Shown piece by piece: positions 1 through 64,000 of a DNA stretch of 64,000 nt. Location of the stretch: assembly GCA_028826165.1 (NCBI GenBank), contig JAPDFW010000125.1, forward strand, positions 620,001 to 684,000, read 5' to 3'. The notes under the pieces were generated by a model that was given only the letters and a program-made list of their open reading frames with translations, was not told the origin of the DNA and did not search any database. The stretch is from Anaeramoeba ignava BMAN (lineage: Eukaryota > Protista > Anaeramoebae). The number at the start of each line of letters is the position of its first letter. Within the stretch, counting starts at the first letter, position 1. A program made the position numbers and the translations under genes.

Positions 1-201
1 TATATGTAAAATATTTAAATAATAAAATATTTAAATCTAAAACATTAAATTATTATTTTAAACATAAAATTAAATATAAAATTATATTTTTAAATTAATT
101 TATAAATTAAATATTAAATTAAACTTATTCTTATTTTTTTTATTTCTCTGTTTTATAATGAAAAAGAAGAAAAAAATTGTGATAAATTTTTGTGATAAAT
201 T

Positions 202-3200
202 TTAGTCATGATATTCAACTTCTTTTTCTGATTGAAGTAAAAGACCAAGTTCTTTAAGGAATTCTTGAGGGAAATTATCATTCCAATTAACACCAATAAA
301 ATGAGGGCCATGAATTGGATCGTAAACAAAATAACCTTTTCCATGTTGATCGATAAGATAAAATCCTTGAATATATCTAATATATTTTGATGGATAAACT
401 GTTTCATGACATGTTAAAGGATCATGTGGACATGTTCCTTTTATTTCACTGAAAAATATTTTAGTTCGATAATTTAACCAAATATCAAATAATTTTCCAA
501 CTACTGCAAAATCTTTTGGTTCATTTGCTTTTGTATCAAATGCTTTTCTCATTTTTGGAACAACTTCAGACTTAATTTGATTTTTTTGAATTTAATTTTT
601 TTAAATTGATTTTTAAATTGATTTTTAAATTGAATTTTAAATTTGATTTTTAAATACATCATCAAACCACATTCTATTTAAAAAAAAATATCCAAAAATT
701 AAAAGGAATTGATTTAGAGTTAAAATTTTTAAATAATTTCAAAATTTTCCAAAAAAAAATTAATTACTCATGTGTTACAGTCTAAAAAAAATAATTAATC
801 AAATCATTAAAAAAGATCAAAATAAGAAATGTTATTAAAAATTAATTTACGTGTCCAACACAAAGAATTTTAATTCCAGAAGAAAAAACTTCAATTGCAG
901 CACCAATATCTTGTCTCACTTTAAATTTTGATTTTGATTTTGATTTTTGATTTTGATTTTGATTTTGATTTTGATTTTGATTTTGATTTTGATTTTGAAT
1001 TTGATTTTAATTTTGATTTTGAATTTAATTTTGATTTTAATTTTGAATTTGAATTTTCATTTTGATTTTAATTTTTATTTTAATTTTGATTTTGATTTTG
1101 AATTTGAATTTGATTTTTATTTTGATTTTAATTTTAATTTTAATTTTGATTTTGATTTTGTATTTTGATTTTGATTTTGATTTTGATTTTGAATTTGAAT
1201 TTGAATTTGAATTTGGATTTGATTTTGATTTTAATTTTAATTTTGATTTTGATTTTGATTTTGATTTTGATTTTTATTTTGAATTTGAATTTGAATTTAC
1301 CATTACTATTTCCAAAAATAAATTTTAAAGAAAGAAAGAAAGAAAGTTATTAATTTTAATTTAAATTTTAATTTAAATTTAAATTTTAATATAATTTAAA
1401 AAATACTGGCAAGAATGAGGACATTCATAAACTTTTCCAAATTTAAAAAAATCAGGAGCAGGAGTATCATGTTTTACTGCGCCCATTCCCATGAAAACTA
1501 TTCAAAATAATTAATTTAAATAAGAAGATCAAAAATAAATTCAAAATAAAACAAACCAATTCTTTCAATTAAATTTTTTTTTAAAATATCTGGACACATT
1601 CGAATTGCACGTGCAATATTTGTCATTCCTCCAATAGAAAGAATAGCTAACTTTCCAGGATATTTCTGAGCTTGTTCAACAATAAATTTAGCAGCTGCAA
1701 GTTGATCACCTTTTGATTTTGATTTTGATTTTGATTTTGATTTTTAATTTTGATTTTGATTTTGATTTTGATTTTAATTTTGATTTTGATTTTGATTTTG
1801 ATTTTGATTTTGATTTTGATTTTAGATTTTGATTTTGATTTTGATTTTAGATTTTGATTTTGTATTTTGATTTTGATTTTGATTTTAATTTTTAATTTTG
1901 ATTTTAATTTTCATTTTGATTTTGATTTTAATTTTGATTTTGAATTTGATTTTGATTTTGAATTTGATTTTGATTTTGATTTTGATTTTGATTTTGATTT
2001 TGATTTTGATTTTCATTTTGATTTTAATTTTGATTTTGATTTTGAATTTGAATTTGATTTTGATTTTGATTTTAATTTTAATTTTGATTTTAATTTTAAT
2101 TTTTGATTTTGATTTTGAATTTGATTTTAATTTTGATTTTGAATTTTAATTTTGAATTTGAATTTGATTTTTGATTTTCATTTTAAATTTAAATTTAATA
2201 ACAACCATTGTTATAATGAAATGAATAAGGATTTTGAATCAATTCTACAATTTCTTTCTCTTCAAGAACACCTTTGCCTTCATTATGAGTATGCCAAACA
2301 GAAGAAGAAATAAAAAGTGGATCTATATCACCAGCAAAAACAGGAATTTCATGATATTTATTCTTTCCTGTCATTTTTTTCCAATTTTCAACTTTTTTTT
2401 CAATTTTTGTTGAATTATCACTCTCAATTTTTTTTGAATTATCATTTTCATTTTTAATTTGATTTTGATTTTGATTTTGATTTTGATTTTGATTTTGATT
2501 TTGATTTTCATTTTGATTTTCATTTTGATTTTCATTTTCAATTTCATTTTCATTTTGATTTTGATTTTGATTTTGATTTTGATTTTGATTTTGATTTTGA
2601 TTTTCATTTTCATTTTCATCTTGATTTTGATTTTCATTTTGATTTTGATTTTCATTTTGATTTTCATTTTGATTTTGATTTTCATTTTGATTTTCATTTT
2701 GATTTTCATTATTATTTTTATTTGATATTTTTGGATCATTCATTTGGTTATATTCAAAATAAGTATCTTGATAAGCACAAATTATTTTCTCTGCTACTGC
2801 TGCTCTAACTCCAACATGTCCATATTCGGTTGTTACTCCAAGTAAATTAACATCTTTTTGAGGTAAATGTAAACAAAGTAACAAAGCTAATTATGAATTT
2901 GAATTTAATTTTCATTTTAATTTTATAAATGATTTTGATTTTATAAATGAATTTCATTTTGATTTTGAATTTGATTTTGATTTTAATTTTGATTTTGATT
3001 TTGATTTTGATTTTGATTTTGATTTTGATTTTGATTTTGATTTTCATTTTAATTTTCATTTTGATTTTGATTTTGATTTTGATTTTAATTTTGAATTTGA
3101 TTTTGATTTTGATTTTGATTTTGATTTTCATTTTGAATTTGATTTTAATTTTGATTTTGATTTTGATTTTGATTTTCATTTTGAATTTGAATTTTCATTT

Positions 3201-3608
3201 TAATTTTATAAATGATTTTAATTTTGATTTTGATTTTAATTTTAATTTTAATTTTGATTTTAAATTTCATTTTAATTTTATAAATGATTTTGATTTTATA
3301 AATGATTTTAAATTTAAATGAAATTTCAAAAAATAAATACCAAGAGCATCATCAATATCAGATGAAATATCAGTATCAAAAATAAGAGGAACAGGTCTTT
3401 CTGGAATTTTAGGAGCATTTGTATGATTATTTTTTAATTCATTCTTTTCTTTTTGATTTTCAATAATTTCTTGAGCTTTTTTAGAAAAATTTAAAGCTTC
3501 TTTAAGTCTTGATTTAATTTTGGGAACAAGATTTTTTTCAAACTCTTCAATATTTCCATTTTGCATATCAAAATCAACTTTAATTTGTTTTGTTTGTGAA
3601 TTACCCAT
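202..3608 (-). CDS. Inosine/uridine-preferring nucleoside hydrolase family protein (554 aa, 9 exons)
   Basis: Exons 3608-3341, 2886-2206, 1709-1557, 1497-1407, 1305-1301, 918-851, 781-768, 673-658, 570-202 (all GT-AG, total 1665 nt). Motifs DTDISSDIDD (DxDxxxDD), LLGVTT, IPVFAG, IGGMTNIA, NVRQD..AA..VF, HDPLT. Confidence 0.9.
925..1297. repeat. Intronic (TTTTGA)n-type hexamer microsatellite (similar tracts at 1712-2190 and 2890-3330)
   Basis: Direct inspection; these lie in introns of the nucleoside hydrolase. Confidence 0.95.
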
Positions 3609-3706
3609 TTATTTTTTGTTTTTGAAAAATTGAAAAAAAATGAAAAGAAAAAATTTGATTGAAAAAAAAAAGTTTTTTTTTTGGAGTTTTGTAAATTAAA
3701 TGAGAA

Positions 3707-4960
3707 TCAATTGACAATTTCAGGAATTGCTGAAAATTGGTAATTAAAAAAGGATTTTGATGTTTCAGGTAAATTTTTTTGTTCAAATGAAAATTCTTTT
3801 TGTTTTCCATCTTTAAAAAAAGAAAAAATTGAAATAACTAAATTCTTTAAAACAACTGAACTAAATCTAACCATAGCATTGCCTTTTCTTGTTGAAAATA
3901 ATACATCTTTTGGAGCACTCTCTGAAATTGCCAAATCAATATTTGTGATCTTTTCTTGAATGGCTGTCATTTCATTCAAAATTATTTTGACAGTTTTTTG
4001 GTTCAATTGAAGAAAAGCAAATTCTTGAATTAAGTTTGTTTTCAGAACTAAACAAGCTATATTCATTTCTGATTGGGAAATGATTTGTTTTTTTAGATAT
4101 TCAAATGAATCCTTGTTGATATTTGGGTCATAGAAGAAAAAACGAGAAAAATACTCCTTTTCTTCATTTCTTTCTTTTACGCTTTCTAAATATTTCAATA
4201 GAAAATAGTGAACTACTTCAATAAATAGTTGAATTGATTTTTCATCTGGAAATTCAAACAAAGATTGTCTCATTTGTGAGTTGCTGAAAAAAGAAATGAG
4301 GAGTTGGTGCGGATGATTTTTACTGACAAAAAATTGGTATTCATGAAGACGAAGATCGAAAAATTCAATATCTTCATCCAAATCAAAAATTCCCATTTTT
4401 TCGTGATTCAATCTAATTTGGATTTTTTTCTTTTTTGTTGCATGAACACAATTGAAGTTGACTTTTCCTTTTTTATAATTGTTTTCGACAATTTCTTTGT
4501 TTTGATATTCTCTGTTGTTTTCGTTTATGAAAGTGAATATCGACAAACAAAACTCTTCAGGAAAAGTTGATTTTTGAATTTCTGGTTTTTTTGGTTCTTC
4601 TTTTTTATAAAAAGTAGATAAATGAGAAAATTCTGATTCCAAATATTTCCATTGATCAAATGAGATTGCAGTAATAAATAAGTCTTGATTTAATTGAGAT
4701 ATTTCAAAGTTAGAAAATATTTGAACTTTTGCAGGTTTTGGTTTAATTTCTTTATAAATTGATTCGTTTTCATTTATATTTTCATCTTCACTTGAATCTT
4801 CAATTAAATTTTCATTTTCACTTTCATTTGAATCTTCAATTAAATTTATATTTTTATTATTTTGTTCTTCTTGTAAATTATTTTCTTTTAAACTTTCTTG
4901 ATGATTTGTATTATTTTCAACTGATGAAGAAGTTGTTTCTGTTTCTTTTTGTTTTTCCAT
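3707..4960 (-). CDS. Hypothetical protein (417 aa) with acidic N-terminus and possible tandem PH-like folds
   Basis: Long intronless ORF with complex composition. The fold is only a guess from strand/helix patterning. Confidence 0.6.
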   Translation of the reverse strand: MEKQKETETTSSSVENNTNHQESLKENNLQEEQNNKNINLIEDSNESENENLIEDSSEDENINENESIYKEIKPKPAKVQIFSNFEISQLNQDLFITAISFDQWKYLESEFSHLSTFYKKEEPKKPEIQKSTFPEEFCLSIFTFINENNREYQNKEIVENNYKKGKVNFNCVHATKKKKIQIRLNHEKMGIFDLDEDIEFFDLRLHEYQFFVSKNHPHQLLISFFSNSQMRQSLFEFPDEKSIQLFIEVVHYFLLKYLESVKERNEEKEYFSRFFFYDPNINKDSFEYLKKQIISQSEMNIACLVLKTNLIQEFAFLQLNQKTVKIILNEMTAIQEKITNIDLAISESAPKDVLFSTRKGNAMVRFSSVVLKNLVISIFSFFKDGKQKEFSFEQKNLPETSKSFFNYQFSAIPEIVN

Positions 4961-5188
4961 TATTAAAAAAAAAAAAAAAGGAAAATGAATTTAAAAAATT
5001 TTGAATTTTTTTTTTTATAAAGAAAGAAAAAAATTAAAATTTTTTATTTTTAACTTTTTTGGAATGATTTGTTTTTAGTTTTAAATTAAGAATAAATTGA
5101 CTTCGTTTTTTTTATTAAAATTGAAAATTAAAAGTAAAAAATTAAATTGAAAAAAAAAGAAGATTAAATTTTGTTTTTGTTTTTGTTT

Positions 5189-8100
5189 TTAAAATTTTAA
5201 ATCTTTTCCTTTTTTTTTTCTTATTAAATCAATTGTAAGATGAATTTCAATTTCTTCTTTTTTTTCTTGATTTGTTTTTCCTCTTCTATTTGTATTATTT
5301 TCCTTAATAATTATTATTTTTTTTGATGTAAATTTGAAAATGTCTTCATTATTCAAAAGTTCTTTAACATTTTGCAAATAATCATTTTCATAATCATTTC
5401 TGAGATAAAATTCAATTAGTTTTTGTGTTTTATGACTTGTGATTAATTTCAATCCTCTTATGCAAAATTGTTCAAAAATTTTGATAAATTTCCATAAATA
5501 AAATCGACTAAAATTTCCAAAAATTTGTTCTGAAGTTGAGAAAAATTTTTCTTTAGAAATGGATTTTTGAAATAATTGTTCAATATTTTGCATAAATTTG
5601 CTGAATTTCTTATTACTTAATTCTTTTTTGATTTCCATTATTTGAGAATATAATAAATGATAAAATATTAAGAATTGATAAAAACGATTTTCACCATAAA
5701 AAATATTTATATTTGGATCATTTTTCTTTTTGTTTTTGTTTTTGTTTTCATTTTGATTTTCAGTTTCATTTTTGATTACTAATTTAATATGAGATGAAAG
5801 ATCTAAATTAAACATTTCATTTTCTAAATAAGAATAAAGAAAAGAAAAGAAGAATTATTAATTAATTTTTTTTAGAAGTTTTAAATAAAAATGAGATTAT
5901 TTTTTTTTCTTTCTTTAATTTACCATTTAAATTTTGATTTTGATTTTGATTTTGATTTTGATTTTCAATTTGATTTTGATTTTGATTTTGATTTTGATTT
6001 TGATTTTGATTTTGATTTTGATTTTGATTTGAATCTGATTCTGTATCCATTTCTGAATCTGTATTTTGATCTGATTCATTATCATTTTTTTCAGAAGAAT
6101 TCTCTTTATTTACTTTTTGATATTTAAATAAAAAGAAGAACAAAAAATTTTCAAAAAGATTTTGTAATTCTCGGAATTTAGGTTTAAATGATTCATTATC
6201 TAATCCAATATCATTTTCATTTTCATTTTCATTTTCAATTTCAATTACATTCTCATTTTCATTTTCTTCATTTTCATTTTCATTTTTGTTTTCGTTCTCA
6301 TTTTTGTTTTCATTTTCATTTTCATTTTCATTTTCGTTTTCGTTTTTGTTTTCGTTCTCGTTTTTGTTATTATTATTGTTATTTTCTTCTTGATTATTTT
6401 TTCGAGAATCATTGAAAAATTTCCCATAAAGATAATAATAAAATGGAGTTAAATGTTCTTTAATCGATTGTGGATTTTTTTTGTTGCTTAAAATATCTTT
6501 GATTTGAGTAAAATTCTTTTCAATATTTTTGAGTAACAAACTTATTTGTTCAAAAATTGATAAATCATGATAAATATGATTTATAGATGAATTTTTGAGA
6601 TTAATTTTCGATAAAGTATCTAAAAAAATGAATTTAAATTTTGAATTTAAATTTTAAATTTAAATTTTAATTTTAAATTGAATTTTTACTTCGTTCATTG
6701 TAATATTCTTCACAAAACGAATAAAAAGAAAAGCTATAAAAATCATTCCATTCTCTAAAGTTTTTCTCGATATTTCTGTTCCATTCATTTCTTAAATTCT
6801 CATATATTTTAGTTAATTGTTCAAAATTATCAACAACACGATGGAAAATAAAAGGAAGATATAATAAAGGATCTTTTTTCATAAGACCAATATAATGTTC
6901 AGTTTGTTCAAAAAAAGATGATTGAATAACTTGATAATTCTGTTTTTTTAAAACAATTTTGCTTATTCTTTTTTGAATATCCAAAATTTGATTTTCTTCA
7001 TTTTGATTTTCTTGATTTTTGATTTTTGGATGCTTTCAATAATTTTCAACACTTCTAACATATTAGTAACAAATCTTGAATGAAATTGAAGTAAATTTTT
7101 CAATCTTTCAATTTTGAATTTTAAATTATGATTAAAAGATTCATTGAAATCTTTATCAATCAACCAATCCTTATTGTCGATTTTTAGTTCATCTTTTCCA
7201 AACGGTTGAATTTGAATTGAATTAGGATTTGGTTTAATAACTTCATAAGCAAATTCTTCTTTAGTTATCAAAGGATCTTCAAGTATTTGTGAATTAAGTT
7301 TTTGTTTTATTTGCTTTTCATTGATTTTACTAACTACTCTTTTTGGTTGTTGAGTTTTCGGTGTTCTTGAAGGACGAGATAAAGGTCCCGCACCTCTTCC
7401 TCTTGGAGGTCTTCCTCTGGGTGTTTGTGTATTAGTAGTGTTGCTTGAATTCACTTTTTTTGGAGTTGCTTTTTTAGTTCGAGGTCTTTTTGGATTTGGA
7501 TGAGTTGGTGATTCCTCGTTTTGTTTTTGTGTATTTGATAAACCTCCTCTTTCTTGTTTGTTTTCTTCTTCTTTCTTGAGTTGTTTTTTGTTGTTAGAAT
7601 CCTCTGTTTGCATCTCTTTCCATTTATCTGTTTGAATGGTAATTAAAGAATCAATCATATCTAATAAAGTTCTATTTTCTTGGAAAATTTCAAACATTTC
7701 TTTTCTAAATGAATATTCAGGAATTTTATTGTTTTGAAATTGGTCTAATAAAAGCTCAAATGAATTTAAGGATTTTTTGTCATTTTGAAGTGAGTTTTTT
7801 AAATTTGTGATTAATTCTTTTTCGTTTTGATTTGATGGATTTAATTCTTTATTAATTTCTTTTTCTACAATTTTTTCAAATTTTTCAATTAAATTTTTAT
7901 CTTGTTGAAAAAGTTCTTTTCCTTTAAAAAGAAATGATTCAATGTTTAATTGGTTATTTTGATATTTTTGCATAAGTCCATTAAATTTTGAAATTATTTT
8001 TGGATTTTTAATTTGTTGTTGATTTAATTCAAGTAAAAATTCTTGAGGAATTTGAATTAGATTTGGATTTTTATTTCTAATTTAATAAAAAGAAAAAGAA

Positions 8101-8287
8101 AAAAGAAAACGTTAAAAAAAGTTTAATTTAAAAATTTAAATTTTTTTTAATCAATAAATTATTAAATTAATCAATAAATTGTTTTTATTTTTGTGTTTTG
8201 GAATTTATTATAAAAAAAAAAGGAAGAAAATATAAATATAAATAAATAAACAAACTTGATTGAATTATTGCTTTGCTTATCATTCAT
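5189..8287 (-). CDS. SIN3: Divergent Sin3-like corepressor (PAH, HID-like and Sin3_C regions); needs a frameshift near 7010-7030
   Basis: Exons 8287-8256, 8076-6690, 6619-5924, 5823-5189. PAH-like KFNGLMQKYQ..KELFQQDKNLIEKF; HID-like GLMKKDPLLYLPFIFHRV..EWNRNIEKNF; C-terminal IFYGENRFYQFLIFYHLLYSQI. The exon sum of 2750 is not a multiple of 3. Confidence 0.7.
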
Positions 8288-8630
8288 TTTGCTTTTGTTT
8301 TTTGTTTTTTTTTTGTTTTTTGTTAATTTAAATTAATTTAATTAATAAAAAAAAAAAAAAAGAAGAAAAAAAATTTTTATTAAAAAGAAGGGAGAAAAAA
8401 ATGAAAAAAAAATTAAATTTTTCCACTTTTTAATTTAAAAAAGGAGAAATTTTTTAAAAAGTTTATTATTTTGATTCTATTTTAATATTTAAGTTTATTT
8501 TATAATAAGAGTTTTATCAAATAAGTTTTTAAAATTAATATTTTACTTTAAAATAAATTATAAAAAAATTTTTTTAATTAAAATAAATAATCATTTTTTC
8601 TTTTCTTTTCTTCTTTCTTTTCCTAATAAA

Positions 8631-11600
8631 ATGTCAATAAAAGTTGATCCTAAACATCTTGATTCAACTGGAAAAACAGATTTTCAAATCAGATTACATC
8701 TTATTGAATGTAGAGAACTTAAGGGAAAGTAAATAAATTAAAATTTTTTTTTTCTTAATATTTAAAAGCAAAAAATAATTTAATTTAATTTAAATTAAAA
8801 AATTTTTTTTTGCTTTTAAATTCCCTAATAAAAAGATTTCCGAATTAAATATAAAATTAAACACAAAATTAAACACAAAATTCAATATCAAATTCAATAT
8901 AAAATTAAATATAAAATTAAATATAAAATTAAATATCAAATTCAATATCAAATTAAATATCAAATTAAATATCTAATATTTATATTATTAAATTCAATTA
9001 AATATTTAATATTTATATTATTAAATTTAATTAAATATTTAATATTTATATTATTAAATTAAATTAAATATTTAATATTTATATTATTAAATTCAAATTA
9101 AATATTTAAAATTAAATATTAAAAAATTTAAATATAATTAAATATTTATATTTATATTATTAAATTTAATTAAATATTTAATATTTATATTATTAAATAT
9201 CAAATTAAATATTTAATATTTATATTATTAAATATCAAATTAAATATTTAATATTTATATTATTAAATATCAAATTAAATATTTAATATTTATATTATTA
9301 AATATCAAATTAAATATTTAATATTTATATTATTAAATATCAAATTAAATATTTAATATTTATATTATCAAATATCAAATTAAATATTTAATATTTATAT
9401 TATTAAATTTAATTAAATATTTAATATTTATATTATTAAATTTAATTAAATATTTAATATTTATATTATTAAATTTAATTAAATACTTAATATTTATATT
9501 ATTAAATATCAAATTAAACACAAAATTAAATATTTAATATTTATATTATTAAATATCAAATTAAACACAAATTAAATATTTAATATTTATATTATTAAAT
9601 TTAATTAAATATTTAATATTTATATTATTAAATTTAATTAAATATTTAATATTTATATTATTAAATATCAAATTAAATATTTAATATTTATATTATTAAA
9701 TTTATTTAAATATCTTAGAGGTTCAAATGCACTTAGTGATCCAGTAGGAGTTGTTTCTGTAGATGGAAAAAAACAAACTACAGAAGTTTTTAAAAATACA
9801 TTATCTTGTACTTTTGATCATTTAATGTTTTTTGAAAACAAATGGAAACCAGAAGAAACACAATCTAAAACAGTTTTGATACAAATTTATGATTCTAACA
9901 CAATTCGAAGAAATGTTTTAATTGTAAAATATTATTCAAATCAAAAATATTCCAAATAAAAATAATTATAAATATAAATATAAATATAAATATAAATATA
10001 AATATAAATATAAATATAAATATAAATATAAATATAAATATAAATATAAATATAAATATAAATATAAATATAAAATATAATATAAAATATAAAATATAAA
10101 TATAAATATAAATATAAATATAAATATAAATATAAATATAAATATAAATATAAATATAAATATAAATATAAATATAAATATAAATATAAATATAAATATA
10201 AATATAAATATAAATATAAATATAAATATAAATATAAATATTTAAAATATAAAATATAAAAAAATAAAAATATAAATAAAATATAAAATATAATATAAAA
10301 TATAAATATAAATATATTTAAAATATAAATATAAATATTTAAAATATAAATATAAATATTTAAAATATAAATATAAATATTTAAAATATAAATATAAATA
10401 TAAATATAATTATAAATATAAATAAATATAATTTAAAAATATAAATATAAATATAAATATAATTATAAATATAAATATAAATATAAATATAAATATAAAT
10501 ATAAATATAAATATAAAAATATAAATATAAATATAAATATAAATATAAATATAAATAATATAAATATAAATATCAATATAAATATAAATATTCATAAATA
10601 TTTAAATTAAAATGTCAAAAATTAGGGACAATACGGTCTCGATATCCCATTTGTTCACGGAGAAAAAGGTCATGAAATCTGGCATCGTTGGGCAATTATA
10701 ATCAATCCAGAAAAAGAAACCGGAGCACAAGGATTCATTAAATTTTCATGCACAGTTTTAGGACCAGGAGACGAATCACCAACTCACGAAAACGATGATC
10801 TTGATGATGATGCCGAAAAAGAAGAGCCAGATAAACCTCAAGATCTACAATCACTGATTCTGCGCCCACCACAACTTGATATTGTAGGATATCAACTGAG
10901 TATATTTTGTTACCGCGCTGAAGATTTACCTAAAATGGATACTTTTGGAAAAGTTGATCCTTTTATCGAAGCTCATTTCGGTGGAAATAAATTATTAAGA
11001 ACAAAAGTTAAGAAGAAGACCTTCACACCTGTTTGGAACGAGGAATTGCGTCTTCCAGCTTATGTGCCAAGCCTGTCAAACTCAATTGAGATCAAGTTAT
11101 TTGATTGGGAAAGATCATCCAAAAATAACGATCTTATTTCAAGTACTTACTTCAGATTTTCTGACGTGCAAATGCAAACCGTCTCACCAAGATGGGTTAA
11201 CTTCTATGGACCACCAAAAGGCAATGTGAGAACAATGTTCAAAAAAGGTCATACTGAGGAAACAGAGTATAAAGGAAGAGCGTTACTTGCGCTCCAAGCA
11301 TCTCCTTATGAAAACCCTGTTTTGGAAGCTACTCCTGTTAATTCTTGCAAAGAACCTCAAGTCGAGAAATATGTGATTCGGTTTGATTTATTCGAGGGTA
11401 ATGAATTCAATACAAACGCGTTGGAAAATTGTTTTGTCGAACTTTCTATCGGAAAAAATTTGATCAGAAGTAAAACACTTTCCACAAAAAAAGGAACTGT
11501 CAGTTGGTATGAACAGTTAAAGGATTTTGTTGTTGAATTCCCAGCAGATATAACACAGATTCCGGATTTGTTCATTAATGTATATTTCAAAAACAAAATG

Positions 11601-14498
11601 CTTGGGAAGGCACGAGTGGGATTTGTTCGTTATAAATTCGAGGAAATCAATTCTGTCAATAATACACCAAGATGGAGCATGTTGGAACCAGACAAGAAAT
11701 CGCCTGCATATAAATCAGAAAGAATACCTGGGTTTCTGCTTTATCGAATTGATGCAGGAAAAGCTACAACAATAGCAAAATATCCACGAGTAAAACTTTC
11801 TCAGCCTGTGACAAAAAAATACGAGTTTCGGGCGTATATCTACCAAGGAAAGGATCTCCCGCCTGCAGATAAAACAGGATTATCAGATCCATACTGTGTG
11901 GTTCGAATCGGGAAAACTGCCAAAAAGACCTCAAGAAAGGAGGAAACATTATATCCAACTTGGTACGAAATTGTCACCTTTCAAGTCGATCTTCCCGAGC
12001 CATTAAATCTCGCGCCTGATGTTGTTGTATTATGCTACGACTGGGATCAAATTGGCGGTGATGACTTCCTCGGAAGATTCTCTGTAAAGACCTCGCAACT
12101 TTCTAAGCGTTTCCCTCCAGCACCAAAATGGTACGACCTTTGGGTCGACGATCCTTCCATTATTTACGGCAGCGTTTTGGCTTCTTTTCAACTTGTTCCT
12201 GTCGAAGAAATCAGCGCTTATCCTCTCCCTAAATCAATTGCTCCTGAATTCAAAGACTGTCTTCTGCAAGTTTCTGTTGTTGGTTTGCGAGGATTGTTGC
12301 CGTTCAAAATGAGTAGAATAAAAGAACCTTATATTGAATTTGATCTCTCACAAGGAACAGTGCAAAAGGACAAGGAAAGGAAGAAATTCACCTTTACAAC
12401 CGAACCCTCTGCCGCACCCTCAGGATCAAATCCCAACCATCTTCAGGTTTTCCGCGCACCTGTCAAAATCCCTTTGAATCATATTTTTGCTTCATCTGTA
12501 ATGCTCCGTGTTTTCGATAAAAAGTCACTCGGAAAAAAAACAATTGCGACAGGCGCAATTTCTCTTGCTCAATTTATACCGTGGGCAAATGTTCCGTTAG
12601 AAAATGTCAATTTGCCCCCTATTGTGGACACTATACCCGGCGCTACAAAAGACGGAGAACCTCTTGATGAAGACACAGAAGAAGAGCAGAAGGAAATCAA
12701 AATCATTCCGGATGAAATTCCAATTAATATCGAAGAAGTTAATGAAGAATTTGAAGATGCAATTGTCTTCGATAACCGTCCAAGTGCCGGAGGATTTGTC
12801 GGAATGAGAACTATTCCTGATGTCGATCCGCAACGGCCCCAATTCAGTGATGATGACCCTCTCGAAATTGAAGATAACGAGGATGAAGATCCATTCAAAG
12901 ATCCGAAAAAAGGAAAGCCCAAATGTCAGCATGAACTCGAGCATGAATTGAAAGACATCCCATTTTTGGAGTACGAGCTTAGTAGAGGCAAAGTGCGCGG
13001 ATTAACGTTCTTTGAGAAGATGTTCCGCGACAAATCTCTGAATCCAAACACAAAAAGAGTTGTTGGAAAATTCAAGGGAAACTTTAAAATTTACGAGGAA
13101 ACAGATAAAGAAAAAATTGAAGCCGAACCGAATTTAAAAGATCTATTTCGGCCTAAGAGAATGGTAGTTCGGGCTTACATTCTGCGTGGGATGTCACTTG
13201 TTCCAAAAGATCCAAACGGAAGCAGCGATCCTTTTATTGTTGTTTCAACAGGAAAAGATGATGAGTTCAATTTTAGCGATCGAGAAAACTATCATCCAAA
13301 AACACTTCGTCCTGATTTCTACAAGTGTTATGAGTTGCCTTGTTTTATTCCAGGAAACTCTGAGTTGAAAATCTCTGTTTATGATTATGATAAAATTACT
13401 TCAGATGATCTTATCGGAGTGACAACTATAGATCTTGAAAACAGATGGTTCTGTGATGAGTGGAAGAATATGAATCCCAAGCCTATTGAATACCGCACAT
13501 TATGGGCACCAACTTCTCGCAACCCGCAGGGTAAGCTTGAGATGTGGATTGAGATCTTGACTGAAGAGGAAGCGCGCAACACACCGAAAACACCACTAGA
13601 GGCACCAAAACCTGAGTCTTTTGAGCTCAGAGCGGTTGCATGGAATACAAAGGATGTAGTGTTTAAAGACAAACGCATGAGCGATATTTTTATCACGTGT
13701 CAGCTGAATGAAGGCAAGAGGCAAAAAAGTGATATTCATTGGAGAAGTACTGATGGAAATGGCGCTTTTAATTGGAGATTTGTTTTTCCTTTACAGCTCC
13801 CTACTAGAGTCCCAAGATTCAAATTCCAACTTTGGGATCAAGATATTCTTAATCCTAATGATAGTATTGCTGAGGCTGTTCTTAATCTTCATTCTTTCTT
13901 TAAGAAAGCTTATAGGCTCAAATCTGAACAAAATATTAAAAAACAATGGATTGATATGTTTCATCCTAATTTTCAAGGTAAACAAGGTAGTTTGGAATTG
14001 CAAATTGATTTGTTGACTGAAGCTGAGGCTTTAGCTAAGCCTGTTGGGAAAGGAAGAAAGGAACCAAATGATCATCCTCATCTTGATCAACCTGTAAAAT
14101 ATTTAATTTTCAAATCAATTTCAATTTTCAAATTAATTTTAATTTTCAAATCAATTTTAATTTTCAAATCAATTTTAATTTTCAAATCAATTTTAATTTA
14201 TATTTTAATTTTCAAATCAATTTTCAAATCAATTTTAATTTCAATTTTAATTTTAATATTAATTTTAATTTTCAAATCAATTTTAATTTTAATTTTAATT
14301 TTCAAATCAATTTTAATTTTAATTTAAATTTTAATTTCAAAAAAGATTCGTCCTCTTTCAAGTATTGCTCCTTGGAGAGTAGATAAATGGTTCAAATTCG
14401 GTTGGAAAAAACATCGTGGAAAAGTTTTCTGTTGTCTTTGTTCTTGTTGTGTTTGCGCAATTATTATTATTATAGTTCTTGCTAAATTTGCTATTTAA
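8631..14498 (+). CDS. Ferlin (multi-C2, tail-anchored, no DysF seen; 1307 aa)
   Basis: Exons 8631-8728, 9719-9923, 10626-14093, 14346-14498 (3924 nt). C2 motifs [70 protein letters not shown], plus a C-terminal TM helix. Confidence 0.95.
8960..9710. repeat. Intronic ~35-nt minisatellite (AAATTAAATATTTAATATTTATATTATTAAATATC)n
   Basis: Unit starts at 9201, 9236, 9271; ferlin intron 1. Confidence 0.9.
9965..10600. repeat. Intronic (AAATAT)n microsatellite
   Basis: Ferlin intron 2. The same unit occurs in CAPZB intron 1 (25095-26100) and the RasGEF intron (32610-33010). Confidence 0.95.
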
Positions 14499-14991
14499 TC
14501 CAAAAACAAAACAAAACAAAACAAAACTTCAATTTTCCTTCTTCTTTTTCTTTTCAAAACATCAAAAATCATTCATTCCTTTTTTTTTCACTTTTTTTTT
14601 CACTTTTTTTTTCACTTTTTTTTTCACTTTCTTTTTTCTTTTTTATTTTTAATTTTTGAGTAAATCTTTTCAATTTTTACTTTAAAAATTAAAATCAAAA
14701 TCAAAATTAAATTTTAAATCTAAATCAAATTTTAAATCAAAATCAAAATCAAAATTAAAATCAAAATTAAATATTAAATTAAACATGGAAACTAAACTTG
14801 ATCTTTTTGTTCCATAATTAATTTTTCTCCTTTTAAATTTAATTTTGTTTTTGTTTACTTTAATTTTTTCTCCTTTTAAATCTTTGCTTTTTTTTTGATT
14901 GGATTAAATTAAATTAAATTAAAATCAATTAAAATCAATTTATCTTGATTTTTATTTTTGTCTCTCTTTTTTTTTTGGTTTGTTTGACCAA

Positions 14992-17038
14992 ATGAAACTC
15001 TTAACAACTTTTTTATTTTTAGTTATTTTATTGAGCTTTTCTTTTGCATCTTTTTTTTCCCATAATTGTGGTGAAGATACAGACCCAATGGTTGTTCAAT
15101 ACTATGATTTTCCAGATGATTTCCTTCGGATTGATCAACCTCTTACTTTTTCATTTAATTATTCACTTGCCCCTGGTTCATCTATGCAACAAGGTTCAAC
15201 AGTTACATTCACAGTAAATAAGAGATTCTTAAATTAATTTTTTTTTTTGACTTATTTTTTTTCTTTTTGTAAACCAATAGATTTGGTATCAAGATTTTAC
15301 TGGAGATCCTTGGATGGTAATTCCTGCTGACGTTTGTTCAATTTCTAATCAAGTTAAGTGCCCAGTTTTACCTGGTAATTATACTTGGGAAGAAACAAAT
15401 TTTCAGTAAGTTTTTCTTCACCGTTTCAAATTAAATTAAATCAAATCAAATTAAATCAAATCAAATCAAATCAAATTAAATCAAATCGAATTCAAATCAA
15501 ATCAAATTAAATTAAATTAAATCAAATCAAATTAAATCAAATTAAATCAAATTAAATCAAATTCAAATCAAATCAAATTAAATTAAATCAAATTAAATCA
15601 AATTAAATCAAATTAAATCAAATTAAATCAAATTAAATCAAATTAAATCAAATTAAATTAAATTAAATTTTTTGATTGATATTTTTCTTTCTTCTTTTCT
15701 TTCTCAATTTTTTATCCTTTATTCTAATTTAGAGTTCCTGACTTCCCTTTAGGACAATGGAAAGCTCAAATTCTTATCACTAATTCCACAACCCGTTTTA
15801 TTTGCAATGAAATTTATTTTACTACAAATAACGGATCATCTCCTTATCCTCCAAGTTGTGAATTTAATTCTTCTTATGAATTCAAAACATTCTTACCAGA
15901 ATCAAATGTTCATTTCGAAAATTCTGATGTTACTAATCGACAGATGGGCGATTGGCTACAAGTAAAATTTATCCTATTCTATTCTTTTGATTTTCCTTTA
16001 TTCCTTTATTCATTCTTTCTTTTTCTATTTTTTAGATAGGTTCTTTAGGAAGTTGGGGAAATTGGGATAATATTTCTTTTACATCAATGACTGAAACTCC
16101 AGATAGTATTTTCTTTTTCTATTAATATTATTAATCTTTTTATTTATATTTTTATTTATATTGTTATTTTGATAGATTCCTTTGGAAACACTTTAAATGC
16201 CTCTCAATTTTTGTGGGCTGTAAATGCTACAATTTCAGAAATTCTTACTGACTCCACTTATTATGCTTATCAATATTCAGGAAATTTTTGGATTGGAAGT
16301 GTAGAATTAGATATGAATTCATGGAGATTTCCATTTATTAAAGGGGATATTGTTTTCGTTGAAAAATATTTGAAATCAAATTTAGCATTATCATCTCTTT
16401 TAGGAAAAGTTGATGTAATTCCAGCTTCTTCTTTCCCAATTGGTTTGTTATTGATTTCTATTTCTATTTCTAATTCTATTTCTAATTCTAATTCTAATTC
16501 TATTTCTATTTCTATTTCTATTTCTATTTCTATTTCTATTTCTATTTCTATTTCTATTTCTATTTCTATTTGAATCTAATCACTTTTTTTATTTTTTAAT
16601 TTAAAATAGGTTGGGATGGTCCTGTTTTATTTGGTAGACTTAATCCAGGAAAAGTAACAATCGATATTGGAACCAGAATTTTAACAATTTCAAAAAGTGG
16701 AATTCTTTGTCAATGCCCAGTTGATGTATGTGGAGTTTGTGGTGGAGGTAAAATTAATATCAAATTCAAAATAATTCAAAATTCAAAATAATTCAAAATT
16801 CAAATTCTTTTGTGATTTTATAGATGGTTCAACTTGTCAAACATCTACTTCAAAATCTAAGACAGGAATTATTGCTGCTTCTGTTGTTGTTCCTGTTGTT
16901 GTTATTTCGGTGCTTATTATTGTATTTGTTATTTATCCAAAACGCAAAGCTAAAAAGAAAATGGCAGATGATATCATGAATCCAAATCTTTCTTCACAAA
17001 AATCAGGCAATTGGACACAAATTGCGGATATCAATTAG
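14992..17038 (+). CDS. Type I membrane protein: signal peptide, ML (MD-2/NPC2-like) domain, unknown domain, DxCGVCGGDGSTC motif, TM (421 aa)
   Basis: Exons 14992-15213, 15281-15405, 15733-15961, 16036-16105, 16176-16442, 16610-16747, 16824-17038 (1266 nt). ML-like Cys pattern NCG..DVC..KCPVLPGNY..FIC; TM IIAASVVVPVVVISVLIIVFVIY followed by a basic stop-transfer segment. Confidence 0.75.
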
Positions 17039-17249
17039 CAGAAAAGAAATCAACACTTTTCTTTTATTTTCTTTTATTTTCTTTCCTTTTTTGAGTTTAA
17101 AAAATTTTGGAAAATTCATCATTTCGAAAAGGAAATTCACAAGAAATAAAAAATTCTCAATCAATTAATCAATAAATTTTTATCAACAATTTCATATAAA
17201 TATTTTTATTGAAATAGATCTTTTAAAGAAATTAAACACAACTGAAAGA

Positions 17250-18820
17250 AATTTATATTTAATAAATAAAATATTTTGATTAATTTATTTTAATAATTTT
17301 AAATAATAATTATTAATTTTAAATTTATAAATTATTTTAAAATAATATTTATAATAAATTTATAATTAAATATTAATTCAAACATATTTAAAAATATTTA
17401 TATTTAATAAATAAAATATTTTAATTAATTTATTATAATAATTTTAAATAATAATAATTAATTTTAAATTTATAAATTATTTTAAAATTATATTTATAAT
17501 AAATTTATAATTAAATATTAAATTCAAATATAACCAAAAATATTTATATTTAATAAATAAAATATTTTTAATTAATTTATTATAATAATTTTAATTAATA
17601 ATAATTAATTTTAAATTTATAAAATTATTTTAAAATAATATTTATAATAAATTTTTTAAATTTATTTAAATATATTTAAAAATATTGATATTTAATAAAT
17701 AAAAATATTTTAATTAATTTATTATAATAATTTTAAATAATAATAATTAATTTTAAATTTATAAATTATTTTAAAATAATATTTATAATAAATTTTTATA
17801 ATTAAATATTAATTCAAATATAATTAAAAATATTGATATTTAATAAATAAAATATTTTAATTAATTTATTATAATAATTTTAAATAATAATAATTAATTT
17901 TTAAATTTATAAATTATTTTAAAATAATATTTATAATAAATTTATAATTAAATATTAATTCAAACATATTCAAAAATATTTATATTTAATAAATAAAATA
18001 TTTTAATTAATTTATTTTAATAATTTTAAATAATAATAATTAATTTTTAAATTTATAAATTATTTCAAAATAATATTTATAATAAATTTATAATTAAATA
18101 TTAATTCAAACATAATTAAAAATATTTATATTTAATAAATAAAATATTTTAATTAATTTATTATAATAATTTTAAATAATAATAATTAATTTTAAATTTA
18201 TAAATTATTTTAAAATTATATTTATAATAAATTTATAATTAAATATTAACTCAAATATAATTAAAAATATTTAATAAATAAAATATTTTAATTAATTTAT
18301 TATAATAATTTTAAATAATAATAATTAATTATAAATTTATAAATTATTTTAAAATTATATTTATAATAAAATTATAATTAAATATTAATTTAAATATAAT
18401 TAAAAATGTTGATATTTAATAAATAAAATATTTTAACTATAATAATTTTAAATAATAATAAATAATTTTAAATTTATAAATTATTTAAAATAATATTTTA
18501 ATAAATTTATAATTAAATATTAATTTAAAATATATTTAAAAATATTTATATTTAATAAATAAAATATTTTAATTAATTTATTTTAATAATTTTAAATAAT
18601 TAATTAATTTTAAATTTATAAATTATTTTGAAATAATATTTATAATAAATTTATAATCAAATATTAATTCAAATATATTTAAAAATATTAATATTTAATA
18701 AATAAAATATTTTAATTAATTTATTATAATAATTTTAAATAATAATAATTAATTTTAAATTTATAAATTATTTTAAAATAATATTTATAATAAATTTATA
18801 ATTAAATATTAATTCAAACA
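17250..18820. repeat. Intergenic tandem repeat, ~145-nt unit, ~11 copies, almost pure A/T
   Basis: The block ATTTATATTTAATAAATAAAATATTTT (with minor variants) recurs at about 17251, 17396, 17542, 17685, 17832, 17977, 18124, 18268, 18408, 18544, 18686. Confidence 0.9.
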
Positions 18821-19031
18821 TGACATTGAAAAAAGAAAAAAAAAAGAAAATTTTTTAATTAAAAAAAAAAAAGCAAAAAAAAAAAATTTATTTAATTAAA
18901 AGAAAGAAAGAAAAAGCAAAAATTTTTGCTCTTTTTTTGTTTTATTTTTTTTTATTTATAAAAAAAATTTTTTTTTTTTAAATTTTTTTTCATTTTTTTT
19001 CAATTGAAAATAATAATAACAAAAACAAAAA

Positions 19032-20410
19032 ATGACTGAAAATAAAGCTGATCCAAAACTTCAAGAACAAATTAAGCAATTCAAAGCAAATCAACTTAAA
19101 CATGCTAAAACTAAAGAAACAAACCAACCAATAAATGGTAAAAAAAACACAAAATTTATTTTAAACTGTTTTTCCTATTTTTTTTTTTTAATTAAAAAAA
19201 AATCAATCAAAAAAAAAAATTAAAAATAGAAATCAAACTTAAGGAAGATATTAAGAAATTTGATGCAACTCATTTAAAACACACTGAAGTTAAAGAAAAA
19301 AACCCACAACTTCAAGGTAAATTAAAATTCATTTATAAAATTCAATTAAAAATTATATTAAAAAAAATCAATCAAAAAAAAAAAATTAAAAATAGAAATC
19401 AAACTTAAGGAAGATATTAAGAAATTTGATGCAACTCATTTAAAACATGCTGAAGTTAAAGAAAAAAATCCACAACTTGAAGGTAAATTAAATTGAGAAA
19501 AAAAAATTTCAATCAAAATGAGATCTAATTAAAATTTAAAAATTTCAAATTAAAAATTATATTAAAAATAGAAATGAAACTTAAGGAAGATATTAAGAAA
19601 TTTGATGCAACTCATTTAAAACATGCTGAAGTTAAAGAAAAAAATCCACAACTTCAAGGTAAATTAAAATTCATTTATAAAATTCAATTAAAAATTATAT
19701 TAAAAAAAATCAATCAAAAAAAAAATTAAAAATAGAAATGAAACTTAAAGAAGATATTAAGAAATTTGATGCAACTCATTTAAAACATGCTGAAGTTAAA
19801 GAAAAAAACCCACAACTTGAAGGTAAATTAAAATTAAAATTAAAATTCATTTATAAAAATAAAATTAAAATTCATTTATAAAATTAAAATTAAAATTAAA
19901 ATTAAAATTAAAATTAAAATTAAAATTAAAATTAAAATTAAAATTAAAATTAAAATTAAAATTAAAATTAAAATTAAAATTAAAATTAAAATTAAAATTA
20001 AAATTAAAATTAAATTTAAAATTAAAATTAAAAATAAAATTAAAATTAAAAATTAAAAATAGAAATGAAACTTAAGGAAGATATTAAGAAATTTGATGCA
20101 ACTCATTTAAAACATGCTGAAGTTCAAGAGAAAAAACCAATCAGTAAAATTATCCAAATTTTATAAAATATTATTCAAAAAATTAATTAATTAATTAATT
20201 TAAAAAAAAAAAGGTTTGAAAACAATTTTTGATGGAATTGATAAGAATAAAAATGGATTCCTCGAATTCTCTGAAATCAAATTGTATGCAAATGATTTAT
20301 TTGGAAAAGAAGCTACTGATGAAGAAGCCAAACAATTATTTGATGAAATGGATGGAAACAAAGATGGCAAGATTACTTTTGAAGAATTCAAAAATTGGAT
20401 GGAAAAATAA
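19032..20410 (+). CDS. Six beta-thymosin/WH2 repeats fused to a C-terminal EF-hand pair (243 aa)
   Basis: Exons 19032-19137, 19230-19316, 19396-19482, 19572-19658, 19736-19822, 20063-20143, 20214-20410 (732 nt, all introns phase 1). Repeat EDIKKFDATHLKHAEVKEKNPQL; EF loops DKNKNGFLEFSE and DGNKDGKITFEE. Confidence 0.88.
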
Positions 20411-20763
20411 TTCCAAAATTTTAATCCAAAATTTAATCCAAATTTCTTTTTCTTTTTTTCATTTGATTTGATTTTCTCAATTTGATTTTTTTTCCATTCT
20501 TTTCATTTTTTTTTTTTGATTGGTTTTTAGGAAACAAAATAATTCAATTCAAAATAATTCAATTCAATTCAATTCAATTCAACAAAAACAAAAATGAATG
20601 AAAGAAATTTTTACCAAAAAAAAAACAAAAACAATTTTTTAATTTTATTTTTTTTTAAAACAATTTATTTTTATTTTAATTATAAATTCTCTTTTAAAAA
20701 AAAAGGAAAAATCTATCAAAAAGAAAAGAAAAGAAAAGAAAAGAAAAGAAAAGAAATGAAAAA

Positions 20764-22457
20764 CTAATTGCTTAAAGAATTTTGGAAATTATTATCATTA
20801 ATTGAATAAGAAAATTCAGGAAATAAAAGAAAATCATTTTGTAAATCATTTTGTAAATTTTTTTCATCTTTAAAAATTTGATTTGGAAAGGAAATATCAA
20901 TATCTAAATCATTTTCTTCATTCTATTTTAAATATAATAAAGAATAAAGAATAAAGAATAAAGAATAAAGAATAAATATTCAAAAATTAAAATATTATTG
21001 TTTTAAAAGTTTAATAATTTACAAATGGTTTAATTTGTGATTGATATTTTTTATGATAAACTTTATTCCAATCTAATCCTTCAAAAAAAGGATGATTTTT
21101 AATATTTTTTTGATAATTTTCAGAAAAACTTAATCTTTTATCTGGATCAATAATTAATAACTAAATAAAAAGAAAATTTGGAAAAAAAGCAAAAAAAAAA
21201 AGAATGAATAAAATTCTTTTTCTTTTTTTTTCTTTCTTTTTTTTTGGATTTAAATTAAATAAAGTACATTTTCAATTAATGATTTTAATTCATTTGAAGC
21301 AGGAGATGAAAATGAAAATTTTCCTTTCAATATTTTTTTAAAGATATTATCTTGATTATCTGAATAAAAAGGTGGCTTTTTTATAAATAAAAAATAAAAT
21401 AAATTAAAATAAAATAAATTAAATAAAATAAAATAAAATAAAATAAAATAAAATACTGTTTTATGGATTAATTCATAAATCAAACAGCCTAAACTCCAAA
21501 AATCAATTTGAAATCCTTGTTCTTTACCAAGTAACATTTCAGGAGCTTTTTTTTTTATTGAAAATAGAAAGAATTAAATTTAATTATTTTTTAAAAATGA
21601 TTTGATTTTATTTGATTTGATTTTATTTGATTTAATTTAATTTTTACCCATATATTCAATAGTTCCACAAAAAGTATTTGATTTTGAATTTTTTTCTTTA
21701 GCAAACCCAAAATCAATTAAATATATATGACCTAATTTAAAATAATTGAATTAAAATTAAATAATTTAAAATAATTGAATTAAAATTAAATAATTTAAAA
21801 TAATTGAATTAAAATTAATACCTGAATTATCAAGTAAAACATTTTCTGGTTTTAAATCACTATTTTTAAAATTTATATAAAAAAATAAAAATTAAAATTC
21901 ATTTAGAAAAATTAAAATTCATTTTGAAAATTAAAATTCATTTAGAAAATTAAAATTCATTTAGAAAAATTAAAATTCATTTAAAAATTAAAATTCATTT
22001 AGAAAATTATTAATTACCGATAAATTATTCCTTTTGAATGAATATATTCTAAAGCTAAAATAATTTCAGCAGAAATTAATCTAATTTGATCTTCACTAAA
22101 AAAATCAATAAAATTCATTTGATGATATAATTCACCACCAGAAATATATTGCATAATAAGAAATAAATCATTATTTGTTTGAAATGAACATTCAAGTTTA
22201 ACAACAAAAGGATGATTTAAATTTGATAATATTTTATTTTCTAAATTTGCATGATTAACTTGTGATTCTTGAATTAATTTTTTTTTATTTAAAATTTTCA
22301 TTGCAAATTCTTTTTTTATATCTTTTTTTTCAACTAAATAAACTGATCCAAATTTACCAACTCCAATTTTCTTTTTAATATTAAAATCATTAATTGTAAT
22401 TTGTTTTATTTTATTTTTTTGTGGAATTTTAGTTTTTTTGGATAACCGACAACCCAT
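20764..22457 (-). CDS. AGC-family Ser/Thr kinase (S6K/PKB-like, no PH domain; 351 aa)
   Basis: Exons 22457-22018, 21859-21822, 21731-21648, 21545-21457, 21375-21268, 21160-21023, 20922-20764. Motifs GVGKFG, AMK, YRDLKPEN, DFG, TFCGTIEYMAPE, hydrophobic motif FPEFSY; N-terminal MGCRLS acylation-like start. Confidence 0.93.
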
Positions 22458-22626
22458 TTTTTAAATAAATAATTTTCTAAATTTAAAATTTAAACAAAAA
22501 AAAGCAAAAAAAATATAAAAGGAAAAAAATAAAAAAATAAAAATAAAAAAATAAAAAAATAATTATTTTTTTTTTTGCTTTTTTTGTTTTAATTAAAAAA
22601 TAATTATTAATAATTTTTATTTCAAA
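22458..22626. promoter_or_regulatory. Bidirectional promoter (AGC kinase / XRCC2) with an inverted motif pair
   Basis: 169 nt between divergent ATGs. AAACAAAAAAAAGCAAAAAAAA at ~22492-22513 and its near reverse complement at ~22569-22590. Confidence 0.55.
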
Positions 22627-23598
22627 ATGATTAAAAATTTAATTCCAAAAACAAATATTTTAGAATTAAATAATAAATGGAAACAAAAACAAAAATTTAA
22701 TTCAGGAATTTCTTTTTTAGATTCAAATTCAAAATTTCAAATTTTTAAAGGAGAAATTATTCAAATTATTGGGAAGCATGAAACTGGAAAAACTAGTTTA
22801 TTAATTAAAATTATTGCTCAATGCATTCTTCCCATTGAATTATCTGGAAATGAATTTAATGTCTGTTTATTTGATAATAACTTTTCTTTCAATATAAATC
22901 AACTTGCTAAAATTGTATCTTATTTAAAAATTAAAAATTTGAATTAAAAAATTTATTTTAATCTTTTTTATTAAAAGTTATTAAAAAGAATTTCTATTAA
23001 ATTCACAAATCAAGAAGAAATCAACCAAATATTACTTAAATCTTTGGAACGTCTTTATATTTATCAATGCAAAGATATTCTTGAATTAATTATAAATTTA
23101 AAATGGGTTGTTTCTTTAAGTAAAAGACAACAAAAATTGAATTCCAAATCAACAATTCAAGCAATTTTTATTGATGATATAACAAGTCATTTTTTGGAAT
23201 TTAAAGAAGAATTACCTCAAAATATTTTCAATAGAAGAATAACTCAAGATTTAGAAGTTCTTTCTAATGATTTGAAAATTACAATTTTTATTGTTCAAAC
23301 AATTATTTATCAATCCAAAACAATCGAGTATCAAAATCAACAATTAAATGAAAATATTACACAAAAAACTGAAAGAATTCGAAAAATGTTACAATCAAAT
23401 TCGAATTTAGAAACACAATGGGATTATTTAATTAAAATTAATATTGTTCTTGAAAAATTATTCATTTCTGAACAAGAAAATTCTCAAACTGATTCAACTA
23501 TTCGAGAAATTGGTTTGATTTCAATTCTTTCAAATCTTGGTTATTTTATGGATTTTAGTTTTAGAATTGATTCTCAAGAAATGATATTTGATTTATAG
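22627..23598 (+). CDS. XRCC2: RAD51 paralogue, XRCC2-like (302 aa)
   Basis: Exons 22627-22914, 22978-23598. Walker A GKHETGKT, CILPIELSG, Walker B AIFIDDI. Confidence 0.75.
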
Positions 23599-23734
23599 AT
23601 TATATCAAAATAAAAAATAAAAATGAAAAAATTTTTAATTTGTTTTGTTTTTCTTTTTTAAAAATGAAAAAAAAAAGTTTTTGGAAAGTAAAAAAAAAAT
23701 CAATTGTTTTTGTTAAAACGAAACATGAATGTTT

Positions 23735-23765
<31 letters not shown>

Positions 23766-23882
23766 GTTGAAAAAAAGAATGAATTAAAAGTAGATTAAGA
23801 GTTTCCAATTGTTTTTTGAATTTAATTTTTGAATTTAATTTTTGATTTATTATTATTATTTTTTTTAAAAATTTTCTTTGTT

Positions 23883-26445
23883 TTATCTTTGTTTGTCTTC
23901 CATAATTGTGCTCACAATATTCATTTGGCTTTGTTTTCTTCTTTGTGCTTCTTCAACTCCTTTAATTGCTCTGATTTCATTGACAATATCGTGAGTTTTT
24001 CCAAAATAGATGATTTCTAATGCATTTCTAAGTTTTTGTTCCATATCTTCAATAATTTTTCCCATATTCACAATATGAGCATTTTCTTCTGTTACAGGGA
24101 AATCAGTTTCAGACTTTTTTTAATTTTAATTTTTAAATGAATTTTAATTTTAATTTTAATTTTAATTTTAATTTTAATTTTAATTTTAATTTTTAAATGA
24201 ATTTTAATTTTTAAATGAATTTTAATTTTAATTTTAATTTTAATTTTAATTTTAATTATAATTTTAATTTTAATTTTAATTATAATTTTAATTTTAATTT
24301 TTAATTATAATTTTTAAATTAATTTTAATTTAAATTTTAATTTTTAAATGAATTTTAATTTTAATTTTAATTTTAATTTTAATTATAATTTTAATTTTAA
24401 TTTTAATTTTAATTTTAATTTTAATTTTAATATTTTAATTTTTAATTTTAATTTTAATTTTTAATTATAATTTTTAAATTAATTTTAATTTAAATTTTAA
24501 TTTTTAAATGAATTTTAATTGAATTTTTTTACTTGTCTTGTTAAAGAACCACATAAATTAACTGAACCAGTATCTTTATTCTCTGTTGTCATTGAAAGCA
24601 TGACAGTTGATGTTAATTTATAATTTGCTGTTTTTCCCTTTTCATTAACTTCTACAACATGAATAGAATCCCAAACACCTTGAATAGGTCTTTTCTCATG
24701 TTGTTCTCCAACTTTATTAAAAAAAAATAAAAAAAAAATAATAAGAATAATTTTTTTTTAAAATAATTTCAATTAATTTTCAAAATGTATAAAAAATTAT
24801 TATTGAATTTATAAACCTTTTTTAATCAAAACACATGCAGCAAATCCATCATCAATATCCCAACAATAAACAGATGAAACTCCACCTTCATAATAACTAA
24901 TATTTTTTTTTTGAATTGATTTTTCAGTTTCAAATTTAAAATATTAAAAAAAAAATAAATACAGATCTCGATAAACATCAAATGCTTCATTTGCTTGAAC
25001 TTCAATTTCTCTTAATTTCTTAGAAGGAAGTGCTCCATCAGGTAATTTAGGATCATATTTATTAGACCATGGAGAACTAAAAAAAAGCAATTTGATAATT
25101 TAAAATGTTTTAAATAATTATATTTATATTTATATTTATATTTATATTTATATTTATATTTATATTTATATTTATATTTATATTTATATTTATATTTATA
25201 TTTATATTTAGATTTAGATTTATATTTATATTTGTATTTATATTTATATTTATATTTATATTTATAATTATATTTATATTTATATTAATATTTATATTTA
25301 TATTTATTTATATTTATATTTATATTTATATTTATATTTTATATTTATATTTATATTTTATATTTATATTTATATTTATATTTATATTTATATTTATATT
25401 TATATTTATATTAATATTTTAAATATTTATATTTATATTTATATTTATATTTATATTTTATATTTATATTTATATTTATATGTTTTATATTTATATTTTA
25501 TATTTATATTTATATTTATATTTATATTTATATTTATGCCTATTTATATTTTATGTTTATATTTATATTTATATTTATATTTTATTTTTTATTTATATTT
25601 TATGTTTTTATATTTATATTTGATGTTTATATTTTATATTTTATATTTATATTTATTTTTTTATTTTATATTTATATTTTATATTTATATTTATATTTAT
25701 ATTTATGTTTATATTTATTTATATTTATATTTATATTTATATTTATATTTATATTTATATTTATATTTATATTTATATTTATATTTATATTTATATTTAT
25801 ATTTATATTTATATTTATATTTATATTTATATTTATATTTATATTTATATTTTATATTTATATTTTGAATATTTATATTTGTATTTATATTTATATTTAT
25901 ATTTATATTTATATTTATAATTTTATTTATAATTGTATTTATATTTATATTTATATTTATATTTATATTTATATTTATAATATTTATATTTATATTTATA
26001 TTTATATTTATATTTATATTTAGATTTATATTTATATTTATATTTATATTTATATTTATATTTATATTTATATTTATATTTATATTTATATTTATATTTA
26101 TTCTCAAAATAATATTTCAGTAATTTTTCAGTTATAATTTGGTTATTCAATAATTCAATTTAATAAATAAAAAGAGAAAAAGCAAAAAAAAAATAGAAAT
26201 AAAAAAGTAAATTAAAATAAAATAAAATACCGATAAGAATCACCATCACGATTATAATCACAAAGTAAGTAATCTCTACCAAATTCTTTATCATGAGAAA
26301 CTTTAAGTGGTTGGTCAACTGCTGAAAGTAAATCTTCTGTTAAATCAGGAACCAAATCAATAAGTCCCGCTAAATTATCTTCAATATTTGTTGGTGGCAT
26401 TCTTCTCATTAAATCCAATGCACAATCAAGTTGATCATCGCCCAT
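23883..26445 (-). CDS. CAPZB: F-actin capping protein beta subunit (272 aa)
   Basis: Exons 26445-26231, 25076-24963, 24896-24817, 24711-24533, 24113-23883. [41 protein letters not shown]. Confidence 0.97.
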
Positions 26446-26737
26446 TTTAATTATGAAAAAAACGAAAAAAAAAATGAAAAAATAGAAAAAAAAATTTGTT
26501 TTTTCTTTTTTTTTTTTTAATTAAACTAAAAGGAGAAAAAAAAGAAATATTTCTCCTTTTTTTATTTATTTGTTTTTTTTTAATTAAAAATGTCAAAAAA
26601 TAAAATTATTTTTTCATTTTTATTTTTTTTCATTTTTTTTTCTTCATCATTTTTCTTAATTTCTTTTTTTCTTAATTTCTTTCTATTAATTTTTCTTAAT
26701 TTCTTTAATTTTTTTTTGTTCTTAATCAATTAATTAA

Positions 26738-29700
26738 ATGTCAGAAACATTTTCAGCATTGAAAAATCAAAAATGGGAACTTTATGTTATTTCCTTTCTC
26801 TTTTTAATTATTTTTTTTTGGTGTTTATATGAAATTTTTGCAAATTTTAAATTTCTTCAGTACTTTTATCACTAATTTCCAAATCAATTTCTAAATCAAT
26901 TTCTATTTCAATTTCTAAATCAATTTCTAAATTAATTTCTAAATCAATTTTTATTTCAATTTCTAAATCAATTTCTATTTCAATTTCTAAATCAATTTCT
27001 AAATCAATTTCTAAATCAATTTATTTCTATTTCTATTTCAATTTTTAAATCAATTTCTAAATCAATTTCCAAAACAAATTTAATTTCTAAATCAATTTCT
27101 AAATCAATTTCTAAATCAATTTCTAAATCAATTTCTAAATCAATTTCTATTTCAATTTCTAAATCAATTTCTAAATCAATTTCTAAATCAATTTCTAAAT
27201 CAATTTCTAAATCAATTTCTAAATCAATTTCTAAATCAATTTTTAAATCACTTTCTAAATCAATTTCTATTTCAATTTTTAAATCAATTTCTAAATTAAT
27301 TTCTAAATCAATTTCTATTTCAATTTTTAAATCAATTTTAATTTCAATTTTTAAATTAATTTCTAAATCAATTTCAATTTTTAAATTAATTTCTAAATCA
27401 ATTTCTAAATCAATTTCTATTTCAATTTCTATTTCAATTTCTAAATCAATTTCTAAATCAATTTCTAAATCAATTTCTAAATCAATTTCTATTTCAATTT
27501 CAAATTAATTTCTAAATCAATTTCTAAATCTATTTCTATTTCAATTTCTATTTCAATTTTTATTTCAATTTCTAATTCAATTTCTAAATCAATTTCTAAA
27601 TCAATTTCTAAATCAATTTCTAAATCAATTTCTAAATCAATTTCTAAATCAATTTCTAAATCAATTTCTAAATCAATTTCTAAATCAATTTTTAAATCAA
27701 TTTCTAAATTAATTTCTAAATCAATTTCTAAATCAATTTCTAAATCAATTTTTAAATCAATTTCTATTTCAATTTCTAAATCAATTTTAAATCAATTTCT
27801 AAATCAATTTCTAAATCAATTTCTAAATCAATTTTTAAATCAATTTTCATTCAATTTCTATTTCAATTTCTATTTCAATTTCTATTTCAATTTCTATTTC
27901 AATTTCTAAATCAATTTTTAAATCAATTTCTAAATCAATTTCTAAATCAATTTCTAAATCAATTTCTAAATCAATTTCTATTTCAATTTCTAAATTAATT
28001 TCTATTTCAATTTCAATTTCAATTTTTATTTCAATTTCTAAATCTATTTCTATTTCAATTTCTATTTCAATTTCTATTTCAATTTCTATTTCAATTTCTA
28101 AATTAATTTCTAAATTAATTTCTAAATCAATTTCTATTTCAATTTATTTCTATTTCAATTTCAATTTCTAAATCAATTTTTAAATCAATTTTTAAATCAA
28201 TTTCTAAATCAATTTCTAAATCAATTTTTAAATCAATTTTTAAATCAATTTCTAAATTAATTTCTAAATCAATTTCTATTTCAATTTCTATTTCAATTTC
28301 TAAATCAATTTCTAAATTAATTTCTAAATCAATTTCTAAATCAATTTCTATTTCAATTTTAAATCAATTTATTTCTATTTCAATTTCTATTTCAATTTTT
28401 AAATCAATTTTTAAATCAATTTCTAAATTAATTTCTATTTCAATTTCTATTTCAATTTCTATTTCAATTTTTAAATCAATTTCTATTTCAATTTCTAAAT
28501 TAATTTCTATTTCAATTTTTAATTCAATTTCTATTTCAATTTTTAAATCAATTTCTATTTCAATTTTTAAATCAATTTCTATTTCAATTTCAATTTCAAT
28601 TTCTAAATTAATTTTTAAATCAATTTCTATTTCAATTTCTAAATCAATTTCTAAATCAATTTCTAAATCAATTTCTATTTCAATTTTTATTTCAATTTTT
28701 AAATCAATTTTTATTTCAATTTCAATTTCAATTTCTAAATCAATTTTTAAATCAATTTCTATTTCAATTTCTAAATCAATTTCTATTTCAATTTCTATTT
28801 CAATTTTAAATCAATTTCTATTTCAATTTCTATTTCAATTTCTATTTCAATTTTTAATTCAATTTCTATTTCAATTTTTAAATCAATTTCTATTTCAATT
28901 TCTAAATCAATTTCTAAATCAATTTTTAAATTAATTTCTAAATCAATTTCTAAATCAATTTCAATTTCAATTTCAATTTCTAAATCAATTTCTAAATCAA
29001 TTTTTAAATCAATTTCTATTTCAATTTCTAAATCAATTTCTAAATCAATTTCTATTTCAATTTCTAAATTAATTTCTAAATCAATTTCAATTTCAATTTC
29101 TAAATCAATTTCTAAATCAATTTCTAAATCAATTTCTAAATCAATTTCTAAATCAATTTTTAAATCAATTTTTAAATCAATTTTTAAATCAATTTCTAAA
29201 TCAATTTCTAAATCAATTTCTAAATCAATTTCTAAATCAATTTCTAAATCAATTTCTAAATCAATTTCTAAATCAATTTCTAAATCAATTTTTAAATCAA
29301 TTTTTAAATCAATTTTTAAATCAATTTCTAAATTAATTTCTATTTCAAATTTTCTGAAAAAAATAATAGAATGAAAATTGAAAGAACACAGAAACTTACT
29401 CGTTATCGTGTTATTATTTTTATAATTACTGGTGCTTTTTCATTTTTACGTTTTTTAATATTTTTCTTTAATATACCTTTATCGAATTCCTTTACTTTAC
29501 CTTTTTTTTATTTTGCATTTCCACTTTATCTTCAATTTTGCATGTAAATAGGATAAAATTCATTTGAAAATTAAAATTAAAATTAGAATTAGAATTAAAA
29601 TTAAAATTAAAATTAAAATTCATTTGAAAATTGAAATTAAAATTAAAATTAAAATTAAAATTAAAATTAAAATTAAAATTAAAATTAAAATCAAAATTCA

Positions 29701-30556
29701 TTTGAAAATTAATATTTAAAATTTTAAAATTAAAATCAAAATTCATTTGAAAATTAATATTTAAAATTTTAAAATTAAAATTAAAAGATTTGGAATCTTT
29801 GTTCTCTTACTTTCAAGTGTTACTTTCCGATTCCAAAAAAAAAAACAATATCACAAATGGATCCAAATTTCTATAATCACAATTTTAACACTTGCGTTAC
29901 TATCACAAATCATAACATGCGCAATTTTTGAAAATTATACAGATGAAAAATTTGCATGGATTGGAATTGTTTATGGATTTCTTGCAGTTTTAATTCCAAT
30001 AATCAGTTTCCGATTTTTAGCAATAATTCAAGAATTCCAACGAAGTCACACAAACAAAACATCACTTAGAATCAAACTAGTTTTTGCTTTAATTGGAACA
30101 TACTCTTTAATTTTCTTAATTCGAGCAATTTGGGACATTCTCACTTTGGCTCAAAAAAACACACTTAACGACAAAATAATTGATGAAGAAAACAAAACAA
30201 AAGATTCCTTTTTCGTTTCTTTTCTTTTTTGGTATTTATTCTTTGAAATACTTCCTTGCGTGATTCTTGGCATTACTCTTCATATAAACGTTAAAAAGGA
30301 AACTCGAATGATAAATCAGCAATTATTTGATGCTGAAATGTTCTTCTTACTTTCTCCTCATCCTAAAAATATCCCCCAACAACCTCAAGAAAACACAGTT
30401 AGTGATTATTCAGATTCAGATCTTAAGCTCTTAAATAATACTCAAGTTCCTCGATTTAAGGATTCTTCTCGTGGAATTGGTGATTTACGTTATAGTTTTA
30501 ATTTGCTTTGGAAAGAATCTCAAAATCTGGATCTTTCTGATCAAGATGATGTGTAG
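26738..30556 (+). CDS. Multi-pass membrane protein, GPR137/TOM1(THH1)-like (354 aa)
   Basis: Exons 26738-26859, 29370-29543, 29788-30556 (1065 nt). About 7 hydrophobic segments; motifs FPLYLQF, FLIRAIWD, FEILP. Confidence 0.7.
26875..29345 (+). repeat. Intronic (AAATCAATTTCT)n 12-mer array, ~2.5 kb
   Basis: Fills intron 26860-29369, with variants ATTTCAATTTCT and AAATCAATTTTT. Confidence 0.95.
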
Positions 30557-30747
30557 ATTTTGCTTTTTTTGTTTTGCTTTCTTCATTTTTCTTTTTAAAA
30601 CAAAAAAAATTCAATGAAAACAATTTTAGAAAACGAAATTTTATTTGCTTTTTTTCTTAATTTTTCTTTTAAAATTATTTGCTTTTTTCTTAACTTAATT
30701 TTTATTGTTTAAATTTGGTTGTTTAAAAAAAAAAAAAACAAAAACAA

Positions 30748-33704
30748 TCATTTTTGAAAAGGTTCAATTTTTGTTGATAATTTCCATTGTTCATCCTCAT
30801 TGGAAATTATCGTTTCTTTTGCTAAAGAATCCCAAATATCAGTTTGATAAGAAAAATCATAAGCAAAAGATTGGAAATATTGAATCTTTTTGATTGTAAC
30901 AAATAACCTTCTCTTTTTAGCCCAATTAATCAAACCATTTCCAAGAAAATTAGCAAGTTCTTCAATAATTGTCAAATCAGAAAGATATAAACCAAGGAAA
31001 GGAACTAAAGGAGGAGCGCCATCTTCAAAGGCTTCTCTTAATTTTTTCGAACCACCAATAGCACCAGTTAAATCATCCAATTCTTGATAAATTTGAGAAA
31101 TTTGTTCAGGTAATTTATTCCAAGTTTTCGACAATCTGTGAACAGCTGAGCTTTGAATTCCGCCCAAAAATGCCATCAAATCATTGAAGTTTTGGAACGA
31201 ACGAAGAGAAGCTGCAATTTGAATTATTCTTGACAGCAATTTAGCTCTTTTTGACAAGTTGTTTGTTTTCAATATTTTAGTTGCAACCCAATCGGAAATA
31301 AGATTGAATCTCTGGATCATTTGGATCACATTTGGGGCTTGTTTTTCCCGATTTTTTTGGGTCCAAACACCGTCAAAAAGCTCTCTATTTTGGATCTTAA
31401 AAAAAAGCTGTTGAGCACTATAACTTAATCTTTGTGCAATTTCCTTATCGGATAAATCAAAGATATTCATCTTTGTTGGAGGTAAAAGAAGCTTGTTTAA
31501 TTTCTGCTTTCTTGATGACAAACTTTTTCCGATAAATTCCTTGATGATATCTGTAATTGTGATTATTTCTTGATCTGCATTTTCATAGTCGATTTGTTCG
31601 CAAAACTCAAAAATCATTGATTTTGCTGTTTGAGAAATGTTGTGTGAATTTGTTTCTGAAATGAAATGAAATGTTTTCAAAACGCATTTTTGGATTTGAA
31701 ATACTTCTGAATCTGTGTATTCTTCTTGCGTCTTTGGCTTAGTATCTGGAACATTAAAAATTTGGATTAATTTTTGAATGAAAATTATTGGATCAACAAT
31801 TGTTGGCAAAACTTCCACAAATAATTCGACAAATATTGGCGAAAAATCCAAAGGACTCGCCAGAAGTTGAATTGATTTATTCAAACTTGCAGCTCTGATT
31901 TTTTCAATTGTTTTAGGATAATCATCATCATTATCATCATCATCATCATCATTATCATTATCTTTATCTTTATCATTTTTTTTATTCTTTTCTCGTTGTT
32001 TTTTTTCGAATTGATACATAAAATAAACAAAACTAAAATCGTTATCTTTTTTCATTTTCTCGTTTTCATTTGTTGTGTTTTCATCATTTTCCCAAATGAT
32101 ATTGTCTTTTTCATTTTGTAATTCTTCCCAAATATCAGATTCAATTGAAATGACTTTTGATGATTGAATTTTTTTTCTTTGTCTTTGTGATTTGGATCGG
32201 TTTCTTAAAGAAATATCGACTTGATGTTTGACCTGAACAAGTTTCAAATAAGAATTGGGTTTAACTCCTTGACTTTGGAGTGATAAATTGCTTTTTAAAT
32301 TTGTCAATTCTTCCACATTATCTTTATCATATAATTCTTTTTTCTTTTTTTTCTTTTTGAATTCAACTAAAAGTAATGAATAACTAACTGGTTTGTTATT
32401 TCTTATTTTGGGAAGTTCTAAAAATCTACAAAATTCTTCAACTAAAATATCACAAGCGATTGTTAAATCAATCATTAAATCAATTTCTTTAAGGGGATAT
32501 CTAGTTCTCATATCAGAAACTGAGAGTATTTCTGGATAAATGAGAGTAAAATGAGAAGGTTTAGGTTGGAAAGTGAACCAAGTGTATCCATTTACCTAAT
32601 ATAAAATTTAAAATTTAAATATAAATATAAATATTTAAAATATAAAATATAATTATAAATATAAATATAAATATAAAATATAAATTTAAATATAAATATA
32701 AATATAAATATAAATATAAATATAAATATAAATATAAATATAAATATAAATATAATTATAAATATAAATATTTGAAATATAAATATAAATATAAATATAA
32801 ATATAAATATAAATATAAATATTATAAATATTATAAATATTATAAATATAAATAATATAAATATAAATATTATAAATATAAATATTATAAATATAAATAT
32901 TATAAATATAAATATAAATATAAATATTATAAATATAAATATAAATATAAATATAAATATAAATATAAATATAATTATAATTATAAATATAAATATAAAT
33001 ATAAATATTTTATATTTGGAAATTATTACAAAAATGGTTTGGAAAAAATAAGAAAGTAAAGTCCTTTTATAACCAGGCTCAAGCCAAATACCAAAACCAT
33101 AAGTGGATCTCAAAAGATGATTCAAAGCTTTCATATCACTAGCCTTTTCACTCAAAGGAAGAAAAGTAGCTTGTTTTTGATTGATTTGATCAGTAACATC
33201 TTTTTTAGGACTATAATGAATAAATAAACCATAATCATCCATAGAAACATTTCTATCTTGACAAATCTGTTTAAGAACATAAGCAACACTTGAATTACAA
33301 GGAAACATGATTACATCATCTCCTGGTTCATGAAGATTTTGCGAAATTATAATCGCAATATCTTTTTTGGAAACTTCAATTATTCTTAAATATCGATCAT
33401 AATATTTATTGATTGGTTGATTTTTTTCTAATATTTTCGCGTCAAAATGTATCCCAATATGCTCGTTTTCTTCTAGTTCATTCATCTTCATTTTTGTTGC
33501 GTAAATTTCGTTCTTTTTCACTTCTTCTTCTGAATTTCCAAATAGAAATTTTAATATTTCATTGTTCGTCGTTGTTTTTGGATTGCAAACTATTTTGTGC
33601 ATTTCGTTATTTTGATCGAAAATTGTAATCGTTTTTAATTGTTTTGGTAGTTCTTTTGTATCAACTTCATTTTCAAATTGAATTGTGTTTAATATTGTAC
33701 TCAT
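30748..33704 (-). CDS. RasGEF (REM + CDC25) with N-terminal ubiquitin-like/talin F0-F1-like domains (840 aa)
   Basis: Exons 33704-33030, 32595-30748. IRAASLNKSI (REM), RFNLISDWVATKIL, NFNDLMA, RLSKTW, VPFLGLYLSDL, LINWAK. Confidence 0.92.
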
Positions 33705-34076
33705 TTTTATTTGTTTGTTTTACTCGTTATTTTATTTATTTTTTTTTTATTTTTGTTTGAAAAAAAAATTATTGAAAAAGAAAAAAGAAAAAGAAAAATG
33801 AAAAATCAAAAAAAGCAAAAAAAAAATTTTTTTTCTTTCTTTTTTCTTTTTAGTTTTTTTTTTTTTTTTAATTTTCTTAATTGATTATTTTTTCGCATTT
33901 CTTTTTCTTTTGATCAAAATTAAATTAAGTAAAATTAAATTTTAAATTTTAAATTTCTTATTTATTTATTTATTAAAATTGATTTGTTTTATTTTCTTTT
34001 AATTTGTTTTAAAAAAAATTTTTTATTATTGATTTCCTTTTTTAAATCTTAATTAATTAATTAATTAGTTAATTAT

Positions 34077-35324
34077 TTATTTGATAAAATTTGGATCAAG
34101 CATTGAACCAAAAAGAAGATTCTTTGCAATTTCATAACGAGCAATATTTGAAATAGTTTTTGAAATTTCTTCAACTCTTTTAGAAACAATTAATTTTCTA
34201 ATTGGATAAGAATAAAAAGAATTTTCAATTGATTCAATTTCTTCTTTTTTAAAAGAATTATTTGATTTTTCTTTTTTTGATTTCATTCTATAATCAGCAT
34301 GATATAAAAATTTTTGAGCTTTATTTGAAAAATTAAGTAATTCATCTAAACCGTCTCTAACAAGACTTAATGATTTTTGAACAAATTTCTCTGAGTTAAT
34401 ATTCACTAAATTGTTTGGAATAAAGTTTTCTGGTGATAATGAATTTAGAAACATTTTTGTAAGTGTAGAATGAGTAATTTCAATAGGAATTTCTTGATAA
34501 ATCTTTGATAAAGGCATTTTTGAATAAGAAAGTCTTTTAAAATTGAAATTATAAATTAAAATTAAAAATTAAAATTGAAATTAAAATTAAAATTATAAAT
34601 GAAATTAAAATTATAAATGAAATTAAAATTCATTTTGAAATTAAAATTATAAATGAAATTAAAATTATAAATCAAATTAAAATTAAAATTAAAATTAAAA
34701 TTAAAATTAAAATTAAAATTGAAATTATAAATGAAATTAAAATTAAAATTCATTTTGAAATTAAAATTAAAATTAAAATTAAAATTCATTTTGAAATTCA
34801 TTTTGAAATTCATTTTGAAATTAAAATTAAAAAATTTACATTCTTTCATTAAATTTTAATGAACCTTTCATTCCCCAATATTTAACAAATTTTGGTAAAA
34901 GTCTATAAGCTTTAAAAACACTTGGACCCCAAAATGAAGAAATAGGATCATAAGTAAGAAAAACAAAATTTGGATTTTGAACTTGAGAATTTAAATGATT
35001 TTCAAGAATTTCATCAGAAAAAAATGAACCAAATTGAGAAGTAGTATATAAACCAACAATATCTGAATCAAAATTTAATTGAAACAAACTTTTCTGAAAT
35101 TTTTCTAATTCTCGATTTTCAGTTTGATTTGAATTGAATTCTGAAACTTGTGCTTTAAAATTTTGAATATAAGGATGTGAATTTGTAATTTCTAATGTGT
35201 TTTTTTGTTCTAATCCAAATAAAATTCCTGATGATGATTCTTTCTTATCTAAATGACAATGTTGAATAATTTTCATAATTGTCATTGCATTAATTTTAAT
35301 AATTTCTATATTAGAATTTTCCAT
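34077..35324 (-). CDS. EIF3H: eIF3 subunit H-like MPN-domain protein (313 aa)
   Basis: Exons 35324-34840, 34533-34077. IMKIIQHC, GILFGL, LEITNSHP, VGLY, YDP..S..G...KAYRL, EIPIEI. Confidence 0.8.
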
Positions 35325-35676
35325 TATTTTTAAAAGAAAAAAGAAAAATGAAAAATGAAAAATGAAAAATGAAAAAAAAAATTTTTTTAATTTAAATTTA
35401 AAAATGAATTTTAATTAAAATTGGTTTTTTGTTTGTTTTTTTGATTTATTTGATTGATTATCTAAATGAAAAAAAAATTTGATTTTGTTTTTGAAATTCT
35501 TTTTATGAGAAAAAAAAAAAGGTTTTCTTTTTAGAAAAAGAAAAAAAGAAGAAAAAAAGAAAGAAATGAAAATTGAATGGAAATCAAAACTTTAAAAGTG
35601 AACCAAATGAAACCAAAAGGAAATTAACTTGAAAAATGTAATTTAAAAGAAATGAAATTTAAATGAATTATTTTCT

Positions 35677-37434
35677 TTAATAAATTCTGAAACTTGGAGA
35701 CATTGTTGTTTTAATATGAATTGATTTAACGTTTTGCCAATTTTTCTTAAGAAGTGAAACAAAGAAATTTATTGCTGTTGTCATATTTGCTTTTAAATGA
35801 TCTGGTGTAGTTTTGATATTTCCAATTGCTGTGTGAATATTAATTGATTTTTTTAATTGAAAACTGACTGTTGAATTTAATTCTTTGATTTTTTCTTCAA
35901 TTGAATCTGTGTGTTTGATTAAAATGGGAAATTTTCCTTGTTTGTTTAAAACTGGACCAATAATACGTGTGACTCTTTTAAGTAATGTATCACTTGCAAA
36001 GAAAGCATCATATTTTTTTGCTATTCAATTTTAATTTTCAAATGAATTTAAATTTTAATTTCATTTATAATTTTAATTTTAAATTTTAATTTTAATTTTA
36101 ATTTTAATTTTAATTTTAATTTTAATTTTAATTTTAATTTTAATTTTAATTTTTAATTTTATATTTAATTTTAATTTTAATTTTAATTTTAATTTTAATT
36201 TTAATTTTAATTTTAATTTTAATTTTAATTTTAATTTTAATTTTAATTATAATTTTAATTTTAAATTTTAATTTTAATTTTAATTTTAATTTTAATTTTA
36301 ATTTTAATTTTAATTTTAATTTTAATTTTAATTTTAATTTTAATTTTAATTTTAATTTTAATTTTAATTTTAAATTTTAATTTTAATTTTAATTTTAATT
36401 TTAATTTTAATTTTAATTTTAATTTTAATTTTAATTTTAATTTTAATTTTATTTTAATTTTATTTTTAATTTTTAATTTTATTTTTAATTTTAATTTTAA
36501 TTTTAATTTTAATTTTAATTTCAAAATAAATTACACCATTTTTTAATTTCTTTATCTTTTTTCATAAATCCTTTAACACCTTCGAAATCAATATAATCTA
36601 ATTTCATTTCTTTAGCAACATCAATATGAGCAGCATCACCAATAATACATACTCTAATACTTGGTCTAATTGGATGAGGTACTTTGGTTGTTCCTGCAAA
36701 TCTTTTATCTTTTTTTGGATCGTAAAATTTCAAAGTAAATTGTAATTCAACAGTTTCAACAAAATTTCTTTTCTTTGCTTTGGCTGATTGAAGCATTGAA
36801 CTGATTGATTTTGTAAGTTTATCTGGGTTGAGTTTGCTGTTATTATTTTTAAAAGTTTTGACATTGATGTTAATTGAATTCAAATCAGCCATTGACAATT
36901 ATTATTTGACAATTATTATTATTTGACAATTATTATATATTTTATTTATAATTTTATTTATAATTTTATTTATAATTTTATTTATAATTTAATTTATAAT
37001 TTTATTTGGAATTTAATTTATAATTATATTTATAATTTTATTTATAATTTTATTTATAATTTTATTTATAATTTTATTTAATTTTATTTATAATTTAATT
37101 TATAATTTAATTTATAATTTAATTTATAATTTAATTTATAATTTAATTTATAATTTAATTTATATTTTTAATTTATAATTTAATTTATAATTTTATTTAT
37201 AATTTAATTTATAATTTTATTTATAATTTTATTTATAATTTAATTTATAATTTAATTTATAATTTTATTTATAATTTAATTTATAATTTAATTTATAATT
37301 TTATTTATAATTTAATTTATAATTTTATTTATAATTTAATTTATAATTTTAATTTTGTGTGTGTTTTCAAATTGGTTTTATTTGGAATTAAATTTATTTT
37401 GAAAAAATTTTTTTTTTGATTTAACATACGACAT
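35677..37434 (-). CDS. RPL10A: 60S ribosomal protein uL1 (L10a), 216 aa
   Basis: Exons 37434-37430 (ATGTC), 36836-36535, 36020-35677. KKRNFVETVELQ, YDPKKDKRF, KKYDAF, KNWQNV. Confidence 0.97.
36025..36520. repeat. Intronic (TTTTAA)n microsatellite
   Basis: RPL10A intron 2. Similar tracts at 19860-20055, 24120-24520, 38160-39030, 49400-49945 and between the RCC1-BTB genes. Confidence 0.95.
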
Positions 37435-37639
37435 TTCTTTTTCTTTTTATTATTATTTTTTTTGTGTAAATTTTTTTATAAAGAAAATGAAAAAAATGAA
37501 AAAAAAAACAAAAAGAAAAAAAATTTTTTTTTTAATTTTTTTTTAAAAGGAGAAAAAATAAAAATAAAAAATAAAAAGGAGAAAATTTCTTTTTTCATTT
37601 TTTTTCATTTATTTTATTATTTTATTAAAAAAAAAAGAA

Positions 37640-40383
37640 ATGGATTTTCCAGTTTTATTTAAATCTGAAGAAGATTTAAACGGAAAAATTGAAAATTTTC
37701 AAACATTTATATCATTTTCACAATTTATTAAAAATAAAGAAGAAAATCAAGAAGAAAATCAAGAAGAAAAAAAAATTTTATTTTATCCATCAATGGCTCA
37801 ACAAAGACTCTCATTTGTTTTAAATATTTTGAATAGATTTGATTATGAAGATATTTTAGATATTGGATGTGGTTCAGGTTATCTTATTCAGTTTCTGTCT
37901 CAACACTATCTTAAATCTTCTAGAATTTATGGAATTGATAAAAATTTAAATTCACTTCGTCAAGCTAATAATCTTTTAAAATTAAATATTCCTTGGAAAT
38001 TTAATCAAACTTATTTTAAAAATTTATTTGATTCAGACAAAAATGAAATTCCTAAAAAAATTGTTTTGCAATTATTTCTTGGTTCTTTATTTAATATTTC
38101 AAGAAAATTCGCAAATAAAATTCATTTTGATGTTGTAACTTGTATTGAAGTGTAATTTATTTTAAAATTAAAATTAAAATTCATTTATAAAATTCAAATT
38201 AAAATCAAAATTAAAATTCATTTATTCATATTAAAATTAAAATTAAAAATTAAAATTATAATTAAAATTAAAATTAAATTAAAATTAAAAATTAAAATTA
38301 AAAATTAAAATTAAAATTAAAAAGAAAATTTTTAAAATTAAAATTAAAATTATTTGTTTTAAAATTAAAAATAAATTTAAAATTAAAAATAATTAAAATT
38401 AAAATTCATTTATAAAATTAAAATTAAAATTAAAATCAAAAAATTAAAAATTAAAATTAAAATTAAAATTAAAATTAAAATTAAAATTAAAAATTAAAAT
38501 TAAAATTAAAATTAAAATTAAAATTAAAATTAAAATTAAAATTATTTTATAAAATTCAAAATTAAAATTAAAATTAAAATTAAAATTAAAATTAAAATTA
38601 AAATCAAATTCAAATTAAAAATTAAATTAAAATTAAAAATTAAAATTAAATTAAAATTAAATTAAAAATTAAAATTAAAATTCATTTATAAAATTCATTT
38701 ATAAAATTAAAATTGTTTATAAAATTAAAATTAAAATTAAAATTAAAATTAAAATTAAAATTAAAATTAAAATCAAAATCAAAATCAAAATTAAAATCAA
38801 AATAAAAATTAAAATTAAAATTAAAATTAAAATTAAAATTAAAATTAAAATTAAAATTAAAATTAAAATTAAAATTAAAATTAAAATTAAAATTAAAATT
38901 AAAATTAAAATTAAAATTAAAATTCATTTATAAAATTAAAATTAAAATTCATTTTAAAATTAAAATTAAAATTAAAATTAAAATTAAAATTCATTTATAA
39001 AATTAAAATTAAAATTCATTTATAAAATTATTCATAAATAATATAGAATAGAACATGTTCATGAAATCAGAAGTTGAAGATTTTTCATTTAAAATATTTT
39101 CTATTTTAAGACCGAAATTAATATTGATAACAACACCTAATACAGAATACAACGAAATAATACACAATCACACAATAGAAAACATTGAATTTAATCCCAA
39201 TAAATTAAGAGACTTAGATCATAAATTTGAATGGAATAGAAAACAATTTTATGAATGGGCAAAAAAAACATCCAAAATTTATGGATATACCTTTCAATTT
39301 GGGGAATTTGGAAGAATTATTGATGATACAGAACCTCATCAAAAAGGAATGTGTACTCAATTTTGTATTTTCCAATTGAATGAAAAATTACCAAAATTTA
39401 AAGAATTAAATCATTTCTCAGAATTCTCTTCATTTCCAAAAAAAGAGATTGAATTATTTTCAGAAATAATTTATTCACCAAAAGTTATCATTGAAAAAAG
39501 AACTCAAGAAGAAATCGTTATCGATGAAATTAAATATTTTTATCGAAATCTTCTTTTAATATCTGGGCTAGGATATTTTAGTGATGATAACGAAGATTAT
39601 TATGAAAATAATAATGAAAATAATAATGAAAATAATAATGAAAATAATAATGAAAATAATAATGAAAATAATAATGAAAATAATAATGAAAATGATGAAA
39701 ATAATAATGAAAATATTAATGAAAATAATAATGAAAATAATAATGAAAATAATAATAGTACTTTTCAACATTTTCAAGAATATTTGAATTCTGATTGGAA
39801 TACTAATAATGATGAATTTGATTGGGGTGAATCTGAGTCTCAACAAATTGATTATTGGAATTCTCCTCAAGAAAATCAAAAAGAAAATCAAAATGAAAAT
39901 GAAAATGAAAATCAAAATGAAAATCAAAATGAAAATCAAATTGAAAATCAAAATGAAAATCAAATTGAAAATCAAAATGAAAATCAAAATCAAAATCAAA
40001 ATCAAAATCAAAATCAAAATCAAATTGAAAATCAAAATCAAATTGAAAATCAAAATGAAAATGAAAATCAAAATGAAAATCAAATTGAAAATCAAAATGA
40101 AAATCAAATTGAAAATCAAATTGAAAATCAAATTGAAAATGAAAATCAAAATGAAAATCAAAATCAAAATGAAACTCGTAAAAATTATCAAATTCTTGAT
40201 GATAATCGTGTTGTTTTTCCTTTATCAATATTTTTTTCTTTCCATAAAATTTCCAAAATTTGTAATAATGATGAAAAATATCTTGAACAAATTATTAATG
40301 AATCTTCAATATTCACAACAATTAAAATGAATGAATTAAATCAAATAGGGATTGTTCCAAAAAAAGGAACATCTCTTTTGTAA
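37640..40383 (+). CDS. HEN1: HEN1-type small-RNA 2'-O-methyltransferase; apparent one-base frameshift at ~39064-39066
   Basis: Exons 37640-38151, 39047-40383. FYPSMAQQR, ILDIGCGSG, CIEVIEH, ITTPNTEYN, RDLDHKFEWNRKQFYEWA, TQFCIF. Long N/E/Q low-complexity C-terminal insert. Confidence 0.88.
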
Positions 40384-40444
40384 ATCAAAGAATAAACTCT
40401 CCAAACAAGAAAATAATTATTTTATTTAATTTTTCCAAAAAAAT

Positions 40445-41596
40445 TCAAAAAACTTTCACATGAATCATTGAAGGTCCACTTTCTTGATATTCTTCCCAAG
40501 TATAACATTTATCAAAAAATGTTTGTGATCTTGCATACATGGAAGCTCCTTTCCAAACTAAATTTTCCCGATTTTCAAGAGCAAAAACTTGTGCATCAGG
40601 AAAAAAACAACGAATTTCTTTTTCAATTCGATTTTCCAAAAAAGGAAATAAACTTGAACCTCCTGCAAGAATAATATTATGATAAAAATCATCTCGAATA
40701 TCAATATCACATCTTTCGATTGATTTTAAAATCAAGGAAGAAATTCCAGGCGAATTTCTGTTTATAATTGATGGATTAAATAAAATTTCTGGAACTAAAA
40801 ATCTTTCTTTTCCAATTTTGAAATTTTTATCATTTGAAATTTCCAAAGTTTTCTCAAAATTTTCTGGATTTTTTTCGAAATTTTTTGTTTCTTCATTCAA
40901 ATCCAAAGCAACATAACAAAATTCTTCTTTAATTTTCTGCAATAATTGATATTCAAAAGAAATTTTTGATTGAAACGATGAATATTGATTTTGAAAGATC
41001 AAATTTCCTAAATATTTTGTCAAATCATCACCTCCAATATTTAGAATTTGGGTTGCATGAGGAAGACAATAAGTATCATAAACAGGAGTTAAATAACAAG
41101 ATTTTCCAATTTCAATAATAAAAGCAGTTGGTTTTTTAATTGAATACAAACAAGCTTGAGCAGTGATTAAATAATAGAATCCTCTTAAATTATAAGTTTC
41201 AAATATGATTTGTACAACTTTTTCTCTGTTCGCTTTTGGAGTTAGTGGTGATTCTGTTATTAATCCAAGACTTTCTTCAGTGACTATTTTCAATTCATCG
41301 AATAAAATATGATTCCAAATTTTTTCCATATTTTCCCAATTTTTTATCTTTCCATTTTCAAATGTTTCAGTTAATTCAATAAACGAAGATAATGAATAAC
41401 ATTCATTTCCAATGATATTTTTTTGCTTTTTACTTTTTAATCCTTTATGGTTCATTTTTCCAATAATATTTGGCATTTCAAATCGAGGAATTGTTTCTCC
41501 TGCAAATCCTGCTTTTAAAGAATAAGAACCATTATCAATAACAAAAATCGAAGGGATTTCATCTCCAAAATAATTTTTTAAATCAATTGGTTCCAT
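40445..41596 (-). CDS. Divergent intronless actin / actin-related protein (383 aa)
   Basis: VIDNGSYSLKAGFAG, TESPLTPKANREK, IGGDDLT, IKEEFCYVA, ERFLVPEILF, EYQESGPSMIH. Likely start is ATG 41596; the 5' extension of the ORF is a low-complexity leader. Confidence 0.9.
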   Translation of the reverse strand: MEPIDLKNYFGDEIPSIFVIDNGSYSLKAGFAGETIPRFEMPNIIGKMNHKGLKSKKQKNIIGNECYSLSSFIELTETFENGKIKNWENMEKIWNHILFDELKIVTEESLGLITESPLTPKANREKVVQIIFETYNLRGFYYLITAQACLYSIKKPTAFIIEIGKSCYLTPVYDTYCLPHATQILNIGGDDLTKYLGNLIFQNQYSSFQSKISFEYQLLQKIKEEFCYVALDLNEETKNFEKNPENFEKTLEISNDKNFKIGKERFLVPEILFNPSIINRNSPGISSLILKSIERCDIDIRDDFYHNIILAGGSSLFPFLENRIEKEIRCFFPDAQVFALENRENLVWKGASMYARSQTFFDKCYTWEEYQESGPSMIHVKVF

Positions 41597-44435
<2,839 letters not shown>

Positions 44436-44658
44436 TTTAATTAACAAAAAAATTTTCATTTTTTTTGAATGTATTTTAAAAAAAATTTGAATTTGATTTT
44501 GATTTTTTTATTAAAAAAGAAAAAAGAAAAAAATTTTAGAAAGAACTTTTTTGATTGATTTTGATTGATTTTTTGATTGATACAAAAAAGAAAAAGAAAA
44601 AGAAAAAGAAAAAGAAAAAGAAAAAAATTTGAAAATGAATATTTTTTTGGAAATTTGT

Positions 44659-46472
44659 TTAAATCAAAGAACAAAGTTTCTTTTTCTTTGGTTTCTCAAC
44701 TTTTTCTGTATCATCTTGATTTAACTTTTTTTTCCATTTCCGAATTTCACGAACAAGTTCTTCAAAACATTGAGGAACATTCATTCCAGTTTTTGCAGAA
44801 CTAAAAAAAAATATCAAAAAAATTTATAAATTTAGATTATTTTTGATTAGATTATTTTTAATTGAATTATTTTTTAAATTTGAATTATTTTTGATTGGAT
44901 TATTTTTGATTAAATTATTTTTGATTAAATTATTTTTTAAATTTGGATTATTTTTGATTGGATTATTTTTGATTAAATTATTTTATAAATTTGGATTATT
45001 TTTGATTAAATTATTTTTGATTAAATTATTTTTGATTAGATTATTTTATAAATTTGAATTATTTTTGATTGGATTATTTTTGATTAAATTTGAATTATTT
45101 TTGATTGAATTATTTTTGATTAAATTATTTTTGATTAAATTTAGATTATTTTTGATTAAATTATTTTTGATTAAATTATTTTTGATTAAATTATTTTTGA
45201 TTAAATTATTTTATAAATTTAGATTATTTTTGATTAAATTATTTTTGATTAAATTATTTTTTACGTTTCCATAAATTTTGATTTAAAAGATGAAGAGAGT
45301 TCTTGACCTTGTTGATATGTTATTCGTCTTTCATTTTCTAAATCTAAAAATTTAATAAATAAATAAATAAATAATTTAAAAAAGAATTTTGATTGGTTTT
45401 TTTTTTCTTAAAAAAATACCTGCTTTATTTCCAACAGTAATAACAGGAGTATAACAATATTCTTTTATTCTTTGAAGTGTTTGATGAAAATTTTTTGCTT
45501 CAACAAAACTTGGGTCTGAAGTTACACTATAAACGATAATAAAACCTTCTCCAGTTTGAAAATACTAATAATTTTATTTAAATTCAAAAAAGTAAAAATT
45601 TTTTTGATTTGTTTTTGTATTTATTTAAAAAAAAAATAATTTAATTCATACTTTATCACGAATTGAACGGTATTCATCTTGACCTGCAGTATCTAAAACT
45701 TCTAATAATGTTGGTTCTTGGTCTATAATAACCATTTTTCTATAACTTTCCTCTAAAAATTTATAAATTTATAATTAAAATTAAAATTAAATTTATAATT
45801 AAAATTGATATTAAATTTATAATTAAAATTGATATTGAATTTAAAATTTAAAATTGATATTAAATTTATAATTAAAATTGGTATTAAATTTATAATTAAA
45901 ATTGGTTTTAAATTTATAATTAAAATTGATATTAAATTTATAATTTAAATTGATATTAAATTTATAATTTAAAATTGATATTAAATTTATAATTAAAATT
46001 GATATTAAATTTATAATTTAAATTGATATTAAATTTATAATTTAAATATAATTAAAAATTGATATTAAATTTATAATTAAAATTGATATTAAATTTATAA
46101 TTAAAATTGATATTAAATTTATAATTAAAATTGGTATTAAATTTATAATTTAAAATTGATATTAAATTTAAAATTTAAAATTGGTTTTTCTCATAAAAAA
46201 AATTTTTTTACCAATTGTTGGATCATAATCTTCAACAAATTTACTTTGAAGATATCTTAAAGTTAAACAAGATTTCCCAACTGATTTTTTCAATAAATTA
46301 AAATAAAATAAAATGATCAATTTAAGTTTTATCAAATCAATTAAAAAAAATTTTTTTTAATTAGGATCAAATTGGTTTATTTTGAATTATTATTTATTAT
46401 TTTGTTTTAAAATGTTTTAAAATTACCAGATCCTGAACCAACAACAACAATTTTGCAAGATTCTTCTGACAT
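44659..46472 (-). CDS. Ras-family small GTPase (193 aa) with CaaX
   Basis: Exons 46472-46427, 46280-46212, 45752-45652, 45564-45420, 45343-45265, 44800-44659. [40 protein letters not shown]. Confidence 0.95.
44830..45260. repeat. Intronic 15-nt repeat (TTATTTTTGATTAAA)n
   Basis: Last intron of Ras. Confidence 0.9.
45790..46185. repeat. Intronic 24-nt repeat (AAATTGATATTAAATTTATAATTA)n
   Basis: Ras intron 2. Confidence 0.9.
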
Positions 46473-46684
46473 TTAAATAATAAAAAAAAGAGAAAATAAA
46501 AAATGCGAAAAAAAAAATATAAAATGGGAAAACTAATCAAAAAAGAAACAAAGAAACAAAGAAAAACAAAAAGAAAAAGAAAAAGAAAAAGAAAATGAAA
46601 GAAAATGAAAAATGTTTTTTTGGAAAAGTTTTTGAAAAATTTTTTTTTTTGAAATTAAAAGAAAAAAAAGAGAAAAAAAAACTT

Positions 46685-48872
46685 TCATTTTAATTCTTTA
46701 AGAATTTGAATTAAATTTTTCAATCCAAAAACAAAACCATCTTCATCTTGACCTTCTGGAATATTATCATAACTATGAGCGAAATCAATCCAATAAAGTT
46801 TTGGATTTAATTTTCCTTCTCCATCATAAAGGAATAATAAACTTGAAGAAAATGAACGAAGTTTTTTAAATTGAATCATTAAATCATAAAATTTTTCGAT
46901 TTTCTCCAAGTAAAATTTCTGAAGTTCTTCAAAAAATTCAACTCCATTAAAGAAGAATTGGTATAATTCTTTTGGAAATTGTTCTTTTGGCATTGTTTGT
47001 CCAACTTTTCTTTCAAATTTAGTAAATTCTTTCTTTTCTTTCAAATATACCTTTTTGGATTAAATAAATATTAAAATAAATATTAAATAAATATTAAATA
47101 ATAAATATAAAATATTAAATATTAAATAAATATTAAATATTAAAATAATAAATATTAAATATTAAATATTAAAATAATAAATATTAAATAATAAATATAA
47201 AATAATAAATATAAAATATTAAATATTAAATATTAAAATAAATAATAAATAATAAATAATAAATAATAAATATTAAATATTAAATATTAAATATTAAAAT
47301 TAATATTAAATTTAAATAAAAATAAACTACTTTTCTTCCAGCTAATCTGAATCCTAAAGAAGAAGAAGTAGATTTTAAACATTTCTCAGTTTGAATTCTA
47401 GCTTTTTCAGGATCAGCATCCAAACCATGACCACGAGTACCCATTTTAATATCCATCATACAAGGTTTTGAATAACCAGCAGTTAAATCGTCCATAACAA
47501 TATATCTAACATAACCATCAGGAACTGATTTTGAAGTAGCAAGATCATTTATCATAAATTCTCTCATTGACTCCCCTTTTTTGAGTTTCTCTGAACTTAA
47601 ATCAACATATCCCATTGCTTGTGGAACAAATGGAAGAAAACAATTCAATTCTTTTTTTGATGATAAAAGATGATAAAAATCTCCTTCTAATTGTAAACAT
47701 GGTTTGCAAACTTTGTTTCCTTTTAATTTCAATAAAGAACCATGTCCTCCAACTTGATTATTAAATGTTCCTTGGATTAATATTTCACACTAATTAATAA
47801 TTTTTGATCCAATTTTTAAATTTGGAAAATATTTTGAATTTTTCTTTTAAAAAATAATTGAACAAATTTTTTTCCGATTTTGAAAATTCGGAAAAAAAAA
47901 GATTTAAATGGAAGATAAAATAATTTACTTCTTCAACTTTTTTCTGAACAGATTTAGTGATTAACTTTAATTAGAAAAAAATAAAATTAAAATTAAAATT
48001 AAAATTAAAATTAAAATTCAAAATTAAAATACATCTTGAATATCTTCGGTTTTTTTAACAGAAACTTCATAGAAAAGTGCTTTGTTTTTGTTTGCAAATT
48101 CTCCAATTTCTTCACTTTTAATAACTTTTTCATTTTCACTATCATTTTTATTTCCAACAATTACTAATAAAGAATTTCTTTTGAATTGAAATGGAACAAA
48201 ATTAATCCAATGTTCTAAATTTTGGAAACTTTCTCGACTTTGTTTTTTTCAAATAAATAAAAAATTGAATAAAATAAAATTAAAAAAATATTAGAAAATA
48301 AATTATTTACTTTTTCAAATCAAAAACAAAAAAATAAATTTGAAATGTTGAAAAAATTGATTCAATTTCATTTGCTAGTTCAAGTTTTCCAGGCTAAAAT
48401 ATAAATTGATTAAAAAAATAAAACAAAGAAAAAGAAATTATAAGGAAAAAAGTGGAAAATATTTTTTTTACTGTATCAAATAAAGTAAGTTCAACAACAA
48501 TATCATTGACTTGAATTTTTGATGTTTGTGTTAATTTTTGGAGTTTTTCTGTTGGAACATAATCTAAAAAAAAAGAAATCAAAAATTTAAATCAAAAATT
48601 TTTTTATCATTTTAAAAGAAAATTTTACTTGTTTCGATTGGTTTTTGGAAAAGGAATTGAGAAATAATTGAAGTTTTTCCAACTCCTAATTAATAAAATA
48701 ATAAATAATTAAGAATAAGAATTATTAAAAAAAAAAAAAGCAAAAATATATTATTTTAATTAATTAAATTGTGAAATTAATTTTTATTAAGGAATAATTA
48801 AAAGAAATGATTTGGTTCGTTTTTTAAAAGAAATTTACCCGAATCACCCAAAAGAATTAAATTCAAATCCAT
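46685..48872 (-). CDS. Fusion of a Rab/Ras-like GTPase and an inositol polyphosphate kinase (IPK family), 443 aa
   Basis: Exons 48872-48839, 48685-48629, 48563-48472, 48393-48311, 48237-48033, 47964-47929, 47789-47331, 47050-46685 (1332 nt). GDSGVGKT, DTPGK, NKND, EVSVK; then QVGGH, PCMMDIKMG, SSSLL, IDFAH. Confidence 0.82.
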
Positions 48873-48974
48873 GAAGAAAAAATGAAAAAAAAAATTCTTA
48901 AATTAAAAAAATTTTTTTTTAAATTTTATTTTTTCATTTTTTTATTCATTTTGAAAAAAATATAAAAAAAGAAA

Positions 48975-51900
48975 ATGAACAAAGAAAAAAAACTAAAAAA
49001 GAAATCTCAAGTGAAAGAAATTGTTAATGAAGTGATTAGAATGTTTAATAATATAAAAATTGATGAATCAGCAATTAATTTTACAGTTGAAACATTTCTT
49101 GATCGAGAAATATCACAAAATCAAGAAGAACTATTTGAATCAATTATTCCTTATATAACAGACTATTTTATTGGAGATGAAGAAGATGATTTGAATTCTA
49201 ATGATGATAAAGATATTGAGGATGTTCTTTTAAATATTGATAATTTATCTCTTGTTAATAATTTGGATTTTAATAAGAAAATTCAAAGTTGGAGTTCTAC
49301 AAAAAAATCTAAGTTATTGGTTCTTATGATATCAAAGCAAATGGATGATATTGGAGTTTTTACCAAGCAATCTAGTAGAATTTCAAATTTATTTATAATT
49401 AAATTATTTACAAAATTAAAATCAATTTTGAAATTAAAATTATTTATAAAATTGAAATTAAAATTATTTATAAAATTAAAATTATTTATAAAATTAAAAT
49501 TAAAATTAAAATTAAAATTAAAATTAAAATTCAAATTCAAATTCAAATTAAAATTAAAATTAAAATTAAAATTATTTATAAAATTGAAATTAAATTATTT
49601 TGAAATTAAAATTTAAATTAAAATTATTTATAAAATTAAAATTAAAATTAAAATTAAAATTAAAATTATTTTGAAATTAAAATTAAAATTAAAATTAAAA
49701 TTTATTTATTTATAAAATTATTTATAAAATTAAAATTAAAATTTAAATCAATTTTGAAATTAAAATTAAAATTAAAATTATTTATAAAATTTAAATCAAT
49801 TTTGAAATTAAAATTAAAATTAAAATTAAAATTAAAATTAAAATTAAAATTAAAATTAAAATTAAAATTAAAATTAAAATTAAAATTAAAATTAAAATTA
49901 AAATTAAAATTAAAATTTATTTATAAAATTAAAATTAAAATTAAAAAAAGAAAAAGAAGAAGAAAAATCTAAAAAATTAGCCAAACCAATATCTATTATT
50001 GAAATAATACAAAGAGAACAAGAAGAACAAGAAAATATGAAGAAATTTAATATTGATTTAGTAAAAAGAGGACAATTCTATGTTTTAAAATATCGAGAAA
50101 GATTTAGTATGTCAAGAGAAGATCGAGAAAAACAAAAATCAAAACTTGAAGAGAAGAAATTAAAAAAAGAATTAAAGGAAATTGAATTAAATAAAAAAAG
50201 AGTAGCTGAATTTGAAGTTGATGAAAAAACATCACAACCTTTAATACCTATTAAAGTTCATTCAACTGAATCTACAAAAAGATCTGGTGATTTTTCAATA
50301 AGAGTTTCAGATATCAGTATTGCATTTGGTGGTTTGTCTCTTTTAGCAGAAGCTGAATTATCAATTTTCCCTGGAAGAAGATATGGTTTAGTTGGAAGAA
50401 ATGGAATTGGTAAAAAATTTGGAAAGAATTTAATTTAATTTAATTTAATTTAATTTAATTTGGAAAGAATTTAATTTGAAAAGAATTTAATTTAATTTAA
50501 TTTGGAAAGAATTTAATTTAATTTGAAAAGAATTTAATTTAATTTGAAAAGAATTTAATTTAATTTGAAAAGATTTTAATTTAATTTGAAAAGATTTTAA
50601 TTTAATTTGGAAAGGATTTAATTTAATTTGGAAAGGATTTAATTTAATTTGAAAAGAATTTAAATTTATTTTGAAAAGGATTTAAATTTATTTAATTTGA
50701 AAAGATTTTAATTTGGAAAGAATTTAATTTAATTTGAAAACAATTTAATTTGATTTGAAAAGAATTTAATTTAATTTGGAAAGAATTTAATTTAATTTGG
50801 AAAGAATTTGATTTGATTTGATTTGAAAAGAATTTAATTTGGAAAGAATTTAATTTGGAAAGAATTTATTTAATTTGGAAAGAATTTAATTTAATTTAAT
50901 TTGAAAACAGTTTGATTTAATTTGAAAAGATTTTAATTTGAAAAGAATTTAATTTGGAAAGAATTTAATTTAATTTGGAAAGAATTTAAATTTTATTTAA
51001 TTTGAAAAGAATTTAATTTAATTTAATTTGGAAAGGATTTAATTTAATTTGAAAAGAATTTAATTTAATTTGGAAACAATTTAATTTAATTTGAAAAGAA
51101 TTTATTTAATTTGAAAAGGATTTATTTTAATTTAATTTGATTTGAAAAGAATTTAATTTGATTTTGAAAGAATTTAATTTAATTTGAAAAGAATTTAATT
51201 GAATTTAATTTAATTTGGAAAGAATTTAATTTAATTTAATTTAATTTGGAAAGAATTTAATTTAATTTAATTTAATTTGGAAAGAATTTATTTAATTTGA
51301 AAAGGATTTAATTTAATTTGGAAAGAGTTTAATTTGATTTAATTTGAAAACAATTTAATTTAATTTGAAAAGGATTTAATTTAATTTAATTTAATTTAAT
51401 TTAATTTGGAAAGAATTTAATTTAATTTGATTTGAATTTAATTTGATTTGAATTTAATTTAATTTGAAAAGAATTTATTTAATTTGAAAAGAATTTAATT
51501 TAATTTAATTTGAAAAGAATTTAATTTAAATTTAATTATTTTAATTTATTCTAAATTTCATTCTAAATTTTAATAAATTAATCAGGAAAAACAACACTCC
51601 TCAGAAAAATCGCTAAAAGAGAATTCAAAATCCCAAAACAAGTTACAATATCATTAGTAGAACAAGAAGTAGTAGGAGATGATCGAACAGCACTTGAACA
51701 TGTTCTTTCATCAGACATCGAAAGAGAAGAACTTCTAAAAGAAGCGCAATACATCGAAGAGCTTCTTGAGCAAAACGAGAACAAAGATAACACAGATAAC
51801 AACGAATCAGATGAATCAATAGTTCATCTTAATAAAAAAGAAGTGGATTTCCACCAAAAACGATTAATCAAAGTATATCAACGACTGGGAGAAATCGACG

Positions 51901-53261
51901 CAGATTCAGCACAAGCACAAGCAGGATCAATTCTCAAAGGATTGGGATTCGAGCAGGACATGCAGCTTAAGACAACTAAGGAACTCAGCGGAGGATGGAG
52001 AATGAGAGTCTCACTTGCACAAGCAATTTTTTCCAATCCTGATGTTCTTCTTTTGGATGAACCAGACAATTTTTTGGATCTCCCAGGAATGATTTGGTTG
52101 GAGGATTACCTCGTCAATAAGTGGGAAAACTCGCTTGTTGTTGTTTCTCATTCGCGAGGCTTTATCAACTCAATATCGACAGATATCATCCATTTTTATA
52201 ACAAAAAATTACATTATTATAAAGGAAATTATGACAGTTTTGAAAAAACTCGAACAGAACAAATGATCAACCAAAACAGAAAATTTGAGAAAAACAAAAT
52301 CCAACGCAAGCACATCCAAAGCTATATCGATAGATTCCGAGTGAGAGCATCAACGGCCAAAATGGCGCAAAGTAGGATCAAATTACTCAACAAAATTGGG
52401 ACTGTCAACCCAGTTATTGGCGATAAGTCAATCAAGTTTTCCTTTGTTTACGAGATCGAACCCATTACCCCGCCAGTGATCCAATGCCTGAATATCACGT
52501 TTGGATACTTCACAAAAGAAGAGCTTATGGATGGTGAACTAAATCAAAATTCAAATGAAAATTCAAATGAAAATCCAAATCAAAATTCAATTGAAAATTC
52601 CAACGGAAATTTGATCCAAAAACTGTCAAAAGAATTTCAACTGACAAAAGAACAAAAAGAAAGAGTACTTCTAGAAAACGTAGATTTGAATATCGATTTA
52701 TCAAGCAGAATAGCAATAGTCGGACCAAATGGACTTGGAAAATCAACATTACTCAAACTAATTGACGGCACATTGGAGCCAATTAGCGGGTCGATTTTCC
52801 GGAACCCCAAAGTAAAAGTGTTCCGGTTCGCACAGCATTTTGTGGATCAGATGGATATGAAGCAGACTCCAGTGGAATATCTGCATGAAATGTTTCCAAG
52901 CACTCCATTGATTGATTTGAGAAAGAAACTCGGATCATTTGGATTAAGTGGAGACGTTGTTTTCCAGAAAATCAGGACTCTAAGTGGCGGGCAAAAGAGC
53001 AGGGTTCTTCTCGCCTCAATCCTTTTGCACAAACCCCAAATTCTTCTTTTGGATGAGCCAAGTTCTTATCTTTCTATTGAAGCTGTTGATGCTCTTATTC
53101 ATGCTTTGAACCAATTTGAAGGCGGTATTATCCTCGTTACTCATGATGAGAGACTTATTTCTCATGTCTGCGACTCTATCTTTATCATCCAGAATAAACG
53201 TTGCGAGTTTTTTGATGGTGATTTTGAGGATTATAAAGATACTTTCAGAAGGAAATTTTAA
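48975..53261 (+). CDS. ABCF3: ABC-F ATPase, ABCF3/GCN20-like (844 aa)
   Basis: Exons 48975-49374, 49951-50409, 51586-53261. GRRYGLVGRNGIGKTTLL, LSGGWRMR, LLLDEP, GPNGLGKS, LSGGQKSR. Confidence 0.9.
50415..51530. repeat. Intronic compound repeat of G(G/A)AAAGAATTT plus (AATTT)n
   Basis: ABCF3 intron 2. Confidence 0.9.
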
Positions 53262-53332
53262 ACCGTTTTTTTTTTAGATTTTTTTTTTTTAAAATAAATT
53301 CAAATAGAATTCAAAAATTAAAAATTAAAATT

Positions 53333-53360
53333 CATTTTTTCATTTTTTTCTTTTCAAAAA
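53333..53360 (+). repeat. 28-nt direct repeat, left copy (CATTTTTTCATTTTTTTCTTTTCAAAAA)
   Basis: Identical to 55222-55249 and near-identical to the leaders of the other RCC1-BTB genes. Confidence 0.9.
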
Positions 53361-55189
53361 TGAATGAAAACGATAAATTAAATTCTTCAATGATTATTGA
53401 AATGGATAAAACAGAAGAAGATGATTTATTAGAAAAATTGAATTTAGAAGAACATCTTGAACCTAAAAATTTGAACAAAGTAATTGGAGTGGAAAATGAT
53501 ATTTTTCAAGTAATGCCAACAGGATTGAAGGAAAATTCAATGGGAAATATTTCTCCTTTCCTTATACGAAATCAAACACAAATTTTACTTGATACATTAA
53601 ACAAGAAACAGTGGGACAGAAGAATATTAATTGGATCTTCTGGAGCTGGAAAATCATATATTCTTTTTCATCTTGCTTATTATCATTATCATTTGCCTGA
53701 TTGGATTGTTCTTTATATCCCGAATATGGCTACTTTATATAATAATCCAAATCATTCTGTCGCTCAACAAATAATGAACAGAATGTATCTTTTATATAAA
53801 ACACAATTATTTGAAAAATACAAATTTAAATTTGATGAAGAATTTTGGCGAAATCCAAATCCTAGTGAAAAAGAAAAAAAAAGTATGATTTCGCAATGTT
53901 TGAATTTATTTTCTGCACTCACAAATGGAGTCTTTTTGAATCACAAGATTTTCATTGCGCTTGATCAATGGAATATTCTATTTCGGGATGAGAAAATGAA
54001 TCAGGATAATCATATCCTTAATTTTTTTAGAGAATTTGGTGAGATTCCCAATGGAGTTTTTGTAACTGCTGTGAGCTCCAGTTTTGAGCCAATTGATCGA
54101 CTTCATGATGCTGATTATGTTACCTTGATATTTAGAGTTTCTGTTTATGACAAAGCTGAACTCTCTGCAATGATCAAGTATAATATCAAAAGGAAAAATT
54201 TACCTGAAAAAGTAAATATCGAACACATTCAGCATTTAACAGGAAATGTACCAAGAATTTTATTTTTTTTGTGCCAAGCTTTTAAAAATCCAAAGAGATC
54301 TCAGAATTGGGAAAAAGATGCTCATCAAGCAACAATGAAATATTATCGAGATCGAATTTTCCATATTCTTTCCAAATCACAATCACAGCAAAAACTCAAA
54401 AATAGCCAAATTCAACACGACTCTCTGCAATTTGCAATGCTTTTATATTTGAATAAGGATCTTCCCACTCTTCCAAATCAGTGGGAAATGCTTGGAATTT
54501 TTACAGAAATTGATGATAAAAGATGCACTTTCATTTGTGATTGGGCGAAAGAAGCATTTTACCAAACAATCAATGATAATATTTATGATTATCTTGAAGT
54601 TCTTTCTATGGACTCACAAACCAAAGCCAGGGCTTTTGAATTATTTGTTTCAAGTTCTTTTATAAAATCTATTCAAGGAATTACATTAAAAACAACTAAC
54701 TTAAGAGGAGAGAAAACTGATCCTTCGGAATTAGAAATTGAGGTTAATAAATTCGTCACACAAGAAAAAAATAAGCCTCTTCAAATCATTGATCCTGGAA
54801 CTTTTATCATCTGCTATGAAGGTCATCCTGTTGTTGATTTCGTTGCTTTTTCCCTCAAAAAACAACTATTCTATATTCAAGCTTCCGTGAGTCCTTATCA
54901 AGAGCATCCTAAAAAAATGCCTGATTTATGGGAATCTCTTTTTGAATCAACACAACAATCAATTTATGAGTATTATTCACAACTAACAGGATTGTCCAAC
55001 AAAAAAATATCCAAAACAAAACTCCCTCAAAATCAATTTTATTTGTATATCACTTCAAATCCTCATTTCATGATATTCAAATCAAAATATTCGGGTCATC
55101 AAGTTCATTTAGTGAACAGAGATGAATTATCTTCTCTCAATCTCACATCTTGGTCCAAAATCAAAAAATACTTCTCCAAATCAAATTAA
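53360..55189 (+). CDS. P-loop NTPase + PD-(D/E)xK restriction-endonuclease-fold protein, Crinkler/RHS-like (609 aa)
   Basis: Walker A LIGSSGAGKS, Walker B FIALDQWN, LTGNVPR helix motif, ARAFE, HPVVDFVAF..LFYIQASVS. Intronless. Confidence 0.78.
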   Translation: MNENDKLNSSMIIEMDKTEEDDLLEKLNLEEHLEPKNLNKVIGVENDIFQVMPTGLKENSMGNISPFLIRNQTQILLDTLNKKQWDRRILIGSSGAGKSYILFHLAYYHYHLPDWIVLYIPNMATLYNNPNHSVAQQIMNRMYLLYKTQLFEKYKFKFDEEFWRNPNPSEKEKKSMISQCLNLFSALTNGVFLNHKIFIALDQWNILFRDEKMNQDNHILNFFREFGEIPNGVFVTAVSSSFEPIDRLHDADYVTLIFRVSVYDKAELSAMIKYNIKRKNLPEKVNIEHIQHLTGNVPRILFFLCQAFKNPKRSQNWEKDAHQATMKYYRDRIFHILSKSQSQQKLKNSQIQHDSLQFAMLLYLNKDLPTLPNQWEMLGIFTEIDDKRCTFICDWAKEAFYQTINDNIYDYLEVLSMDSQTKARAFELFVSSSFIKSIQGITLKTTNLRGEKTDPSELEIEVNKFVTQEKNKPLQIIDPGTFIICYEGHPVVDFVAFSLKKQLFYIQASVSPYQEHPKKMPDLWESLFESTQQSIYEYYSQLTGLSNKKISKTKLPQNQFYLYITSNPHFMIFKSKYSGHQVHLVNRDELSSLNLTSWSKIKKYFSKSN

Positions 55190-55221
55190 AAATCAAAAAT
55201 CAAAAATCAAAATCCCAAAAA

Positions 55222-55249
55222 CATTTTTTCATTTTTTTCTTTTCAAAAA
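55222..55249 (+). repeat. 28-nt direct repeat, right copy
   Basis: Identical to 53333-53360. Confidence 0.9.
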
Positions 55250-55271
55250 AATTAAAAATAAAAAAAGAAAA

Positions 55272-57011
55272 ATGAATGAAATTTTATATTTTGGTTCAAA
55301 TCAATATCCAAAACTTATCAAAAATGAACCAAATAAAATAACAAAACCAATTCAATTTAAATTTGAAAATGAAAATGAAAATCAAATTAAACAAATTTCA
55401 ACAACAGATTTTTCAACAATTTTCCTTTTTGAAAATGGAAAAGCAATAGAATATTTAACTCAAAGAGATTCAAAACAAAATCCTTCAAAAATCCAAATTG
55501 AAAATATTCAAAAAGTAACTGTTGGTCTTCAAGTTGAAGCTATTTTAACAATAGAAGGAAATCTATTTGCAAAAGGAAAAATTATTAATCCAAATAATCC
55601 AAATCAATTTATCAATATTTCATCATTAATTGAAGATACAAATGATAGAATAATTGAAGATATTGTTTCTGGAGCTAACTCAATTTACTTATTAACTTCA
55701 AATCAAAATGCTTATGGAATTGGTTCAAATTATTTTGCTCAGTTTGATTTTGATTCTGAAACGTTTGAAGAAACAGAAAAACCAATTTTAATGATGAAAA
55801 ATGTTTCTAAAATATTTTCAGGAAATTATTCAAGTTCTGTTTTTCTTTTAAATTCAAATCAAGAATTATTTTTTTGTAGAAATAATTTTTTAGGAGAACT
55901 TGGATTAGGAGAATCAATAGAAGAAACAGAAATATATAAATTAACCAAAATCAAAAATATTCCAAAAGGTAAAATAATTGATATTCAATGTGGAAGTTGG
56001 CATACAATAATGTTGAATGAAGATCAAAATCAAAATCCAAAAAGAAAAATTTATTCATGTGAGCATTCTAATTATGATGATATTAATGAAAATACTTATG
56101 AATTTACTGAAATCAAATTATCTTTATTTAAAAATAATGATGATATTATTGATTTTTCTGTTGGAAATTTTCATACTTTGATTTTAACTTCCAATAATAA
56201 ATTGATAGGATTTGGAAGTAATTCATATGGCCAATTAGGAACTGGAGATACAAAAAATCATTTCATTCCTATTCAAATTGAACTTCCTAAATTAAGATTT
56301 AATGAAGATATTTCCAATTATCATATCTTTTGTGGAAATTCCAATTCATTTCTTTATTATTCTCCTCCTTCTTTTTCTAATCTTGAAGAAGATTTGATAA
56401 AATTATTTAGAAGAAAAGAATTTTGTGATATTTCATTTAAAACAGAAAATGGAGAAATAATTGAAGCTCATAAATTAATATTGGAATATAGATTAAATCA
56501 AATTGAAAATCAAATTGAAAAACTTCAAGAAATTATTTCAAAAAAATCAATTAAAGAATCAAATCAAATATTTGAAATGATTTATTCAAACAATTACAAA
56601 ATAAATCCAAAATTATATTCTGAAATTAAAGAAATTATAAATTCCAATGAAAAAATTGAAGAAACAATGAAAAGAATTTATTTAAATGAAAATGAAAAAG
56701 ATTTTATAATTGAAAGAAAAGAAAAACAATATAAATTTCCAAAATTAATATTAATAATGAGAAGTGAATTATATCGAGGAATGTTTTTATCTGTAACAAA
56801 TGATACTTCTAATAAAGTTACAGATTATAGTGAATTAAGTAATAAATCATTTCAAATATTTGAATATTGGATTTATTCAAATCAAATTAAAGATGAAATT
56901 AAAATTACACAAAAGATAATTGATGAACTAGAAACAGGAATTGATTATTTTCAATTAAATCAAACAAATCCAAATTTATTTGATTTATTAATTAATAAAT
57001 TTAATAATTAA
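55272..57011 (+). CDS. RCC1-repeat + BTB/POZ protein, array copy 1
   Basis: Start MNEILYFG inferred by alignment with the other copies. VGNFHTLIL..GFGSNSYGQLGTGD; BTB-like FCDISF..AHKLIL and FPKLILIMRSELYRGMF. Confidence 0.88.
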   Translation: MNEILYFGSNQYPKLIKNEPNKITKPIQFKFENENENQIKQISTTDFSTIFLFENGKAIEYLTQRDSKQNPSKIQIENIQKVTVGLQVEAILTIEGNLFAKGKIINPNNPNQFINISSLIEDTNDRIIEDIVSGANSIYLLTSNQNAYGIGSNYFAQFDFDSETFEETEKPILMMKNVSKIFSGNYSSSVFLLNSNQELFFCRNNFLGELGLGESIEETEIYKLTKIKNIPKGKIIDIQCGSWHTIMLNEDQNQNPKRKIYSCEHSNYDDINENTYEFTEIKLSLFKNNDDIIDFSVGNFHTLILTSNNKLIGFGSNSYGQLGTGDTKNHFIPIQIELPKLRFNEDISNYHIFCGNSNSFLYYSPPSFSNLEEDLIKLFRRKEFCDISFKTENGEIIEAHKLILEYRLNQIENQIEKLQEIISKKSIKESNQIFEMIYSNNYKINPKLYSEIKEIINSNEKIEETMKRIYLNENEKDFIIERKEKQYKFPKLILIMRSELYRGMFLSVTNDTSNKVTDYSELSNKSFQIFEYWIYSNQIKDEIKITQKIIDELETGIDYFQLNQTNPNLFDLLINKFNN

Positions 57012-57202
57012 AATTAAAATTAAAATTAAAACTAAAATTAAAATTAAAATTAAAATTAAAATTAAAACTAAAATTAAAATTAAAATTAAAATTAAAATTA
57101 AAATTAAAATAAAAATTAAAATTAAAATTATAATTAAAATTAAAATTAAAATTAAAAATAAAATTCCAAAAATTCATTTTTTCATTTTTTTTCTTTTCAA
57201 AA

Positions 57203-58993
57203 ATGAATGAAATTTTATTTTTTGGTTTAAATGAAGCACCAAAACTTTTCGAAAATGAACCAGATTCAATAACAAAACCAATTCAATTTAAATTTGAAAA
57301 TGAAAATGAAAATGAAAATGAAAATCAAATTAAACAAATTTCAACAACTAAACTTTCATTAATGATACTTTTTAAAAATGGAAAAGCAATAGAATATTCA
57401 AATGGAAAAGATTCAAAACAAAATCCTTCAAAAATCCAAATTGAAAATATTCAAAAAATTTCTACTGGAAAAAATGTTGAAGTTATTTTAACAATAGAAG
57501 GAAATGTATTTGCAAAAGGAAGAATTATCAATCAAGAAAATCCAAAAGAATTTATCAATATTTCATCATTAATTGAAGATACAAATGATAGAGTAATTCA
57601 AGATGTTGTTTGCGGAGAAAGTTCAATTTACTTATTAACTTCAAATCAAAATGCTTATGGAATTGGTTCTAATCAAGATTTCCAACTTGGTTTTGATTCT
57701 AACACACTTGAAAATACACAAAAACCAATTTTAATGATGAAAAATGTTTCTAAAATATTTTCAGGAAATGAATCAACTTCTGTTTTTATTTTAAATTCAA
57801 ATCAAGAATTATTTGGATGTGGCTATAATTTTTCCGGATCACTTGGATTAGGAAAATCAATAGAAGAAACAAGAATCAATAAATTAACCAAAATCCAAAA
57901 TATTCCAAAAGGTAAAATAATTGATATTCAATCTGGAGGCTTTAATTCAATAATGTTGATTGAAAATGAAAATGAAAATGAAAATGAAAATCCAAAAAGA
58001 AAACTTTATTCATGTGGAAGTCGAAACTATAATGGGCATGGTGAAAACACTTGTGAATTTACTGAAATTAAATCATCTTTATTTGAAAATGATGATAATA
58101 TTCTTGATTTTTCTGTTGGATATTTTCATACTTTGATTTTAACTTCCAAACCAAAATTAATTGGATTTGGAAGTAATGCTTATTATCAATTAGGACCTAA
58201 AGATACACCAACAGTTTTCAAAAAAACTCCAACTTTAATTGAATTTCCTAAATTAAGATTTAATGAAAATATTTCCAATTATCATGTTTATTGTGGAAAT
58301 TCCAATTCATTTCTTTATTATTCTCCTCCTTCTTTTTCCAATCTTGAAGAAGATTTGATAAAACTATTTAGAAGAAAAGAATTTTGTAATATCTCATTTA
58401 AAACAGAAAATGGAGAAATAATTGAAGCTCATAAATTAATATTAAAATATAGATTAAATCAAAATGAAAATGAAAATGAAAATGAAAAACTTAAAGAAAT
58501 TATTTCAACAAAATCAATTAAAGAATCAAATCAAATATTTGAAATGATTTATTCAAACAGAATTATAAATCCAAAATTATATTCTGAAATTAAAGAAATT
58601 ATAAATTTAAATGAAAAAATTGAAGAAACAATGAAAAGAATTTATTTAAATGAAAATGAAAATGAAAATGAAAAAGATTTTATAATTGAAAGAAAAGAAA
58701 AACAATATAAATTCCCTAAATTAATATTAATAATGAGAAGTGAATTATATCGAGGAATGTTTTTATCTGTAACAGAAGATAAATCAAATAAAGTTACAGA
58801 TTATAGTGAATTAAGTAATAAATCATTTCAAATATTAGAATATTGGATTTATTCAAATCAAATTAAAGAAGGAATTCAAATTACAAACGATATAATTGAT
58901 GAAATTGAAACAGGAATTGATTATTTTCAATTAAATCAAACAAATCCAAATTTATTTGATTTATTAATTAACAAATTTAATAATCAAAATTAA
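57203..58993 (+). CDS. RCC1-repeat + BTB/POZ protein, array copy 2
   Basis: Intronless ORF collinear with the other copies. Confidence 0.9.
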   Translation: MNEILFFGLNEAPKLFENEPDSITKPIQFKFENENENENENQIKQISTTKLSLMILFKNGKAIEYSNGKDSKQNPSKIQIENIQKISTGKNVEVILTIEGNVFAKGRIINQENPKEFINISSLIEDTNDRVIQDVVCGESSIYLLTSNQNAYGIGSNQDFQLGFDSNTLENTQKPILMMKNVSKIFSGNESTSVFILNSNQELFGCGYNFSGSLGLGKSIEETRINKLTKIQNIPKGKIIDIQSGGFNSIMLIENENENENENPKRKLYSCGSRNYNGHGENTCEFTEIKSSLFENDDNILDFSVGYFHTLILTSKPKLIGFGSNAYYQLGPKDTPTVFKKTPTLIEFPKLRFNENISNYHVYCGNSNSFLYYSPPSFSNLEEDLIKLFRRKEFCNISFKTENGEIIEAHKLILKYRLNQNENENENEKLKEIISTKSIKESNQIFEMIYSNRIINPKLYSEIKEIINLNEKIEETMKRIYLNENENENEKDFIIERKEKQYKFPKLILIMRSELYRGMFLSVTEDKSNKVTDYSELSNKSFQILEYWIYSNQIKEGIQITNDIIDEIETGIDYFQLNQTNPNLFDLLINKFNNQN

Positions 58994-59218
58994 AATTAAA
59001 ATCAAAATTAAAATTAAAATTAAAATTAAAATTAAAATTAAAATTAAAATTAAAATTAAAATGAAAATCAAAATTAAAATCAAAATCAAAATTAAAATTA
59101 AAATTAAAATTAAAATCAAAATTAAAATCAAAATTAAAATTAAAAATTAAAATTAAAATTAAAATCAAAATTTAAAATTAAAATTAAAATTATTTTTTTC
59201 ATTTTTTTCTTTTCAAAA

Positions 59219-60994
59219 ATGAATGAAATTTTATTTTTTGGTTTAAATCAATATCCAAAACTTTTCGAAAATGAACCAGATTCAATAACAAAACCAATTC
59301 AATTTAAATTTGAAAATGAAAATGAAAATGAAAATGAAAATCAAATTAAACAAATTTCAACAACTAAACTTTCATTAATGATACTTTTTAAAAATGGAAA
59401 AGCAATAAAATATTCAAATGGAAAAGATTCAAAACAAAAGCTTGAAAAAATCCAAATTGAAAATATTCAAAAAATTTCTACTGGAAAAAATGTTGAAGTT
59501 ATTTTAACAATAGAAGGAAATGTATTTGCCAAAGGATATGATATCAATCAAGAAAATCCAAATGAATTTATCAATATTTCATCATTAATTGAAGATACAA
59601 ATGATAGAATAATTCAAGATGTTGTTTGCGGAGAAAGTTCAATTTACTTATTAACTTCAAATCAAAATGCTTATGGAATTGGCTCAAATCAAGATGCTCA
59701 ACTTGGTTTTGATTCTAACACACTTGAAAATACACAAAAACCAATTTTAATGATGAAAAATGTTTCTAAAATATTTTCAGGAAATGAATCAACTTCTGTT
59801 TTTCTTTTAAATTCAAATCAAGAATTATTTGGATGTGGCTATAATTTTTCCGGATCACTTGGATTAGGAAAATCAATAGAAGAAACAAAAATCAATAAAT
59901 TAACCAAAATACAAAATATTCCAAAAGGTAAAATAATTGATATTCAATCTGGATGGTATCATTCAATAATGTTGATTGAAAATGAAAATGAAAATGAAAA
60001 TCCAAAAAGAAAACTTTATTCATGTGGATATTCTTCATATAATGGACTTGGCAAAAATGAAAATACTAATGAATTTACTGAAATCAAATCATATTTATTT
60101 GAAAATGATGATAATATTCTTGATTTTTCTGTTGGATATATTCATACTTTGATTTTAACATCAAAAGGGAAATTAATTTCATTTGGTGCTAATTATTATG
60201 GTGAATTAGGAACTGGAAATACAAATATTCAATATTCTCCAATTCAAATTGAACTTCCTAAATTAAGATTTAATGAAAATATTTCTAATTATCATATTTC
60301 TTGTGGAAATTCCAAATCATTTCTTTATTATTCTCCTCTTTCTTTTTCCAATCTTGAAGAAGATTTGATAAAATTATTTAAAAGAAAAGAATTTTGTAAT
60401 ATCTCATTTAAAACAGAAAATGGAGAAATAATTGAAGCTCATAAATTAATATTGAAATATAGATTAAATCAAAATGAAAATGAAAATCAAATTGAAAAAC
60501 TTCAAGAAATTATTTCAAGAAAATCAATTAAAGAATCAAATCAAATATTTGAAATGATTTATTCAAACAATTCCAAAATAAATACAAAGTTATATTCTGA
60601 AATTAAAGAAATTATAAATTCAAATGAAAAAATTGAAGAAACAATGAAAAGAATTTATTTAAATGAAAATGAAAATGATTTTATTATTGAAAGAAAAGAA
60701 AAACAATATAAATTTCCAAAATTAATATTAATAATGAGAAGTGAATTATATCGAGGAATGTTTTTATCTGTAACTGAAGATAAATCAAATAAAGTTACAG
60801 ATTATAGTGAATTAAGTAATAAATCATTTCAAATATTTGAATATTGGATTTATTCAAATCAAATTAAAGATGATATTGAAATTACACAAGAAATTATTAA
60901 TGAAATAGAAATTGGAATTGATTATTTTCAATTAAATCAAACAAATCCAAATTTATTTGATTTATTAATTAACAAATTTAATAATCAAAATTAA
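59219..60994 (+). CDS. RCC1-repeat + BTB/POZ protein, array copy 3
   Basis: Intronless ORF collinear with the other copies. Confidence 0.9.
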   Translation: MNEILFFGLNQYPKLFENEPDSITKPIQFKFENENENENENQIKQISTTKLSLMILFKNGKAIKYSNGKDSKQKLEKIQIENIQKISTGKNVEVILTIEGNVFAKGYDINQENPNEFINISSLIEDTNDRIIQDVVCGESSIYLLTSNQNAYGIGSNQDAQLGFDSNTLENTQKPILMMKNVSKIFSGNESTSVFLLNSNQELFGCGYNFSGSLGLGKSIEETKINKLTKIQNIPKGKIIDIQSGWYHSIMLIENENENENPKRKLYSCGYSSYNGLGKNENTNEFTEIKSYLFENDDNILDFSVGYIHTLILTSKGKLISFGANYYGELGTGNTNIQYSPIQIELPKLRFNENISNYHISCGNSKSFLYYSPLSFSNLEEDLIKLFKRKEFCNISFKTENGEIIEAHKLILKYRLNQNENENQIEKLQEIISRKSIKESNQIFEMIYSNNSKINTKLYSEIKEIINSNEKIEETMKRIYLNENENDFIIERKEKQYKFPKLILIMRSELYRGMFLSVTEDKSNKVTDYSELSNKSFQIFEYWIYSNQIKDDIEITQEIINEIEIGIDYFQLNQTNPNLFDLLINKFNNQN

Positions 60995-61112
60995 AATTAA
61001 AATTAAAATCAAAATCAAAATCAAAATTAAAATTAAAATCAAAATTAAAATTAAAATTAAATTTGCCATCATGAAAAAAAAAATTATTTTTTTCATTTTT
61101 TTCTTTTCAAAA

Positions 61113-62909
61113 ATGAATGAAATTTTATTTTTTGGTGCAAATAAATATCCAAAACTTTTCCAAAATGAAACAGAAGAAATAATAAAACCAATTCAATTTA
61201 AATTTGAAAATGAAAATGAAAATGAAAATGAAAATGAAAATGAAAATGAAAATGAAAATGAAAAACAAATTAAACAAATTTCATCAACTTATTTTTCAAC
61301 GATTTTCCTTTTCAAAAATGGAAAAGCAATAGAATATTTAAGTGAACAAAATTCAAATCAAAATCTTGAAAAAATCCAAATTGAAAATATTCAAAAAATT
61401 TCTACTGGAAAAAATGTTGAAGCTATTTTAACAAAAGAAGGAAATGTATTTACCAAAGGAGAAGATATTAATACAAAAAATCCAAATGAATTTATCAATA
61501 TTTCATCATTAATTGAAGATACAAATGATAGAATAATTGAAGATATTGTTTCTGGATACACTACAATTTACTTATTAACTTCAAATCAAAATGCTTACGG
61601 AATTGGCTCAAATCAATATGGTCAACTTGGTTTTGATTCTAACACACTTGAAAAAACAGAAAAACCAATTTTAATGATGAAAAATGTTTCTAAAATATTT
61701 TCAGGAATTTCTTCAGCTCATATTTTTCTTTTAAATTCAAATCAAGAATTATTTGGATGTGGATATAATTACTATGAACAACTTGGATTAGGAGAATCAA
61801 GAAAAAAAGAAACAAAAATCAAAAAATTAACCAAAATCCAAAATATTCCAAAAGGCAAAATAATTGATATTCAATCTGGATGGTATCATTCAATAATGTT
61901 GATTGAAAATGAAGATGAAAATCCAAAAAGAAAACTTTATTCATGTGGAAGTCGAAACTATAATGGACTTGGCAAAAATGAAGATACTAATGAATTTACT
62001 GAAATCAAATCATATTTATTTGAAAATGATGATAATATTCTTGATTTTTCTGTTGGATATATTCATACTTTGATTTTAACAACTAAAGGGAAATTAATTT
62101 CATTTGGTGCTAATTATTTTGGTCAATTAGGAACTGGAGATACAAATTATCAATCAATTCCAATTAAAATTGAACTTCCTAAATTAAGATTTAATGAAAA
62201 TATCTCTAATTATCATATTTATTGTGGAAATTCCAAATCATTTCTTTATTATTCTTCTCCTTCTTTTTCCAATCTTGAAGAAGATTTGATAAAATTATTT
62301 AGAAGAAAAGAATTTTGTAATATCTCATTTAAAACCGAAAATGGAGAAATAATTGAAGCTCATAAATTAATATTAAAATATAGATTAAATCAAAATCAAA
62401 ATGAAATTGAAAAACTTCAAGAAATTATTTCAAAAAAATCAATTAAAGAATCAAATCAAATATTTGAAATGATTTATTCAAACAATTCCAAAATAAATCA
62501 AAAATTATATTCTGAAATTAAAGAAATTATAAATTCAAATGAAAAAATTGAAGAAACAATGAAAAGAATTTATTTAAATGAAAATGAAAATGAAAAAGAT
62601 TTTATAATTGAAAGAAAAGAAAAACAATATAAATTTCCAAAATTAATATTAATAATGAGAAGTGAATTATATCGAGGAATGTTTTTATCTGTAACTGAAG
62701 ATACTTCTAATAAAGTTACAGATTATAGTGAATTAAGTAATAAATCATTTCAAATATTTGAATATTGGATTTATTCAAATCAAATTAAAGAAGGAATTCA
62801 AATTACACAAGAAATAATTGATGAAATTCAAATTGGAATTGATTATTTTCAATTAAATCAAACAAATCCAAATTTATTTGATTTATTAATTAACAAATTT
62901 AATAATTAA
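61113..62909 (+). CDS. RCC1-repeat + BTB/POZ protein, array copy 4
   Basis: Start MNEILFFG at 61113 by alignment. Confidence 0.9.
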   Translation: MNEILFFGANKYPKLFQNETEEIIKPIQFKFENENENENENENENENENEKQIKQISSTYFSTIFLFKNGKAIEYLSEQNSNQNLEKIQIENIQKISTGKNVEAILTKEGNVFTKGEDINTKNPNEFINISSLIEDTNDRIIEDIVSGYTTIYLLTSNQNAYGIGSNQYGQLGFDSNTLEKTEKPILMMKNVSKIFSGISSAHIFLLNSNQELFGCGYNYYEQLGLGESRKKETKIKKLTKIQNIPKGKIIDIQSGWYHSIMLIENEDENPKRKLYSCGSRNYNGLGKNEDTNEFTEIKSYLFENDDNILDFSVGYIHTLILTTKGKLISFGANYFGQLGTGDTNYQSIPIKIELPKLRFNENISNYHIYCGNSKSFLYYSSPSFSNLEEDLIKLFRRKEFCNISFKTENGEIIEAHKLILKYRLNQNQNEIEKLQEIISKKSIKESNQIFEMIYSNNSKINQKLYSEIKEIINSNEKIEETMKRIYLNENENEKDFIIERKEKQYKFPKLILIMRSELYRGMFLSVTEDTSNKVTDYSELSNKSFQIFEYWIYSNQIKEGIQITQEIIDEIQIGIDYFQLNQTNPNLFDLLINKFNN

Positions 62910-63128
62910 AATTAAAATTAAAATTAAAATTAAAATTAAAATTAAAATTAAAATTAAAATTCCAAAATTAAAATTAAAATTCCAAAATTCAAATTAAAAT
63001 TAAAATTAAAATTAAATTTAAAATTAAAATTAAAATTCCAAAATTAAAATTCAGAAGCACTAAAATCAAAAACCAAAAAGAAAAAAATTATTTTTTTTTT
63101 CATTTTTTTCATTTTTTTCTTTTCAAAA

Positions 63129-64000
63129 ATGAATGATTGTTTATTTTTTGGTGAAAATGAATATCCAAAACTTTTCAAGAATAAACCAAATTCAATAATA
63201 AAACCAATTCAATTTAAATTTGAAAATGAAAATGAAAATGAAAATGAAAATGAAAATGAAAATGAAAATGAAAATGAAAATGAAAATGAAAATGAAAATG
63301 AAAAGCAAATTAAACAAATTTCAACAAGTTATTTTTCAACAATTTTCCTTTTCAAAAATGGAAAAGCAATAGAATATTTAAGAGAAAATGATTCAAATCA
63401 AAATCCTAAAAAAATCCAAATTGAAGAAAATATTCAAAAAGTAACTGTTGGTGTTCGAAATGAAGCTATTTTAACAAAAGAAGGAAATGTATTTGCCAAA
63501 GGAAAAGATATTAATACAAAAAATCCAGATGAATTTATCAATATTTCATCATTAATTGAAGATACAAATGATAGAATAATTCAAGATATTGTTTCTGGAG
63601 CCAACTCAATTTATTTATTAACTTCAAATCAAAATGCTTACGGAATTGGTTCAAATAGTTTGTACCAACTTGGTTTAGATTCTAACACACTTGAAAAAAC
63701 AGAAAAACCAATTTTAATGATGAAAAATGTTTCTAAAATATTTTCAGGAAATTGTTCAAATCATGTTTTTCTTTTAAATTCAAATCAAGAATTATTTGGA
63801 TGTGGTTGGAATGAATATGGTAAAATTGCATTAGGAGAATCAAAAAAAGATGAAATCATCCAAAAATTAACCAAAATCCAAAATATTCCAAAAGGCAAAA
63901 TAATTGATATTCAATGTGGATATTCTCATTCAATAATGTTGATTGAAAATGAAAATGAAAATGAAAATCCAAAAAGAAAACTTTATTCATGTGGAGATAA
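63129..64000 (+). CDS. RCC1-repeat + BTB/POZ protein, array copy 5 (runs off the window)
   Basis: MNDCLFFGENEYPKLF... collinear with copies 1-4 and open to the window end. Confidence 0.85.
   Translation, partial: MNDCLFFGENEYPKLFKNKPNSIIKPIQFKFENENENENENENENENENENENENENEKQIKQISTSYFSTIFLFKNGKAIEYLRENDSNQNPKKIQIEENIQKVTVGVRNEAILTKEGNVFAKGKDINTKNPDEFINISSLIEDTNDRIIQDIVSGANSIYLLTSNQNAYGIGSNSLYQLGLDSNTLEKTEKPILMMKNVSKIFSGNCSNHVFLLNSNQELFGCGWNEYGKIALGESKKDEIIQKLTKIQNIPKGKIIDIQCGYSHSIMLIENENENENPKRKLYSCGD

Follow-up and report, generated by a model that had tools for sequence, protein, structure and literature searches.

A probable lineage-specific fusion of a Rab-like G domain to an inositol polyphosphate kinase in Anaeramoeba ignava

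Within a 64,000-nucleotide stretch of the Anaeramoeba ignava BMAN genome (contig JAPDFW010000125.1, positions 620,001 to 684,000 of the forward strand, referred to here as the window), we examined a minus-strand gene whose predicted product joins a Rab-like G domain to a kinase from the family of inositol polyphosphate kinases (IPKs). Judged from its sequence, this fusion is very probably real in A. ignava, and we somewhat favor an overall reading in which a lineage-specific fusion yields one 443-residue polypeptide whose G domain acts as a docking module. The docking mechanism taken by itself, granting that the fusion is real, is a more tentative proposal that falls slightly short of an even chance, and we rank it above a direct allosteric switch that turns catalysis on and off.

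The gene model extends from 48872 to 46685 on the minus strand of the window and comprises eight exons with a joined coding sequence of 1332 nt. Searches were run exon by exon, full-length searches used the database record P0001, and the exons were joined in scripts to check their reading frames and their identity with that record. The original prediction that splicing gives a single 443-residue protein agrees with the outcome of this joining, in which the eight exons form 443 codons followed by TGA and the translation matches P0001 (GenBank KAJ5067753.1, UniProt A0A9Q0R5Z3) letter for letter; likewise, when exon 7 was searched exhaustively with HMMER, P0001 was recovered with the exon at residues 170-322 and 100% identity. 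All seven introns are bounded by GT and AG and measure 65-280 nt, with a G+C content of 2-16% versus 22-32% in the exons. The window as a whole has a G+C content of about 19%, and its composition agrees with that of the published A. ignava BMAN genome, for which an A+T content of 80.65% overall and 91.86% in introns has been given (PMC11550330 section 10). The public name of the deposited protein is simply "inositol polyphosphate kinase [Anaeramoeba ignava]", without mention of a fusion, and the public gene model is the product of an automatic predictor. The parts of the gene are as follows.

48839 to 48872, minus strand: exon 1, with the start ATG and the P-loop's first half (MDLNLILLGDSG); donor G/GTAAAT, phase 1
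48629 to 48685, minus strand: exon 2, with the remainder of G1 (VGKT) and helix 1; acceptor TTAATTAG, donor GTAAAA
48472 to 48563, minus strand: exon 3, with switch I (YVPTEK, T35) and then the strand as far as FDT
48311 to 48393, minus strand: exon 4, with the remainder of G3 (DT/PGK, split at the exon boundary; Lys64 at the position of the catalytic Gln) and switch II
48033 to 48237, minus strand: exon 5, with G4 NKND at 48141-48152 and G5 SVK at 48054-48062; Pfam Ras match of 3e-11 with this exon alone
47929 to 47964, minus strand: exon 6, with the last part of the final G-domain helix (LITKSVQKKVEE; helix 152-174 in the AlphaFold2 model), no stop codon and no Cys
47790 to 47928, minus strand: intron 6 (139 nt), at which the fusion is joined, from GTAAAT to TTAATTAG, phase 0/0, no ATG, 16% G+C
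47844 to 47845, minus strand: alternative AG acceptor, the other usable one after the 47929 donor, giving a G-domain-only product with a 17-residue tail and the stop TAG at 47792-47790
47331 to 47789, minus strand: exon 7, with the linker, the kinase N-lobe and PCMMDIKMG at 47439-47465; Pfam IPK match of 1e-18 with this exon alone
47742 to 47756 and 47700 to 47711, minus strand: N-lobe motifs of exon 7, QVGGH and the VCKP that contains K198, respectively
47051 to 47330, minus strand: intron 7, 280 nt, 2% G+C, repeats of the ATATTTA/ATTATTT type, phase 0
46685 to 47050, minus strand: exon 8, the kinase C-lobe, with SSLL at 46835-46846 and IDFAH at 46775-46789; stop TGA at 46685-46687

Whether the locus is one gene or two turns on intron 6, and here the features from which the fusion had first been proposed proved to be present in the sequence. 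The GTPase part had been said to end at a phase-0 donor (GAA/GTAAAT, slash marking the exon boundary), and exon 6 does end there, at 47929; the TAG at 47792-47790 had been read as a phase-0 acceptor, and exon 7 begins at 47789 immediately after it. The kinase frame had been described as having no upstream ATG of its own, which also holds, as intron 6 is free of ATG and the last sense ATG upstream lies at 48034, outside the reading frame. Both QVGGH and K198 precede the kinase's first in-frame Met (residue 228), so a kinase made from a separate transcript could only be a truncated enzyme. Donors 1 and 4 of the gene match the joint donor in type, and intron 1 ends in the very acceptor, TTAATTAG, that is used at the joint. 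At its natural end the G-domain reading frame has no stop and finishes precisely on the consensus GTAAAT donor; reading on past exon 6 without splicing adds 47 residues that look non-coding. The reported lack of a prenylation motif was evident in both readings, neither of which has a Cys-containing C-terminal motif. Two AG acceptors lie at least 40 nt past the 47929 donor, and only the one at 47789 continues the kinase frame; use of the other, at 47845-47844, could give a G-domain-only isoform with a tail of 17 residues.

Two further properties of intron 6 were considered. Its G+C fraction (0.16) is above that of all six other introns and close to that of the downstream intergenic spacer (0.15), a value in keeping with a spacer-derived intron and, equally, with a true spacer. 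It also holds an 11-bp hairpin with a CCGA/TCGG core motif at 47873-47892; in a check for a structured or repeated signal, the overall fold of this intron gave a z of -0.5 and the hairpin motif proved unique in the window. When we looked for junction-spanning fragments in a 5.8-billion-protein collection (query residues 100-240; 78-247 aa), none was present, a blank that says little.

The N-terminal domain (residues 1-168) is recognized by Pfam Ras (PF00071) over residues 5-165 of the full protein (1e-27, 97.1 bits against a cut-off of 21.6). Its motifs are GDSGVGKT at 9-16, T35 in YVPTEK, DTPGK at 60-64, NKND at 118-121 and SVK at 148-150, and both these positions and alignment A3 agree with the earlier description of intact G1, G4 and G5 motifs alongside a G3 that reads DTPGK and lacks the catalytic Gln; G2 is intact as well. 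Lys64 aligns exactly with the Gln of DTAGQ in the nearest relatives. The designation "Rab-like" was upheld in part: the best matches among solved structures are Rabs, but the domain has neither the Rab switch motifs nor a lipid anchor. Motifs of the IGVDF, KLQIWDTAGQE and YYRGA type are absent, and where the Rab1-like row of alignment A3 has TIGVDF, KLQIWDTAGQERF and YYRGA, the A. ignava fusion protein has TEKLQK, ELTLFDTPGKLEL and FSTFQ; in place of the C-terminal Cys motif of the Rab family, the G domain passes directly into the kinase. In Foldseek comparisons its model nonetheless aligns with Rab4, Rab5 and Rab6 (TMt 0.86-0.91, rmsd 1.6-1.8 Å) as a complete G-domain fold. By sequence the domain is an orphan, with best in-genome paralogues about 30% identical and best matches in the 5.8-billion-protein collection at most 36% identical, none of them from A. 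flamelloides.

Among solved structures, the G domain's best match is Entamoeba histolytica EhRabX3 (PDB 5c1t, 1.7e-21), whose G3 reads DIVGK and thus, like the DTPGK of A. ignava, has Gly-Lys instead of Gly-Gln; EhRabX3 differs in being a tandem of two G domains without a kinase, and its identity to the A. ignava domain is low. Because G1, the G2 Thr, the Asp and Gly of G3, G4 and G5 are all present, the domain would be expected to bind GTP-Mg. It would probably hydrolyze GTP only slowly on its own, given the Lys at the catalytic Gln site, a residue that also occupies this site in EhRabX3 and that corresponds to Ras Q61K. TBC-type Rab GAPs provide a Gln in trans, so regulated hydrolysis may survive without the cis Gln.

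The remainder of the protein (residues ~178-443) is matched by Pfam IPK (PF03770) over residues 265-440 (4e-46, 157.7 bits against a cut-off of 22.2), and exon 8 alone gives an IPK match of 1e-20 and a match to EhIP6KA of 2e-12. The kinase half aligns along its whole length with EhIP6KA and human IPMK, and the motifs put forward as defining the family, PxxxDxKxG, SSLL and IDF, were all located in it. In the A. ignava protein the family motifs are QVGGH at 181-185, K198, PCMMDIKMG at 278-286, SSLL at 391-394 and IDFAH at 410-414; D282 of PCMMDIKMG is almost invariant in alignment A1, and K198 is invariant or nearly so in alignments A1 and A2. IP6K/Kcs1, IPMK and EhIP6KA (PDB 4o4b-4o4f) also carry QVxGH, the N-lobe Lys, PxxxDxKxG, SSLL and IDFxH; unlike the A. 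ignava fusion, they have no G domain. The kinase model matches human IPMK (Foldseek 3.4e-15, TMt 0.78-0.80) and EhIP6KA (TMt 0.76-0.78). As a comparison of scores only, the kinase half reaches about 114 bits with animal IP6K1, 89-98 with Kcs1, 80 with the human IPMK core, 78 with EhIP6KA, 61-80 with IPMK-labelled proteins and 35-47 with IP3K. The kinase half is complete and apparently active, an IPK-family enzyme of the IP6K/IPMK type.

The closest relative of this kinase among the listed HMMER matches is a 275-residue protein of the sister species A. flamelloides (KAJ3451321.1 and KAJ6231689.1; P0016 and P0265), which is 37% identical over 267 residues; the mean identity of orthologues between A. 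ignava and A. flamelloides is 37.3% (PMC11550330 section 10). The A. flamelloides protein has the same compact core of ~270 residues and all of the same motifs as the kinase half of A. ignava, but it stands alone, and the protein includes no G domain. The gene that encodes it contains no introns and has its own ATG, beginning MSVAKHQVGG, that is, five codons before HQVGG. Similarity to the G domain was not detected by tblastn within 8 kb on either side of the A. flamelloides kinase gene. Since the orthologue is unfused, the fusion would have arisen, or survived, on the A. ignava side only; on the sequences at hand it is lineage-specific, seen in one species and in one gene.

To see how the two halves might be arranged, we turned to predicted structures. 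For AlphaFold2 the input was the block alignment A3, which is small and has both blocks aligned correctly; the combined alignments A1 and A2 were dropped because they placed G-domain relatives on the kinase half. The resulting model has a mean pLDDT of 82.8 and a pTM of 0.61, with two folded domains separated by a 12-residue linker (residues 171-182) of pLDDT below 50, and the same sequence in the ESM Atlas has a pLDDT of 0.82 and the same two folds. The prediction is thus of two independent domains on a short linker, for which no confident interface is predicted, and the low linker pLDDT together with the pTM weakly disfavors tight allosteric coupling.

The Rab-like G domain lacks a lipid anchor and is not predicted to form a fixed interface with the kinase, and it is most likely a mostly GTP-bound docking module. 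In such an arrangement it would hold the kinase on a partner of the Rab-effector type at a traffic compartment, and inositol phosphates or pyrophosphates would thereby be produced locally at a site of membrane traffic. Docking fits both the hugely expanded Rab/TBC machinery of A. ignava (PMC11550330 section 14) and established connections of IP6K with vesicle traffic, among them mammalian IP6K1-GRAB-Rab3A, in which an IP6K is linked to a Rab GTPase in vesicle release (PMC11065760). The mammalian system differs from the A. ignava fusion in that it operates in trans, with the proteins separate, and in part does not depend on catalysis. Only two IPK-family loci are present in the A. ignava genome, the fusion gene and a paralogue on another contig (C83); we asked whether that paralogue is also a fusion and found it to be unfused, with a long low-complexity insert. 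The same genome has one IP5 2-kinase locus and two PPIP5K loci, which makes InsP6 and pyrophosphate metabolism plausible.

A GTP switch, the guanine-nucleotide gating of the original inference, in which the nucleotide state of the G domain would be passed through the short linker to the QVGGH loop and turn the kinase on or off, is rather unlikely. In kinases of the IPK family this loop touches ATP. ROCO proteins of the LRRK2 type (Roc GTPase, COR, protein kinase) resemble the A. ignava protein in that they combine a Ras-like G domain with a kinase in a single chain, and they are a precedent for a GTPase that acts in cis on a kinase; they differ in that their kinase is a protein kinase, whereas that of A. 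ignava is a small-molecule inositol-phosphate kinase. The geometry is also suggestive, with the last G-domain helix (152-174) running almost directly into QVGGH (181-185), and the N-terminal loop of IPKs has been reported to serve as a functional G-loop in nucleotide binding (PMC10897400). Set against this are the poorly predicted linker and the lack of a confident interface described above, Lys64, which predicts a domain that seldom switches by itself, and the lack of any COR-type dimerization or transmission module. Pfam Roc does match residues 5-121 (1.4e-15), with the Ras family scoring better, and membership in the ROCO family was ruled out, as a Pfam scan of the whole protein found no COR family.

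We regard it as quite unlikely that the G domain has become an inert passenger or a scaffold of the pseudo-GTPase kind, that is, the result of a recent and tolerated read-through fusion in which the nucleotide state is irrelevant to the kinase. This explanation assumes a genome that freely shuffles Rab-like domains, and it would account for an orphan G domain with paralogues of only ~30% identity and outside matches of at most 36%, for the missing catalytic Gln, Rab switch motifs and lipid anchor, for the fact that A. flamelloides does without the domain, and for the spacer-like G+C of intron 6. It sits poorly, however, with the retention of every nucleotide-binding motif besides the Gln (G1, T35, DxxG, NKxD and SxK), and the confident fold as a complete Rab-like G domain is unlike that of a decaying passenger.

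Least probable of all, and very unlikely in our view, is that the predictor wrongly merged two genes, a G protein of 186-216 residues ending inside 47928-47790 and a kinase with its own transcript starting at a non-AUG codon, at Met228 or in an unseen first exon: the 139 nt between them would be within the range of local intergenic spacers (102 and 213 nt) and of matching G+C, the A. flamelloides orthologue is a stand-alone gene, an alternative acceptor is available at 47845-47844 and no junction-spanning fragment was found in the 5.8-billion-protein collection, but the sequence is free of ATG from 48034 to the kinase exon, a start at Met228 would cut QVGGH and the ATP-binding Lys off an otherwise intact kinase, the G frame stops exactly at a consensus GTAAAT donor with an acceptor (TTAATTAG) that is also that of intron 1, and the unspliced tail is 47 non-coding-like residues.

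Through the signalling molecules that they make, IP6K/IPMK-family kinases connect energy and phosphate status with vesicle traffic, and to our knowledge the targeting of these kinases to particular sites in the cell is poorly understood. The A. ignava fusion suggests that Rab-type switches and inositol-phosphate synthesis are physically linked. On a bolder reading, which we consider unlikely, the synthesis of soluble inositol phosphates or pyrophosphates would be coupled straight to GTP occupancy or to a Rab GAP/GEF cycle, and Rosetta-stone logic would extend the connection to a general functional link between Rabs and IP6Ks in eukaryotes. The fusion is a natural experiment for which A. flamelloides supplies the unfused control, and it adds to the evidence that the membrane-traffic machinery of Anaeramoeba diversified through the shuffling of G domains. 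Its value is limited in that it concerns one gene in one species, and a sequence that was already deposited, though without a description of the fusion.

We also searched for the same architecture elsewhere. The kinase exon returned 2234 HMMER matches with E below 0.001, and apart from P0001 none of the best 150 (the other 149) has a G domain. The combination of Ras and IPK families that the original prediction had suggested looking for (PF00071 with PF03770) occurs in P0001 only among 120 listed word-search matches of 244-775 residues, and its statement that no IPK with a built-in GTPase is known was sustained, as none besides P0001 appears among the matches listed from two large protein searches. 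The ESM Atlas shows no cluster with both families, we found no mention of a GTPase-IPK fusion in the papers searched, and the genome paper (PMC11550330) and its supplements do not mention the A. ignava gene. The sequence is already public and uncommented, and what is new is an accessory-domain variant of a known kinase family. An inositol-phosphate kinase governed directly, in activity or location, by a small-GTPase domain of its own would be the first, a reading to which we give a low probability.

Sensor modules do occur on IPK cores in other combinations. IP3K is regulated by calmodulin, a Ca2+ sensor acting on an IPK core. Proteins with EF-hand and IPK domains (P0151, P0159 and P0225) resemble the A. 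ignava fusion in carrying a sensor module on this core, and they differ in that their sensors read Ca2+, whereas the module in A. ignava is a guanine-nucleotide-binding domain. In the Pfam lists of the word-search matches, protist metagenomes were seen to carry both EF-hand+IPK and EF-hand+IPK+PH proteins.

The 139-nt intron 6 (47928-47790), which joins the G-domain and kinase exons of the fusion gene, contains a second potential splice site and an inverted repeat, and the introns on either side of it are built largely from short repeats:

47844-47845, within intron 6 of the fusion gene: alternative AG acceptor
47862-47893, minus strand, inside intron 6: 11-bp hairpin
47965-48032, intron 5: mostly (AATTTT)n
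47051-47330, intron 7: 280 nt, 2% G+C, ATATTTA/ATTATTT-type repeats

When the acceptor at 47844-47845 is paired with the unchanged intron 6 donor, the predicted product is a stand-alone G protein of 186 amino acids, whose stop codon is the same TAG that doubles as the fusion acceptor. Judged from the sequence, it is conceivable that the gene gives rise to two isoforms through the choice of intron 6 acceptor. The hairpin consists of UUUUUUUCCGA, a 10-nt loop and then UCGGAAAAAAA; it holds about one in three of the intron's G and C bases, and its core motif occurs only once within the window. Taken as a whole, intron 6 did not fold better than shuffled sequence (z = -0.5). Introns 5 and 7 are essentially microsatellites.

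Immediately downstream, 214 nt separate the stop codon of the fusion gene from the start of a second GTPase gene:

45300-46471, minus strand: canonical, multi-exon Ras-type GTPase gene

This neighbor has an intact catalytic Gln (LDTAGQDEY), and one of its introns, of approximately 470 nt, is built from repeated units of roughly 30 nt. Gene spacing is far looser at the A. flamelloides locus encoding the stand-alone IPK (L013, JANTQA010000010.1), where approximately 4.5 kb without a called gene lie upstream (3516-8000) and the downstream flank carries a long (GT)n/(CA)n tract (10024-10274).

Elsewhere in the A. ignava genome, we found a further IPK-family gene and a group of Ras-like genes:

652-2090 of locus L001 (G000:C83:18688-22041): second IPK-family gene of the genome
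L007-L009 (G000:C60:782435-786998), with matches across C60:775081-793966: tandem array of Ras-like genes

The second IPK gene lacks a G domain and carries approximately 250 residues of Asn/Ser-rich low-complexity sequence between the N-lobe and the PxxxDxKxG motif. Its reading frame shifts from 0 to 2 around 1830-1956, a change that may represent a small intron or a frameshift. The genes of the C60 array are intronless and encode Ras-like products of approximately 200-220 amino acids that retain the P-loop, YDPTIED, NKND and SAK motifs, while G3 is degenerate, reading LDYHYYDE where DTAGQE is expected.

Both halves of the fusion protein have database relatives with other domain layouts. Three metagenomic protist proteins (P0151, P0159 and P0225) join EF-hand pairs to an IPK kinase core, one of them with an additional PH domain; these EF-hand pairs would equip the IPK catalytic module with a Ca2+ sensor of its own. 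Several of the G domain's closest outside relatives (P0212, P0224 and P0229) consist of two G domains in tandem, a layout shared with Entamoeba EhRabX3.
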